A stretch of DNA of 43,681 nucleotides from Actinomycetales bacterium (GTDB lineage Bacteria; Actinomycetota; Actinomycetes; Actinomycetales; BWSM-131), in assembly GCA_030149025.1 (NCBI GenBank), contig JASBSH010000089.1, forward strand, positions 1 through 43,681, given 5' to 3'. Each line of letters begins with the position of its first letter. The stretch's first letter is position 1. The notes beneath the pieces were generated by a model. The model saw nothing but the letters and a program-made list of their open reading frames with translations. It ran no database searches and was not told where the DNA came from. Shown one piece after another: positions 1 to 43,681 of the stretch. Both the position numbers and the translations under genes were made by a program.

Positions 1-321
1 GAGAGCCACGAAGTTGCCTTGCGGCACCACCTTCGTTGCGACCGTCAGGACGACCCCGTCCTTCACGTACGTGCGGCCCGTGCCGCCTTCTCTCGCTTCG
101 TCCATCTTGGGGTCGAAGCCCTCGAAGCCCTCCCTGTTGCGGCGCAGGCTCACCTCGCCGTCGGCGCCACCCTCGACGTAGTCGCGTACGCCGAGAGGCC
201 ACCGCTTGCACGCCTCGCGGCGCAGGTCCTCGATGGTGGCGCTGCGGGCGACTGCCCTGCGTGCAGAACGGATCTCGGGGCGGCGGAACTGCAGGAGCGT
301 GCGGATCTCGGCGGGTTTCAC
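1..321 (-). CDS. 5' part of an FMN-dependent alpha-hydroxy-acid dehydrogenase (LldD-like) ORF running off the left edge; possibly truncated or fused
   Basis: Not in the ORF track because it is edge-truncated. The minus-strand GTG at 321-319 overlaps the hutI stop (GTGA). The frame is open for all 107 codons down to position 1. The first ~70 aa ([47 protein letters not shown]) look like the LldD/glycolate-oxidase family N-terminus. Similarity is lost after that. Confidence 0.45.
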
Positions 322-1493
322 GAGGGGATCTCCAGTGTCCTGGTGAGCGGAACGCCGGGCCGGTACGCGAGGTGGCGATAGCTGGGGGCCTCCAGGACAG
401 CGAGGTCGGCCCGGGCTCCCACCCGCAGGTGGCCGATGTCCTTGCGGCGCAGCGACTTCGCAGCCCCCTCGGTAGCCGCCCAGACCGCCTCCACAGGCGT
501 CATGCGCATCTCGCGGACGGCAAGCGCGGTGCAGATCGGCATCGAGGAGGTGAAGCAGGTACCCGGGTTGCAGTCCGTGGCAAGGGCGACGGTCACCCCG
601 GCGTCGATGAGGCGGCGAGCGTCGGGGTACGGCTGCCTGGTGGAGAACTCCACTCCGGGCAGCAGCGTCGCGACCGTGCTGCTGCCGACCAGCGCGGCGA
701 CGTCCTCGTCGTCGAGGAACGTGCAGTGGTCGACGCTCGCCGCGCCGTGCTCGACGGCGAGCAGGACCCCCGGCCCGTACGACAGCTGGTTGCCGTGGAC
801 CCTCAGCTCCAGACCCGCCTCCTGCCCCGCCTGCAGCACGGCCCGGCTGGCGTCGCCGTCGAAGGCGTGCGGTGACCCCGGCTCGCAGAAGACGTCGATC
901 CATCGCGCATGCGGCGAGCACGCCTGGAGCATCGGGCCGGTGACCAGCTCGACGTACTCGTCGACACGGCCGGAGTACTCGGGCGGGACGACGTGAGCGC
1001 CCAGGAAGGTGGTCTCCTGCGTGAACTCGCGCGCGATCCGCAGGGCGCGGGCCTCGTCGTCAACCGTCAGGCCGTAGCCGCTCTTGATCTCGACGGTGGT
1101 CGTGCCCTGCGCCCGCATCTCGGCTAGCAGCGCCTTGACCCGCCGACGCAGCGTGTCGTCGTCCGCATCCCTGGTCGCCCTGACGGTGGAGGCGATGCCG
1201 CCCCCGTCGTACGGCACGCCGGACATCCGCGCCTCGAACTCGGCCGACCGCTCCCCCGCGAACACCAGGTGCGAGTGGCTGTCCACGAAACCCGGCAGTA
1301 CGGCGCGACCTTCGACATCGACGCGGCGGTCCGCGGCGGGAGCATCAGTAGCCGGACCGACCCAGGCGACGGTGCCGTCGTCCACCACGAGCGCGGCGTC
1401 GTTGACGATGCCGAGCGGGCCCTCGCCTGCCGACGGGTCGTTGGTGACGAGCTCCCCGATTCCGGTGACGACCGTGCTGGTGATCGGGCTCAC
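318..1493 (-). CDS. hutI: imidazolonepropionase
   Basis: Amidohydrolase-fold ORF with the [10 protein letters not shown] metal-binding motif and a GELVTNDP N-terminus, placed last in the hut operon. The track ORF extends to 1535. The GTG at 1493 overlaps the hutF stop (GTGA) and is the more likely start. Confidence 0.9.
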
Positions 1494-2815
1494 GTGTTCT
1501 CCCACAACGGCTCGATGGCGTTCCTGAGTAGCCACCCGACGTCGCCAAGGACGTGCCGACCCTCGTGCACGATCACGCGACCATCAGCCACCACGGTGTC
1601 GACATCGCTCGCACGCGCGGCCATGACAGCCTGCTCGGGTGTGCCGCCGGCGGTGCGCGGCGAGTCCAGACGCACAGCGACGAGATCCGCCCGGTTGCCG
1701 ACGGCGATCCGCCCCGCGTCGTCCCAACCGAGGCACGCGTGACCGTTCACGGTGAGGACGTCGAGCAGTGCGGCAGGGGTGAACCGGCCCCGCCGGCCGG
1801 TGGCGAGCCGCTCGTAAGACTCCACCAGCCGCGCCTCCTCCAGCAGGTCGACGAGGGCGTGCTGGTCGGTCCCGACGCTGAGCGGCGAACCGGCGTCGGC
1901 CAGGGCCCGGAACGGGCCGATCCCGTCGGCCAGGTCCGCCTCGGTGGTCGGGCACGCGCACACCGTGGTTCGGGTCCTGCCCAGCAGCTCGATGTCGCCG
2001 AGGGTCAGGTGCGTGGCGTGCACGGCGGTCGTGTCCGGGCCGAGGACGCCCCGGTCGGCGAGGAGGGCGGTAGGTGTGAGGCCGTAGAACGCCTCACAGG
2101 CCTCGTTCTCCTTCGGCTGCTCGGACAGGTGGACGTGCAGGGGTCGTCCCTTGACCGCGGAGACGAGGGGCTGAAGCTGCTCGGCGGGGACGGCGCGCAC
2201 GGAGTGGATGGCGGCACCGATGCGCACGTGTTCGCTGTCGCGCAGGAGGTTCAGGCGCGTGGCCCAGGCCTCGGTGTCCCCGTCGGTGAACCGCACCTGG
2301 ACCGCGTCGAGAGGCAGGTGCCCGCCGGCGTCCAAACCGCCTGCGACGTAACAGGTGTCGAGCAGGGTCAACCGCACTCCGGCCCCGGCGGCTGCCTGGA
2401 TGAGCGCCTGCCCCATGGCGTTCGGGTCGGCGTACGGGCTGCCGCCACGGTCGTGATGCAGGTAGTGGAACTCACCCACCGCGGTGACGCCCGCCAGCGC
2501 CATTTCCGCGTAGGCGGCGCGTGCGAGCGCGAGGTAGCCGTCCGGGTCCAGGCGGTCGGCCACCGCGTACATCCGCTCACGCCAGGTCCAGAACGTGCCG
2601 CCACGGTCGTGGGTGCGACCGCGCAGCGCACGGTGGAAGGCGTGGCTGTGCGCGTTGGCGAAACCGGGGAGGACCAACCCCGGAAGGCGGACGTCCTCCG
2701 CTGCCGCGTCGACGCCGGACGCCACGCCGGTGATGCGCCAGTCCGCGGTCGTGACCCGGACGCCGCGCACCGCGCCCGCCTCGAGCCAGGCGTACTCGCA
2801 CCAGTAGGACGTCAC
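1490..2815 (-). CDS. hutF: formimidoylglutamate deiminase
   Basis: 441 aa deaminase/amidohydrolase fold. N-terminus YWCEYAWL plus [17 protein letters not shown] are typical of HutF. The GTG start overlaps the upstream stop (GTGA). Confidence 0.85.
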
Positions 2816-4026
2816 GCCAGGTTCTCGATCACTCGGGCCAATGCGGCCACGCCGCGGTGGCAGTCGTCGGTCTCGGCGTGCTCGACGGGTGAGTGCGACA
2901 CGCCGGTCAGGTTGCGGACGAACAGCATCGCGGTCGGCACGCCGGCTGCGGAGAGGATGCCGGCGTCGTGACCGGCGCCGGTGGGCAGGACGGGAGCCGG
3001 GGCACCGTCGGGGTCGGCCAGCAGGTTCGCGATTCGGTCGCGGAGGTCGGTGTCGAAGTCGGTGGCCGGCGTCCAGGACTCCTCCACCGGCTCGACGCCG
3101 ACGGCCTCGGCGACCGCGCGCACGACCTTCCGGACGTCTGCCTCGTCGGGACCCCGCGAGTCGAGCCAGGCGATCGCGGCGGACGGGATCGCGTTCACGC
3201 CGTTGGGTTCCACGCGGACCTTGCCGATGGTGGCAAGGGCATCGTGTTCCTCAGCGGCGCTGCGCGCTGCCTGGATGGCCGTCGCGAGGTGGAGCATCGG
3301 GTCTTGCCGGTCCCGCAGCCGGGTGGTACCGGCGTGGTCGGCGCGGCCCCTGAGGTCGAGCCGCCAGCGGCCGTGGGGCCAGATCGAGCTCGCCACCCCG
3401 ACTGCGGCGCCCCGGCCGTCGCGGGCGTCCACGAGCGCACGGCCCTGCTCGACGTGAAGCTCGACGAAGGTTCCGATGCGGCGCAAGGTCTCGTCGTCCC
3501 GTCCCACCTGGCCCGGGTCGAAGCCGGCGGCCGACATGGCCTCGGCCATGGTGGTCCCGTCGGCGTCCTTCAGGCCCCGGGCACGGTCAGCGGCGAGTGC
3601 TCCGGTGATGATCCGGCTGCCGCCGCAGGCGACACCGAACCGGGCTCCCTCCTCGTCGGAGAAGACCGCTATACCGAGCGGCCGGGACGGCGTCCACCCC
3701 TTGTCCCGCAGCGCATCGAGTGCTGCGAGGGACGACACGACACCGAGCGGGCCGTCGAAGGCGCCACCATCCGGAACGGAGTCCAGGTGGCTGCCGATGA
3801 CGAGCCCCGCCCGACCTTCCTTCGCGGCACGGTCGGGGTCACCCCACCACGCCCAGATGTTCCCCCCGCGGTCGGTCGTCACGTCGAGGCCCGCCCGCTC
3901 GGCCTGGGCGGTGAACCACTCGCGGAGGGCCAGATCCTCGGCCGTCCAAGCGAATCGGCGGTAGCCCCCGGTCTGGCGGTCGCGGCCGATCGGGTCCAGC
4001 TCGGCCCACATACCGTCGAACGTCAA
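2812..4026 (-). CDS. M20-family amidohydrolase (allantoate amidohydrolase / N-carbamoyl-L-amino-acid hydrolase family) embedded in the hut operon
   Basis: 404 aa with [19 protein letters not shown] and [10 protein letters not shown] segments typical of this family. The start codon at 4026 is TTG and overlaps the hutU stop. An alternative ATG lies at 4011. Confidence 0.8.
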
Positions 4027-5720
4027 CGTGTTTCAACCTCCGTCATCGGCACGCGGACCCCGCGCTCCTCCGCGACCTGGTCGGCGAGCTCGTAGCCGGC
4101 GTCGACGTGCCGGATGACCCCCATACCCGGGTCGTTGGTCAGCACTCGCGCCAGCTTCTGGGCGGCGAGATCGGTGCCGTCAGCAAGGCTGACCTGGCCA
4201 GCGTGGATGCTGCGGCCGATGCCCACGCCACCGCCGTGGTGGATGGAGACCCAGCTCGCGCCGCTGGACGTGTTCACCAGCGCGTTGAGCAGTGGCCAGT
4301 CCGCGATCGCGTCTGAACCGTCTGCCATGGCCTCGGTCTCCCGGTAGGGCGAGGCGACCGAGCCGCAGTCCAGGTGGTCACGACCGATCACGATCGGCGC
4401 GCTGATCTCACCGGACGCGACCAGCTCGTTGAACCGGAGGCCGGCCTTGTCACGCTCGCCGTAGCCGAGCCAGCAGATTCGCGCGGGCAGACCTTGGTAG
4501 GCGACCTTGTCCTGAGCGGCACGGATCCACCGCTGCAGGTGGTCGTTCTCCGGGAACAGGTCCATGACGGCCTTGTCGGTGACCGCGATGTCCTTCTGGT
4601 CTCCCGACAGCGCCGCCCAGCGGAACGGGCCCTTGCCCTCGCAGAACAACGGCCGGATGTACGCGGGCACGAAGCCCGGGAAGGCGAAGGCACGGTCGAA
4701 GCCGCCGAGGCGGGCCTCGTCACGGATCGAGTTGCCGTAGTCGAACACCTCGGCGCCGGCGTCCATGAAGCCGACCATCGCCTCGACGTGCTTGGCCATC
4801 GACGTGCGGGCCCGGTCGGTGAACTCCTCCGGCTTCTTCTCGGCGTAGTGGTGCCAGTCCTCGATGCTGATCCCCTCGGGCAGGTAGCTCAGCGTGTCGT
4901 GCGCGCTGGTCTGGTCGGTGACGATGTCGATCTCGACGCCGCGGCGCAGCAGCTCCGGGAACACCTGGGCGGCGTTGCCGACCAGGCCGACCGAAAGGGC
5001 CCTTTTCTCGCGCTTGGCCTGCAGGGAGCGCTCGATGGCCTCGTCGATGTCGGTGGTGACCTCGTCGAGGTAGCGGTGCTCGACGCGCCGGCGAAGCCTC
5101 GTGGAGTCGACGTCGACGATCAGGCACACGCCCCCGTGGAGGGTCACGGCGAGCGGCTGCGCGCCACCCATCCCTCCGCAGCCGCCCGTCAGGGTCAGCG
5201 TGCCGGCAAGGGTGTTGTCGAACCGCTTGGCGGCCACGGCGGCGAACGTCTCGTACGTGCCCTGGAGGATGCCCTGGGTGCCGATGTAGATCCAGGAGCC
5301 CGCGGTCATCTGGCCGTACATCGTCAGACCGAGGTGCTCGAGGCGGCGGAATTCCGGCCATGTCGCCCAGTCACCGACCAGGTTGGAGTTGGCGATCAGC
5401 ACCCGCGGCGCCCACTCGTGGGTCTGGAAGACACCCACCGGCTTGCCGGACTGCACGAGCATCGTCTCGTCGTCCTTCAGCGTGGTCAGGGTACGCACCA
5501 TCGCGTCGTATGCCGACCAGCTTCGCGCGGCACGGCCGGTCCCGCCGTAGACGACCAGATCGTCCGGGCGCTCAGCGACCTCGGGGTCGAGGTTGTTCTG
5601 CAGCATGCGCAGCGGCGCCTCGGTCTGCCAGCTACGGGCGGTCAGGGTGGTGCCGCGGTTGGCGCGGACTGGGCGTGCACCATCCATCGTAGGTGTCTCC
5701 TTGCTTCTCGGGCGCGGCAT
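4023..5720 (-). CDS. hutU: urocanate hydratase
   Basis: 565 aa with hallmark urocanase segments ([41 protein letters not shown]). Confidence 0.95.
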
Positions 5721-5721
5721 C

Positions 5722-7254
5722 TCAGCCGAGGTCGGGGTTGGGAATGGAGTCTGTCGTGATCAGCTGGACCACGGCCTCGATCTCCGGGGCGAGGTAACGG
5801 TCGGGGCCCGGCCCGTAGACGCCGGCCCCGCGGACGGCGTCACGCACGGCCTTCGTGGCGGGTGCTAGCTCGAGTGGGGCGCGAAGGTCGAGAGCCCTTG
5901 CGGCGGTGAGGATCTCGATCGCGAGGACACGAGTGAGCCCGTCGGCGGCTCGCCGGAGCTTGCGGGCGGCGGACCACCCCATGGAGACATGGTCCTCCTG
6001 CATCGCCGAGGACGGAATGGAGTCGGTCGAGGCGGGGACGGCGAGTCGCTTCAGCTCGCTCACGATCCCGGCGGCGGTGTACTGGGCGATCATGTGCCCC
6101 GAGTCGACACCGGGGTCGTCGGCGAGGAACGGTGGTAGGCCGTGGTTCCGGGCGATGTCGAGGAACCGGTCGGTGCGCCGCTCGCTCATGCTGGCGACGT
6201 CCGCAACGGCAATCGCCAGGAAGTCGAGGAAGTACGCGACTGGGGCCCCGTGGAAGTTCCCGTTCGACTCCACGCGCCCGTCGAGGGTGACGACGGGGTT
6301 GTCGATGGCGCTGGCGAGCTCGCGGGACGCCACGAGTGCGGCGTGGTCGACGGTGTCGCGCGCAGCACCATGCACCTGGGGCGAGCAGCGAAGCGAGTAC
6401 GCGTCCTGGACGCGCGTGCACTCGAAGGGCTCCCGGTGGCTCGCCATGACGCCGCTGCCAGCGAGCATCGCCCGGAGGTTCGCAGCCGAGGTGGCCTGGC
6501 CCGGGTGGGGGCGCAGGGCCTGCAAGTCCTCGGCGAAGACGGCATCGGTGCCGAGCTGAGCCTCGACGCTCATGGCCGCGGCGACGTCGGCGACTCGAAG
6601 CAGACGACGCAGGTCGGCGATCGCGAGGACCAGCTGGCCGAGCATGCCGTCGGTGCCGTTGACCAGGGCGAGGCCCTCCTTCTCGGCAAGCTGCACGGGC
6701 TCGATCCCGTTGGCGCGGAGGGCGTCCACGGCCGGGTGGAGGTGACCGTCGCGGTCGCGGACCTGACCTTCACCCATCAGGGCAAGGGCGCAGTGCGCCA
6801 GGGGTGCCAGATCGCCGGAGCAGCCGAGGGAGCCGTACTCGAACACGACCGGGGTGAGGCCCTGGTCGAGCATGCCGGCGTAGGCCAGCGCGGTCTCGAG
6901 GCGAACCCCGGTTCGCCCGGTCGCGAGCGTGGAAAGGCGAAGCAGCATCAGCGCTCGGACCACCTCACGCTCCACCTCGGGACCGGAGCCGGCCGCGTGG
7001 GAGCGGATGAGGCTGCGTTGCAGCTGCGCCCGCATCTCGGCCGGGATGTGCTTGGTGGCGAGGGCGCCGAAGCCAGTGGAGATGCCGTAGTGCGGCTGGG
7101 CGTCGTCGGCGAGGTCCTCGACCACCTTCCTGCTGGCCGAGATCGCCTCGATCGCGTCGTCACCCAGCCGGACGCCCGCCTCGTGCCGCGCGACGGCAAC
7201 GACCTGATTGGGCGCGACAGGGCCGACGCCGACGGTCACGTGGTCTGTGGTCAT
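5722..7254 (-). CDS. hutH: histidine ammonia-lyase
   Basis: 510 aa of the aromatic amino acid lyase family. The MIO-forming region reads [14 protein letters not shown], a CSG variant of the ASG triad. First gene of the hut operon. Confidence 0.93.
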
Positions 7255-7533
7255 GGCTCATATGCCACACCCTGGCGGCTTCCCTTCCTACGCCCGGCAG
7301 CAGCTTTCTGTCTCGGATCTCAGATAGAAGACCCGCCTGGGTGCTGAGGTGTGATGCGCCGTCACGGTGCCTCGGCAGCCGAGCGATGCTCGTCCATGAA
7401 CCGAGTGGTCGCGCGGTGGAGCACCTCAACGACTGGGGCGGCAAGAATATTGGTGTCGATTCGGCATCGGCCCTTGGCAGCCGCGGGTTCTGCTCCTATC
7501 GTCATGCCACCAACGACAGTACCCAGCGGAGGT

Positions 7534-9165
7534 ATGATGCGACGAACAGTCGGTGCTCTGGCTGCCACCCTAGCGATGATGTTGACAGTGTGCGGTTCCG
7601 GCGGAGGAACCGCCGAGGGCGGGCAGACAGGCGGGCAGACAGGCGGTCCAGACAGGGCCGACACGCTGACCATCGCGATCTCCTCCGACGAGGGCACGCT
7701 CACGCCATTCACGAACGAGACCGGCTACCCCGGCAATAACCTGGTCAAGCTGATCTTCGATCCGCTGGCGACGCTTCAGGGCGAGGACGTCGTCCCGCTG
7801 CTCGCCGAGAACATCGAGACCACCGATAACCAGACCTATACGATCGCGCTTCGCGAAGGCGTCAAGTGGCAGGACGGTCAGCCGTTCACCGCCGACGACG
7901 TGCTGTTCAGTGTCGACTTCTACCGCGCCAACATGCTGGGCGACTCCGCGATCGACGTACGGCCGATCAAGGACGTCACCGCCGACGGGAACACGGTGAC
8001 CATGACCCTGAACGGTCCTGACCCGGAGTTCCCGCGCCGGATCCTCACCGACATGGCGATACTGCCGGACCACCTGTGGAAGTCGGTCGACGACGTGAGC
8101 AAGGCCGGCACGGAGCTGGCCGTCGGCACCGGCCCCTACAAGCTCACGCAGTACAACCCCGACCGCGGCTACACCTTCGAGGCCAACGCCGACTACGCAA
8201 TGGGCAAGCCCAAGGTTCAAACGATCAAGGTGGTCGTCATCCCCGAGGAGTCAGCGCAGTTCGCGGCGCTGCGCACGGGTGAGATCGACATGTCCACGCG
8301 CATCGTGCCTCCACAACAGATGGAAGCGCTCGGCAACCAGTCGGGAATCGGTCTCATCGACGGTACCGAGTTCGCATCGACCATCATGCTCTTCAACACC
8401 GAGCGGCCGCCGTTCGACCGGGTCGAGGTGCGTCAGGCGCTCGCGAAGGCCATCAACGTGCAGGACGTTGTGGACACGGCCCTGCTGGGGCAGGGTGTGC
8501 CCGGCAGCGCGGGCTTCATCCACCCCGAGTCTCCGGTGGGTGGCAAGGTGATCAAGTCGGCGTACGACGTGGACGCGGCGAACGCCGAGCTGGACGCGCT
8601 GGGGGCGGCCCGGGGTGCAGACGGCATCCGTGTGCTGGACGGCAAGCCGATGTCCTTCGAACTGCTGGTGCAGAGCAGCTCCACCGACCGGCTGCGCAGT
8701 GCCGAGCTGATCCGCGAGATGCTGGACGCGGTCGGCGTCGCGGTGAAGATCAGCTCGCTCGACCCGGACGCGGTCACTGCCAAGGTCTGGCCCGACTACG
8801 ACGTCAAGAACGGCCGCAACTACGACATGTCGATGTGGGGCTGGTCGGGGCCGGTGATGCTGAGCAGCGGCACGATCGCGCAGTTGCTGTACTCCGACCC
8901 CGCCGATGGCACTCTCAACGTCGTGGGCTACAAGGACGACGCCGTGGACGCCACCCTCGACCAGCTCACCTCCGCGCCGACCCTGGAAGAGCGCACCGGG
9001 GTGGCGAGTAAGCTGCAGGACCAGATCGCCGAGGCGATGCCCTGGGTGACTCTGTACTACCGCAACGGCGCCTACGCGTTCCGCGAGGACACCTACGACG
9101 GCTGGACCTGGCAGAACTTCAAGGGAGCGCTGAACAACTTCTCGTTCGTAGACTACAACCTGTGA
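7534..9165 (+). CDS. ABC transporter substrate-binding lipoprotein, family 5 (peptide/nickel/opine type)
   Basis: The track ORF starts at 7351. The internal ATG at 7534 is preceded by GGAGG and gives a lipoprotein signal, MMRRTVGALAATLAMMLTVC. The mature part has the family-5 SBP look and sits in an operon with permeases and an ATPase. Confidence 0.85.
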   Translation: MMRRTVGALAATLAMMLTVCGSGGGTAEGGQTGGQTGGPDRADTLTIAISSDEGTLTPFTNETGYPGNNLVKLIFDPLATLQGEDVVPLLAENIETTDNQTYTIALREGVKWQDGQPFTADDVLFSVDFYRANMLGDSAIDVRPIKDVTADGNTVTMTLNGPDPEFPRRILTDMAILPDHLWKSVDDVSKAGTELAVGTGPYKLTQYNPDRGYTFEANADYAMGKPKVQTIKVVVIPEESAQFAALRTGEIDMSTRIVPPQQMEALGNQSGIGLIDGTEFASTIMLFNTERPPFDRVEVRQALAKAINVQDVVDTALLGQGVPGSAGFIHPESPVGGKVIKSAYDVDAANAELDALGAARGADGIRVLDGKPMSFELLVQSSSTDRLRSAELIREMLDAVGVAVKISSLDPDAVTAKVWPDYDVKNGRNYDMSMWGWSGPVMLSSGTIAQLLYSDPADGTLNVVGYKDDAVDATLDQLTSAPTLEERTGVASKLQDQIAEAMPWVTLYYRNGAYAFREDTYDGWTWQNFKGALNNFSFVDYNL

Positions 9166-10181
9166 CCGACGTTCAGGAGACGTTGCCCGGGAGCACCCTC
9201 GGGCGACGCGGAAGCTGGAGCTACTTCGCCGGGCGGGGCTTGGAGTACGCCCTGGTACTCGCGGTGGCGCTGACGTTGAACTTCGCGCTGCCGCGGGCCC
9301 TGCCCGGTGGCCCCATGAAGCTGTTCGGCAATCCGGAGGCACTGGCTCGGCTGACTGCTGAGGAGCGTGCGCAGATCGCGTCCGAGTACGGATTCGGCCA
9401 GCCGCTGTGGCAGCAGTTCCTCGACTACCTGCAAGGTGTGTTCACTCTCGACCTCGGTACATCGCTTGCTGACGGCCGGCCCGTCACCGAAGCCATCGCC
9501 ACCGCGCTCCCGTGGACGCTGCTGCTGGTCGGCACCAGCATCGTGATCACCGCCCTCCTGGGCGTCTCGCTCGGCGTGCTCGGGGGTCTGCGCCGCCGCG
9601 AGGGCAAGGGAGCCGGGCTGCTTGCGGGCGCGATCGCGCTGGACTCGATCCCGCAGTTCTGGCTGGGCATGCTGCTGATCGTGTTCTTCGGGGTGAAGCT
9701 GCAGGTCTTGCCGACCTTCGGCGTTTCCGATGCCGGTGTGGTGACGATCGGCGGTGTCGCCGAGCATCTGATCCTGCCTGTCGTGACCCTGACCGTGACG
9801 GGGATCGGCTACCTGTTCATGTACACCCGGTCGTCGTTGCTGGCGGTGCTGACCAGCCAGCCGGTAGAGCATGCGCACGCCCGCGGGGTGCCGCGAGGCA
9901 GGCTGGTCCGCCGGCACGTGCTTCGTCCCGCGCTGCTGCCCGTGCACACGATCCTGATGCTCGACATCGGTTTCCTCGCAGCCGGCTCGATCGTCGTGGA
10001 GACGGTGTTCGCCTATCCCGGACTGGGCCGGCTCACCTTCGATGCGATCGCTGCCCGCGACTACCCACTGATGCAGGGCACGTTCCTCGTGCTGACCGTC
10101 ATGGTGGTGCTGATGAACGCTTTGGCGGACCTGACCTACCCGCTGCTCGACCCGCGCGCACGGACGGGAGGTTCCCGATGA
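9162..10181 (+). CDS. ABC transporter permease (OppB/DppB-like)
   Basis: 339 aa multi-TM protein with an OppB-type N-terminus and EAA-loop region. The start overlaps the SBP stop. Confidence 0.85.
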   Translation: MTDVQETLPGSTLGRRGSWSYFAGRGLEYALVLAVALTLNFALPRALPGGPMKLFGNPEALARLTAEERAQIASEYGFGQPLWQQFLDYLQGVFTLDLGTSLADGRPVTEAIATALPWTLLLVGTSIVITALLGVSLGVLGGLRRREGKGAGLLAGAIALDSIPQFWLGMLLIVFFGVKLQVLPTFGVSDAGVVTIGGVAEHLILPVVTLTVTGIGYLFMYTRSSLLAVLTSQPVEHAHARGVPRGRLVRRHVLRPALLPVHTILMLDIGFLAAGSIVVETVFAYPGLGRLTFDAIAARDYPLMQGTFLVLTVMVVLMNALADLTYPLLDPRARTGGSR

Positions 10182-11029
10182 GCACGCTGGCCGTAGCCAC
10201 GCGTCATCGGCTGCTCGGCACGCAGGGGCTGGTCGGTGCCGGGTTGCTGGCGGCCATCGTCGCGATCGCCGTCTACGGAGTCTTCCTTCCCGACAGCGCA
10301 GGGCGTGCACGGGTCGCCGCGCCGTACGCCGAGCCGCAGTCCGGCCTGCCGCTCGGCAGCGACGACCTCGGGCGCAACCTGTTGGAGCAGTTGATCGTAG
10401 GCGCGGGGATCTCGCTCAGCCTGGCCTTCATCGTCGCCGCACTCACCACGCTGATCGCCGCGATCGTCGGTGGACTGGCCGGCATCGGCCCCCGCGGGCT
10501 GTCGGCGCCCCTGATGCGCGGCGCCGACGTCATGCTGGTACTGCCCGAACTGATCCTGTTCATCCTGGCCGCGGCGTTCCTCGGCCAGTCGTTCTGGACG
10601 CGCGTCGCGATCATGGCCGTGATCCTGTGGCCGGTGCCATCGCGGCTTCTGAGGTCCGCCGTGTTGACATCCTGGTCCCGGGGACACCTGGAGGTGGCCC
10701 GGGCCATGGGTGCCCCGCTGTGGTGGGTGCTCGGACGGCACGCGTCGTACATCATCGGGCCGCTACTCGTGCCGGTCTTCGTTCGTACGGCGATGCGCGC
10801 GATCATCTACGACGCGACGCTCTCCTTCCTGGGCCTGGGTGACCCGACGACGCCGAGCTGGGGGACGACGTTGTACTGGGTGCAGGTCAACGGCGTCTTC
10901 CTCTCCGACGCCTGGCTCTGGTGGGCGGTGCCGCCCGGTGCGGCGATCACGCTGACGGTGCTGGCGCTCGCCCTGATCGGTACCTCTGTCGAAGACCGCC
11001 TCAACCCCGCGCTCAAGGACTTCTCGTGA
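10178..11029 (+). CDS. ABC transporter permease (OppC/DppC-like)
   Basis: In-frame ATG at 10178 (ATGA overlap with the previous stop, GGGAGG upstream). The hydrophobic product begins MSTLAVATRHRLLG and contains PLGSDDLGRNLL, typical of OppC. Confidence 0.85.
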   Translation: MSTLAVATRHRLLGTQGLVGAGLLAAIVAIAVYGVFLPDSAGRARVAAPYAEPQSGLPLGSDDLGRNLLEQLIVGAGISLSLAFIVAALTTLIAAIVGGLAGIGPRGLSAPLMRGADVMLVLPELILFILAAAFLGQSFWTRVAIMAVILWPVPSRLLRSAVLTSWSRGHLEVARAMGAPLWWVLGRHASYIIGPLLVPVFVRTAMRAIIYDATLSFLGLGDPTTPSWGTTLYWVQVNGVFLSDAWLWWAVPPGAAITLTVLALALIGTSVEDRLNPALKDFS

Positions 11030-12726
11030 AGCTGACCGTACGTGACCTCACCGTGCGCTACGGCGACCTGGTGGCTGTCGACCGGGTCAGCCTGGACGTC
11101 GGCGAGGGCGAGCTGGTGGCGCTGGTCGGTGAGAGCGGCTGCGGCAAGACCTCGCTCGCCCGGTCCCTGCTCGGGCTGCTGCCTCGCACTGCGTCGGTCA
11201 CCGGCTCGGCCATGCTCGGCGACCTCGAGCTCGCGGGACGGCAGGAGTGGACCGGGCTGCGGGGCAGGCGCATCGGCATAGTGCCGCAGGGCGCCATGAC
11301 CGGCCTCAGCCCGGTACACAGGATCGGCTCTCAGCTGCGGGAGATGATCACCATCCACGAGAGCTCGGCCGACCCGGCCGCGCTGATCGACAGGGTCGGG
11401 CTTCCCCGCGACGTGCTGACCAGCTTCCCCCATCAGCTCTCCGGCGGGCAGCGCCAACGCGTGGCGATCGCTCTTACTCTCGCCGGCCAACCTGACCTGC
11501 TGGTCGCCGACGAGCCGACCACGGGCCTGGACGCGATTACCCAGGGGCAGGTGCTGGCACTGATCCGTTCCCTGGGCATCAGCACACTGATCGTCTCCCA
11601 CGACCTGACCGGGCTGCTGCCCTACGCCGATCAGGTCGATGTGATGTACGCCGGCCGGATGGCGGAGACCGGTCCGGCCGCCACCATCGCGCGGCACGGC
11701 GGCCATCCCTACACGGTGGGCCTGCTGACCGCGACCCCCTCGGCCGACCGGGCCGCCGGCTGGGGCAGCATCCCCGGCGCCGCGCCACCGATGGCCAACC
11801 TGCCCCACGGCTGCCGGTTCGCGCCCCGGTGCCCGATCGCCGAAGACGTGTGCCATGAGCAGGAGCCTGCCCTGCTGCCGGTCGGCGCGGCGTCGGGTGC
11901 ATGCCACTTCTACGGGTCGGGCAGGGTCCCCCGCTACCCGCTTGTACCGCGTGGCACCACCGACGCCGGTGAGCCGGTCGCCTGGGCGAGCGGGATCCGG
12001 CACGTCTACCGCAGCCGGACCCGGACCACCGAGGCGCTCAGGGGCATCGACTTCCACGTCGGTGCCGGGGAGATCGTCGGGCTGGTCGGCGAGAGCGGCT
12101 CCGGCAAGAGCACGCTCGCGCGAATTCTGCTCGGGCTCATCCGTCCTACCCAGGGCCGGGTGGAGCTGTCCGGCCAGGACCTGGGTACGGCGCGTGGCCG
12201 GTCGCTGCGGGCCCTGCAACGCCGGGTCGGGTTCGTGCACCAGGACCCCTACGACTCGCTGCACCCCGGCATGCGGGTCGGCGAGATCGTTGCCGAGCCC
12301 CTGGTTGTGGCCGGTGCCGACAAGCGGGGGCGGCTGGAGCGGGTGCATGCCGCCCTGTCGTCGGCCGGGCTCTCCGAGGAGCTCCTCCAGCGCTTCCCGG
12401 GGCAGCTCTCGGGTGGTCAGCGTCAGCGCGTGTCGATCGCCCTGGCCCTGGTCGGCAACCCGGTCTTGCTGGTGGCCGACGAGGCGACGTCGATGCTCGA
12501 CGTGTCCACCCGCGGTGGGATAGCGACCACTCTGCGATCGGTGGCCACCGATCGGGGCCTCGCGGTCGTCTTCGTCACCCACGACGTGGGGGAGGCCGTG
12601 CAGTCGTGCGACAGGATCGTGGTTCTCAAGGCTGGGAGGATCGTCGAGCACGGCACGTCGGCGGACGTGTCCAGCTCACCGGCCGACCCGTACACCGCCA
12701 AGCTGCTGGAGGCGTCCCATCACTGA
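11026..12726 (+). CDS. fused double ABC ATPase (OppD/OppF-type, two NBDs)
   Basis: GTG at 11026 overlaps the previous stop (GTGA). It carries two Walker A motifs ([17 protein letters not shown]) and two LSGGQRQR signatures. A Cys-rich oligopeptide-ATPase C-terminal segment ([15 protein letters not shown]) follows NBD1. Confidence 0.88.
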
Positions 12727-12748
12727 AGCCCCGACAATCGGCGACGAC

Positions 12749-13495
12749 GTGTTCGACCGGCTGGCGTCGTACGGCGACCGCTACGAGCTGCAGCGCAGCC
12801 TCGAAGGTGCCGACGACTGGATCGCCTGTGACCGCCTGCTCGATCCACAGTCCCACGAGCTCGACCGCGTGCTGGAGGCGGAGCGGGTCGCCAGCGGCCA
12901 AGTGTCGGCTCACGCCACGGCGCTCACCGTGATGGCCGTGTACGCCGGGACGGTCACCGCGTCGGCCTTGCTGGCGTGGGCGCTCTACGACGTGGTCATC
13001 GACATGCGCGCGAGCAACACCGCGATCAGGCTTTCGGACCACCACGGGTTCGAGGCCGTCGGCCTACGCGAGCCGACCGTCGTCCACGCGCCCGTGAAAA
13101 CACTGGTGCAGCAGGTGCTCGACGAGCACCTTTTGCCGCTCGCGGATGCGTTGCACACGCGGACCCGGGCCGGCCTCCGGCAGATGCGCGGGGGCGTGGC
13201 ACACGGCTGCGCCGCCGCGTTCTGCATCGCCAGCCGCAAGGGCGCGGACGTCGACACCCTGGAGGACGCTTACGGTCGGTTCCTCGCCGCGTCGACCGGT
13301 GGTCTCGAAAGGCTCGGTCAGGTGGTCCGGCTGGAGGCTGGAGGCCGCTCCGGCCTGTTCTACCTCCGCAATACCTGCTGCCTCTACTACACCTCCGCCG
13401 AGCAGACGAAGTGCTCGAGCTGCTGCCTGGACCCGGTGGAGGACAGGCTGGCGAACTACCGCCGGGTGCTCCTCGACGGCGTCGTACCTCACTGA
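12749..13495 (+). CDS. FhuF-like (2Fe-2S)-binding protein / putative ferric-siderophore reductase
   Basis: 248 aa. The C-terminus NTCCLYYTSAEQTKCSSCC fits the FhuF_C pattern C-C-x10-C-x2-C exactly. GTG start. Confidence 0.75.
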   Translation: MFDRLASYGDRYELQRSLEGADDWIACDRLLDPQSHELDRVLEAERVASGQVSAHATALTVMAVYAGTVTASALLAWALYDVVIDMRASNTAIRLSDHHGFEAVGLREPTVVHAPVKTLVQQVLDEHLLPLADALHTRTRAGLRQMRGGVAHGCAAAFCIASRKGADVDTLEDAYGRFLAASTGGLERLGQVVRLEAGGRSGLFYLRNTCCLYYTSAEQTKCSSCCLDPVEDRLANYRRVLLDGVVPH

Positions 13496-13518
13496 CTCGT
13501 CAGACAATCGCCCATGCT

Positions 13519-13612
13519 CAGGGCAGGTCGCAGCTCGTGCCGGCCGATCAGCGTCCCGGACCACACCCGGCTCCCCGGTCGCTGCCAGCGAGGATCGGTG
13601 GGTCCCGTCGCC
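13519..13612. pseudogene. collapsed remnant of a second methyltransferase-IclR module (only the two outward-facing 3' ends remain)
   Basis: 13519-13552 matches 15760-15793 (3' part of the methyltransferase gene) at 33/34 nt. 13548-13582 matches 17038-17071 and 13583-13612 matches 17161-17190 (3' end of the IclR gene), with a few mismatches. Confidence 0.65.
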
Positions 13613-13712
13613 TACGCAGAAGGACTGTTGCGTCGTCTTCAGCACGTCGTTCTCTGCGCTTCTACGCGTTCTGTCCAACTTCGCGGTGGGCGACGAGAAG
13701 GTCAACGACCTC

Positions 13713-14075
13713 ATGCGCGCCAACGCGCACCGGCCGGTGCCGGAAGGTGACGGTCCGAGCGGGGTCGAGGTGGCGTCGTCCCCCGACACCCCAGGCCGAC
13801 CCGAGCGCTGGCTGTGGCACATCCGGCTCCTGGACGACGCACCCGCACCGTCGGACGGGAAGGTCACCCTCTCGCTGGGGCAGGACCGGACGCTCGAGGT
13901 GACCGTCAGCACCGGGGCCGTGCGGGCCGGCGTCCAGCTGATCGACGTGACCGACAGCCAGCTGCTCGACCGCGACGAGAAGGAGCGTGTCGCGCTCATC
14001 GCGTCCAGTTCGACTGCTGTCGTCGAGGGCCGGCACGTGCTGCAGCGTCTCCCGTCGGTCAACTGGGTGCCCTGA
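13713..14075 (+). CDS. hypothetical protein (about 120 aa)
   Basis: Third-position GC is strongly coding-like from ATG 13713 (alternative GTG 13686) to TGA 14075. The upstream part of the track ORF 13146..14075 overlaps the FhuF-like gene and is not believable. No family recognised. Confidence 0.5.
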   Translation: MRANAHRPVPEGDGPSGVEVASSPDTPGRPERWLWHIRLLDDAPAPSDGKVTLSLGQDRTLEVTVSTGAVRAGVQLIDVTDSQLLDRDEKERVALIASSSTAVVEGRHVLQRLPSVNWVP

Positions 14076-14093
14076 CCGTCCCACCCTCGAGCA

Positions 14094-15494
14094 TTGGACG
14101 ATTCCCCCATGCCAACCAGCGACGCACCCGTCGACGGGCTACAAGAACTGCTACCGGACGCGCACCTCATCACCGACCCGGGCGTGATGGACGCCTACCG
14201 CCGTGACGAGGCGCACCTGGTCACCCCCGGCGACCCCCTGGCGGTACTGCTCGCGCGCAGTACCGAGGAGGTGTCCGCCGCCTTGCGCTGGGCGAACAAG
14301 CATGCCGTGCCGGTCGTACCGCGCGGTGCGGGGACCGGGCTGGCAGGCGGTGCGACCGCCGTCGACGGGTGCCTCGTGCTCAGCATGGCGAGGATGAGCC
14401 GGATCCTCGACATCAGCGGTTCGGACCAGCTCGCCGTCGTCCAGCCCGGCGTGATCACCGCGGACGTGGACCGCGCCGCCGCCGAGGTCGGGTTGATGTA
14501 CCCGCCGGACCCGTCCAGCTTCGAGACCTGCACGATCGGCGGCAACCTCGCCACCAACGCAGGCGGGCTGCGCTGCGTCAAGTACGGCGTCACCCGCGAC
14601 TCGGTGCTCGGGCTGGAGGTCGTGCTCGCCGACGGACGGGTCGTGAACACCGGTGGCCGGACGGTGAAGGGTGTTGCGGGGTACGACCTGACTAGCCTCT
14701 TCGTCGGGTCGGAGGGCACGCTCGGCGTCATCACCGGCGCGACCCTTCGTCTCCGGCCGCGACCGTCCGTGCCCCCAGTGACCGTCGTCGCCAGCTTCCC
14801 GTCGCTGCGGGCTGCGGGACAAGCGGTTTCGGACGTCGTCGCCGCCGGTCTGGTGCCCAGCCTGCTCGAGCTGCTGGACCGGACGACACTCCGTGCGATC
14901 GAGAGCTGGAAAGGCATGGGCCTGGACGACGACACGCAGGCGATGCTCGTCGCCCAGGCCGACGGGGTGGGCGCGCAGGACTGCGCCACAGCGCTGTTCA
15001 GGGCCTTCGAGGCGGCGGGCGCCGACTTCGTCGCCGAGTCCTCGGACGCCGCGGAGGCTGCGCACCTGCTGCAGATACGCCGGCTGGCCTACCCGGCCAC
15101 CGAGCGGTTGGGCCGCTGCCTCGTTGAGGACGTGGGCGTCCCCCGTTCCCGGTTGCCGGAGATGATCGAGCGGATCGAGCGCGCCGGCGCCGAGCACGAC
15201 GTCCTGGTCGCCACCGTCGCCCACGCAGGTGACGGCAACCTGCACCCCACCTTCGTCTTCGACCCGGCGGACTCGGCTGACGGCGAGGTCCCTGACCGGG
15301 TCTGGGCCGCGGCCGACGACGTCTTCCGGGCCGCACTGGAGCTCGGCGGCACGCTGACCGGGGAGCACGGGGTCGGCGCCCTGAAGCGACGCTGGCTCGG
15401 CCTGGAGCTCGGGTCCGACGTCATCGACCTGCACCGCGACATCAAACGGGCACTGGACCCCAGGGGGATCCTCAACCCGGGAAAGGGCTTCTGA
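14094..15494 (+). CDS. FAD-linked oxidase (GlcD / D-lactate dehydrogenase-like)
   Basis: 466 aa with a PCMH-type FAD-binding N-domain (VVPRGAGTGLAGGA) and C-terminal GTLTGEHGVGALKR typical of GlcD. The start is TTG 14094 or ATG 14109. Confidence 0.85.
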   Translation: MDDSPMPTSDAPVDGLQELLPDAHLITDPGVMDAYRRDEAHLVTPGDPLAVLLARSTEEVSAALRWANKHAVPVVPRGAGTGLAGGATAVDGCLVLSMARMSRILDISGSDQLAVVQPGVITADVDRAAAEVGLMYPPDPSSFETCTIGGNLATNAGGLRCVKYGVTRDSVLGLEVVLADGRVVNTGGRTVKGVAGYDLTSLFVGSEGTLGVITGATLRLRPRPSVPPVTVVASFPSLRAAGQAVSDVVAAGLVPSLLELLDRTTLRAIESWKGMGLDDDTQAMLVAQADGVGAQDCATALFRAFEAAGADFVAESSDAAEAAHLLQIRRLAYPATERLGRCLVEDVGVPRSRLPEMIERIERAGAEHDVLVATVAHAGDGNLHPTFVFDPADSADGEVPDRVWAAADDVFRAALELGGTLTGEHGVGALKRRWLGLELGSDVIDLHRDIKRALDPRGILNPGKGF

Positions 15495-15499
15495 CACAG

Positions 15500-15580
15500 A
15501 TGATCCGGCACGTCGTGCTGTTCTTCCTCGCCGACGGCGTCTCGCCCGACGATCCCCGGGTGATCGAGGGACTGGAGGTG
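15500..15580 (+). pseudogene. N-terminal remnant of a Dabb (stress-responsive alpha/beta barrel) gene
   Basis: MIRHVVLFFLADGVSPDDPRVIEGLEV resembles a Dabb-family start. Beyond about codon 27 the 118-aa ORF turns into Arg-rich low-complexity sequence and overlaps the methyltransferase gene. Confidence 0.3.
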
Positions 15581-15675
15581 TCACGTGAGCCGACGCCAAG
15601 GAAAGGCCACTGCACCCGTACACGGCCTGCTCGAGGCGGTGTTCCGGATCGCCAGGGAGAGCGCCTGGGGTGGGG

Positions 15676-16260
15676 TCAGCGGGGCTTGCTGGCGGTGAAA
15701 CGCATGGCCTGCCGGCCGAGCGCCGTCCTCACGCAGACGTCGTGCAGTCCGGCCTCTAACAGGGCAGGTCGCAGCTCGTGCCGGCTGATCAGCCGGTGCG
15801 GTGACCGGTCCGCCCAGTGCACCGCCTCGGTTAGCGGCGTGGCCACCAGGTCGTAGCCGACGAACGTACCTCCGGGCCGGAGCACCCGGGCGACTTCCGC
15901 CAGTGCCTGTCGCCACTGGACGACGTGGTGCAGCATGAGGTAGCTGACCGCGACGTCGAACGATCCGTCGGCGAACGGCAGTTGCGTGGCATCAGCCTGG
16001 CGGACGCTGACCCGAGGCGCATCGGCCAAGCGTCGCTGGGCCGCGGTGACCATCGCCGGATCGACGTCGGTGACGGTGAGCTCGCAGTCGGGAAAGCGCC
16101 GTGCCGTCTCCGCCGCCATCGCCCCGCTGCCGCCACCAAGTTCGAGCACCGCCCCCTGGGGGGTGATCCCTTGCAACGCCCAGCCGAGAATGGGCCCCGC
16201 GACCCAGTGCCACGGCGGACTCTGGCAGAACCACCGCTCGACGGCGGACATGACGGGCAC
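15676..16260 (-). CDS. class I SAM-dependent methyltransferase
   Basis: 194 aa with motif I VLELGGGSG, plus DVAVSYLMLHH and RVLRPGGTF. GTG start with GAGGAG upstream. Confidence 0.8.
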   Translation of the reverse strand: MPVMSAVERWFCQSPPWHWVAGPILGWALQGITPQGAVLELGGGSGAMAAETARRFPDCELTVTDVDPAMVTAAQRRLADAPRVSVRQADATQLPFADGSFDVAVSYLMLHHVVQWRQALAEVARVLRPGGTFVGYDLVATPLTEAVHWADRSPHRLISRHELRPALLEAGLHDVCVRTALGRQAMRFTASKPR

Positions 16261-16415
16261 GACGCTCTCCTCGCGCTAGACGCTGCGGCATACCGGCTGG
16301 TGCTGGACCCGAAGGGTAGTCTTGATCCCGCGAAGGAGTTCTCCAGCACGAACACGTGCGGCCGACTGTGCGGGAGGTGACCGGTTCGGGCGGCGGTGAC
16401 CCGGGAGGACGGCGA

Positions 16416-17204
16416 ATGGCGGCGAAGTCGAGCTCGGTTCCCGCCGCGCGCAACGCCCTGGAGCTCCTGCAGGCCCTGGCTCGGGAGGCGGGCCCGGTGC
16501 CGGCGGCGACGCTGGCTCGCAACGTCGGCCTACCGCGCTCGACCACCTATCACCTGCTGGCCGAGCTGGAGCGGGCGGGGTTCGTCGTCCACCTGCCCGA
16601 GCAGCGGCGCTGGGGGCTGGGTGTCAGCGCGTTCGAGCTCGGGTCCGCCTACTCCCGACAGGCCCCGCTGGCCCGGCTCGCCGCGCCCGCCCTCGCCCGA
16701 CTCGTCGACACTCTGGGCCAGAGCGCCCATCTCGCGGTCCTGCACGGCCGCGAGGTGCTCTATGTCATCGAGGAGCGCGCGCCCGGCCGCCCACCGCTGG
16801 TGACCGACGTCGGGGTGCGCCTGCCCGCACAGCTCACCGCCAGCGGCCGCGCGCTCCTCGCCGACCTGCCCGCTCCCCAGGTGCGTGCCCTGTTCCCCGA
16901 CTCCAACGCGTTCGTGGAACGCCACGGACTCGGACCCCGTTCGCTGTCCACCCTGCGGCGGTTGCTCGTGGACGTGCGGCGGCGCGGGTACGCGATCGAA
17001 GACGGTGAGATCACACCGGGTTTCGCCTCAGTGGCGGTCAGCGTCCCGGACCACACCGGCTACCCGGTCGCGGCGGTCGCTGTCACTTTCGAGGACAGCG
17101 ACCTGGACGACGAGGGACGTGCCCATGCCGCGAAACAGGCTGGGCGCGTAGCGGACAACCTGTCAGCGAGGATCGGTGGGGCGCGTCGCCAACCACGCTC
17201 GTGA
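16416..17204 (+). CDS. IclR-family transcriptional regulator
   Basis: ATG 16416 is preceded by GGGAGGA. N-terminal wHTH (ALELLQALA..PRSTTYHLLAELERAGFV) and a C-terminal IclR effector domain (GYAIEDGEITPGFASVAV). Divergent from the methyltransferase. Confidence 0.85.
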   Translation: MAAKSSSVPAARNALELLQALAREAGPVPAATLARNVGLPRSTTYHLLAELERAGFVVHLPEQRRWGLGVSAFELGSAYSRQAPLARLAAPALARLVDTLGQSAHLAVLHGREVLYVIEERAPGRPPLVTDVGVRLPAQLTASGRALLADLPAPQVRALFPDSNAFVERHGLGPRSLSTLRRLLVDVRRRGYAIEDGEITPGFASVAVSVPDHTGYPVAAVAVTFEDSDLDDEGRAHAAKQAGRVADNLSARIGGARRQPRS

Positions 17205-17211
17205 CGGGCGC

Positions 17212-17273
17212 GTGCAGAACTGCATGATCACGGAATGAGGGTTGGGCCGGCGTGCAGAGTTGCATGATCACGC
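17212..17273 (+). repeat. orphan dimer of the 22-bp repeat family (copies F 17212-17233 and G 17252-17273)
   Basis: GTGCAGAACTGCATGATCACGG and GTGCAGAGTTGCATGATCACGC match the 37-38 kb core at 19/22 and 17/22. Start-to-start spacing is 40 bp. The dimer fills the convergent IclR/selD spacer. Confidence 0.8.
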
Positions 17274-17286
17274 GATGGGTGGGTGG

Positions 17287-18336
17287 TCAGCGCACCGTCA
17301 GGACCGCGTCCCGGCGCGCGACCAGCTCGCCGACCACCGGCGCCCCCGGTACCTCCCCGGCCACGAGCAGACCGCCGGACGTCTGCGCGTCGGCGAGGAG
17401 CAGCAGCTCGTCCTCGCCCGCCCCTGAGTCGAGGTGCGGCCTGACCCACTCCAGGTTCCGCCGGGTACCCCCGCTGACGTAACCGTCCCGCAGAGCCTGC
17501 CTGGCGCCGTCCAGATAGGGAACGGCAGCGCTGTCCACGACGGCCGAGACACCGCTGGCACGAGCGAGCTTGTACAGGTGCCCGAGCAGCCCGAACCCGG
17601 TCACGTCGGTCGCACACCGGACGCCGGCCCGCAGCGCCGCACGCGAGGCCTCGGCGTTGAGGGTGGTCATGACGTCGATGGCCTGGTCGAAGCGCTCACC
17701 GGTGGACTTGTGCCGGCTGTTGAGGACGCCGATGCCGAGCGGTTTCGTTAGCGACAAGGGCGTGCCGGGTCGGCCGGCGTCGTTGCGCAGCAACGCATCT
17801 GCGTCCGCGATGCCGGTGACCGCCATGCCGTACTTCGGCTCCGGGTCGTCGACGCTGTGGCCCCCGGCGACGTGGCAGCCGGCCCGCCGGGCGACGTCGA
17901 GTCCGCCGCGCAGCACCTCGGTGGCCATCTCGCTCGGCAGGACGTCCCGGGGCCAGCACAGCAGGTTGACCGCCACGAGCGGCTCCCCGCCCATCGCGTA
18001 CACGTCGGACAGGGCGTTCGCGGCGGCGATCCGCCCCCAGTCGTAGGGGTCGTCGACCACCGGGGTGAAGAAGTCGGCGGTCGCGATGACCGCGCGGGAG
18101 CCGTCCACGCGCACTGCGGCGGCGTCGTCCCCGTCGTCGAGCCCGACCAGCAGCTCACCGGCGCCTCCTGGTCCCGCGGGCATCGGCAACCCACCGACCA
18201 GGCCGGCGACCATCTCCTCCAGCTCCCCCGGCGGGATCTTGCAGGCGCACCCGCCCCCGTGCGCGTAGGACGTGAGCCGGCGAAGACCTTCCTCCGGCTC
18301 AGGCTGCCTATCCGTGCCGAGAACCTCCGTCGCCAT
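17287..18336 (-). CDS. selD: selenide, water dikinase
   Basis: 349 aa. N-terminal SYAHGGGCACKIPPGELEEM is the SelD active-site loop in its Cys form, with no in-frame TGA. AIR-synthase-like fold. Confidence 0.9.
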   Translation of the reverse strand: MATEVLGTDRQPEPEEGLRRLTSYAHGGGCACKIPPGELEEMVAGLVGGLPMPAGPGGAGELLVGLDDGDDAAAVRVDGSRAVIATADFFTPVVDDPYDWGRIAAANALSDVYAMGGEPLVAVNLLCWPRDVLPSEMATEVLRGGLDVARRAGCHVAGGHSVDDPEPKYGMAVTGIADADALLRNDAGRPGTPLSLTKPLGIGVLNSRHKSTGERFDQAIDVMTTLNAEASRAALRAGVRCATDVTGFGLLGHLYKLARASGVSAVVDSAAVPYLDGARQALRDGYVSGGTRRNLEWVRPHLDSGAGEDELLLLADAQTSGGLLVAGEVPGAPVVGELVARRDAVLTVR

Positions 18337-18383
18337 GGCCCGACCCTAGACGCATAGGCTGCGGGGCGCGGCCCACGGGCCGT

Positions 18384-18476
18384 GGAGGCGTCAGGGCACC
18401 TGGTGGTCCCCGCGGTCTTCAAAACCGACGAGACCGAGTACCTCGGTCTGGCGGGTTCGATTCCCGTCCGCCTCCG
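18384..18476 (+). tRNA. selC: tRNA-Sec (anticodon UCA)
   Basis: Acceptor GGAGGCG pairs with CGCCTCC. The anticodon loop CUUCAAA is closed by CGGU/ACCG. A long variable arm AGACCGAG-UAC-CUCGGUCU gives 8 bp. T arm GCGGG-TTCGATT-CCCGT. No CCA is encoded. Located between selD and selA. Confidence 0.85.
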
Positions 18477-18533
18477 CTCCTGGCCGGGCACGGCGTGCGA
18501 TCGCGGCGTTGCAGCCGCCTCGGCGCAGCGTGA

Positions 18534-19772
18534 TCAGTCGGCGAAGAAGACGTCCTCCGTGCCGGTCCGCCACTGGGCCAGCAGGACCGTCGCGTCGTCC
18601 TGCAGCACGTCGTTCTGGTGCGCCAGGATCGCGTGCACCAGGCGGCGCAGGGTCTCCGGTGGAGGCTGGTCCGCGGCCACCGCCCGCTCGAGGAAGTCGA
18701 CGAGCCGCGCCTCGCCGAACACCGTTCCCGCCGGGTCTCGCGCCTCGGTCACCCCGTCGGTGTAGAGCAGCAGCCAGTCCCCCGGCTCCAGCTGCTCTTC
18801 GCCAACCGGCACGTCCGCGCGGCCCAGCCCCAACAGCGGCCGTCGGCCGTCGGACAGACGCTTCACGACCTTGCCCCGCCGGATCAACAACGGGACGGGG
18901 TGCCCCGAGTTGACGTACCGCAGGAGACCCGATGACCGGTCCAGCTCCGCGTGGACGCCGGTGACGAACCGCTCGTGACCGAACTGGCTGCCGATGGTCT
19001 CGTCGGTCAACCGCACCCGCTCTTGCAGTGAGGCACCGTTTCGACGGCCGTTGCGGCTTGCGGCGATGGCCACAGATGTGACCAGCCCCGACGTGAGGTC
19101 GTGGCCGGTCCCGTCGAAGATCGCCAGGTCCGCCTTCTCGGTGGAGACGGCGTAGTCGAACGCGTCCCCCGCCACCTGCGCCGCCGGCTCCAGGACGCAC
19201 GTGACCACGAAACCGTCGGTCCCGAAGGTGAGCGAGGGCAAGAGCTGCCACAGCAGCTCCGCGGCGAGTGTGCGGGGCCTCTCGCGGCGGGTCACCTCCA
19301 GCGCGTCGCCCAACGATGATTTCGCCGCCAGCAGGTGAGCCGTGAGGGTCGCGAACCAGCGGAACGCGTTGCGCCATTGCGGTGCCTCGACATCGCGGTC
19401 GTCCGCAACTGTCAGGGCGAGCACACCCAAGCGCTCGGTGCCGTCGATGAGCGGCATCCACACCCGGCGCCGACCGTCCCGCTCGACCACCTGGGGTCGA
19501 AGCTCCCGGAAGACCCTGCCCGGCACCGTCCCCTCGAGGGACACCTTGTCGATCTCGTTCCTCGCCGGCTCGGACAGGCGGACGAGATTCCGCTGGTCGT
19601 ACTCGACGAGGTAGATCGCGACCTGCGCGTCGAGCGCCGCTGCCGCACGAGCCACGACCGTGCCCATCGCGTCCGGGACCGCCAGGTGGGCGTCGTCCAG
19701 CAGTCGCGTCAGCGCGCTCGCCACCTCGGGCAGGACGGAGCCGGCCCGAGTGTCCATCGACTCGTCTTCCAC
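18534..19772 (-). CDS. GAF domain-containing PP2C/SpoIIE-family serine phosphatase
   Basis: 412 aa with an N-terminal GAF-like region and a C-terminal PP2C region (GDAFDY, FDGTGHD, LLLYTDGVTEARD). GTG start at 19772. Confidence 0.8.
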   Translation of the reverse strand: MEDESMDTRAGSVLPEVASALTRLLDDAHLAVPDAMGTVVARAAAALDAQVAIYLVEYDQRNLVRLSEPARNEIDKVSLEGTVPGRVFRELRPQVVERDGRRRVWMPLIDGTERLGVLALTVADDRDVEAPQWRNAFRWFATLTAHLLAAKSSLGDALEVTRRERPRTLAAELLWQLLPSLTFGTDGFVVTCVLEPAAQVAGDAFDYAVSTEKADLAIFDGTGHDLTSGLVTSVAIAASRNGRRNGASLQERVRLTDETIGSQFGHERFVTGVHAELDRSSGLLRYVNSGHPVPLLIRRGKVVKRLSDGRRPLLGLGRADVPVGEEQLEPGDWLLLYTDGVTEARDPAGTVFGEARLVDFLERAVAADQPPPETLRRLVHAILAHQNDVLQDDATVLLAQWRTGTEDVFFAD

Positions 19773-19803
19773 CCCGCGACGCTACCGTCTCTACGCTGCA
19801 GGC
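19773..19803. promoter_or_regulatory. 31-bp divergent spacer with two back-to-back TANNNT -10 boxes positioned for leaderless transcripts
   Basis: TACGCT at 19792-19797 lies 6 nt before the selA GTG at 19804. TAGCGT on the minus strand (19784-19779) lies 6 nt before the phosphatase GTG at 19772. No SD sequence fits in the spacer. Confidence 0.35.
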
Positions 19804-21171
19804 GTGGGTGGACGAAGAAGCGCGGAGCAGACGGCGAACGCCGTGGTGCAGGTGGAGGATGCCGCGGCGCGCCGCCGGTCGGTGCCGCGCACCGACCTCG
19901 TGCTGGACGACGCGAGGCTGGCTCCGCACATCGCTCGCCTCGGGCGCTCGATCGTGAAGGACGCGCTGGTGAGGTCGCAGCAGGACGTGCGTGACGGCGT
20001 CCTGGATCCCGACCGGATCGTGGACGACGTGCTGGCGCGGCTGCCGCGGTCGGCCGCCGGTCTGCGTGCCGTCGTCAACGCCACCGGTGTGCTCCTGCAC
20101 ACGAACCTGGGGCGCGCCCCGCTGTCGCGCGCGGCGGTGGACGCGGTTGTCGAGGCTTCGGGCACGACTGACGTCGAGCTGGACCTCTCGACGGGGAGAC
20201 GGGCCCGGCGCGGGCGCAGCGCGATGGCAGCACTGGGCGAGGCGGTGCCGGACGCCGAGGCGGTGCACGTGGTCAACAACGGCGCAGCGGCGTTGGTGCT
20301 GGCGGCGACTGCACTGGCGGCGGGACGCGAGATCGTCGTGTCGCGCGGGGAGATGGTGGAGATCGGAGACGGCTTCCGCCTACCGGACCTGCTCGTGTCG
20401 ACCGGCGCCCGGCTGCGCGAGGTCGGCACCACGAACCGCACGGTTCTCGACGACTACGCCCACGCGGTGGGGCCGGAGACCGGGTTCATCCTCAAGGTGC
20501 ATCCGTCGAACTTCGTCGTCCGCGGCTTCACTTCTGCCGTGGGTGTCGCGGACCTGAAGGGGCTCGGCGTGCCGGTCGTCGCCGACATCGGGTCCGGACT
20601 GCTGCATCGGCACCCGGCGCTGCCGGAAGAGCCGGACGCCGGCACGACGCTACGAGCGGGGGCGGACCTCGTCACGGCAAGCGGTGACAAGTTGCTCGGC
20701 GGCCCTCAGGCGGGGCTCCTGCTCGGACGCGCCGACGTCGTGGAGCGCTTGCGGCGCCACCCTCTGGCCCGCGCGCTGCGGGTGGACAAGCTGACCCTCG
20801 CAGCCCTGGAGGCGACGCTCCGCGGTCCATTGCCCTTTGTGGGGCAGGCGCTTTCGTGGAAGGCGGCCGATCTGGTGATACGAGCGGAGCAGATCGTGAC
20901 CCGCCTCCGGGACAGTGGTGTGGAGGCCTACGTGGTCGAGGGGGTGGCTGTGGTCGGCGGAGGAGGTGCGCCTGGTGTGGAACTGCCAAGCGTCGCTGTG
21001 AGCCTGCCGGCGCAGATGGCTCCCGCCCTGCGTACCGGTGAGGTCCCGGTGGTGGGGCGGGTGGAGCGTGACCGCTGCTTGCTCGACCTGAGAAGCGTTG
21101 CGCCCGAACAGGACGAGCTGCTCGTCGAGGCCGTTCGTGCCGTCGCGCGGCCGGGGGTCGACGGTTCCTGA
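19804..21171 (+). CDS. selA: L-seryl-tRNA(Sec) selenium transferase
   Basis: The product contains RSVPRTDLVL, INATGVLLHTNLGRAPL-type and SGDKLLGGPQAG (PLP Lys) segments. Start chosen at GTG 19804, the first start beyond the divergent gene. The track ORF begins at 19660. Confidence 0.85.
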   Translation: MGGRRSAEQTANAVVQVEDAAARRRSVPRTDLVLDDARLAPHIARLGRSIVKDALVRSQQDVRDGVLDPDRIVDDVLARLPRSAAGLRAVVNATGVLLHTNLGRAPLSRAAVDAVVEASGTTDVELDLSTGRRARRGRSAMAALGEAVPDAEAVHVVNNGAAALVLAATALAAGREIVVSRGEMVEIGDGFRLPDLLVSTGARLREVGTTNRTVLDDYAHAVGPETGFILKVHPSNFVVRGFTSAVGVADLKGLGVPVVADIGSGLLHRHPALPEEPDAGTTLRAGADLVTASGDKLLGGPQAGLLLGRADVVERLRRHPLARALRVDKLTLAALEATLRGPLPFVGQALSWKAADLVIRAEQIVTRLRDSGVEAYVVEGVAVVGGGGAPGVELPSVAVSLPAQMAPALRTGEVPVVGRVERDRCLLDLRSVAPEQDELLVEAVRAVARPGVDGS

Positions 21172-22955
21172 TGCACGTCGTCGCCACCGCCGGGCACGTC
21201 GATCACGGCAAGTCGACCCTTGTCGCCGCCTTGACCGGTACCGACCCGGACCGGTACGCGGAGGAGAAGCGACGGGGCCTGACCATCGACCTCGGTTTCG
21301 CCTGGACCGAGATCGACGGGGAACAGGTGGCTTTCGTCGATGTGCCGGGTCACGAGCGGTTCGTGACCACCATGCTGGCCGGCGTCGGTCCCGTACCGGC
21401 GGTGCTGTTCGTCGTCGCCGCCGACGAAGGCTGGATGCCTCAGTCGCAGGAGCACCTGGAGGCGCTCGACGGCCTGGGCGTGCAGCACGGGCTACTGGTC
21501 ATCAGTCGCAGCGATGTCGGCGCAGAGGTTGCGGGGCTTGCGGAGGTCGAGGCACGCGAGCACCTTTCGGGGACGACGCTCGCGGCGATCCCGTCCGTCG
21601 CCGTCAGCGCGGTGACCGGCCATGGGATGGACGACCTGAGGCGGGAGCTCGTCCGTCTGGTGCGCTCCCTGCCTCCCGCACCGACCGACGCGCCGGTTCG
21701 TCTCTGGGTCGACCGCGTCTTCACTATCCGGGGTGCGGGCACCGTCGTGACCGGCACGCTGTCCGCCGGTTCCGTCCGGGCCGGGGACAGGCTCGCACTG
21801 GGCGATGGTCGGTTGGTGAGCGTTCGTGCGGTCCAGTCACTCGGGCGCACGGTGGACGCCGCCACGGCGGTCTCACGGGTCGCCCTCAACCTGCGTGGGG
21901 TCACCACCGACGACGTGGCACGCGGTGATGCGCTGACGGCGCCCGGGACGTGCGCACTGACCTCGCTTGTCGACGTCCGGTTGCGCCGCCCTGTGGACGT
22001 GGTCGGCCGGGCCGTCCTGCACATCGGATCGGCGCACGTGCCGGTACACGTGCGACCGCTCGGGCGGGGGTCGCATGCACGGTTGCGGCTCGAGCGCCCG
22101 CTGCCCCTTCGGCTTGGCGATGTGGGCCTGCTCCGCGACGCCGGTCGTGGTCGGGTGGTCGGCGGGTTCATCGTGCTGGACCTCGGCCCACCGCCCCTGC
22201 GGCGGCGTGGTGACGCCCGTCGCCGGGATGCGGAGCTCGCGGATCGCCCCGGGTCGCCGTCCGCCGCCGACGAGCTGGGCCGCCGCCGAGTGGTGGAGCG
22301 AGACTCTCTGCTGGGCATGGGGTTTCACCGCTCGGAGGTGGACGCACTGGCCGATGCCGTGCCGGCGGGCAGGGGTTGGCTGGTCGCCCCTGCCTATGCC
22401 GAGGAGCTGGCGGCGCGCCTGGAGGAGCTCGTATCGCAGCACGCGCGAAGCGAGCCCCTCACCCCGGGGCTACCGGCAGAGACGGCTCGTCAACGACTGG
22501 GCCTGGCCGCGGTCGAGCTGCTCGTGGTGCTCGTGCGGCCGCCGCTTCGGCTCGAGAACGGTGTGGTGGTGGACGGTGGCCGCAAGGACGGTGCCGCCCT
22601 GCCGGCGTCCATCGCTAGGTCCGTTGACGCGTTGCTGGCTGACCTCCAAGAGGCGCCGTACGCGGCTCCGGAGGCATACCGTCTGCAGGAGCTCGGACTG
22701 GGGAGGCGTGAGCTCGCCGCGGCCGTGCGCGCCGGGGCGTTGGTGCGCATCGGAGAGGCGATCTACCTGTCGCCGCAGGCGGTGCGCGCTGCGGTGGAGC
22801 CGCTGCGCCGGCTGTCGCAGCCGTTCACGATGAGCGATGCGCGTCGGGCGTGGGACACGTCGCGGCGCGTCGCCATCCCGCTCCTGCAGCATCTGGACTC
22901 GCAGGGGTTGACGGAGCGGTTGCCCGACGACCGGCGTCGCGTGGTCCAGCCGTAG
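21171..22955 (+). CDS. selB: selenocysteine-specific translation elongation factor
   Basis: 594 aa. GTPase N-terminus VATAGHVDHGKSTL, DVPGHERF, and C-terminal winged-helix repeats. The ATG overlaps the selA stop by 1 nt. Confidence 0.9.
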   Translation: MHVVATAGHVDHGKSTLVAALTGTDPDRYAEEKRRGLTIDLGFAWTEIDGEQVAFVDVPGHERFVTTMLAGVGPVPAVLFVVAADEGWMPQSQEHLEALDGLGVQHGLLVISRSDVGAEVAGLAEVEAREHLSGTTLAAIPSVAVSAVTGHGMDDLRRELVRLVRSLPPAPTDAPVRLWVDRVFTIRGAGTVVTGTLSAGSVRAGDRLALGDGRLVSVRAVQSLGRTVDAATAVSRVALNLRGVTTDDVARGDALTAPGTCALTSLVDVRLRRPVDVVGRAVLHIGSAHVPVHVRPLGRGSHARLRLERPLPLRLGDVGLLRDAGRGRVVGGFIVLDLGPPPLRRRGDARRRDAELADRPGSPSAADELGRRRVVERDSLLGMGFHRSEVDALADAVPAGRGWLVAPAYAEELAARLEELVSQHARSEPLTPGLPAETARQRLGLAAVELLVVLVRPPLRLENGVVVDGGRKDGAALPASIARSVDALLADLQEAPYAAPEAYRLQELGLGRRELAAAVRAGALVRIGEAIYLSPQAVRAAVEPLRRLSQPFTMSDARRAWDTSRRVAIPLLQHLDSQGLTERLPDDRRRVVQP

Positions 22956-23014
22956 GTCGGGGTGTTGGTTTATCCACAGGGCTGGGTAGCGCCCGACGGA
23001 TTGTCGGTGGGTTC

Positions 23015-23030
23015 TCGTACGTTTGTTCGC
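23015..23030 (+). promoter_or_regulatory. LexA (SOS) box-like palindrome overlapping a TANNNT -10 box, directly upstream of the DUF222 gene
   Basis: TCGTAC-GTTT-GTTCGC matches the actinobacterial SOS box TCGAAC-N4-GTTCGA at 10/12 positions. TACGTT (23018-23023) ends 7 nt before ATG 23031. Confidence 0.3.
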
Positions 23031-24590
23031 ATGGGACGGGCCGTAGAGAGCGACGCCGAACCCGCCGAGGAGATGGCTGGTTCGGCAAGTCTGCTGCGCC
23101 CACACGTGGCGGACGCCCTGGCCGCCGAACCGGGTCCGGAGCTGGTGGCGGCGGTGCTGGCTTTGATGGCAGACGGCCATGACGATCACTTGTCCGCCCG
23201 GGAGCGGTTGGAGGTCGTCGCAGCCTGGGACCGGATCGAGGCCTTCGCCCGGGCCGGGAAACTGACGGCAATCGGCGACCTGGACACCGCACTGCACCCG
23301 GACGTGCCGGATCTGGGGCCGGTCTCTGTGCGCCCGACCGCGAACGAGCTTGCGCCGGTGCTCCGGGTCGCGCCACGCACGGCCTCCGCACTGGTTGCGT
23401 TGACGCGCCGGGCGCGAGCGTTGCCGGCAGCGATGGACGCACTGGCCGAGGGCCGGCTGATTCCGGGGCACCTAGATGTGCTGGACCAGGTTGCCCGTGA
23501 CACCCACCCGAACCTCACTTCGGCGCTGGAGGCGGAGGCGATCGCCTGCGCGCCGGCCAAGACGCGTCAGCAGCTGCACGAGCACCTGGCGTCCAAGGCG
23601 GCCGAGTGGGATCCCGCGCACGCCACCACCGCCGTCCAACGAGGAGTCAGCGAACGGGACGTGCAGCTGCGCCGCTCCCCGCTCGCGGGTTGTCACCGCA
23701 TCGTGGCCGACCTGCCGTCGATCAACGCCTTCGCGGTCTGGCACGCTCTGAATGGGACAGCGAAGAACGCCAAGGCGACCGGCACCCGTCCCGACGGAAG
23801 TGTCGAGGAGCGTGGCCTGCCGGCCCTGCGCGCCGACGCGCTCGCCGCGATCCTCACCGGGCAGGCCGACCCGGAGAACGCAGCGCTGTCCCCCGCCGCG
23901 GACATCCTCACCCAGCTGGCGCAGGTACAGGTCGTCGTGGCGGCGGACACACTGACCGGCGCCAGCGAGCTGCCCGCTCACCTGCCGGCCGGCGGCCCCG
24001 TCGACCCGGGGACGGTGCGGGACCTCGCCGCCCGGGTGCCGTGGCGCAGGTTGGTCGCCCACGCGGACACCGGGGTCCTGTTGCACCGCGACACCGCGCT
24101 GCTGCCTCCACCGCCCACCGACTTCCCGGCCACCGACTCCCCGAGTGGAGACCCGCGGTTGCCTCGGCTTCTCACAGACCCCGTCCAGCATGTCGTGTTG
24201 GACTACGGCACGAGCAGGTACCGGCCCCCGGCGCATCTTCGCGACCACGTCATCACCCGAGACGCGACATGCATCGGCCCCGCCTGCCACCACCCCGCCG
24301 TCGGGGTGCAGCTCGACCACACGATCAACTACAAGGACACCGACCGGCGCTCCCGTCGTGGACGCCCAGGCGAGGCCGCCCGGGTCGGTGTCACGGCGGA
24401 CCACAATCTCGGCCCGCTGTGCGTCCGGTGGCACAACGCCAAGACGCACGGCAACTGGCGGTTGAGCCAACCACAACCGGGACTGTTCATCTGGACCAGC
24501 CCCTTGGGCCGCACCTATACCCGCCGGGCAAGACCACTCGTCCCCGGGTGGCGGACAAGGAAGCAGCGGCCACCGCCTGACCACGGTTGA
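23031..24590 (+). CDS. DUF222 domain / HNH endonuclease (REP13E12-like family)
   Basis: The N-terminal DUF222-like region has ERLEVVAAWDRIEAFARAGKLTAIGDL. The C-terminal HNH region has LDHTINY..ADHNLGPLCVRWHNAKTH followed by W..SQPQPGLFIWTSPLGRTY. ATG 23031 is preferred over the track start at 22962. Confidence 0.85.
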   Translation: MGRAVESDAEPAEEMAGSASLLRPHVADALAAEPGPELVAAVLALMADGHDDHLSARERLEVVAAWDRIEAFARAGKLTAIGDLDTALHPDVPDLGPVSVRPTANELAPVLRVAPRTASALVALTRRARALPAAMDALAEGRLIPGHLDVLDQVARDTHPNLTSALEAEAIACAPAKTRQQLHEHLASKAAEWDPAHATTAVQRGVSERDVQLRRSPLAGCHRIVADLPSINAFAVWHALNGTAKNAKATGTRPDGSVEERGLPALRADALAAILTGQADPENAALSPAADILTQLAQVQVVVAADTLTGASELPAHLPAGGPVDPGTVRDLAARVPWRRLVAHADTGVLLHRDTALLPPPPTDFPATDSPSGDPRLPRLLTDPVQHVVLDYGTSRYRPPAHLRDHVITRDATCIGPACHHPAVGVQLDHTINYKDTDRRSRRGRPGEAARVGVTADHNLGPLCVRWHNAKTHGNWRLSQPQPGLFIWTSPLGRTYTRRARPLVPGWRTRKQRPPPDHG

Positions 24591-24666
24591 CGCGTCGCCT
24601 GTCTGCGAGCGCCGACGGGCCGGTCGGGAGAGACTCGCGGAAGCAGTCGATCGTCAGGGGTGCTGC

Positions 24667-26250
24667 ATGGTGAGAGGGAGCAAGCCGAACGCGCGCACGA
24701 CGAGCGTGAGCACGGTCGCGCCGGACGAGGAGTCGGGAGCGGTCGCTGCAGCCGTGCGTGGATTCGTCGTGCAACACCACCGCGCGACCCACGACCACTA
24801 CGACTTCCGGCTGCAGGTCGGCGGTGCACTGGCCAGCTGGGCGGTGCCCAAGGGGCCGACCCTCGACCCGAAGGCGAAGCGAAGCGCGTTCCGGGTGGGG
24901 GACCACCCCATGGAGTACTTCGACTTCGAAGGGGTCATCCCGGAAGGTGAGTACGGCGGCGGCGACGTCGTGGTCTGGGACATCGGCACTTGGGAACCGC
25001 GTGGCACGGATGATCCGGCGAGCGCCCTGGAGGCAGGTGAGCTGCATGCCGAGCTCCACGGCCACAAGCTGCGCGGGCGGTTCGTTCTCATCCGCCGGGG
25101 CGAGGACCGTTCGGGGCGCGAGCAGTGGCTGCTGGTCCACAAGCGGGACGACCACGCCGTGGACGGCTGGGACCCGGCAGACCACCCGAAGTCGGTCCTG
25201 AGCGGGCGCACCAGCGATGAGGTCGCCGCGCAGCCGGACCGGTTGTGGCGTGGCGACTGGCCGGCGGTGGCGGCGTCCGTACCGGCCCGGCGTGGGGTCG
25301 CGCTGCCCAACGACGATGAGCTGGCCGAGCTCGATGCGCTCGGTGAGCAGGGCACCTGGGAGGTCTTCGGGCGCAGACTGCGGGTGACGAACCTGGACAA
25401 GGTGCTGTTCCCAGCCGGTGACGACGGGGTGCCGGTGACCAAGCGCGAGTTCCTCCGCTACGCCGCCCGCATCGCCCCGGTGGCCCTGCCGTACCTGGCC
25501 GGCAGAGCCGTGAACATGCACCGCTACCCGAACGGGACCACGTCGAAAGGCTTCTGGCACAAGGAGGTACCGAACCACGCGCCACAATGGATCACCCGTT
25601 GGGACAACCCGGAGGCCGACGCTGGCGAGACCCGCACCTACCTTCGCGTGGACGAACCGGCAACACTCGTGTGGGTCGCCAACTTCGGCGCGCTCGAGTG
25701 GCACGCGTGGACGTCGTTCACCGACGAGCCGCACCGGCCCACGTATGCGCTCATCGACATCGACCCCGGCGAGGAGACGACGTGGGACGAGGTGCTGCTC
25801 CTCGCCCGGCTCCACCGGGACGCGTTGCAGCACCTGAACATGACCGCCCAGCCGCAGTTCACCGGCCGGCGGGGCATCCAAATCTGGGTGCCGATCACAC
25901 GCGGTCCGGACTTCGACGAGACGCGCGCCTGGGTGGAGACGCTGTCTCGAACGGTGGGTGCCGTCGTCCCGGACCTCGTGAGCTGGAAGTGGGAGGTGCG
26001 TCGGCGCGGTGGGCGCGCCCGACTCGACTACACGCAGAACGCGATCAACAAGACCCTGGTGTCGCCCTACAGCACCCGACCATCGCCCGGCGCCACAGTG
26101 GCGATGCCGATCGACTGGGAGGAGCTCGACGATCCGGACCTGCGCCCGGACGGGTTCACCATCCAGTCGGTCATCGACCGGCTTCGGACCCGTGGCGATC
26201 CGTTCCGCTGCCTGCTGACGGCAGTCCAGTCCCTGCCGGTGATTCGCTAG
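24667..26250 (+). CDS. ligD: LigD-type NHEJ protein with 3'-phosphoesterase and polymerase/primase domains only (no ligase domain)
   Basis: PE domain: FVVQHHRATHDHYDFRLQ..WAVPKGPTLDP..GDVVVWD..LHG.KLRGRF.L. Pol domain: NLDKVLFPA..TKREFLRYA, ALIDIDPG, RRGIQIWVP, LDYTQN. No adenylation motif is seen. Confidence 0.85.
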   Translation: MVRGSKPNARTTSVSTVAPDEESGAVAAAVRGFVVQHHRATHDHYDFRLQVGGALASWAVPKGPTLDPKAKRSAFRVGDHPMEYFDFEGVIPEGEYGGGDVVVWDIGTWEPRGTDDPASALEAGELHAELHGHKLRGRFVLIRRGEDRSGREQWLLVHKRDDHAVDGWDPADHPKSVLSGRTSDEVAAQPDRLWRGDWPAVAASVPARRGVALPNDDELAELDALGEQGTWEVFGRRLRVTNLDKVLFPAGDDGVPVTKREFLRYAARIAPVALPYLAGRAVNMHRYPNGTTSKGFWHKEVPNHAPQWITRWDNPEADAGETRTYLRVDEPATLVWVANFGALEWHAWTSFTDEPHRPTYALIDIDPGEETTWDEVLLLARLHRDALQHLNMTAQPQFTGRRGIQIWVPITRGPDFDETRAWVETLSRTVGAVVPDLVSWKWEVRRRGGRARLDYTQNAINKTLVSPYSTRPSPGATVAMPIDWEELDDPDLRPDGFTIQSVIDRLRTRGDPFRCLLTAVQSLPVIR

Positions 26251-26614
26251 CCGCTGCCTCGGACTGCCCGCGCGCCCAGTCGTCGCCGTAGGCGCTCAGC
26301 TCGTCGAATGCCAGATCCGTCTCCCGGATCACGTCGGTGCGGTAGGCCGCTCTTCCCACCATGTGCGCGGCGATGGGGATCGTCAGCCCCTGGAACAGGG
26401 CGACGACCACGAGCATCCCGATGTCGAGGCCGGACCGGAGCGACAGCCCTACGCCCAGCAACGTGAGCAGGACGCCGAGGACCTGCGGCTTCGTGCCCGC
26501 GTGCATGCGGGACAACAGCTCCGGGAACCGGAGGAGGCCGATGGCCGCAGCGAGGGACAGCAACGCGCCGGCGAGGATGAAGACCAGGCCGACGGTGTCC
26601 AGGACCTCGTTCAT
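26171..26614 (-). CDS. mrpG: Na+/H+ antiporter subunit G
   Basis: Internal ATG at 26614 (ATGA overlap with the mrpF stop). The product MNEVLDTVGLVFILAGALLSLAAAIGLLRFPELLSRMHA is a typical MnhG start. The C-terminal tail overlaps the ligD 3' end by 80 nt. Confidence 0.8.
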   Translation of the reverse strand: MNEVLDTVGLVFILAGALLSLAAAIGLLRFPELLSRMHAGTKPQVLGVLLTLLGVGLSLRSGLDIGMLVVVALFQGLTIPIAAHMVGRAAYRTDVIRETDLAFDELSAYGDDWARGQSEAAASESPAGTGLPSAGSGTDRHGSEAGR

Positions 26615-26928
26615 GACCGAACCCCCAACGTCGTCGGCGCCCCTGTCTCCCGATCCCCTCCAGCTGTGTCCCGCTCCTTGGCGACGAACCGCGCCACGCT
26701 GACGGAGCCGAGGAATCCGAGCATCGACAGCGCGATGAGGATCGGCAGCGTGGTCGAGTGCCTCCCCACAGCCGCCTCGAGACCCAGGGCGGACACCATG
26801 ATGGAGACGAGCACGTCGAGCGCGACGACCCGGTCCAGCACCGTCGGCCCGCGAACGATGCGGATCACGACGAGGACGCCGGCCAGCGCCAGCACCGCAC
26901 CCGCCGCTACGGTCAAGACTGTGGTCAC
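26611..26928 (-). CDS. mrpF: Na+/H+ antiporter subunit F
   Basis: GTG 26928 with AGGAGG upstream, in a GTGA overlap with the mrpE stop. Small 3-TM protein containing RIVRGPTVLDRVVALD, typical of MnhF. Confidence 0.8.
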   Translation of the reverse strand: MTTVLTVAAGAVLALAGVLVVIRIVRGPTVLDRVVALDVLVSIMVSALGLEAAVGRHSTTLPILIALSMLGFLGSVSVARFVAKERDTAGGDRETGAPTTLGVRS

Positions 26929-27470
26929 GAAGACCCTCCTCTCGCGGGCATGCCGACCGGCTTCGCCCCGGTCGGATCGGCGGCGAGCGCCTTGAGCACG
27001 CGCTGTTCCAGGGCGAGGACGTCGGCACGTGCGGCTTCGAGCTTCCGTTCGTCCGAGACCCCGAAGTAGTGCAGCGCGATCAGTCCCCGCCTGGAGTCGA
27101 GGTCGACGACGAGCGAGCCGGGTACCAAGGACACCATCAGCCCCACGATGGTTTGGAACAGCTCCTCCCGCCCGACGAGCTGGACCACCATGACGCTGCT
27201 CCTGGGCACCGGCCGGGGTCGCACCGCGACCCAGGTGATGTGGATGCTCGCCCTGACCACGTCGAACAGGAAGCGCGCGAGCAGTGCCACGAACGCGACC
27301 GGGCGCAGCTTCACGCCGACGATGAGGCGGGGCAGCGGGAACACGGCGAGCACGGCCACGGCGAGCACCAGGCCGCCGATCACGTTGGCGAACGACACGT
27401 TGCCCCAGAGCATGACCCATACGACCGTGAGCCAGATGACGCCGACAGGGGTGATCGGGTGGCGCTCCAT
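26925..27470 (-). CDS. mrpE: Na+/H+ antiporter subunit E
   Basis: ATG 27470 overlaps the mrpD stop. The 181 aa product has an MnhE-like N-terminal TM pair, and its position in the operon fits. Confidence 0.8.
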   Translation of the reverse strand: MERHPITPVGVIWLTVVWVMLWGNVSFANVIGGLVLAVAVLAVFPLPRLIVGVKLRPVAFVALLARFLFDVVRASIHITWVAVRPRPVPRSSVMVVQLVGREELFQTIVGLMVSLVPGSLVVDLDSRRGLIALHYFGVSDERKLEAARADVLALEQRVLKALAADPTGAKPVGMPARGGSS

Positions 27471-29035
27471 CAGGGCACACCTCCGGGGAAGACCGCCTGG
27501 ATGTAGGGCGTCCGCTCCAGGAGGTCCGTTGCCGCGCGGTTCGTCAGCCCGAACAGCGGACCGGCGACGATCGTGATGGCCAGCCCGACCAGCACCAGAA
27601 GCGTCGTGGGGCCCACCATCCCGGCGGGCAGGGTGCCCGGTTCCACCTCTTCCCCGGTGTCCCCCGCGAAGGTCAGCTCGGACGCCTTGGGCGCCGGCTG
27701 CCAGAACGCACGTCCCCATACCCGGGACATCGCGTACAGGGTCAGCAGGCTGGTGACGACGGAGCCACCGATCAGCACGTAAGCGAGCCAGGTGCCGGCG
27801 TCGGCGCCGGCCTCCAGGAGGCCTACCTTGCCGAGGAAGCCGGAGAACGGCGGAATGCCGGCGAGGTTCATCGCCGGGACGAAGAACAGGACCGCGAGCG
27901 CGGGCGCCGTGCGGAGCAGCCCGCCCAGGTCGGTGAGGGACGTGCTGCCGCTGCGTCGCTCGATCAGACCGGCCACGAGGAAGAGGGTGGTCTGGATGGT
28001 GATGTGGTGCGCGACGTAGACGATGGCCGCGGACATCCCAGCACGCGACCCGAGTGCGATACCGAAGATCATGAAGCCGATGTGGCTCACCAGGGTGAAC
28101 GACAGCATCCGCTTGATGTCGTCCTGGGCGACGGCGCCCAGGATCCCGATGATCATCGTCAGCAGGGCGGCCCACAGCAGCAGCGACTCCAGCCGCCCGT
28201 CCGGGAACAACAGGGTCTGCGTCCGGATGATCGCGTACACACCGACCTTGGTCAGCAAGCCCGCGAAGACGGCGGTGACGGGCGCCGGGGCCGTCGGGTA
28301 GGAGTCCGGCAACCATCCGGACATGGGGAAGATCGCCGCCTTCACGGCGAACCCGATGAGCAGCATCAGCTGCAGCACCAGTCGTGTGCCCTCGGGCAGG
28401 GCGTCGAGCCGGCCGGCCAGCTGGGCGAGGTTGACCGTGCAGGTCGCGGTGTACACCAGCGCGATCGCCACCAGGAAGATCACCGACGACAGGAGGCTGA
28501 CCACGACGTAGGTGATGCCGGACCGGATCCGGGGCGCGGTCCCGCCGAGGGTCAGGAGGACGAAGCTCGCCGCGAGCAGGACCTCGAACCCGACGTAGAG
28601 GTTGAACAGGTCGCCGGAGATGAACGTGATCGACACTCCCGCTGCGAGCACCAGCATCGTCGGGTGGAAGATCGGGAGCGGCGCCTCGCCGTCGCTCTCG
28701 TCGGTGTCCCCGGAGGCCCGGCCCTGCCCGATGGAGTACAGCAGCACACCCAGCGTCACGATCGCCGACACGAGAAGCATCAGGCCCGCGAGCCGGTCCA
28801 CGACCAGCACGATCCCCATCGGCGCCGGCCACCCACCAGCCTCCACGACCAGGGGACCGAACCGGTCGGCACCTACGAGCAGTGCTGCGGCGATCGCCAC
28901 CATGGCGATGAGCACCCCCGCGGTCACGACCCTCTGCAGGGTCCTCCGGCGGGCGACTGCGACCGTGATGCCGGCCCCCACCAGCGGCAGCACCACCGGC
29001 AGCGGCACCAGGGTCTGCCAGGACAGAATGTTCAT
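27470..29035 (-). CDS. mrpD: Na+/H+ antiporter subunit D (NuoN/NuoM-like)
   Basis: 521 aa polytopic protein of the proton-pumping NuoL/M/N family. Confidence 0.9.
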   Translation of the reverse strand: MNILSWQTLVPLPVVLPLVGAGITVAVARRRTLQRVVTAGVLIAMVAIAAALLVGADRFGPLVVEAGGWPAPMGIVLVVDRLAGLMLLVSAIVTLGVLLYSIGQGRASGDTDESDGEAPLPIFHPTMLVLAAGVSITFISGDLFNLYVGFEVLLAASFVLLTLGGTAPRIRSGITYVVVSLLSSVIFLVAIALVYTATCTVNLAQLAGRLDALPEGTRLVLQLMLLIGFAVKAAIFPMSGWLPDSYPTAPAPVTAVFAGLLTKVGVYAIIRTQTLLFPDGRLESLLLWAALLTMIIGILGAVAQDDIKRMLSFTLVSHIGFMIFGIALGSRAGMSAAIVYVAHHITIQTTLFLVAGLIERRSGSTSLTDLGGLLRTAPALAVLFFVPAMNLAGIPPFSGFLGKVGLLEAGADAGTWLAYVLIGGSVVTSLLTLYAMSRVWGRAFWQPAPKASELTFAGDTGEEVEPGTLPAGMVGPTTLLVLVGLAITIVAGPLFGLTNRAATDLLERTPYIQAVFPGGVP

Positions 29036-29526
29036 CGTCCGGCCTCCCGGGCCGGTTGCGAGCCGGGCGCCTGGCTGGCTTCAGAGGACGTGCCCTCCGA
29101 CGGCAGCTGCTCGGGGATGTCATCGCCCAGCACGTGCTCGATGAAATCACTGTCGGTCAGGTCGTCCGCCTCCGCCTTCTTCAGGATGCGAACGTCCTCG
29201 ACGTCGTCCTCGACGGTGTCGCTGCGCGACAGCTGCCAGCTGCGGTGCGCCATCGCGAGGATGAACGCAGTCATCCCGAGGGTGATGACGATCGCCGTCA
29301 GGACCATCGCCTGCGGCAGGGGGTCGGTCATGTCCTCCTCGCGCGCCAGCCCGACGATCGGTGCCCGCCCGGCCGGACCGGCCGCGACCAGGAACATCAG
29401 GTTCGCTCCGTTGCCCACCAGCACCACACCGAGCAGGGCACGGCTGATGCTGCGCGACAGAAGCAGGTACACGCCGGTGGCGAACAGGATCCCGATGGTG
29501 CCCACGAGCACGAGGTTGGGGCTCAT
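29032..29526 (-). CDS. mrpC: Na+/H+ antiporter subunit C (NuoK-like) with a long acidic C-terminal tail
   Basis: 164 aa. The first ~110 aa are MnhC-like (GILFATGVYLLLSRS, LTAIVI). The C-terminal ~55 aa are acidic and low complexity. Confidence 0.85.
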   Translation of the reverse strand: MSPNLVLVGTIGILFATGVYLLLSRSISRALLGVVLVGNGANLMFLVAAGPAGRAPIVGLAREEDMTDPLPQAMVLTAIVITLGMTAFILAMAHRSWQLSRSDTVEDDVEDVRILKKAEADDLTDSDFIEHVLGDDIPEQLPSEGTSSEASQAPGSQPAREAGR

Positions 29527-32441
29527 CCGCGGGCCTCCTGCCGTGATGCGAGACCTGACTCCGCCTGGACCGGGCCGAACGCGTCCCCGCCCTCCCCGGA
29601 CCCCTCCTCCGGCTGCTCGGACTCGATCTGCACGTCGAGCTGTGAACCCAGACTGCGCAGGACGTCCAGCATCAGGCCGATCACGACGAGGTAGACCCCG
29701 ATGTCGAAGAAAGTCGACGTCACGAGCTTCACCGTGCCGAGCAGCGGCAGCTCCACCCGGATGATCCAGCTCTGCAGAACCTCGCCGCCGGCGAGCATCG
29801 CGACCAGACCGACACCCGCGGACAGGAACAGCCCGGCGCCGAGAAGAAGGCCGGGCGTGACCGGCGCGGCGGCCCGCAGCTCACTACGGCCTCCGGCGAG
29901 GTACCGCACGACCAGCCCGAGCCCTGCGACCAGACCGGCCGCGAACCCTCCACCGGGGTTGTTGTGGCCGGAGAACAGCAGGTAGAGCGAGAACACGATG
30001 ATTGTGTGGAACACCAGCCGCGTGATCACCTCGAACATCACGCTGCGTGCGTGCCAGGTGTAGGCGGGGTCGCTGGCCAGCCACGCGTGCCCGCCCGCGC
30101 CGCCGACCGACGCGTACTCACCCCGGCGCCGCCTCGCCCGCCGCACCGCCTCGGCGGACCGGCTCACGAACCGCTCCCGGAGGAACACCAGGCTGGCGAC
30201 CCCGGTCGCCGCCACGACGATGACCGACAGCTCGCCCATGGTGTCCCAGGCGCGGATGTCCACCAGGGTGACGTTGACGATGTTGCGGCCGCCGCCGAAG
30301 TTCAGCGCTCCCTCGGCGAAGCCCACCGAAGCGGGCTGGGCGGTGCGAACGGCGGATGCCGTCAACGCCATGCCCATCACGACCAGGCCGACAAGCGCAC
30401 CGACTCCGGCACGGACCCAACGGCCGATACCGGGTGGGATGTCCCAGAACCGCGAGGGCAGCCTGCGCAGCACCAGCACGAAGACGACCAGCGTCACCGT
30501 CTCGACGAGGATCTGGGTGAGGGCGAGGTCCGGCGCGCCGTGCAGCAGGAACAGCATCGCCGTGCCGTAACCGGTGACCCCGAGCAGGACCGCGGCGCGC
30601 AGACGTCGCCGGGAGCGCGCCGTCCACACCGCGGCGACGGCGATCACGATGCCGACCCCGGCCTGCGCCGGGGAGTCCCACCAGCGCACCTGTTCCGGCC
30701 AGCGCACCCCGAGCAGCAGGGCCCCGCCCGGCAGCAGCACCACCACCCCGAGGATGAGGCCCAGCGTCAGCGGCAGGGATCCTCGCTGCAGGCCGCCGGT
30801 CACCTCCATCGAGACCCGGTCCAGCCCGCGCATGGTCCGGCGGTAGACCTGGTCGGTATCCGCGACGACCGGCAGCCGGGCCTGCGCCTGCTCCACCTGC
30901 GCACGGGCACCGAAGAGCAGGGAGCCGAGCAGGATCGTCAGCAGGGACAGCAGCAGCGCGGTGTTCACCCCGGGCCACAGCGCCAGGTGCACCGCGCTCC
31001 TTCCGGGCGGCAACGCGTCCACGTACCCGCCGAGCAGCGTCTCGATCCGCCCGGAAAGCGGCCCCCCGGCCAGGCTCAGCAGGGCCAACAGCACCGGCGC
31101 AAGGGTGAGCAGCAGCCCGGGCGCGTGCCGGACAGGGGTGGGGGCGGGCGCGCGGCCGAGGAACGCGCCCCAGACGAAGCGGGCGCTGTAGGCGAACGTC
31201 AGCACCGAACCGGTCACCAGGACGACGAGCAGCGCGGTGTCGAGCCCGCCACCGCCGACGAACGACGCGTAGGCGGCCTCTTTGCCGACGAAGCCGAGCA
31301 GCGGTGGCACGCCGGCCTGCGACGCGGCCGCGAGCACGCTCGCCCAGAACGCCCACGGCAGAGCGGTGCGCAGGCCGTTCAGCTCACGCAGGTCCCGTGT
31401 GCCGGTGGCGTGGTCGATCAAACCGACGACGAGGAACAGGCAGGCCTTGAACAGCGCGTGCGCCAGGAGGATCGTCACCCCGGCGAGGGCGGCGCCGCGC
31501 GTGCCGAACCCCACCAGCGTGGTCATGAACCCGAGCTGGCTGACCGTGCCGTAGGCGAGCAGCAGCTTCAGGTCGTACTGGCGCAGCGCCCGCCACGCAC
31601 CGACCAGCATGGTCAGGCCGCCGAGGACGAGGACGACGACACGCCAGCTGGGTAGGTCGGCGAACCCGGGTGCCAGTCGGGCGACCAGGTACACCCCGGC
31701 CTTCACCATTGCCGCGGCGTGCAGGTAGGCGCTGACGGGTGTCGGCGCCGCCATCGCCCCCGGGAGCCAGAAGTGGAACGGGACGAGGGCGGACTTGGTG
31801 ATCGCACCGGCGAGCAGCAGGACCACCGCGACGGTGACGATCGTGCCGGACGGGGGCTCGGCGACGATCGTCGAGAGCCGGTAGCTGCCGACGTGCTGGC
31901 CGATCAGGACGATGCCGGCGAGCATGGCAAGGCCGCCGGCCGTGGTGACGACCAGCGCCTGGGTGGCCGCGGACCGGCTCGTCCGTTCGCCCGAGTAGTG
32001 CCCGATCAGCAGGTAGGACAGGACGGTCGTGAGCTCCCAGAAGACGTAGAGCACCAGCAGGTCGTCGCTGAGGATCAGGCCGAGCATCGCCCCGGCGAAC
32101 GCTGTGAGGTTGCCGGCGAAGGCCCCCGGACCCGGTTCGGCGTCGTCGAAGTAGTGCGTGCAGTAGAGGAGCACGAGGGCGCCGACGCCGCCGACGATCA
32201 GGGTCAGCAGCCAGCTGAGGGTGTCCAGCCGGAACGTCAGGGTCATTCCCAGGGCCGGCACCCACTGGAACTGCTCGACCGGGAGCTCGCCTGCCTGCAC
32301 CCGGCTCGTCATGGCACCGGCCCAGACGGCCGCGGCAGCAGGGGCGAGCGCCAACAGCGGGAAGGCCTTGCGGCCGAGGGCACGGACCAGGAAGGGCGCG
32401 GCGATGGCCGCCAGGGCATGGGCGGCCAGGAGCGCGATCAT
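29523..32441 (-). CDS. mrpA: Na+/H+ antiporter subunit A fused with B
   Basis: 972 aa from ATG 32441 (GGGGAGG upstream; the track start is 32492). NuoL-like N-terminal part plus an MnhB-like C-terminal part. Confidence 0.9.
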   Translation of the reverse strand: MIALLAAHALAAIAAPFLVRALGRKAFPLLALAPAAAAVWAGAMTSRVQAGELPVEQFQWVPALGMTLTFRLDTLSWLLTLIVGGVGALVLLYCTHYFDDAEPGPGAFAGNLTAFAGAMLGLILSDDLLVLYVFWELTTVLSYLLIGHYSGERTSRSAATQALVVTTAGGLAMLAGIVLIGQHVGSYRLSTIVAEPPSGTIVTVAVVLLLAGAITKSALVPFHFWLPGAMAAPTPVSAYLHAAAMVKAGVYLVARLAPGFADLPSWRVVVLVLGGLTMLVGAWRALRQYDLKLLLAYGTVSQLGFMTTLVGFGTRGAALAGVTILLAHALFKACLFLVVGLIDHATGTRDLRELNGLRTALPWAFWASVLAAASQAGVPPLLGFVGKEAAYASFVGGGGLDTALLVVLVTGSVLTFAYSARFVWGAFLGRAPAPTPVRHAPGLLLTLAPVLLALLSLAGGPLSGRIETLLGGYVDALPPGRSAVHLALWPGVNTALLLSLLTILLGSLLFGARAQVEQAQARLPVVADTDQVYRRTMRGLDRVSMEVTGGLQRGSLPLTLGLILGVVVLLPGGALLLGVRWPEQVRWWDSPAQAGVGIVIAVAAVWTARSRRRLRAAVLLGVTGYGTAMLFLLHGAPDLALTQILVETVTLVVFVLVLRRLPSRFWDIPPGIGRWVRAGVGALVGLVVMGMALTASAVRTAQPASVGFAEGALNFGGGRNIVNVTLVDIRAWDTMGELSVIVVAATGVASLVFLRERFVSRSAEAVRRARRRRGEYASVGGAGGHAWLASDPAYTWHARSVMFEVITRLVFHTIIVFSLYLLFSGHNNPGGGFAAGLVAGLGLVVRYLAGGRSELRAAAPVTPGLLLGAGLFLSAGVGLVAMLAGGEVLQSWIIRVELPLLGTVKLVTSTFFDIGVYLVVIGLMLDVLRSLGSQLDVQIESEQPEEGSGEGGDAFGPVQAESGLASRQEARG

Positions 32442-32597
32442 GTCGCCTCCCCGGGTCGCTGCGGCACGGTCGGCGGCCGTCCCCAGCCTCATGGTGGTCG
32501 GAAATGCCTCGGGCCGGGTGGACCGCTTGAATCCTAACGGCTACTTTCGATCCGTTCGAATTCGTCTCTCGGTGTTTACCGAGTGGGGGCTGTCTCC

Positions 32598-32978
32598 ATG
32601 CACCGCAATCCTGAGCACTGCCGGACCTTGCTGCCAGCCGAGTGCGTCGAGGGGCACCTGGAGGAGCGGCTCGCGGAGGTGACCCACGGCATGCGGACGG
32701 CCCTCGAGAGGGGCTACGCCGTCACGGTCGTCACCCACGAGGCGACGCTGACGACCCAGGAGGCGGCCGACGTCCTCGGCGTGAGCCGCCCGACCCTCGT
32801 CCGCCTGCTGGAGCAGGGCCGGATCCCGTACGACCAACCGGGGCGCCACCGTCGCCTTCGCCTGAAGGACGTGCTCGACTTCCAGGCGGCCCACCACCAC
32901 GACAGCGCTCACGCCCTTGCCGACGGCGGCACAATGCCCTCCGAAGTCATTCCGGAGTCGTCGGTCAAAGGTCACTGA
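32598..32978 (+). CDS. excisionase-family HTH DNA-binding protein resembling type II antitoxins; no partner gene, possibly 3'-truncated
   Basis: LTTQEAADVLGVSRPTLVRLLEQGRIPYDQPGRHRRLRLKDVLDF is the classic excisionase/MerR-like HTH seen in PIN-associated antitoxins. The start is ATG 32598 or GTG 32583. It is followed directly by gene fragments on the other strand. Confidence 0.55.
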   Translation: MHRNPEHCRTLLPAECVEGHLEERLAEVTHGMRTALERGYAVTVVTHEATLTTQEAADVLGVSRPTLVRLLEQGRIPYDQPGRHRRLRLKDVLDFQAAHHHDSAHALADGGTMPSEVIPESSVKGH

Positions 32979-32993
32979 GTGCTCGCTGTCACC

Positions 32994-33150
32994 TGCGCCG
33001 GGCTCCGCCGCGCGGATCGCCGGCAGCAGCACGCGCTCAGCGCACGCCATCGAGACGTCGTAGTGCCCGGCGGTGAAACCGAAGTCGCCGGCAAGGCCGC
33101 AGCAGCCGGATTCCAGCACGTTGGGCCGGGCACCCATCCGCTTCATCAGC
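32994..33150 (-). pseudogene. C-terminal fragment (CCG-domain region) of a FAD-binding/(Fe-S)-binding oxidoreductase
   Basis: MKRMGARPNVLESGCCGLAGDFGFTAGHYDVSMACAERVLLPAIRAA carries the cysteine-rich CCG motif and the tail typical of large GlcD-GlcF-fusion proteins. Family-like sequence stops near 32990. Confidence 0.6.
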
Positions 33151-33177
33151 CGGTTTCGTCGTCGTAGCCCATGACGG

Positions 33178-33513
33178 GTCGTTCAAGTCGTCCAGCACGA
33201 TGCCCGGCCCGACGACGCACGTGCGCTGGTCGGGGTCGACGGAGGGCAACCGATTGCAGTACTTGGACCAGTCGATCACCACCGCCGTGTTCGTGCACTC
33301 ACCCGCGAGCGACGTGCCACCGCCCCTGGACAGCACCCGCGCGCGGTGCTCACGGCACACCGCGACGGCCTCGACGGCCGCGTGGACGGTGCGCGGCACC
33401 ACCACCCCGATGCGCACTTGGCGGTAGTTTGACCCGTCGGTGGAGTAGGCGGACCGCGAACCGGCGTCGAACCGGACCTTCCCGTCGACGCGGGCCCGCA
33501 GACCGGCGAGCGC
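33178..33513 (-). pseudogene. N-terminal FAD-binding fragment of the same or a similar oxidoreductase (about 110 aa only)
   Basis: VRFDAGSRSAYSTDGSNYRQVRIGVVVPRT..RGGGTSLAGECTNTAVVIDWSKYCNR..VGPGIVLDDLN is the PCMH FAD-domain start. The frame then degenerates, and the roughly 700 aa expected between this piece and the CCG fragment are missing. Confidence 0.65.
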
Positions 33514-33690
33514 CTGCCTAGCCCGTGCCTGGCCCGGTTCGGGCAGGTGCTTGGTGGACGGGAAGCTCGTCCCGGCCATCAGGAGGATGTCGATCTCCTC
33601 GATGAGCTCCTCGCTGGGCTTGGTCCCGAGCAGTCCCAGCGGCGCTACCCGCAGCGCCGCAAGGCAAACCGGCCACGGGTCGACATGATG
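33514..33690 (-). pseudogene. fragment of a thiamine-diphosphate enzyme (PoxB / pyruvate:quinone oxidoreductase-like central region), fused in frame to the FAD fragment
   Basis: PLGLLGTKPSEELIEEIDILLMAGTSFPSTKHLPEPGQARARQ follows the PoxB pattern GLIG(x4)(x7)D-xLxxxGTxFPxxxxxP. An in-frame TAG lies just upstream. Confidence 0.5.
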
Positions 33691-33871
33691 CGAGTCACAC
33701 CCGGCACGCTAACGGCGGCGGTCCGACGCGTACGTTTGCCCTGTGGCTCAGGGGCGAAGGTGGTGGGACTCACGCCCTGAACACGTGAAGTTACCGACCA
33801 GTAGCATCCACGCTGTCCCGAGCACCTAGGGTTGGCCGAACCGGAACACAAGCGACGAGGAGCCTGAACAC

Positions 33872-36151
33872 ATGCAGGTTGCTGTCATCGTCATCAGCCT
33901 GGCCGCGACGGCGGTCGGCGTCGCGCTGTTCGCGCGGACCGTCGCGGGCTTCACACGGCAGTTCAGGCTGGGCCAGCCGGAGAAGCGCTCGGACAACCCG
34001 GGCGTCCGCACCGTGACGCTGTTCAGGGAGTTCCTGGGCCACACCCGCATGGCGAAGCTTCCGCTGGTCGCGGTGGCGCACTGGTTCGTCATGGTGGCTT
34101 TCGGGTTCCTGTTCCTCACGCTGGTGACCGCGTACGGGCAGCTGTTCAACCCGGCGTTCACGCTGCCGGTGATCGGGCAGTGGCCCCCGTTCGAGTGGGG
34201 CACCGAGGTACTCGGCTGGTTGTCGGTGGTGTCGATCGTGGTGCTGATGGCGATCCGCCAGGTGAAGCACCCACGGCGGTACCGCGGTGAGCACGGCCTG
34301 AACATCGCCTCGGGTGAGCGGGGTTCGCGCTTCTACGGGTCCAGCTTCTGGCAGGCGTACTACGTCGAGCTGACCATCCTCGGGGTTGGCGCGGCCATCG
34401 TCGTGCTGCGCGGGCTGGAGTACGCGCTCGGCAAGGCCGAGGGCGAAAGCTGGGCGACGGCGCTGCACTTCCCCCTGACGGCGTGGCTGGGGTCGGCATT
34501 CAGCGGCGCCTCCGCCGGTGCGCTGGAGGCGGCGATCATCGGTGTCGCAGCGCTGAAGATCCTCATCTCGATGGCCTGGATGATCACCATCGGGCTGACT
34601 CCCACGATGGGTGTGGCCTGGCACCGGTTCCTCGCGTTCTTCAACATCTGGTTCAAGCGCCACGCCGACGGCAGGGTCTCACTCGGCGCGCTGCAGCCCA
34701 TGAAGGTCGACGGTGAGCCGATCGACTTCGAGAACATCGACGAGCTCGACGAGGACGCCGCGCTCGGGGTCGGCAAGGTCGAGGACTTCACCTGGAAGGG
34801 CCTGCTCGACTTCTCCACGTGCACTGAGTGCGGCCGCTGCCAGAGCCAGTGCCCGGCGTGGAACACCGACAAGCCGCTCAGCCCCAAGATGGTGATCCTG
34901 CAGCTGCGGGATCACGCGCATGCGAAGGCGCCATGGCTGCTGGCCACGGAGGAGGCGCGCGGGGACCTTCCGGCGGACGTGCTCGCCGCCGCCGAGCGCC
35001 CGCTGGTCGGCCCGACGGAGGGCGACCCGTGGCGGCCAACGGGCGGCGCGGTGATCGACCCGGACGTCCTGTGGTCGTGCACCACGTGCGGCGCCTGCGT
35101 CGAGCAGTGCCCGGTCGACATCGAGCACGTCGACCACATCGTCGACATGCGGCGCAACCAGGTGCTCATCGAGTCGGCGTTCCCGAGCGAGCTGGGCGGT
35201 CTGTTCAAGAACCTGGAGAAGAACTCCAACCCGTGGGGCATGTCGCCGCGCAAGCGGCTGGAGTGGGCGCAGGCCCTGCCGTTCGAGGTCAAGCAGGTCG
35301 GCGCCGACGTGGAGGACCTGACCGAGGTCGAGTACCTGTTCTGGGTGGGCTGCGCCGGCGCCTTCGAGGACCGCGCGAAGAAGACGACCCAGGCGGTGGC
35401 CGAGCTGCTGCACACGGCGGGCGTCGAGTTCGCCGTTCTCGGTGACGGCGAGGGCTGCACCGGCGACCCGGCACGCCGGGCCGGCAACGAGTTCCTGTTC
35501 CAGATGCTCGCCCAGCCGAACGTCGAGACGCTGAACGAGCTGAAGGCCACGAAGATCGTCGTGACCTGCGCGCACTGCTTCAACACGATCAGCAACGAGT
35601 ACCCGCAGCTCGGCGGCAACTACGAGGTCGTGCACCACACCCAGCTGCTCAACAAGCTGGTCCGGGAGAAGAAGCTCGTGCCGGTGGCGCCGCCGTCCGG
35701 CCCGGTGAAGGGCCTCGGCGAGTCGGGTGCCGGCGCGTCCTCGCCGACGGTCACCTACCACGACCCGTGCTACCTCGGCCGCCACAACGGCGTCTACAAC
35801 CCGCCGCGGGAGCTGATCGGCTCGCTGCCGGGTGTCGAGATGCGCGAGATGGAGCGCTCCCGCGAGCGGTCCTTCTGCTGCGGCGCCGGCGGTGCGCGCA
35901 TGTGGATGGAGGAGAAGCTCGGCACCCGCATCAACGCAAACCGCACTGCCGAGGCCGTTGCCACGGGGGCGGACACCATCGCGATCGGCTGCCCGTTCTG
36001 CCGGGTGATGATCTCCGACGGCCTCACCGCCGCGCAGTCCGAAGGGACGGCTCGCGAGGAGGTCCAGGTCCTGGACGTCGCCCAGATGCTGCTGGCCGCG
36101 GTCAAGCGCGGCGAGGCGCAGAACGAGCCCGAGGCCGTGCCCGCCCCGTGA
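33872..36151 (+). CDS. membrane-anchored (Fe-S)-binding oxidoreductase, HdrD/GlcF-like (M. tuberculosis Rv0338c-type)
   Basis: 759 aa with N-terminal TM helices, two CxxCxxCxxxCP ferredoxin motifs (CTECGRCQSQCP, CTTCGACVEQCP) and C-terminal CCG domains (CCGAGG). Confidence 0.85.
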   Translation: MQVAVIVISLAATAVGVALFARTVAGFTRQFRLGQPEKRSDNPGVRTVTLFREFLGHTRMAKLPLVAVAHWFVMVAFGFLFLTLVTAYGQLFNPAFTLPVIGQWPPFEWGTEVLGWLSVVSIVVLMAIRQVKHPRRYRGEHGLNIASGERGSRFYGSSFWQAYYVELTILGVGAAIVVLRGLEYALGKAEGESWATALHFPLTAWLGSAFSGASAGALEAAIIGVAALKILISMAWMITIGLTPTMGVAWHRFLAFFNIWFKRHADGRVSLGALQPMKVDGEPIDFENIDELDEDAALGVGKVEDFTWKGLLDFSTCTECGRCQSQCPAWNTDKPLSPKMVILQLRDHAHAKAPWLLATEEARGDLPADVLAAAERPLVGPTEGDPWRPTGGAVIDPDVLWSCTTCGACVEQCPVDIEHVDHIVDMRRNQVLIESAFPSELGGLFKNLEKNSNPWGMSPRKRLEWAQALPFEVKQVGADVEDLTEVEYLFWVGCAGAFEDRAKKTTQAVAELLHTAGVEFAVLGDGEGCTGDPARRAGNEFLFQMLAQPNVETLNELKATKIVVTCAHCFNTISNEYPQLGGNYEVVHHTQLLNKLVREKKLVPVAPPSGPVKGLGESGAGASSPTVTYHDPCYLGRHNGVYNPPRELIGSLPGVEMREMERSRERSFCCGAGGARMWMEEKLGTRINANRTAEAVATGADTIAIGCPFCRVMISDGLTAAQSEGTAREEVQVLDVAQMLLAAVKRGEAQNEPEAVPAP

Positions 36152-36158
36152 CGCTCCG

Positions 36159-37079
36159 GTGAGGACCTGCGCGGCCTCCGACTGGACCGTCAAGGAACTG
36201 CTCGCAGCGAAGACGGCGGGCGGGCACACCGTGAGCCTGGTGCTGCCGGCGCGCAACGAGCAGGCGACGGTCGGACGCGTGGTCGCTGCGTTGCTCCCGT
36301 TGGTCGACGCGGGTCTCGTTGACGACCTGGTCGTCATCGACAGTCTCTCGGACGACGACACGCAGGCCGCGGCGTCGGCCGCCGGCGCCCGGGTGGTCAC
36401 CTGCGCAGACGCGCTGCCGGAGCTGGAGCCGTTGCAGGGCAAGGGAGAAGCGATGTGGCGGTCGCTGTTCGCGACCTCCGGCGATGTCGTGGCCTTCTGC
36501 GACGCCGACCTCCTGGACGCCGGGCCGCACTACGGCATCGGCCTGCTGGGACCGTTGCTGACCGAGCCGGATACGTTGCTGGTCAAGGGTTTCTACGACC
36601 GGCCCCTGGTTGACGACCGGGGGTCACTCACCGGCTACGGAGGTCGCGTCACCGAGCTGGTCGCCCGACCCTTGCTCAACCTGCACTGGCCTGAGCTGTC
36701 CGGGTTGGTGCAGCCGTTGGCGGGTGAGTGGGCGGGGCGTCGGTCACTGCTGGAGTCCCTGCCGTTCCCGGTCGGGTACGGCGTCGAGATCGCGGTGCTG
36801 CTGGACACGTTGGCAAAGCACGGTTCTCAGGTGATCACGCAGGTTGACCTCGGTCGGCGGACCCACTTGCAGCAGTCCGAGGACGCTCTCGGCGTGATGG
36901 CCGCCGAGGTGATGGCCACGGCCCTGAGGCGCTTGGACGTAGCCGTCACCGGAAAGACGCTGACGCAGTTCATCACCGACGCGGTGGGGCGCCGCGAGGT
37001 GACGACCCCGGTGCCGATGCTGGAGCGTCCCCCGGCCGCCACCTTTCACCACCCCATGCCCCACAACCCCATCCCGTGA
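36159..37079 (+). CDS. gpgS: glucosyl-3-phosphoglycerate synthase
   Basis: 306 aa, collinear with my recollection of M. tuberculosis GpgS (SLVLPARNEQATV, GKGEAMWRS, GGRVTELVARPLL, PGYGVEI-type segments). The C-terminal tail and stop codon lie inside repeat copy A. Confidence 0.85.
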   Translation: MRTCAASDWTVKELLAAKTAGGHTVSLVLPARNEQATVGRVVAALLPLVDAGLVDDLVVIDSLSDDDTQAAASAAGARVVTCADALPELEPLQGKGEAMWRSLFATSGDVVAFCDADLLDAGPHYGIGLLGPLLTEPDTLLVKGFYDRPLVDDRGSLTGYGGRVTELVARPLLNLHWPELSGLVQPLAGEWAGRRSLLESLPFPVGYGVEIAVLLDTLAKHGSQVITQVDLGRRTHLQQSEDALGVMAAEVMATALRRLDVAVTGKTLTQFITDAVGRREVTTPVPMLERPPAATFHHPMPHNPIP

Positions 37080-37172
37080 TCTTGCACTTCTGCAGACACC
37101 CCTCTTCCTCGTGATCTTGCACTTCTGCAGCCCCACTGTTCCCCACTCCTCCGTGATCTTGCACTTCTGCAG
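37074..37172 (-). repeat. array of three 22-bp repeats (A 37074-37095, B 37109-37130, C 37151-37172), motif on the minus strand
   Basis: The plus strand reads CCGTGATCTTGCACTTCTGCAG at A and C, and TCGTGATCTTGCACTTCTGCAG at B. Each core is followed, in motif orientation, by a G-rich tract. Start-to-start spacings are 35 and 42 bp. Confidence 0.9.
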
Positions 37173-37227
37173 GAGCGGCTGTGGATGAGCACCGCGGGGG
37201 ACCCCACTCCTCCTGGATGCTTGCCGG

Positions 37228-38136
37228 ATGGCGATTCCCCCCTTCACGAGCCGCGAACTGGAGGATGTCGGTCTCACGCGTCACCATCTCGCCAGCGCGG
37301 TGGACGCCGGGGAGATCGAGCGGCCGTTCAGGGGCGTCTACATTCCCAGCGGCGAAAGCGGCGACGTACGTGCCAGGGCCGCAGCGCTTGCCCGGGTCCT
37401 GCCTCCGGGCGCGGCCATCGCTCGCACGGCGGCGGCATGGCTTCACGGTTTTGATGTCCGCACACCCGGCGCTCATGACAAGCCACCGCCGTTGGAGGTC
37501 GTGGTCCCGGCTGGGACGACGCCACCACGGCGGCCCGGTGTCGTCGCCTATGCCGCCCGCCTCCCGCCGGAGGATGTCGCGAACATCGGCGGCGTCCCAG
37601 TCACCACCATCGAGCGAACCGCGTTGGACGTCTCCCGCTACTGCCCACCGTTCATGGCTCTGGCGGGACTGGACGCGATGGCAAGAGCGGGCGTCGTCCA
37701 GCCTGACATCCTCTTGAAACGAATCGAGGAGTGGCGCGGTGAGCGCAATGTCGCGAGCGCCCGTCGCCTGATCCTTCTGTGCGATCCGCGAAGTGAGTCG
37801 GCTGGAGAGTCCTGGACCCGTCTACGGGTGGCCGATGCGGGGTTCCCGACTCCCGACCTGCAGATCTGGGTCCCCAGCGACACGGAACGGGTCTACCGCC
37901 TGGACATGGGTTGGCGCAAGCGCCGGATCGGTATCGAGTACGACGGTCTCGAGTTCCACGGCAGCTCTGAGCAGTTCCTCCACGACGTGCGCCGCCGGGA
38001 ACGGCTGGCGCGAGAGTTCGGCTGGCAGGTCATCGGAGTGCACCGCGGGCACGTGCTCGGCCGTTCGCTCGATTTCGAGCGAGGCGTCGGTGAACTGCTG
38101 GGGATGACGCCTTCGATCACGCGCAGGCGCTGGTGA
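37228..38136 (+). CDS. AbiEi_4-like wHTH N-domain fused to a DUF559 / Vsr-like endonuclease-fold C-domain
   Basis: 302 aa. The N-terminus PFTSRELEDVGLTRHHLASAVDAGEIERPFRGVYIP is AbiEi-antitoxin-like. The C-terminus IGIEYDGLEFHGSSEQFLHDVRRRERLAREFGWQVIGV is DUF559-like. No AbiEii-type partner is adjacent. Confidence 0.8.
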   Translation: MAIPPFTSRELEDVGLTRHHLASAVDAGEIERPFRGVYIPSGESGDVRARAAALARVLPPGAAIARTAAAWLHGFDVRTPGAHDKPPPLEVVVPAGTTPPRRPGVVAYAARLPPEDVANIGGVPVTTIERTALDVSRYCPPFMALAGLDAMARAGVVQPDILLKRIEEWRGERNVASARRLILLCDPRSESAGESWTRLRVADAGFPTPDLQIWVPSDTERVYRLDMGWRKRRIGIEYDGLEFHGSSEQFLHDVRRRERLAREFGWQVIGVHRGHVLGRSLDFERGVGELLGMTPSITRRRW

Positions 38137-38143
38137 CCGACGT

Positions 38144-38205
38144 CTGCAGAAGTGCAAGATCACGGCGGTTAAGGGTGCGCCCCCTGCGCAAGTGCAAGAT
38201 CACGA
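38144..38205 (+). repeat. dimer of the 22-bp repeat (D 38144-38165, E 38184-38205), inverted relative to copies A-C
   Basis: D reads CTGCAGAAGTGCAAGATCACGG, the exact reverse complement of A and C. E reads CTGCGCAAGTGCAAGATCACGA (19/22). Spacing is 40 bp. The dimer fills the convergent spacer between 38136 and 38216. Confidence 0.9.
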
Positions 38206-38215
38206 CATGAGGGGC

Positions 38216-39238
38216 TCACAGGTCGTAGCGGTCGACGATGAACCCGTCGGAGTCGAGCAGAATCCCGTCCGTCGCCTCAACCACGGCCGAGGCGACGAGA
38301 CCGATGGCGGTGGACGCGACGCTCCGTGCGGCCAGGTGCTCGCTGTTCGGGTGCTCCATCCAGAGCTGGTCCTCCTCCGGCGGGTTCCAGTGAACCTCGT
38401 AGGTAACGACCTGCTCGGCCCACTCCAACCCCGCCAGCGCCGGCACCTTCTCCTCCTGGCCGTAGACCACCACGTCGAGGGTGCCGTACCGCGCGTTGGG
38501 GCCGAGGTCGGCGACGATGCCGTAGCCGTCGACCGCGTCGCCCTCCGCCAGCGCCTCGGCGTCGAACTGGTCGGCCCGTGCGTGCAGGACCGCCCGCTCC
38601 TCGACGGTCAGCTCCAGACTCACCTCGTCCGGTGGCTGGTCGATGATGCCGACCGGCGGCCCGGCCCACTCGGCGGCGTCCAGCGCCAACCGTGCCTGCG
38701 GCTCGTGCTGCTGCACCACGCCCAGGAGGGTCTGCGGGTCCAGCCAGTACGGCGAGTGCACCACCAGGTCGACGCGGGCGGACGGGTCCGGCCGCAGGAC
38801 CACACCCGACCCGGCGATCCGGACGGCGCCACCCAGGCGACGGGCCACGGCCAGCAGGAGGTTCACGGACCGGGCCTCCGCGCGGGTGGGCATCCCGTCC
38901 CGGAAGGCGCGGAACAGTCCGTCCGGGTCGGACGTGCCGGGCATCGGCGGGTCCTCCCGCTCCACCGGAGCACGCAGCGTGTAGGCGAGCGGCCACCCGG
39001 CCGGCGCGTCCACGCGGGCGGCTGTGCCGTCGTCCATGACGATCGGCCCCACCAGGGTGGTGTGCCGCCCGAACCGGATGGCGCCGTCCGGGTCCCACGT
39101 GGACTCCGGGTGCCTCGTGACGACGAGTGCCTCGACGTCCTGCGCCTCGGTCCCCTCAGGCAGCAGGAGCATGTGCTGCGCACGCAGCTCGTTCGGGTCG
39201 AACGACGAGGCGTCGAAGGATCGTGCCGGGTCAACCAT
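38216..39238 (-). CDS. hypothetical acidic protein (340 aa)
   Basis: Long ORF with coding-like codon bias, 16 nt downstream of dcd on the same strand. No signal peptide, TM segment or recognisable motif. Confidence 0.7.
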   Translation of the reverse strand: MVDPARSFDASSFDPNELRAQHMLLLPEGTEAQDVEALVVTRHPESTWDPDGAIRFGRHTTLVGPIVMDDGTAARVDAPAGWPLAYTLRAPVEREDPPMPGTSDPDGLFRAFRDGMPTRAEARSVNLLLAVARRLGGAVRIAGSGVVLRPDPSARVDLVVHSPYWLDPQTLLGVVQQHEPQARLALDAAEWAGPPVGIIDQPPDEVSLELTVEERAVLHARADQFDAEALAEGDAVDGYGIVADLGPNARYGTLDVVVYGQEEKVPALAGLEWAEQVVTYEVHWNPPEEDQLWMEHPNSEHLAARSVASTAIGLVASAVVEATDGILLDSDGFIVDRYDL

Positions 39239-39254
39239 GTCGCAGGATCGCGTC

Positions 39255-39830
39255 TCAGAGGGTGGTGCGGTGGAAGTTCAGGTAGGACCGACTGGGCGTG
39301 GGACCGCGCTGACCCTGATAGCGCGAGCCCGCGGCCTTGCTGCCGTAGGGCTGTTGCGCAGCGCTGCTCAGCCGGAAGAAGCAGAGCTGGCCGATCTTCA
39401 TACCGGGCCACAGCAGGATCGGCAGAGTCGCGACGTTGGACAGCTCGAGGGTCACGTGGCCCGAGAAGCCGGGGTCGATGAACCCGGCGGTGGAGTGGGT
39501 GAGCAACCCGAGCCGGCCGAGGCTGGACTTGCCTTCGAGCCGTGCCGCGATGTCGTCGGGCAATGTCACGACCTCGAGCGTGGAGGCGAGCACGAACTCA
39601 CCGGGGTGCAGGACAAACGGCTCACCGGGATGGGCCTCGACGAGCCGTGTCAGCTCGGGCTGGTCCTGCGACGGGTCGATGACCGGGTACTTGTGGTTGT
39701 CGAAGAGCCGGAAGAACTTGTCCAGCCGCACGTCGACACTGGACGGCTGCACCATCGCGGGGTCGGCCGGGTCGAGGACGACGCGGCCGGTGTCGAGCTC
39801 GGCCGTGATGTCGCGGTCGGAGAGCAGCAT
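39255..39830 (-). CDS. dcd: dCTP deaminase
   Basis: 191 aa. [23 protein letters not shown] and the GFIDPGF.G..TLELSN segments are diagnostic. Confidence 0.92.
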
Positions 39831-39836
39831 GCGCCG

Positions 39837-39842
39837 AACCTA
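39837..39842 (-). promoter_or_regulatory. TANNNT -10 box placed for a leaderless dcd transcript
   Basis: Minus-strand TAGGTT is followed by 6 nt (CGGCGC) and then the dcd ATG at 39830. There is no SD and only 36 nt between the upstream terminator hairpin and the ATG. Confidence 0.35.
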
Positions 39843-39866
39843 CAGCGAGAGCGCCGCCGACCGAGC

Positions 39867-39899
39867 GGCCCCCGGGGAGTATCGGACTCACCGGGGGCC
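39867..39899 (-). terminator. stem-loop downstream of proX (candidate intrinsic terminator of proVWX)
   Basis: GGCCCCCGG - 15 nt - CCGGGGGCC forms a perfect 9-bp GC stem, 28 nt after the proX stop. There is no clear U-tract, as is common in actinobacteria. Confidence 0.45.
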
Positions 39900-39926
39900 G
39901 CCTCCTGAGTCGGCTTCCGACGTGGG

Positions 39927-40964
39927 TCAGGCGCCCAGCTCGCCGGCCTTCAGCTTGTCGACGAAGTCGGGGTTCGCCTTCAGCCACTCGGCGACAGCCG
40001 CCTCGTGGTCCTTGCCGGCGTAGTTCTCCTCACTGAACATGAGGTTCTCGAGCTCGGCGAGCTGCTCGTCGGTGAACACGAAGTTCTTCACGAGCTGGCT
40101 GAAGTTCGGCTTCTCCTCAGAGATGCCCTTTGTGCCGAAGCTGTAGATGAACTCTGCGTCACCCATGGCACCCTCCGGGTCCTCCAGATCCCGGATCGGG
40201 AACGCGTCGTACGCCCAGTGCGGCCGCCACAGCGTCACGGCGATGTTGTCGCCGTTGCTGGTGGCCCTCTTCAGCTCCGACAGCATGGCCGGGGTCGAGG
40301 ACACGCGGAACTCCAGGTCGTCCAGCCCGTAGGTCGGGATGGCCTCGTCCTTGGTGACGCGGGTCAGGCCGGCGCCCGGTTCGATGCCGTACAGCACACC
40401 GCCGAAGTCGGATGCCGCGTCGTTCAGCTCGGCCAGCGACTTCACCGGCGCGTCCTCGTTCACGGCGATGGTGAGCTTGGCGTTGTCGTACCAGCAGCCG
40501 AGGCTCTCCAGGTCGCCGCCGTAGGTCGCGAGGTAGTCCTGATGGGTGATCGGCAGCCAGGTGTCGAAGCTGACATCGATGTCACCGTCCGCCAGCCCGG
40601 TATACATCGGCGCCGCGTCGTACTCCTTCATCGTCACGTCGTAGCCCATCGGCTCGAGGATCGCCTTGAACAGGTAGGAGGCTGCGTAGGACTCATCCCA
40701 GCCGTTGAAGACGCCGACGTTGACGGTCTTGACGTCCTCGCCGGTGCCCTCGGGGTCCGGGATCGCCTTGACGCCTTCGGTCATGTCGCAGTTGGCCCAG
40801 TCGGAGGGGGCGGCCTGGTTCGACGTGCCTCCCCCGTCCTCCTTCGACCCGGAGCCGGTGTTGGAGGCGCCGCACGCACTGAGTACGAGGCCTCCTGCCA
40901 GCAGTCCGGCGGTCAGGGCGACCAGCTTGGTTCGGCGCAATGGATTTCCTTTCCTAGACAACAC
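39927..40964 (-). CDS. proX: glycine betaine / compatible-solute ABC transporter substrate-binding lipoprotein
   Basis: 345 aa. Lipobox LVLSAC. OpuAC-type SBP features (FNGWDES, WLPITH, LYGIEPGAG). Confidence 0.85.
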   Translation of the reverse strand: MLSRKGNPLRRTKLVALTAGLLAGGLVLSACGASNTGSGSKEDGGGTSNQAAPSDWANCDMTEGVKAIPDPEGTGEDVKTVNVGVFNGWDESYAASYLFKAILEPMGYDVTMKEYDAAPMYTGLADGDIDVSFDTWLPITHQDYLATYGGDLESLGCWYDNAKLTIAVNEDAPVKSLAELNDAASDFGGVLYGIEPGAGLTRVTKDEAIPTYGLDDLEFRVSSTPAMLSELKRATSNGDNIAVTLWRPHWAYDAFPIRDLEDPEGAMGDAEFIYSFGTKGISEEKPNFSQLVKNFVFTDEQLAELENLMFSEENYAGKDHEAAVAEWLKANPDFVDKLKAGELGA

Positions 40965-41031
40965 TTCTCCGCCCGCGTTGGCGCTGCGAACCGCAGTCCC
41001 ATTCGACCCAAGGACGAGACCGGGGACGACG

Positions 41032-41913
41032 TCACGCCGCCTTCACGCGCTCAGCGCGCGCGACGGGCGCCCGGTCACCCAGCGCGGCCACCAGGCGGTC
41101 GAGGTAGATGGCGAGGATGACGACGGCCAGCCCGGCCTCGACGCCCTGCGCGACGTTGATGCGGTTGAGGGCGCTGAGCACCTCACCGCCCAGGCCGCTC
41201 GCCCCGACCATCGCCGCGAGGACGACCATCGACAACGCGAGCATGATCACCTGGTTGATGCCGGCCATGATCGTGGGAAGGGCCAGCGGCAGTTGGATCT
41301 GGCGCAGGATGCGCGAAGGTGCGGCACCGAACGCGTAGCCGGCCTCCACGACCTCCGCGTCGACACGGCGGATGGCCAGCTCCGTGAGACGTACACCCGG
41401 CGGCATGGCGAACACGACAGTGGCGACCATGCCGGGCACCGCGCCGATACCGAATGCCGCCAGGGTGGGGATGAGGTAGACCAGCGCGGGCATCGTCTGC
41501 ATGAGGTCCAGCACCGGACGCAGCACCCGGCTGACGGCTTCCGACCGTGCGGCCCAGATGCCCAGTGGCACAGCGATAAGCACCGACAGCCCGGCGGCCA
41601 ACAGCACGAGGGCGAGCGTGTCCATGGCTGTCACCCACTGGTCGAGCGCGCGGATCACGTAGAAGCCGATGACGGTGAACAACGCGAACTTCCAGGACCG
41701 CAGCCACCAGCCGATCGCCCCGAAGACCACGATCATGATCAGGAATGACGGTGTGGCCAGCACGTAGGCAAGCCCCTCGTAGGTAGCCGACAGGCCGGCG
41801 TCGATCCCGCCGAGCAGGGCGGAGAAGGCGTCGGTGAACCAGTCGGTGAAGTCGGAGACCCAGTCGCCCAGCGGCAACCGCGGGTTCACCGGATCGAACG
41901 TGGACCCGTTCAT
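41032..41913 (-). CDS. proW: glycine betaine/proline ABC transporter permease
   Basis: 293 aa polytopic protein with an OpuAB/ProW-like N-terminus (LPLGDWVSDFTDWF). The start overlaps the proV stop. Confidence 0.85.
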   Translation of the reverse strand: MNGSTFDPVNPRLPLGDWVSDFTDWFTDAFSALLGGIDAGLSATYEGLAYVLATPSFLIMIVVFGAIGWWLRSWKFALFTVIGFYVIRALDQWVTAMDTLALVLLAAGLSVLIAVPLGIWAARSEAVSRVLRPVLDLMQTMPALVYLIPTLAAFGIGAVPGMVATVVFAMPPGVRLTELAIRRVDAEVVEAGYAFGAAPSRILRQIQLPLALPTIMAGINQVIMLALSMVVLAAMVGASGLGGEVLSALNRINVAQGVEAGLAVVILAIYLDRLVAALGDRAPVARAERVKAA

Positions 41914-43238
41914 CGCCGCGTCTCCTCTCCTGCGGCGATCAGGTCGTCGTCGTGACCGTGCGCGACCACTGCGGGTGCGCCGTCCCGGTCCTCGTTGGCA
42001 GGCGCCTCCTCGCCGGCGCCCGGCTGCTCGGAACCGTTCGCGGTCCCGTTGCCGGCACTGAGGCTGGCCATGGCGGCCAGCAGGGTCACCCGCGGTATGA
42101 CGCCCCGCAGCCGGCCCGCGTCGTCCAGCACGGCCAGTGGCAGCGGGGACTCCAGGGCGGGAGCGAACAGCTCGGCGAGAGTTGTTGTCTGGGAGACCGA
42201 CTCGAAATCCGCGCTGATGATGGACTCCAGGTTCCGCTCCCCCCGCTTGAGCGCGGCGAGCGCGTCGGAGTCCTCGACGATGCCGCGCATGTGGCGGTCA
42301 CGTCCGACGACGAACGTTGCGCTGACCTGCCGTTCACGCATGGTGTGCAGCGCGGCTCGCGGCCCGGCGTTGAAGCCGACGACGGCCTGTGGGGGCTCCA
42401 TGACGCTCGCAGCGGTGAGCACTCGGGTGCGGTCGACGTCGGCGACGAACTGCGCGACGTAGTCGTTCGCCGGGTCGTTGAGGATCTCCTCGCCGGTGCC
42501 GATCTGCACGATGCGGCCGTCGCGCATCACGGCGATGCGGTCGCCGAGGTGCATGGCCTCGTTCAGGTCATGGGTGATGAAGACGATCGTCTTGCCGAGC
42601 TGCTGCTGCAGCTCGATCAGCTGCTCCTGCATCTCACGCCGGATCAGCGGGTCGAGGGCGCTGAACGCCTCGTCCATGAGCAGGATGTCCGTCTCGGCAG
42701 CGAGCGCGCGGGCGAGACCGACCCGTTGCTTCATGCCGCCGGACAGCTGGGAGGGAAACCTGTCGCCCCATCCACCAAGGCCCACGAGTTCGAGCGCCTC
42801 GGCGGCCCGCCGGTCCCGCTCCTCCTTCTCGACACCCTGGATGTCAAGGGCATAGGCGGCGTTCTGCCGCACCGTTCGGTGCGGCAGCAGGGCGAAGTGC
42901 TGGAAGACCATGCTGATCTTCTGCCGGCGTACCGCCCGCAGCTGTTTCGCCGGGATCCCCGAGATGTCGGTGCCGTCCACGCAGACATGACCCGCCGTCG
43001 GCTCCAGGAGCCCGTTGAGCATCCGGATCAGGGTCGACTTGCCGGAGCCGGACAGGCCCATGACGACGAAGATCTCGCCCGGCTCGACCTCGAAGGACGC
43101 GTCGATGACCGCAGCCGTAGCGCCCATCTTCGTGACTTCATCCCGGCTGGCTCCTGCTTCGAGCCGGCGGACCGCGTCGTCCGCGCGACGACCGAACACC
43201 TTGTACAAACCCTGTGCGCTGACGGCAGCCACAGGCAC
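41910..43238 (-). CDS. proV: glycine betaine/L-proline ABC transporter ATPase with tandem CBS domains
   Basis: 442 aa with Walker A GLSGSGKST, signature LSGGMKQRVGLARA, and a C-terminal CBS pair. GTG start at 43238. Confidence 0.9.
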   Translation of the reverse strand: MPVAAVSAQGLYKVFGRRADDAVRRLEAGASRDEVTKMGATAAVIDASFEVEPGEIFVVMGLSGSGKSTLIRMLNGLLEPTAGHVCVDGTDISGIPAKQLRAVRRQKISMVFQHFALLPHRTVRQNAAYALDIQGVEKEERDRRAAEALELVGLGGWGDRFPSQLSGGMKQRVGLARALAAETDILLMDEAFSALDPLIRREMQEQLIELQQQLGKTIVFITHDLNEAMHLGDRIAVMRDGRIVQIGTGEEILNDPANDYVAQFVADVDRTRVLTAASVMEPPQAVVGFNAGPRAALHTMRERQVSATFVVGRDRHMRGIVEDSDALAALKRGERNLESIISADFESVSQTTTLAELFAPALESPLPLAVLDDAGRLRGVIPRVTLLAAMASLSAGNGTANGSEQPGAGEEAPANEDRDGAPAVVAHGHDDDLIAAGEETRR

Positions 43239-43631
43239 GCTCCCATCCGTCGTTCTGCCAGCTCATCGAGCAACGCACCGGAGATCCGGGCAAGGACCGG
43301 TGTCCGTGCCTGAAGAAGGCAGGCGGACAGGCCGGTAGGCCACACGACGAGCCGAAGCAGAGGCGGGGCATGCGCACGCTCGCTCACGAGCGGACTCCGA
43401 TCGGCGAAGTCGCCGCACTACAAACTTCAAGGAACCAGCGACCGGGCAGCCCCGCCCACGTCGTAGTTCCGTACGACCGTAACGAATGTGGTGTCGGATT
43501 CAAACCTGAAGGCGGCTTTGCGACCTTTTTGTGACCTGGCCCACGAGGACCGGGCGGGCCGGCGGCGGTGCGTCGGCTATCCTTTCCGTTGCGTTCGTCG
43601 GGCGACTCGTTCGTGGTCGTCTGCGCGTCGT

Positions 43632-43681
43632 GCGGGTGTAGTTCAATGGCAGAACATCAGCTTCCCAAGCTGATAGTGCGG
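43632..43681 (+). tRNA. tRNA-Gly (anticodon CCC), 5' part only (runs off the window)
   Basis: GCGGGTGTAGTTCAATGGCAGAAC (acceptor plus D arm) is followed by ATCAGC-TTCCCAA-GCTGAT (anticodon stem-loop, CCC at positions 34-36). Confidence 0.8.

What the first reader, a model, noticed from the sequence alone, without database searches (positions are those of the whole stretch)
37074..38205. AbiEi-wHTH/DUF559 nuclease-fold gene bracketed by inverted multi-copy arrays of a near-perfect 22-bp motif
Seen directly:
- Three copies of CCGTGATCTTGCACTTCTGCAG lie 56-154 bp upstream of the ATG: A 37074, B 37109, C 37151.
- Two copies of the reverse complement CTGCAGAAGTGCAAGATCACGG lie 8-70 bp downstream of the stop: D 38144, E 38184.
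- A, C and D are identical at 22/22, B matches at 21/22 and E at 19/22.
- In motif orientation each core is followed by a G-rich tract.
- The only gene between the arrays is a single ORF combining an AbiEi-type wHTH with a DUF559/Vsr-like endonuclease fold. No AbiEii toxin partner is present.

Established knowledge: AbiEi antitoxins autoregulate by binding paired repeats of about 23 bp in their own promoter. The upstream triplet is therefore a plausible cognate operator.

The inverted copies beyond the stop codon are not explained by autoregulation. Three possibilities, all inference:
(a) Terminal inverted repeats with several internal protein-binding sites, so the roughly 1.13 kb unit would be a selfish, homing or mobile cassette whose nuclease-fold protein recognises its own ends.
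(b) A DNA-looping operator pair.
(c) A perfect 22-bp duplex between the 5' UTR (C) and the 3' UTR (D) of the mRNA.

I do not know of a described system with this architecture.
Basis: partly seen in the sequence, partly recalled or inferred. Interest (0 to 1): 0.8.

Follow-up and report, generated by a model that had tools for sequence, protein, structure and literature searches.

The report
Nuclease gene bracketed by its own repeats
A gene for a DNA-binding nuclease lies between mirror-image arrays of a 22-bp repeat, and this layout, with a different repeat in each clade, marks a large and apparently undescribed actinobacterial gene family that resembles REP/RAYT repeat systems but uses an unrelated enzyme.

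Summary

The motif is not private to this gene:
- A variant pair lies at 17212-17273 in the window.
- The 12-bp core TGCAWGATCACG forms more than 113 tandem-array loci in Kineosporiaceae and Streptosporangiaceae genomes.
- Most of these are gene-less "<<< >>>" palindromic arrays that fold as hairpins.

The gene association is nevertheless real and general:
- Of 67 homologues (34-53% identity) with both flanks, 50 have an inverted flank match of at least 12 nt. Displaced control windows give 3 of 84.
- The repeat sequence changes with the protein clade.
- Array periods are mostly 21-22, 32, 44 or 53 bp, which are whole helical turns.
- 66 of 72 loci carry a DnaA-box-like CTGTGGAYRA at a fixed distance upstream of the start codon.

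The protein models confidently as an AbiEi fold plus a Vsr-like nuclease, and the catalytic residues are conserved.

Best reading: the repeats are iteron-like binding sites of the encoded protein. The whole is a resident nuclease-repeat system that works like REPIN/RAYT with an unrelated enzyme. An RNA duplex is unlikely. No published description was found. The mechanism is inferred.

The parts
37060..37172 (+). Upstream array: three tandem units, each a C-rich tract followed by the 22-mer CCGTGATCTTGCACTTCTGCAG. Copies A 37074-37095, B 37109-37130 and C 37151-37172; start-to-start spacing 35 and 42 bp. The TGA stop of the upstream gpgS-like gene (37077-37079) lies inside copy A.
37179..37188 (+). 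DnaA-box-like element CTGTGGATGA (reverse complement TCATCCACAG), with TGTGGA starting 48 bp before the ATG. The same box sits at a fixed distance from the start codon in 66 of 72 family loci.
37228..38136 (+). Gene for a 302-aa protein with three parts: an AbiEi-type winged helix (about residues 1-60), an AbiEi C-terminal domain (about 67-175) and a Vsr/DUF559-like PD-(D/E)XK nuclease (about 190-302). Conserved residues are E194, D226, E237, D239, H244 and D253.
38144..38215 (-). Downstream array: two units in inverted orientation, D 38144-38165 (22/22) and E 38184-38205 (19/22), spacing 40 bp, each followed by a G-rich tract. The array ends at the stop codon of the convergent 340-aa gene (38216).
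17212..17273 (+). Gene-less pair of variant units of the same repeat family: GTGCAGAACTGCATGATCACGG at 17212-17233 and GTGCAGAGTTGCATGATCACGC at 17252-17273, spacing 40 bp, each followed by a G-rich tract. The pair lies between the convergent IclR-like gene and selD. Its sequence equals the flank repeat of the 69%-identical homologue in L209.

Best explanation
The 22-bp units are iteron-like double-stranded DNA binding sites of the protein encoded between them. One AbiEi-type winged-helix module binds per unit. The units are set on one face of the helix, in opposite polarity on the two sides of the gene.

Gene plus arrays form a compact, resident chromosomal module that is mostly inherited vertically. 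The protein's specificity and the repeat sequence co-diversify.

In the lineage that uses the core TGCAWGATCACG, which includes this window, the same units have also spread through intergenic DNA. There they form gene-less, hairpin-forming inverted arrays. The relation of gene to repeats is therefore that of a RAYT gene to its REP/REPIN population, although the enzyme is an unrelated wHTH-Vsr-type nuclease.

Inferred mechanism:
- The protein loads cooperatively on the arrays.
- The upstream array, together with the conserved promoter-proximal box, sets its own expression.
- The conserved nuclease centre nicks or cuts at or beside bound arrays.
- Repair, slippage or gene conversion then maintains, expands and occasionally copies the arrays.

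Shown here: the anatomy, the family-wide conservation, the co-variation, the dispersal and the fold. Inferred: binding, cleavage and propagation.
For: 1. Not chance, and exact.

2. A family hallmark. 50 of 67 homologue loci have an exact inverted match of at least 12 nt between their 250-bp flanks, and 34 of 67 have at least 15 nt. Controls: 2 of 67 in direct orientation, 22 of 333 for non-cognate flank pairs, and 3 of 84 for windows displaced along the same loci, none of which reaches 15 nt.

3. The repeat sequence differs between clades and follows the protein tree. Examples are GATCWTGCA, GATCAAGGAA, GTTGAGTTGG and CGCGAAGTGG.

4. The 12-bp core survives between proteins only 41% identical that belong to different orders: the window versus Planotetraspora L039, Sphaerimonospora L203 and Microbispora L204.

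5. Site geometry:
- The unit is 21-22 bp. Each genome conserves about 20-21 nt.
- This matches the 23-bp sites bound by AbiEi and Rv2827c monomers (PMC7319586).
- Array periods are 22 (52 flanks), 21 (12), 32 (6), 44 (2) and 53 (2), and 31-32 / 41-42 / 52-53 in the dispersed arrays. These are whole helical turns.

6. Dispersal:
- More than 113 8-kb blocks from about 25 genomes carry tandem cores.
- 85 junctions are '- then +', against about 9 short '+ then -' junctions.
- Gene-less elements fold as perfect hairpins, z = -8.6 and -9.6.

7. Of 10 single-gene inserts inside such arrays, 3 are this gene family, and they come from three genera.

8. Genome-specific repeat variants are shared by gene flanks and dispersed copies.

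9. The closest relatives of the Planotetraspora protein are in Microbispora, Sphaerimonospora and Actinomadura alba. These are the genera that carry the dispersed arrays.

10. The nuclease motif is conserved: E237 and D239 are invariant and D226, H244 and D253 invariant or nearly so across 29-50 sequences. The fold is modelled with confidence.

11. Vertical residence:
- The P450 neighbour is conserved between Microbispora and Sphaerimonospora.
- Elements sit at orthologous sites in Planotetraspora species with different copy numbers.
- There are no phage hits, and the only 'plasmid' hits are megareplicons.
Against: - No binding or cleavage was tested.
- Dispersal is shown only for the TGCAWGATCACG lineage. 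For about 15 loci of other clades, no further cognate copies occur within the 4-7 kb flanks available. The REPIN-like part may therefore not be general.
- The window holds one gene-less site in 43.7 kb. That site matches the repeat of a 69% homologue (L209) better than the window gene's own repeat.
- The two arms can diverge from each other (L197, about 15/22).
- 11 flanks have an 18-bp period, which is not a whole number of helical turns.
- A hydrolytic PD-(D/E)XK nuclease has no known way to paste DNA.
- Ordinary genes also occur between inverted arrays, so bracketing as such is not unique to this gene.
- The DnaA-box-like element is not explained by the model.
Confidence: 0.45

Rival explanations
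1. Operator and looping only. The arrays are autoregulatory operators. Protein bound upstream and downstream closes a loop of about 1 kb over its own gene and keeps a potentially self-toxic nuclease tightly repressed or parked in cis. The nuclease has a host function elsewhere, such as defence or repair. The dispersed arrays are extra regulatory or titration sites, or by-products.
For: - AbiEi and Rv2827c autoregulate through two to four 23-bp repeats, with cooperativity and DNA bending (PMC7319586).
- The arrays are phased on the helix.
- In most clades the repeats are seen only next to the gene.
- The gene is chromosomal, syntenic and vertically inherited.
- The AbiEi fold is retained in full.
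Against: - The upstream array lies outside the promoter-proximal 55-110 bp rather than over it.
- Looping does not explain dozens of gene-less palindromic arrays per genome, nor their strict '- then +' polarity.
- The arms can diverge.
- Nothing here ties the protein to defence: there is no partner gene, and PADLOC hits only AbiEi models.
Confidence: 0.25
2. Autonomous mobile cassette. The roughly 1.14-kb unit (array-gene-array) moves as a whole, by transposition or homing. The arrays are multi-site terminal inverted repeats, as at Tn7 or Mu ends. Gene-less arrays are MITE-like derivatives or excision footprints, and arrays around other genes are cargo-carrying relatives.
For: - The unit fills exactly the space between the stop codons of two convergent genes.
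- The interval between the 340-aa gene and gpgS holds other genes in Thalassiella. A 90%-identical relative has urease genes instead.
- The 69% homologue lies in a different context.
- Single ordinary genes sit inside '- ... +' arrays seven times, against one '+ gene -' case.
- Many homologues are on contigs of 1.0-1.5 kb, as expected if assemblies break in flanking repeats.
Against: - No exact empty site or target-site duplication was found.
- No multi-copy identical units were seen.
- Synteny is conserved across genera, and the repeat changes gradually at what look like orthologous positions.
- The family is absent from phages and true plasmids.
- No strand-transfer chemistry is known for Vsr-type nucleases (own knowledge).
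Confidence: 0.15
3. Replication-linked element. Iteron-like arrays of opposite polarity plus DnaA boxes act on replication. They could form a polar fork barrier of the Tus/Ter or RTP type, or a DnaA-dependent local initiation or unwinding site, with the winged-helix protein as the contrahelicase or initiator.
For: - The iterons are about 22 bp long and phased on the helix.
- A DnaA-box-like TYRTCCACA sits at a fixed position in 66 of 72 loci.
- The two arrays have opposite polarity.
- From my own knowledge: RTP is a winged-helix protein, and the tus and rtp genes lie next to Ter sites.
Against: - Hundreds of dispersed sites would be incompatible with a terminus trap.
- There is no similarity to Rep_3, Tus or RTP in Pfam or Foldseek.
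- The box is tied to the gene start rather than to the arrays, and is absent from gene-less arrays.
Confidence: 0.06
4. RNA-level function. Copies C and D, or the arrays as a whole, pair in a transcript and circularise or stabilise the mRNA. Alternatively the arrays are simply terminators.
For: - C and D are perfectly complementary over 22-25 nt.
- Gene-less elements are strong hairpins between convergent genes and could terminate transcription.
Against: - The window arrays do not fold on their own (z = -1.7), and no terminator-like site is found.
- The conserved box, and presumably the promoter, lies between the upstream array and the ATG, so the upstream array is probably not in the mRNA.
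- The periods follow the DNA helical repeat.
- In the 53-bp units the spacers are not conserved.
- The arms diverge in L197.
- No Rfam family matches.
Confidence: 0.04
5. Coincidence. A generic REP-like repeat of these genomes happens to lie on both sides of this gene.
For: - The repeat is dispersed.
- Other genes are also bracketed.
Against: - 75% of 67 homologues from many clades are bracketed, each by its own repeat, against 3 of 84 control windows.
- The same family is the insert in 3 of 10 cases, in three genera.
Confidence: 0.02

Closest known systems
REP/REPIN sequences and their RAYT (REP-associated tyrosine transposase) genes (PMC3116915, PMC3337134, PMC5581495)
   Same: - A largely vertically inherited gene is flanked by inverted copies of a short repeat. 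Copy number per genome was not counted here.
- The same repeat is dispersed in extragenic DNA, often between convergent genes.
- The dispersed form is an inverted pair that folds as a hairpin.
- Each gene clade has its own repeat sequence.
- Positions are conserved between related species.
   Different: - The protein is a winged-helix plus Vsr-type PD-(D/E)XK nuclease. It is not an HUH/Y1 (IS200/IS605-like) transposase.
- The repeats form tandem, helically phased arrays of 2-7 units. This points to double-stranded DNA binding rather than recognition of single-stranded hairpins.
- Dispersal is shown for only one lineage of the family.
- A DnaA-box-like promoter element is present.
AbiE type IV toxin-antitoxin system: AbiEi antitoxin of S. 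agalactiae and Rv2827c of M. tuberculosis (PMC7319586; PDB 6y8q)
   Same: - The N-terminal wHTH and C-terminal AbiEi domains are homologous (Pfam, PADLOC, Foldseek E = 1e-5).
- The repeats of about 22-23 bp lie beside the protein's own gene.
- Several sites are present per locus.
   Different: - There is no AbiEii (DUF1814) toxin gene.
- A nuclease domain is fused instead.
- The repeats are tandem and direct on each side, and are mirrored beyond the stop codon, rather than being inverted pairs inside the promoter.
- The repeats are also dispersed genome-wide.
Vsr / DUF559 endonucleases and the EDxHD homing endonuclease I-Bth0305I (PDB 1cw0, 1vsr, 3r3p)
   Same: The C-terminal domain has the Vsr-like fold and an (E/V)xDGxxxH-type motif. 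As in I-Bth0305I, the catalytic domain is joined to a separate DNA-recognition module.
   Different: - No Dcm methyltransferase neighbour was seen among the adjacent genes.
- The gene is not inside an intron or intein.
- It is flanked by arrays of its presumed recognition sites.
Iteron-controlled plasmid replicons (Rep protein, about 22-bp iterons, DnaA boxes); from my own knowledge
   Same: - Tandem direct repeats of about 22 bp are phased on the helix.
- They lie next to the gene of a winged-helix protein.
- An inversely oriented set and DnaA-box-like sequences lie nearby.
   Different: - The context is chromosomal and among housekeeping genes.
- There is no Rep_3-type protein and no AT-rich unwinding region.
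- The arrays lie on both sides of the gene.
- The protein carries a nuclease.
Tn7 ends and TnsA; from my own knowledge
   Same: Several 22-bp protein-binding sites lie in each of two inverted ends. A restriction-enzyme-fold (PD-(D/E)XK) nuclease takes part in cutting.
   Different: - There is no DDE transposase (TnsB) and no TnsC, TnsD or TnsE.
- A single small gene is present.
- No target duplication was seen.

Membership tests
AbiE type IV toxin-antitoxin system | Two-domain AbiEi antitoxin: an N-terminal wHTH and a C-terminal antitoxicity domain | tested here: met
   - Pfam AbiEi_4 and AbiEi_1 score above their cut-offs.
- 11 PADLOC AbiEi models are hit.
- Foldseek matches 6y8q with E = 1e-5 over about 190 residues.
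AbiE type IV toxin-antitoxin system | An adjacent AbiEii (DUF1814 nucleotidyltransferase) toxin gene in the same operon | tested here: not met
   - The neighbours are a GT2/gpgS-like gene and a 340-aa protein with no Pfam hit.
- tblastn with an AbiEii sequence finds nothing in the window (best E = 1.7).
- None of the homologue loci inspected has an AbiEii gene directly adjacent. In L207 one lies about 4 kb away, next to a different HTH gene.
AbiE type IV toxin-antitoxin system | Negative autoregulation by binding inverted 23-bp repeats inside the promoter | not testable with these tools
   Repeats of the right size exist. They are tandem, lie upstream of the promoter-proximal region, and are mirrored downstream of the gene.
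REP/REPIN-RAYT system | The gene is flanked by inverted copies of the repeat | tested here: met
   The window and 50 of 67 homologue loci.
REP/REPIN-RAYT system | The same repeat is dispersed many times in extragenic DNA of the same genome | tested here: inconclusive
- Gene and dispersed arrays occur in the same genome in P. thailandica, Sphaerimonospora and Angustibacter.
- For the window genome only 43.7 kb is available, with one other site, and that site is a variant.
- Not seen for other clades within 4-7 kb.
REP/REPIN-RAYT system | The dispersed unit is an inverted pair that forms a hairpin (REPIN) | tested here: met
   Gene-less elements fold with z = -8.6 and -9.6. There are 85 '- then +' junctions.
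REP/REPIN-RAYT system | The protein is an HUH/Y1 transposase of the IS200/IS605 type | tested here: not met
   Pfam, NCBIfam and Foldseek give AbiEi and Vsr-like folds only. It is therefore not a member; the resemblance is in how it works.
Vsr / DUF559 (PD-(D/E)XK) endonucleases | Vsr-like fold with a conserved acidic/His catalytic motif | tested here: met
   - Foldseek matches 3r3p (probability 0.95), 1vsr (0.72) and 1cw0 (0.66).
- A profile search of PDB sequences aligns EYDGxEFH with 3r3p.
- E237 and D239 are invariant; D226, H244 and D253 are invariant or nearly so.
- The Pfam MTES_1575 hit is below the gathering score for the window protein. Hits to this family are on record for many homologues.
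Vsr / DUF559 (PD-(D/E)XK) endonucleases | Very-short-patch repair role: pairing with a C5-cytosine methyltransferase and T:G mismatch nicking | not tested
   Only the adjacent genes were examined, and neither is a methyltransferase. Activity cannot be tested here.
Iteron-type replicon | Rep initiator of the Rep_3 / WH1-WH2 type on an extrachromosomal replicon | tested here: not met
   - No Rep family is hit.
- The context is chromosomal housekeeping genes.
- Only 2 'plasmid' hits were found, both on megareplicons.
Iteron-type replicon | Tandem iterons of about 22 bp plus DnaA box(es) | tested here: met
   At the sequence level only: periods of 21-22 bp in 64 of 100 flanks that have a tandem repeat, and a TYRTCCACA-like box in 66 of 72 loci.
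Homing endonuclease gene (free-standing) | Presence/absence polymorphism at an otherwise conserved site with exact boundaries | tested here: inconclusive
   Relatives have other genes in the interval between the 340-aa gene and gpgS, or a different neighbour altogether. No exact empty site was found.

The most novel reading that the evidence does not exclude
A new class of bacterial nuclease-repeat system. The family has thousands of actinobacterial members, now annotated as 'AbiEi antitoxin', 'DUF559' or 'hypothetical'. In it, a winged-helix-Vsr nuclease co-evolves with its own iteron-like repeat. The protein is bracketed by that repeat and, in some lineages, spreads it through the genome as palindromic arrays. 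It would be a functional analogue of RAYT/REPIN built from unrelated parts, possibly coupled to DnaA.
Probability: 0.35. Interest if true: 0.9.

Novelty: new variant of a known kind. Interest (0 to 1): 0.8.

Why it matters
- REP/REPIN elements with their RAYT genes are so far the one well-described case of a short repeat family kept in bacterial genomes by a resident, vertically inherited enzyme. A second, independently built case in Actinobacteria would show that this arrangement is a recurrent evolutionary solution and not a peculiarity of HUH transposases.
- It would give a first testable function to a very large set of genes labelled DUF559 or 'AbiEi antitoxin'. The family comprises 3373 clusters at 50% identity with E <= 1e-10.
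- It would explain a class of intergenic tandem or palindromic repeats that break assemblies of actinomycete genomes.
- Many natural protein/DNA-site pairs, each clade with its own motif of about 21 bp, would offer a ready-made system for studying how winged-helix specificity evolves. They might also serve as programmable DNA-binding nucleases.
- The fixed DnaA-box-like element hints at a link between such elements and replication control.

Tried and rejected
- **Rfam scan of the whole window**. Only tRNA-Sec and a partial tRNA were found, so no known RNA family covers the repeats.
- **Promoter/terminator consensus scan of 36800-38500**. Nothing was found, so the promoter could not be placed.
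- **Folding of the window arrays as single strands**. The result was not significant.
- **Exact empty-site test** through homologues of the neighbouring 340-aa gene. Synteny beyond that gene is not kept, so no exact empty site could be defined.
- **Exact-protein look-ups of P0034 and P0044.** These returned nothing, so multi-copy occurrence of identical genes could not be checked.
- **Idea that the TGTGGA box is the generic AbiEi operator.** The box is absent from the published AbiEi and Rv2827c probe sequences.
- **Idea that dispersal is general to the family.** It is not supported for clades other than type A within the flanks available.
- **CRISPR-like array.** Rejected because the units of 21-53 bp have no repeat/spacer structure of CRISPR size and no cas genes are near.
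- **Literature searches.** Terms used were DUF559, RAYT/REPIN with Actinobacteria, AbiEi with Vsr or repeats, REP in Streptomyces or Micromonospora, the motif strings themselves, and AbiEi with flanking repeats. No description turned up.

Full report
**1. The observation**

- The 22-mer CCGTGATCTTGCACTTCTGCAG lies at 37074, 37109 (1 mismatch) and 37151 on the + strand.
- Its reverse complement lies at 38144 (0 mismatches) and 38184 (3 mismatches).
- No match occurs in 100 dinucleotide-preserving shuffles (sequence; repeat geometry).
- The only ORF between the arrays that has database support is 37228-38136 (+), 302 aa.

- Pfam finds AbiEi_4 and AbiEi_1 above threshold, plus a sub-threshold REase_MTES_1575 match.
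- PADLOC finds only AbiEi models.
- NCBIfam finds nothing.
- An AlphaFold2 model built on 50 homologues is confident (pLDDT 93.7, pTM 0.90).
- Foldseek matches its first ~190 residues to the S. agalactiae AbiEi structure 6y8q (E = 1e-5). It matches the C-terminal domain to the I-Bth0305I homing-endonuclease catalytic domain and to Vsr. A PDB profile search gives the same weak 3r3p match.
- Across 29-50 homologues E237 and D239 are invariant, and D226, H244 and D253 are invariant or nearly so. The nuclease centre is therefore under selection.
- No AbiEii partner is present.

The unit fills the whole space between two convergent genes. The TGA of the upstream gpgS-like gene lies inside copy A. 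The G-rich tract after copy E abuts the stop codon of the 340-aa gene.

**2. The motif is not private to this gene**

A relaxed search finds two more tandem units at 17212-17273, between an IclR-like gene and selD.

I scanned one genome per species for two cores TGCAWGATCACG separated by 18-40 bp.
- The blocks come from Kineosporiaceae MAGs, Angustibacter, Kineosporia, seven Planotetraspora genomes, Sphaerimonospora, Microbispora, Actinomadura and others.
- With the core written as '+', neighbouring copies form '- - - + + +'. There are 85 '- then +' junctions, mostly 13-300 bp apart, against about 9 short '+ then -' junctions.
- Same-strand spacings cluster at 30-33, 41-42 and 52-53 bp.
- The gene-less elements are long perfect palindromes with extra tandem copies outside. 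They often lie directly between the stop codons of convergent genes.
- They fold as hairpins with z = -8.6 and -9.6. The window's own arrays do not fold (z = -1.7).
- In Planotetraspora species they occupy orthologous positions (76-96% DNA identity in the flanks) with different copy numbers.

**3. The association with the gene is real and general**

Among ten '- ... +' junctions that enclose a single gene (700-1600 bp), three enclose a homologue of the window protein:
- the window itself;
- Angustibacter L111 (49% identity);
- Planotetraspora thailandica L039 (41% identity).

A metagenome scan with a family alignment gave 80 further homologue loci at 34-53% identity. Reading their flanks shows a tandem array upstream and its reverse complement downstream in nearly every case.

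| Comparison (250-bp flanks) | Exact inverted match ≥12 nt | ≥15 nt |
|---|---|---|
| True gene positions, inverted orientation | 50 of 67 | 34 of 67 |
| Same flanks, direct orientation | 2 of 67 | – |
| Non-cognate flank pairs | 22 of 333 | – |
| Windows displaced along the same loci | 3 of 84 | 0 of 84 |

The repeat sequence is different in different clades and follows the protein tree. Examples:
- CGTGATCWTGCA
- CGTGATCATGG
- GATCAAGGAA...
- CCGATCATGCAAACCGG
- GTTGAGTTGGCCCTCCGGG
- CGCGAAGTGGCGC
- GAAGTTCGCCTGATGGGGA
- GGGGCGGATCGCC
- GACCGTTGAACGGCGCC

Other points on the family:
- The 12-bp core of the window's type is kept between proteins that are only 41% identical and belong to different orders. 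Sphaerimonospora and Microbispora show the same layout with three units on each side at a 53-bp period.
- Each genome conserves about 20-21 nt per unit: 8-9 genome-specific bases plus the core.
- Gene flanks and dispersed copies of one genome share the genome-specific variant.
- The closest relatives of the Planotetraspora protein are found in the very genera that carry the dispersed arrays.
- The family is large: 3373 clusters at 50% identity with E <= 1e-10.
- It has no phage hit and only two 'plasmid' hits, both on megareplicons.
- Many members lie on contigs of 1.0-1.5 kb, as expected if assemblies break in the flanking repeats.

**4. Properties that point to the level of action**

- TRF on 162 flanks finds tandem repeats in 100. 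The periods are 22 bp (52 flanks), 21 (12), 18 (11), 32 (6), 44 (2) and 53 (2). Apart from the 18-bp class these are whole numbers of helical turns, as are the 31-32, 41-42 and 52-53 bp periods of the dispersed arrays.
- The unit size equals the 23-bp sites that single AbiEi or Rv2827c monomers bind (PMC7319586).
- In the 53-bp units only the ~21-nt site is conserved, not the spacer.
- In L197 each arm is internally homogeneous but the arms are only ~15/22 alike.

Together these favour recognition of double-stranded DNA by a protein over an RNA duplex.

A second conserved element was found between the upstream array and the start codon.
- 66 of 72 loci carry TGTGGA/TCCACA there, against a background of 0.07 per 200 bp.
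- The positions are fixed: -48 in one orientation, -58 and -85 in the other.
- The consensus is cCTGTGGAYRAc, whose reverse complement GTYRTCCACAGg matches the actinobacterial DnaA box TTGTCCACA / TTATCCACA (the box consensus is from my own knowledge).
- In the window it is CTGTGGATGA at 37179-37188.
- It is absent from gene-less arrays and from published AbiEi operator probes.
- What reads it is unknown.

**5. Mobility versus residence**

- Microbispora and Sphaerimonospora orthologues (57% identical to the Planotetraspora protein) both follow the same P450 gene.
- A group of metagenome homologues shares one downstream neighbour, judged from near-identical downstream sequence, while the repeat changes gradually.

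This argues for long vertical residence.

On the other side:
- The interval between the 340-aa gene and gpgS holds three other genes in Thalassiella.
- A 90%-identical relative of the 340-aa gene is followed by urease genes instead.
- The 69% homologue P0002, from the same metagenome as that relative, lies next to an AhpC/NHL gene. It is flanked by GTGCAGAAC-TGCATGATCACG. That is the sequence of the window's gene-less pair at 17.2 kb, not of the window gene's own flanks.

No exact empty site or target duplication was found. Outside the TGCAWGATCACG lineage, no additional cognate copies occur within the 4-7 kb flanks of about 15 loci.

**6. Interpretation**

The best-supported model has these steps.
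- The units are iteron-like binding sites of the encoded protein.
- Protein and repeat co-diversify.
- The gene with its arrays is a compact resident module.
- In the window's lineage the repeat has also spread as gene-less palindromic arrays.

The relation of gene to repeat therefore works like RAYT to REP/REPIN (PMC3116915, PMC3337134, PMC5581495). It is not a member of that family, because the defining HUH transposase is absent. It is not an AbiE toxin-antitoxin system either, because the toxin is absent. Binding, autoregulation, cleavage at arrays and repair-driven propagation are all inferences.

The rivals I weighed are:
- an operator/looping function only;
- an autonomous cassette with multi-site inverted ends;
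- a replication-linked role suggested by iterons plus DnaA boxes;
- an RNA duplex;
- coincidence.

The last two are largely excluded.

**7. Novelty**

Searches of the open-access literature and bioRxiv found no description of repeat-bracketed AbiEi/DUF559 genes or of this repeat. Subscription-only papers were not searchable, so prior description cannot be ruled out.

I rate it a new variant of a known kind: a repeat family with a cognate resident enzyme, built from unrelated components. Interest is high because the pattern covers a very large, functionally unassigned gene family and is directly testable.

Noticed in passing
window 37179-37188; family loci L116-L209: A DnaA-box-like CTGTGGAYRA (reverse complement TYRTCCACAG) lies at fixed distances from the start codon: -48, or -58 and -85. 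It occurs in 66 of 72 loci of the family, against a background of 0.07 per 200 bp. It is absent from gene-less arrays and from published AbiEi operator probes. What reads it is unknown.
   Followed up: partly
window 17212-17273: A gene-less tandem pair of a variant of the repeat lies between the convergent IclR-like gene (16356-17204) and selD (17287-18336). Its sequence matches the flank repeat of the 69%-identical homologue in L209 rather than the window gene's own repeat. This hints at two gene/repeat subfamilies.
   Followed up: partly
window 17287-18475: A selenium-utilisation locus: selD (selenophosphate synthetase-like ORF, minus strand) is followed directly by a tRNA-Sec gene at 18384-18475 (Rfam 72.7 bits).
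   Followed up: no
L035, L036, L038, L047, L054, L087 (Planotetraspora), L010: Ordinary single genes sit exactly between '- ... +' arrays. They include an ALDH, a GNAT, an ABC ATPase, a UbiA-like gene, a thiolase and an aldo-keto reductase. There are seven such cases, against one '+ gene -' case at comparable spacing. They look like cargo inside the elements.
   Followed up: partly
L038 (P. silvatica) versus L048 (P. thailandica): The same UbiA-like gene lies inside the inverted arrays in one species. In the other it lies beside a gene-less array, in opposite orientation. This is a rearrangement with breakpoints at the arrays.
   Followed up: partly
L197 9800-11200 and 16537-17424: The upstream array (CCCACGAAGTGCCGATCCGGAA, 5 copies) and the downstream array (TTCCCGATTGACAYCTCGCGGG, 6 copies) are each homogeneous. 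They are only ~15/22 alike when compared as an inverted pair. A second paralogue 6 kb away has the TGTGGA box but no arrays.
   Followed up: no
L124, L134, L196 (Micromonospora), L207 (Actinomadura alba): In some members the gene is flanked on each side by a complete palindromic pair, a REPIN-like hairpin, instead of a one-directional tandem array.
   Followed up: no
(contig lengths): A large share of homologues are on contigs of about 1.0-1.5 kb, and L209 ends inside the downstream array. This is consistent with assemblies breaking in the flanking repeats. The collection's median contig is also about 1 kb, so the evidence is weak.
   Followed up: no
window 37077-37079: The stop codon of the gpgS-like gene lies inside repeat copy A, and its last ~12 codons run through the element's C-rich tract. 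The Thalassiella orthologue (77% identical) ends at about the same position with an unrelated tail.
   Followed up: yes
L207 14387-15540: Actinomadura alba has a separate HTH_3 plus AbiEii gene pair about 4 kb from its AbiEi-Vsr gene. The pair is not adjacent and is probably unrelated.
   Followed up: no
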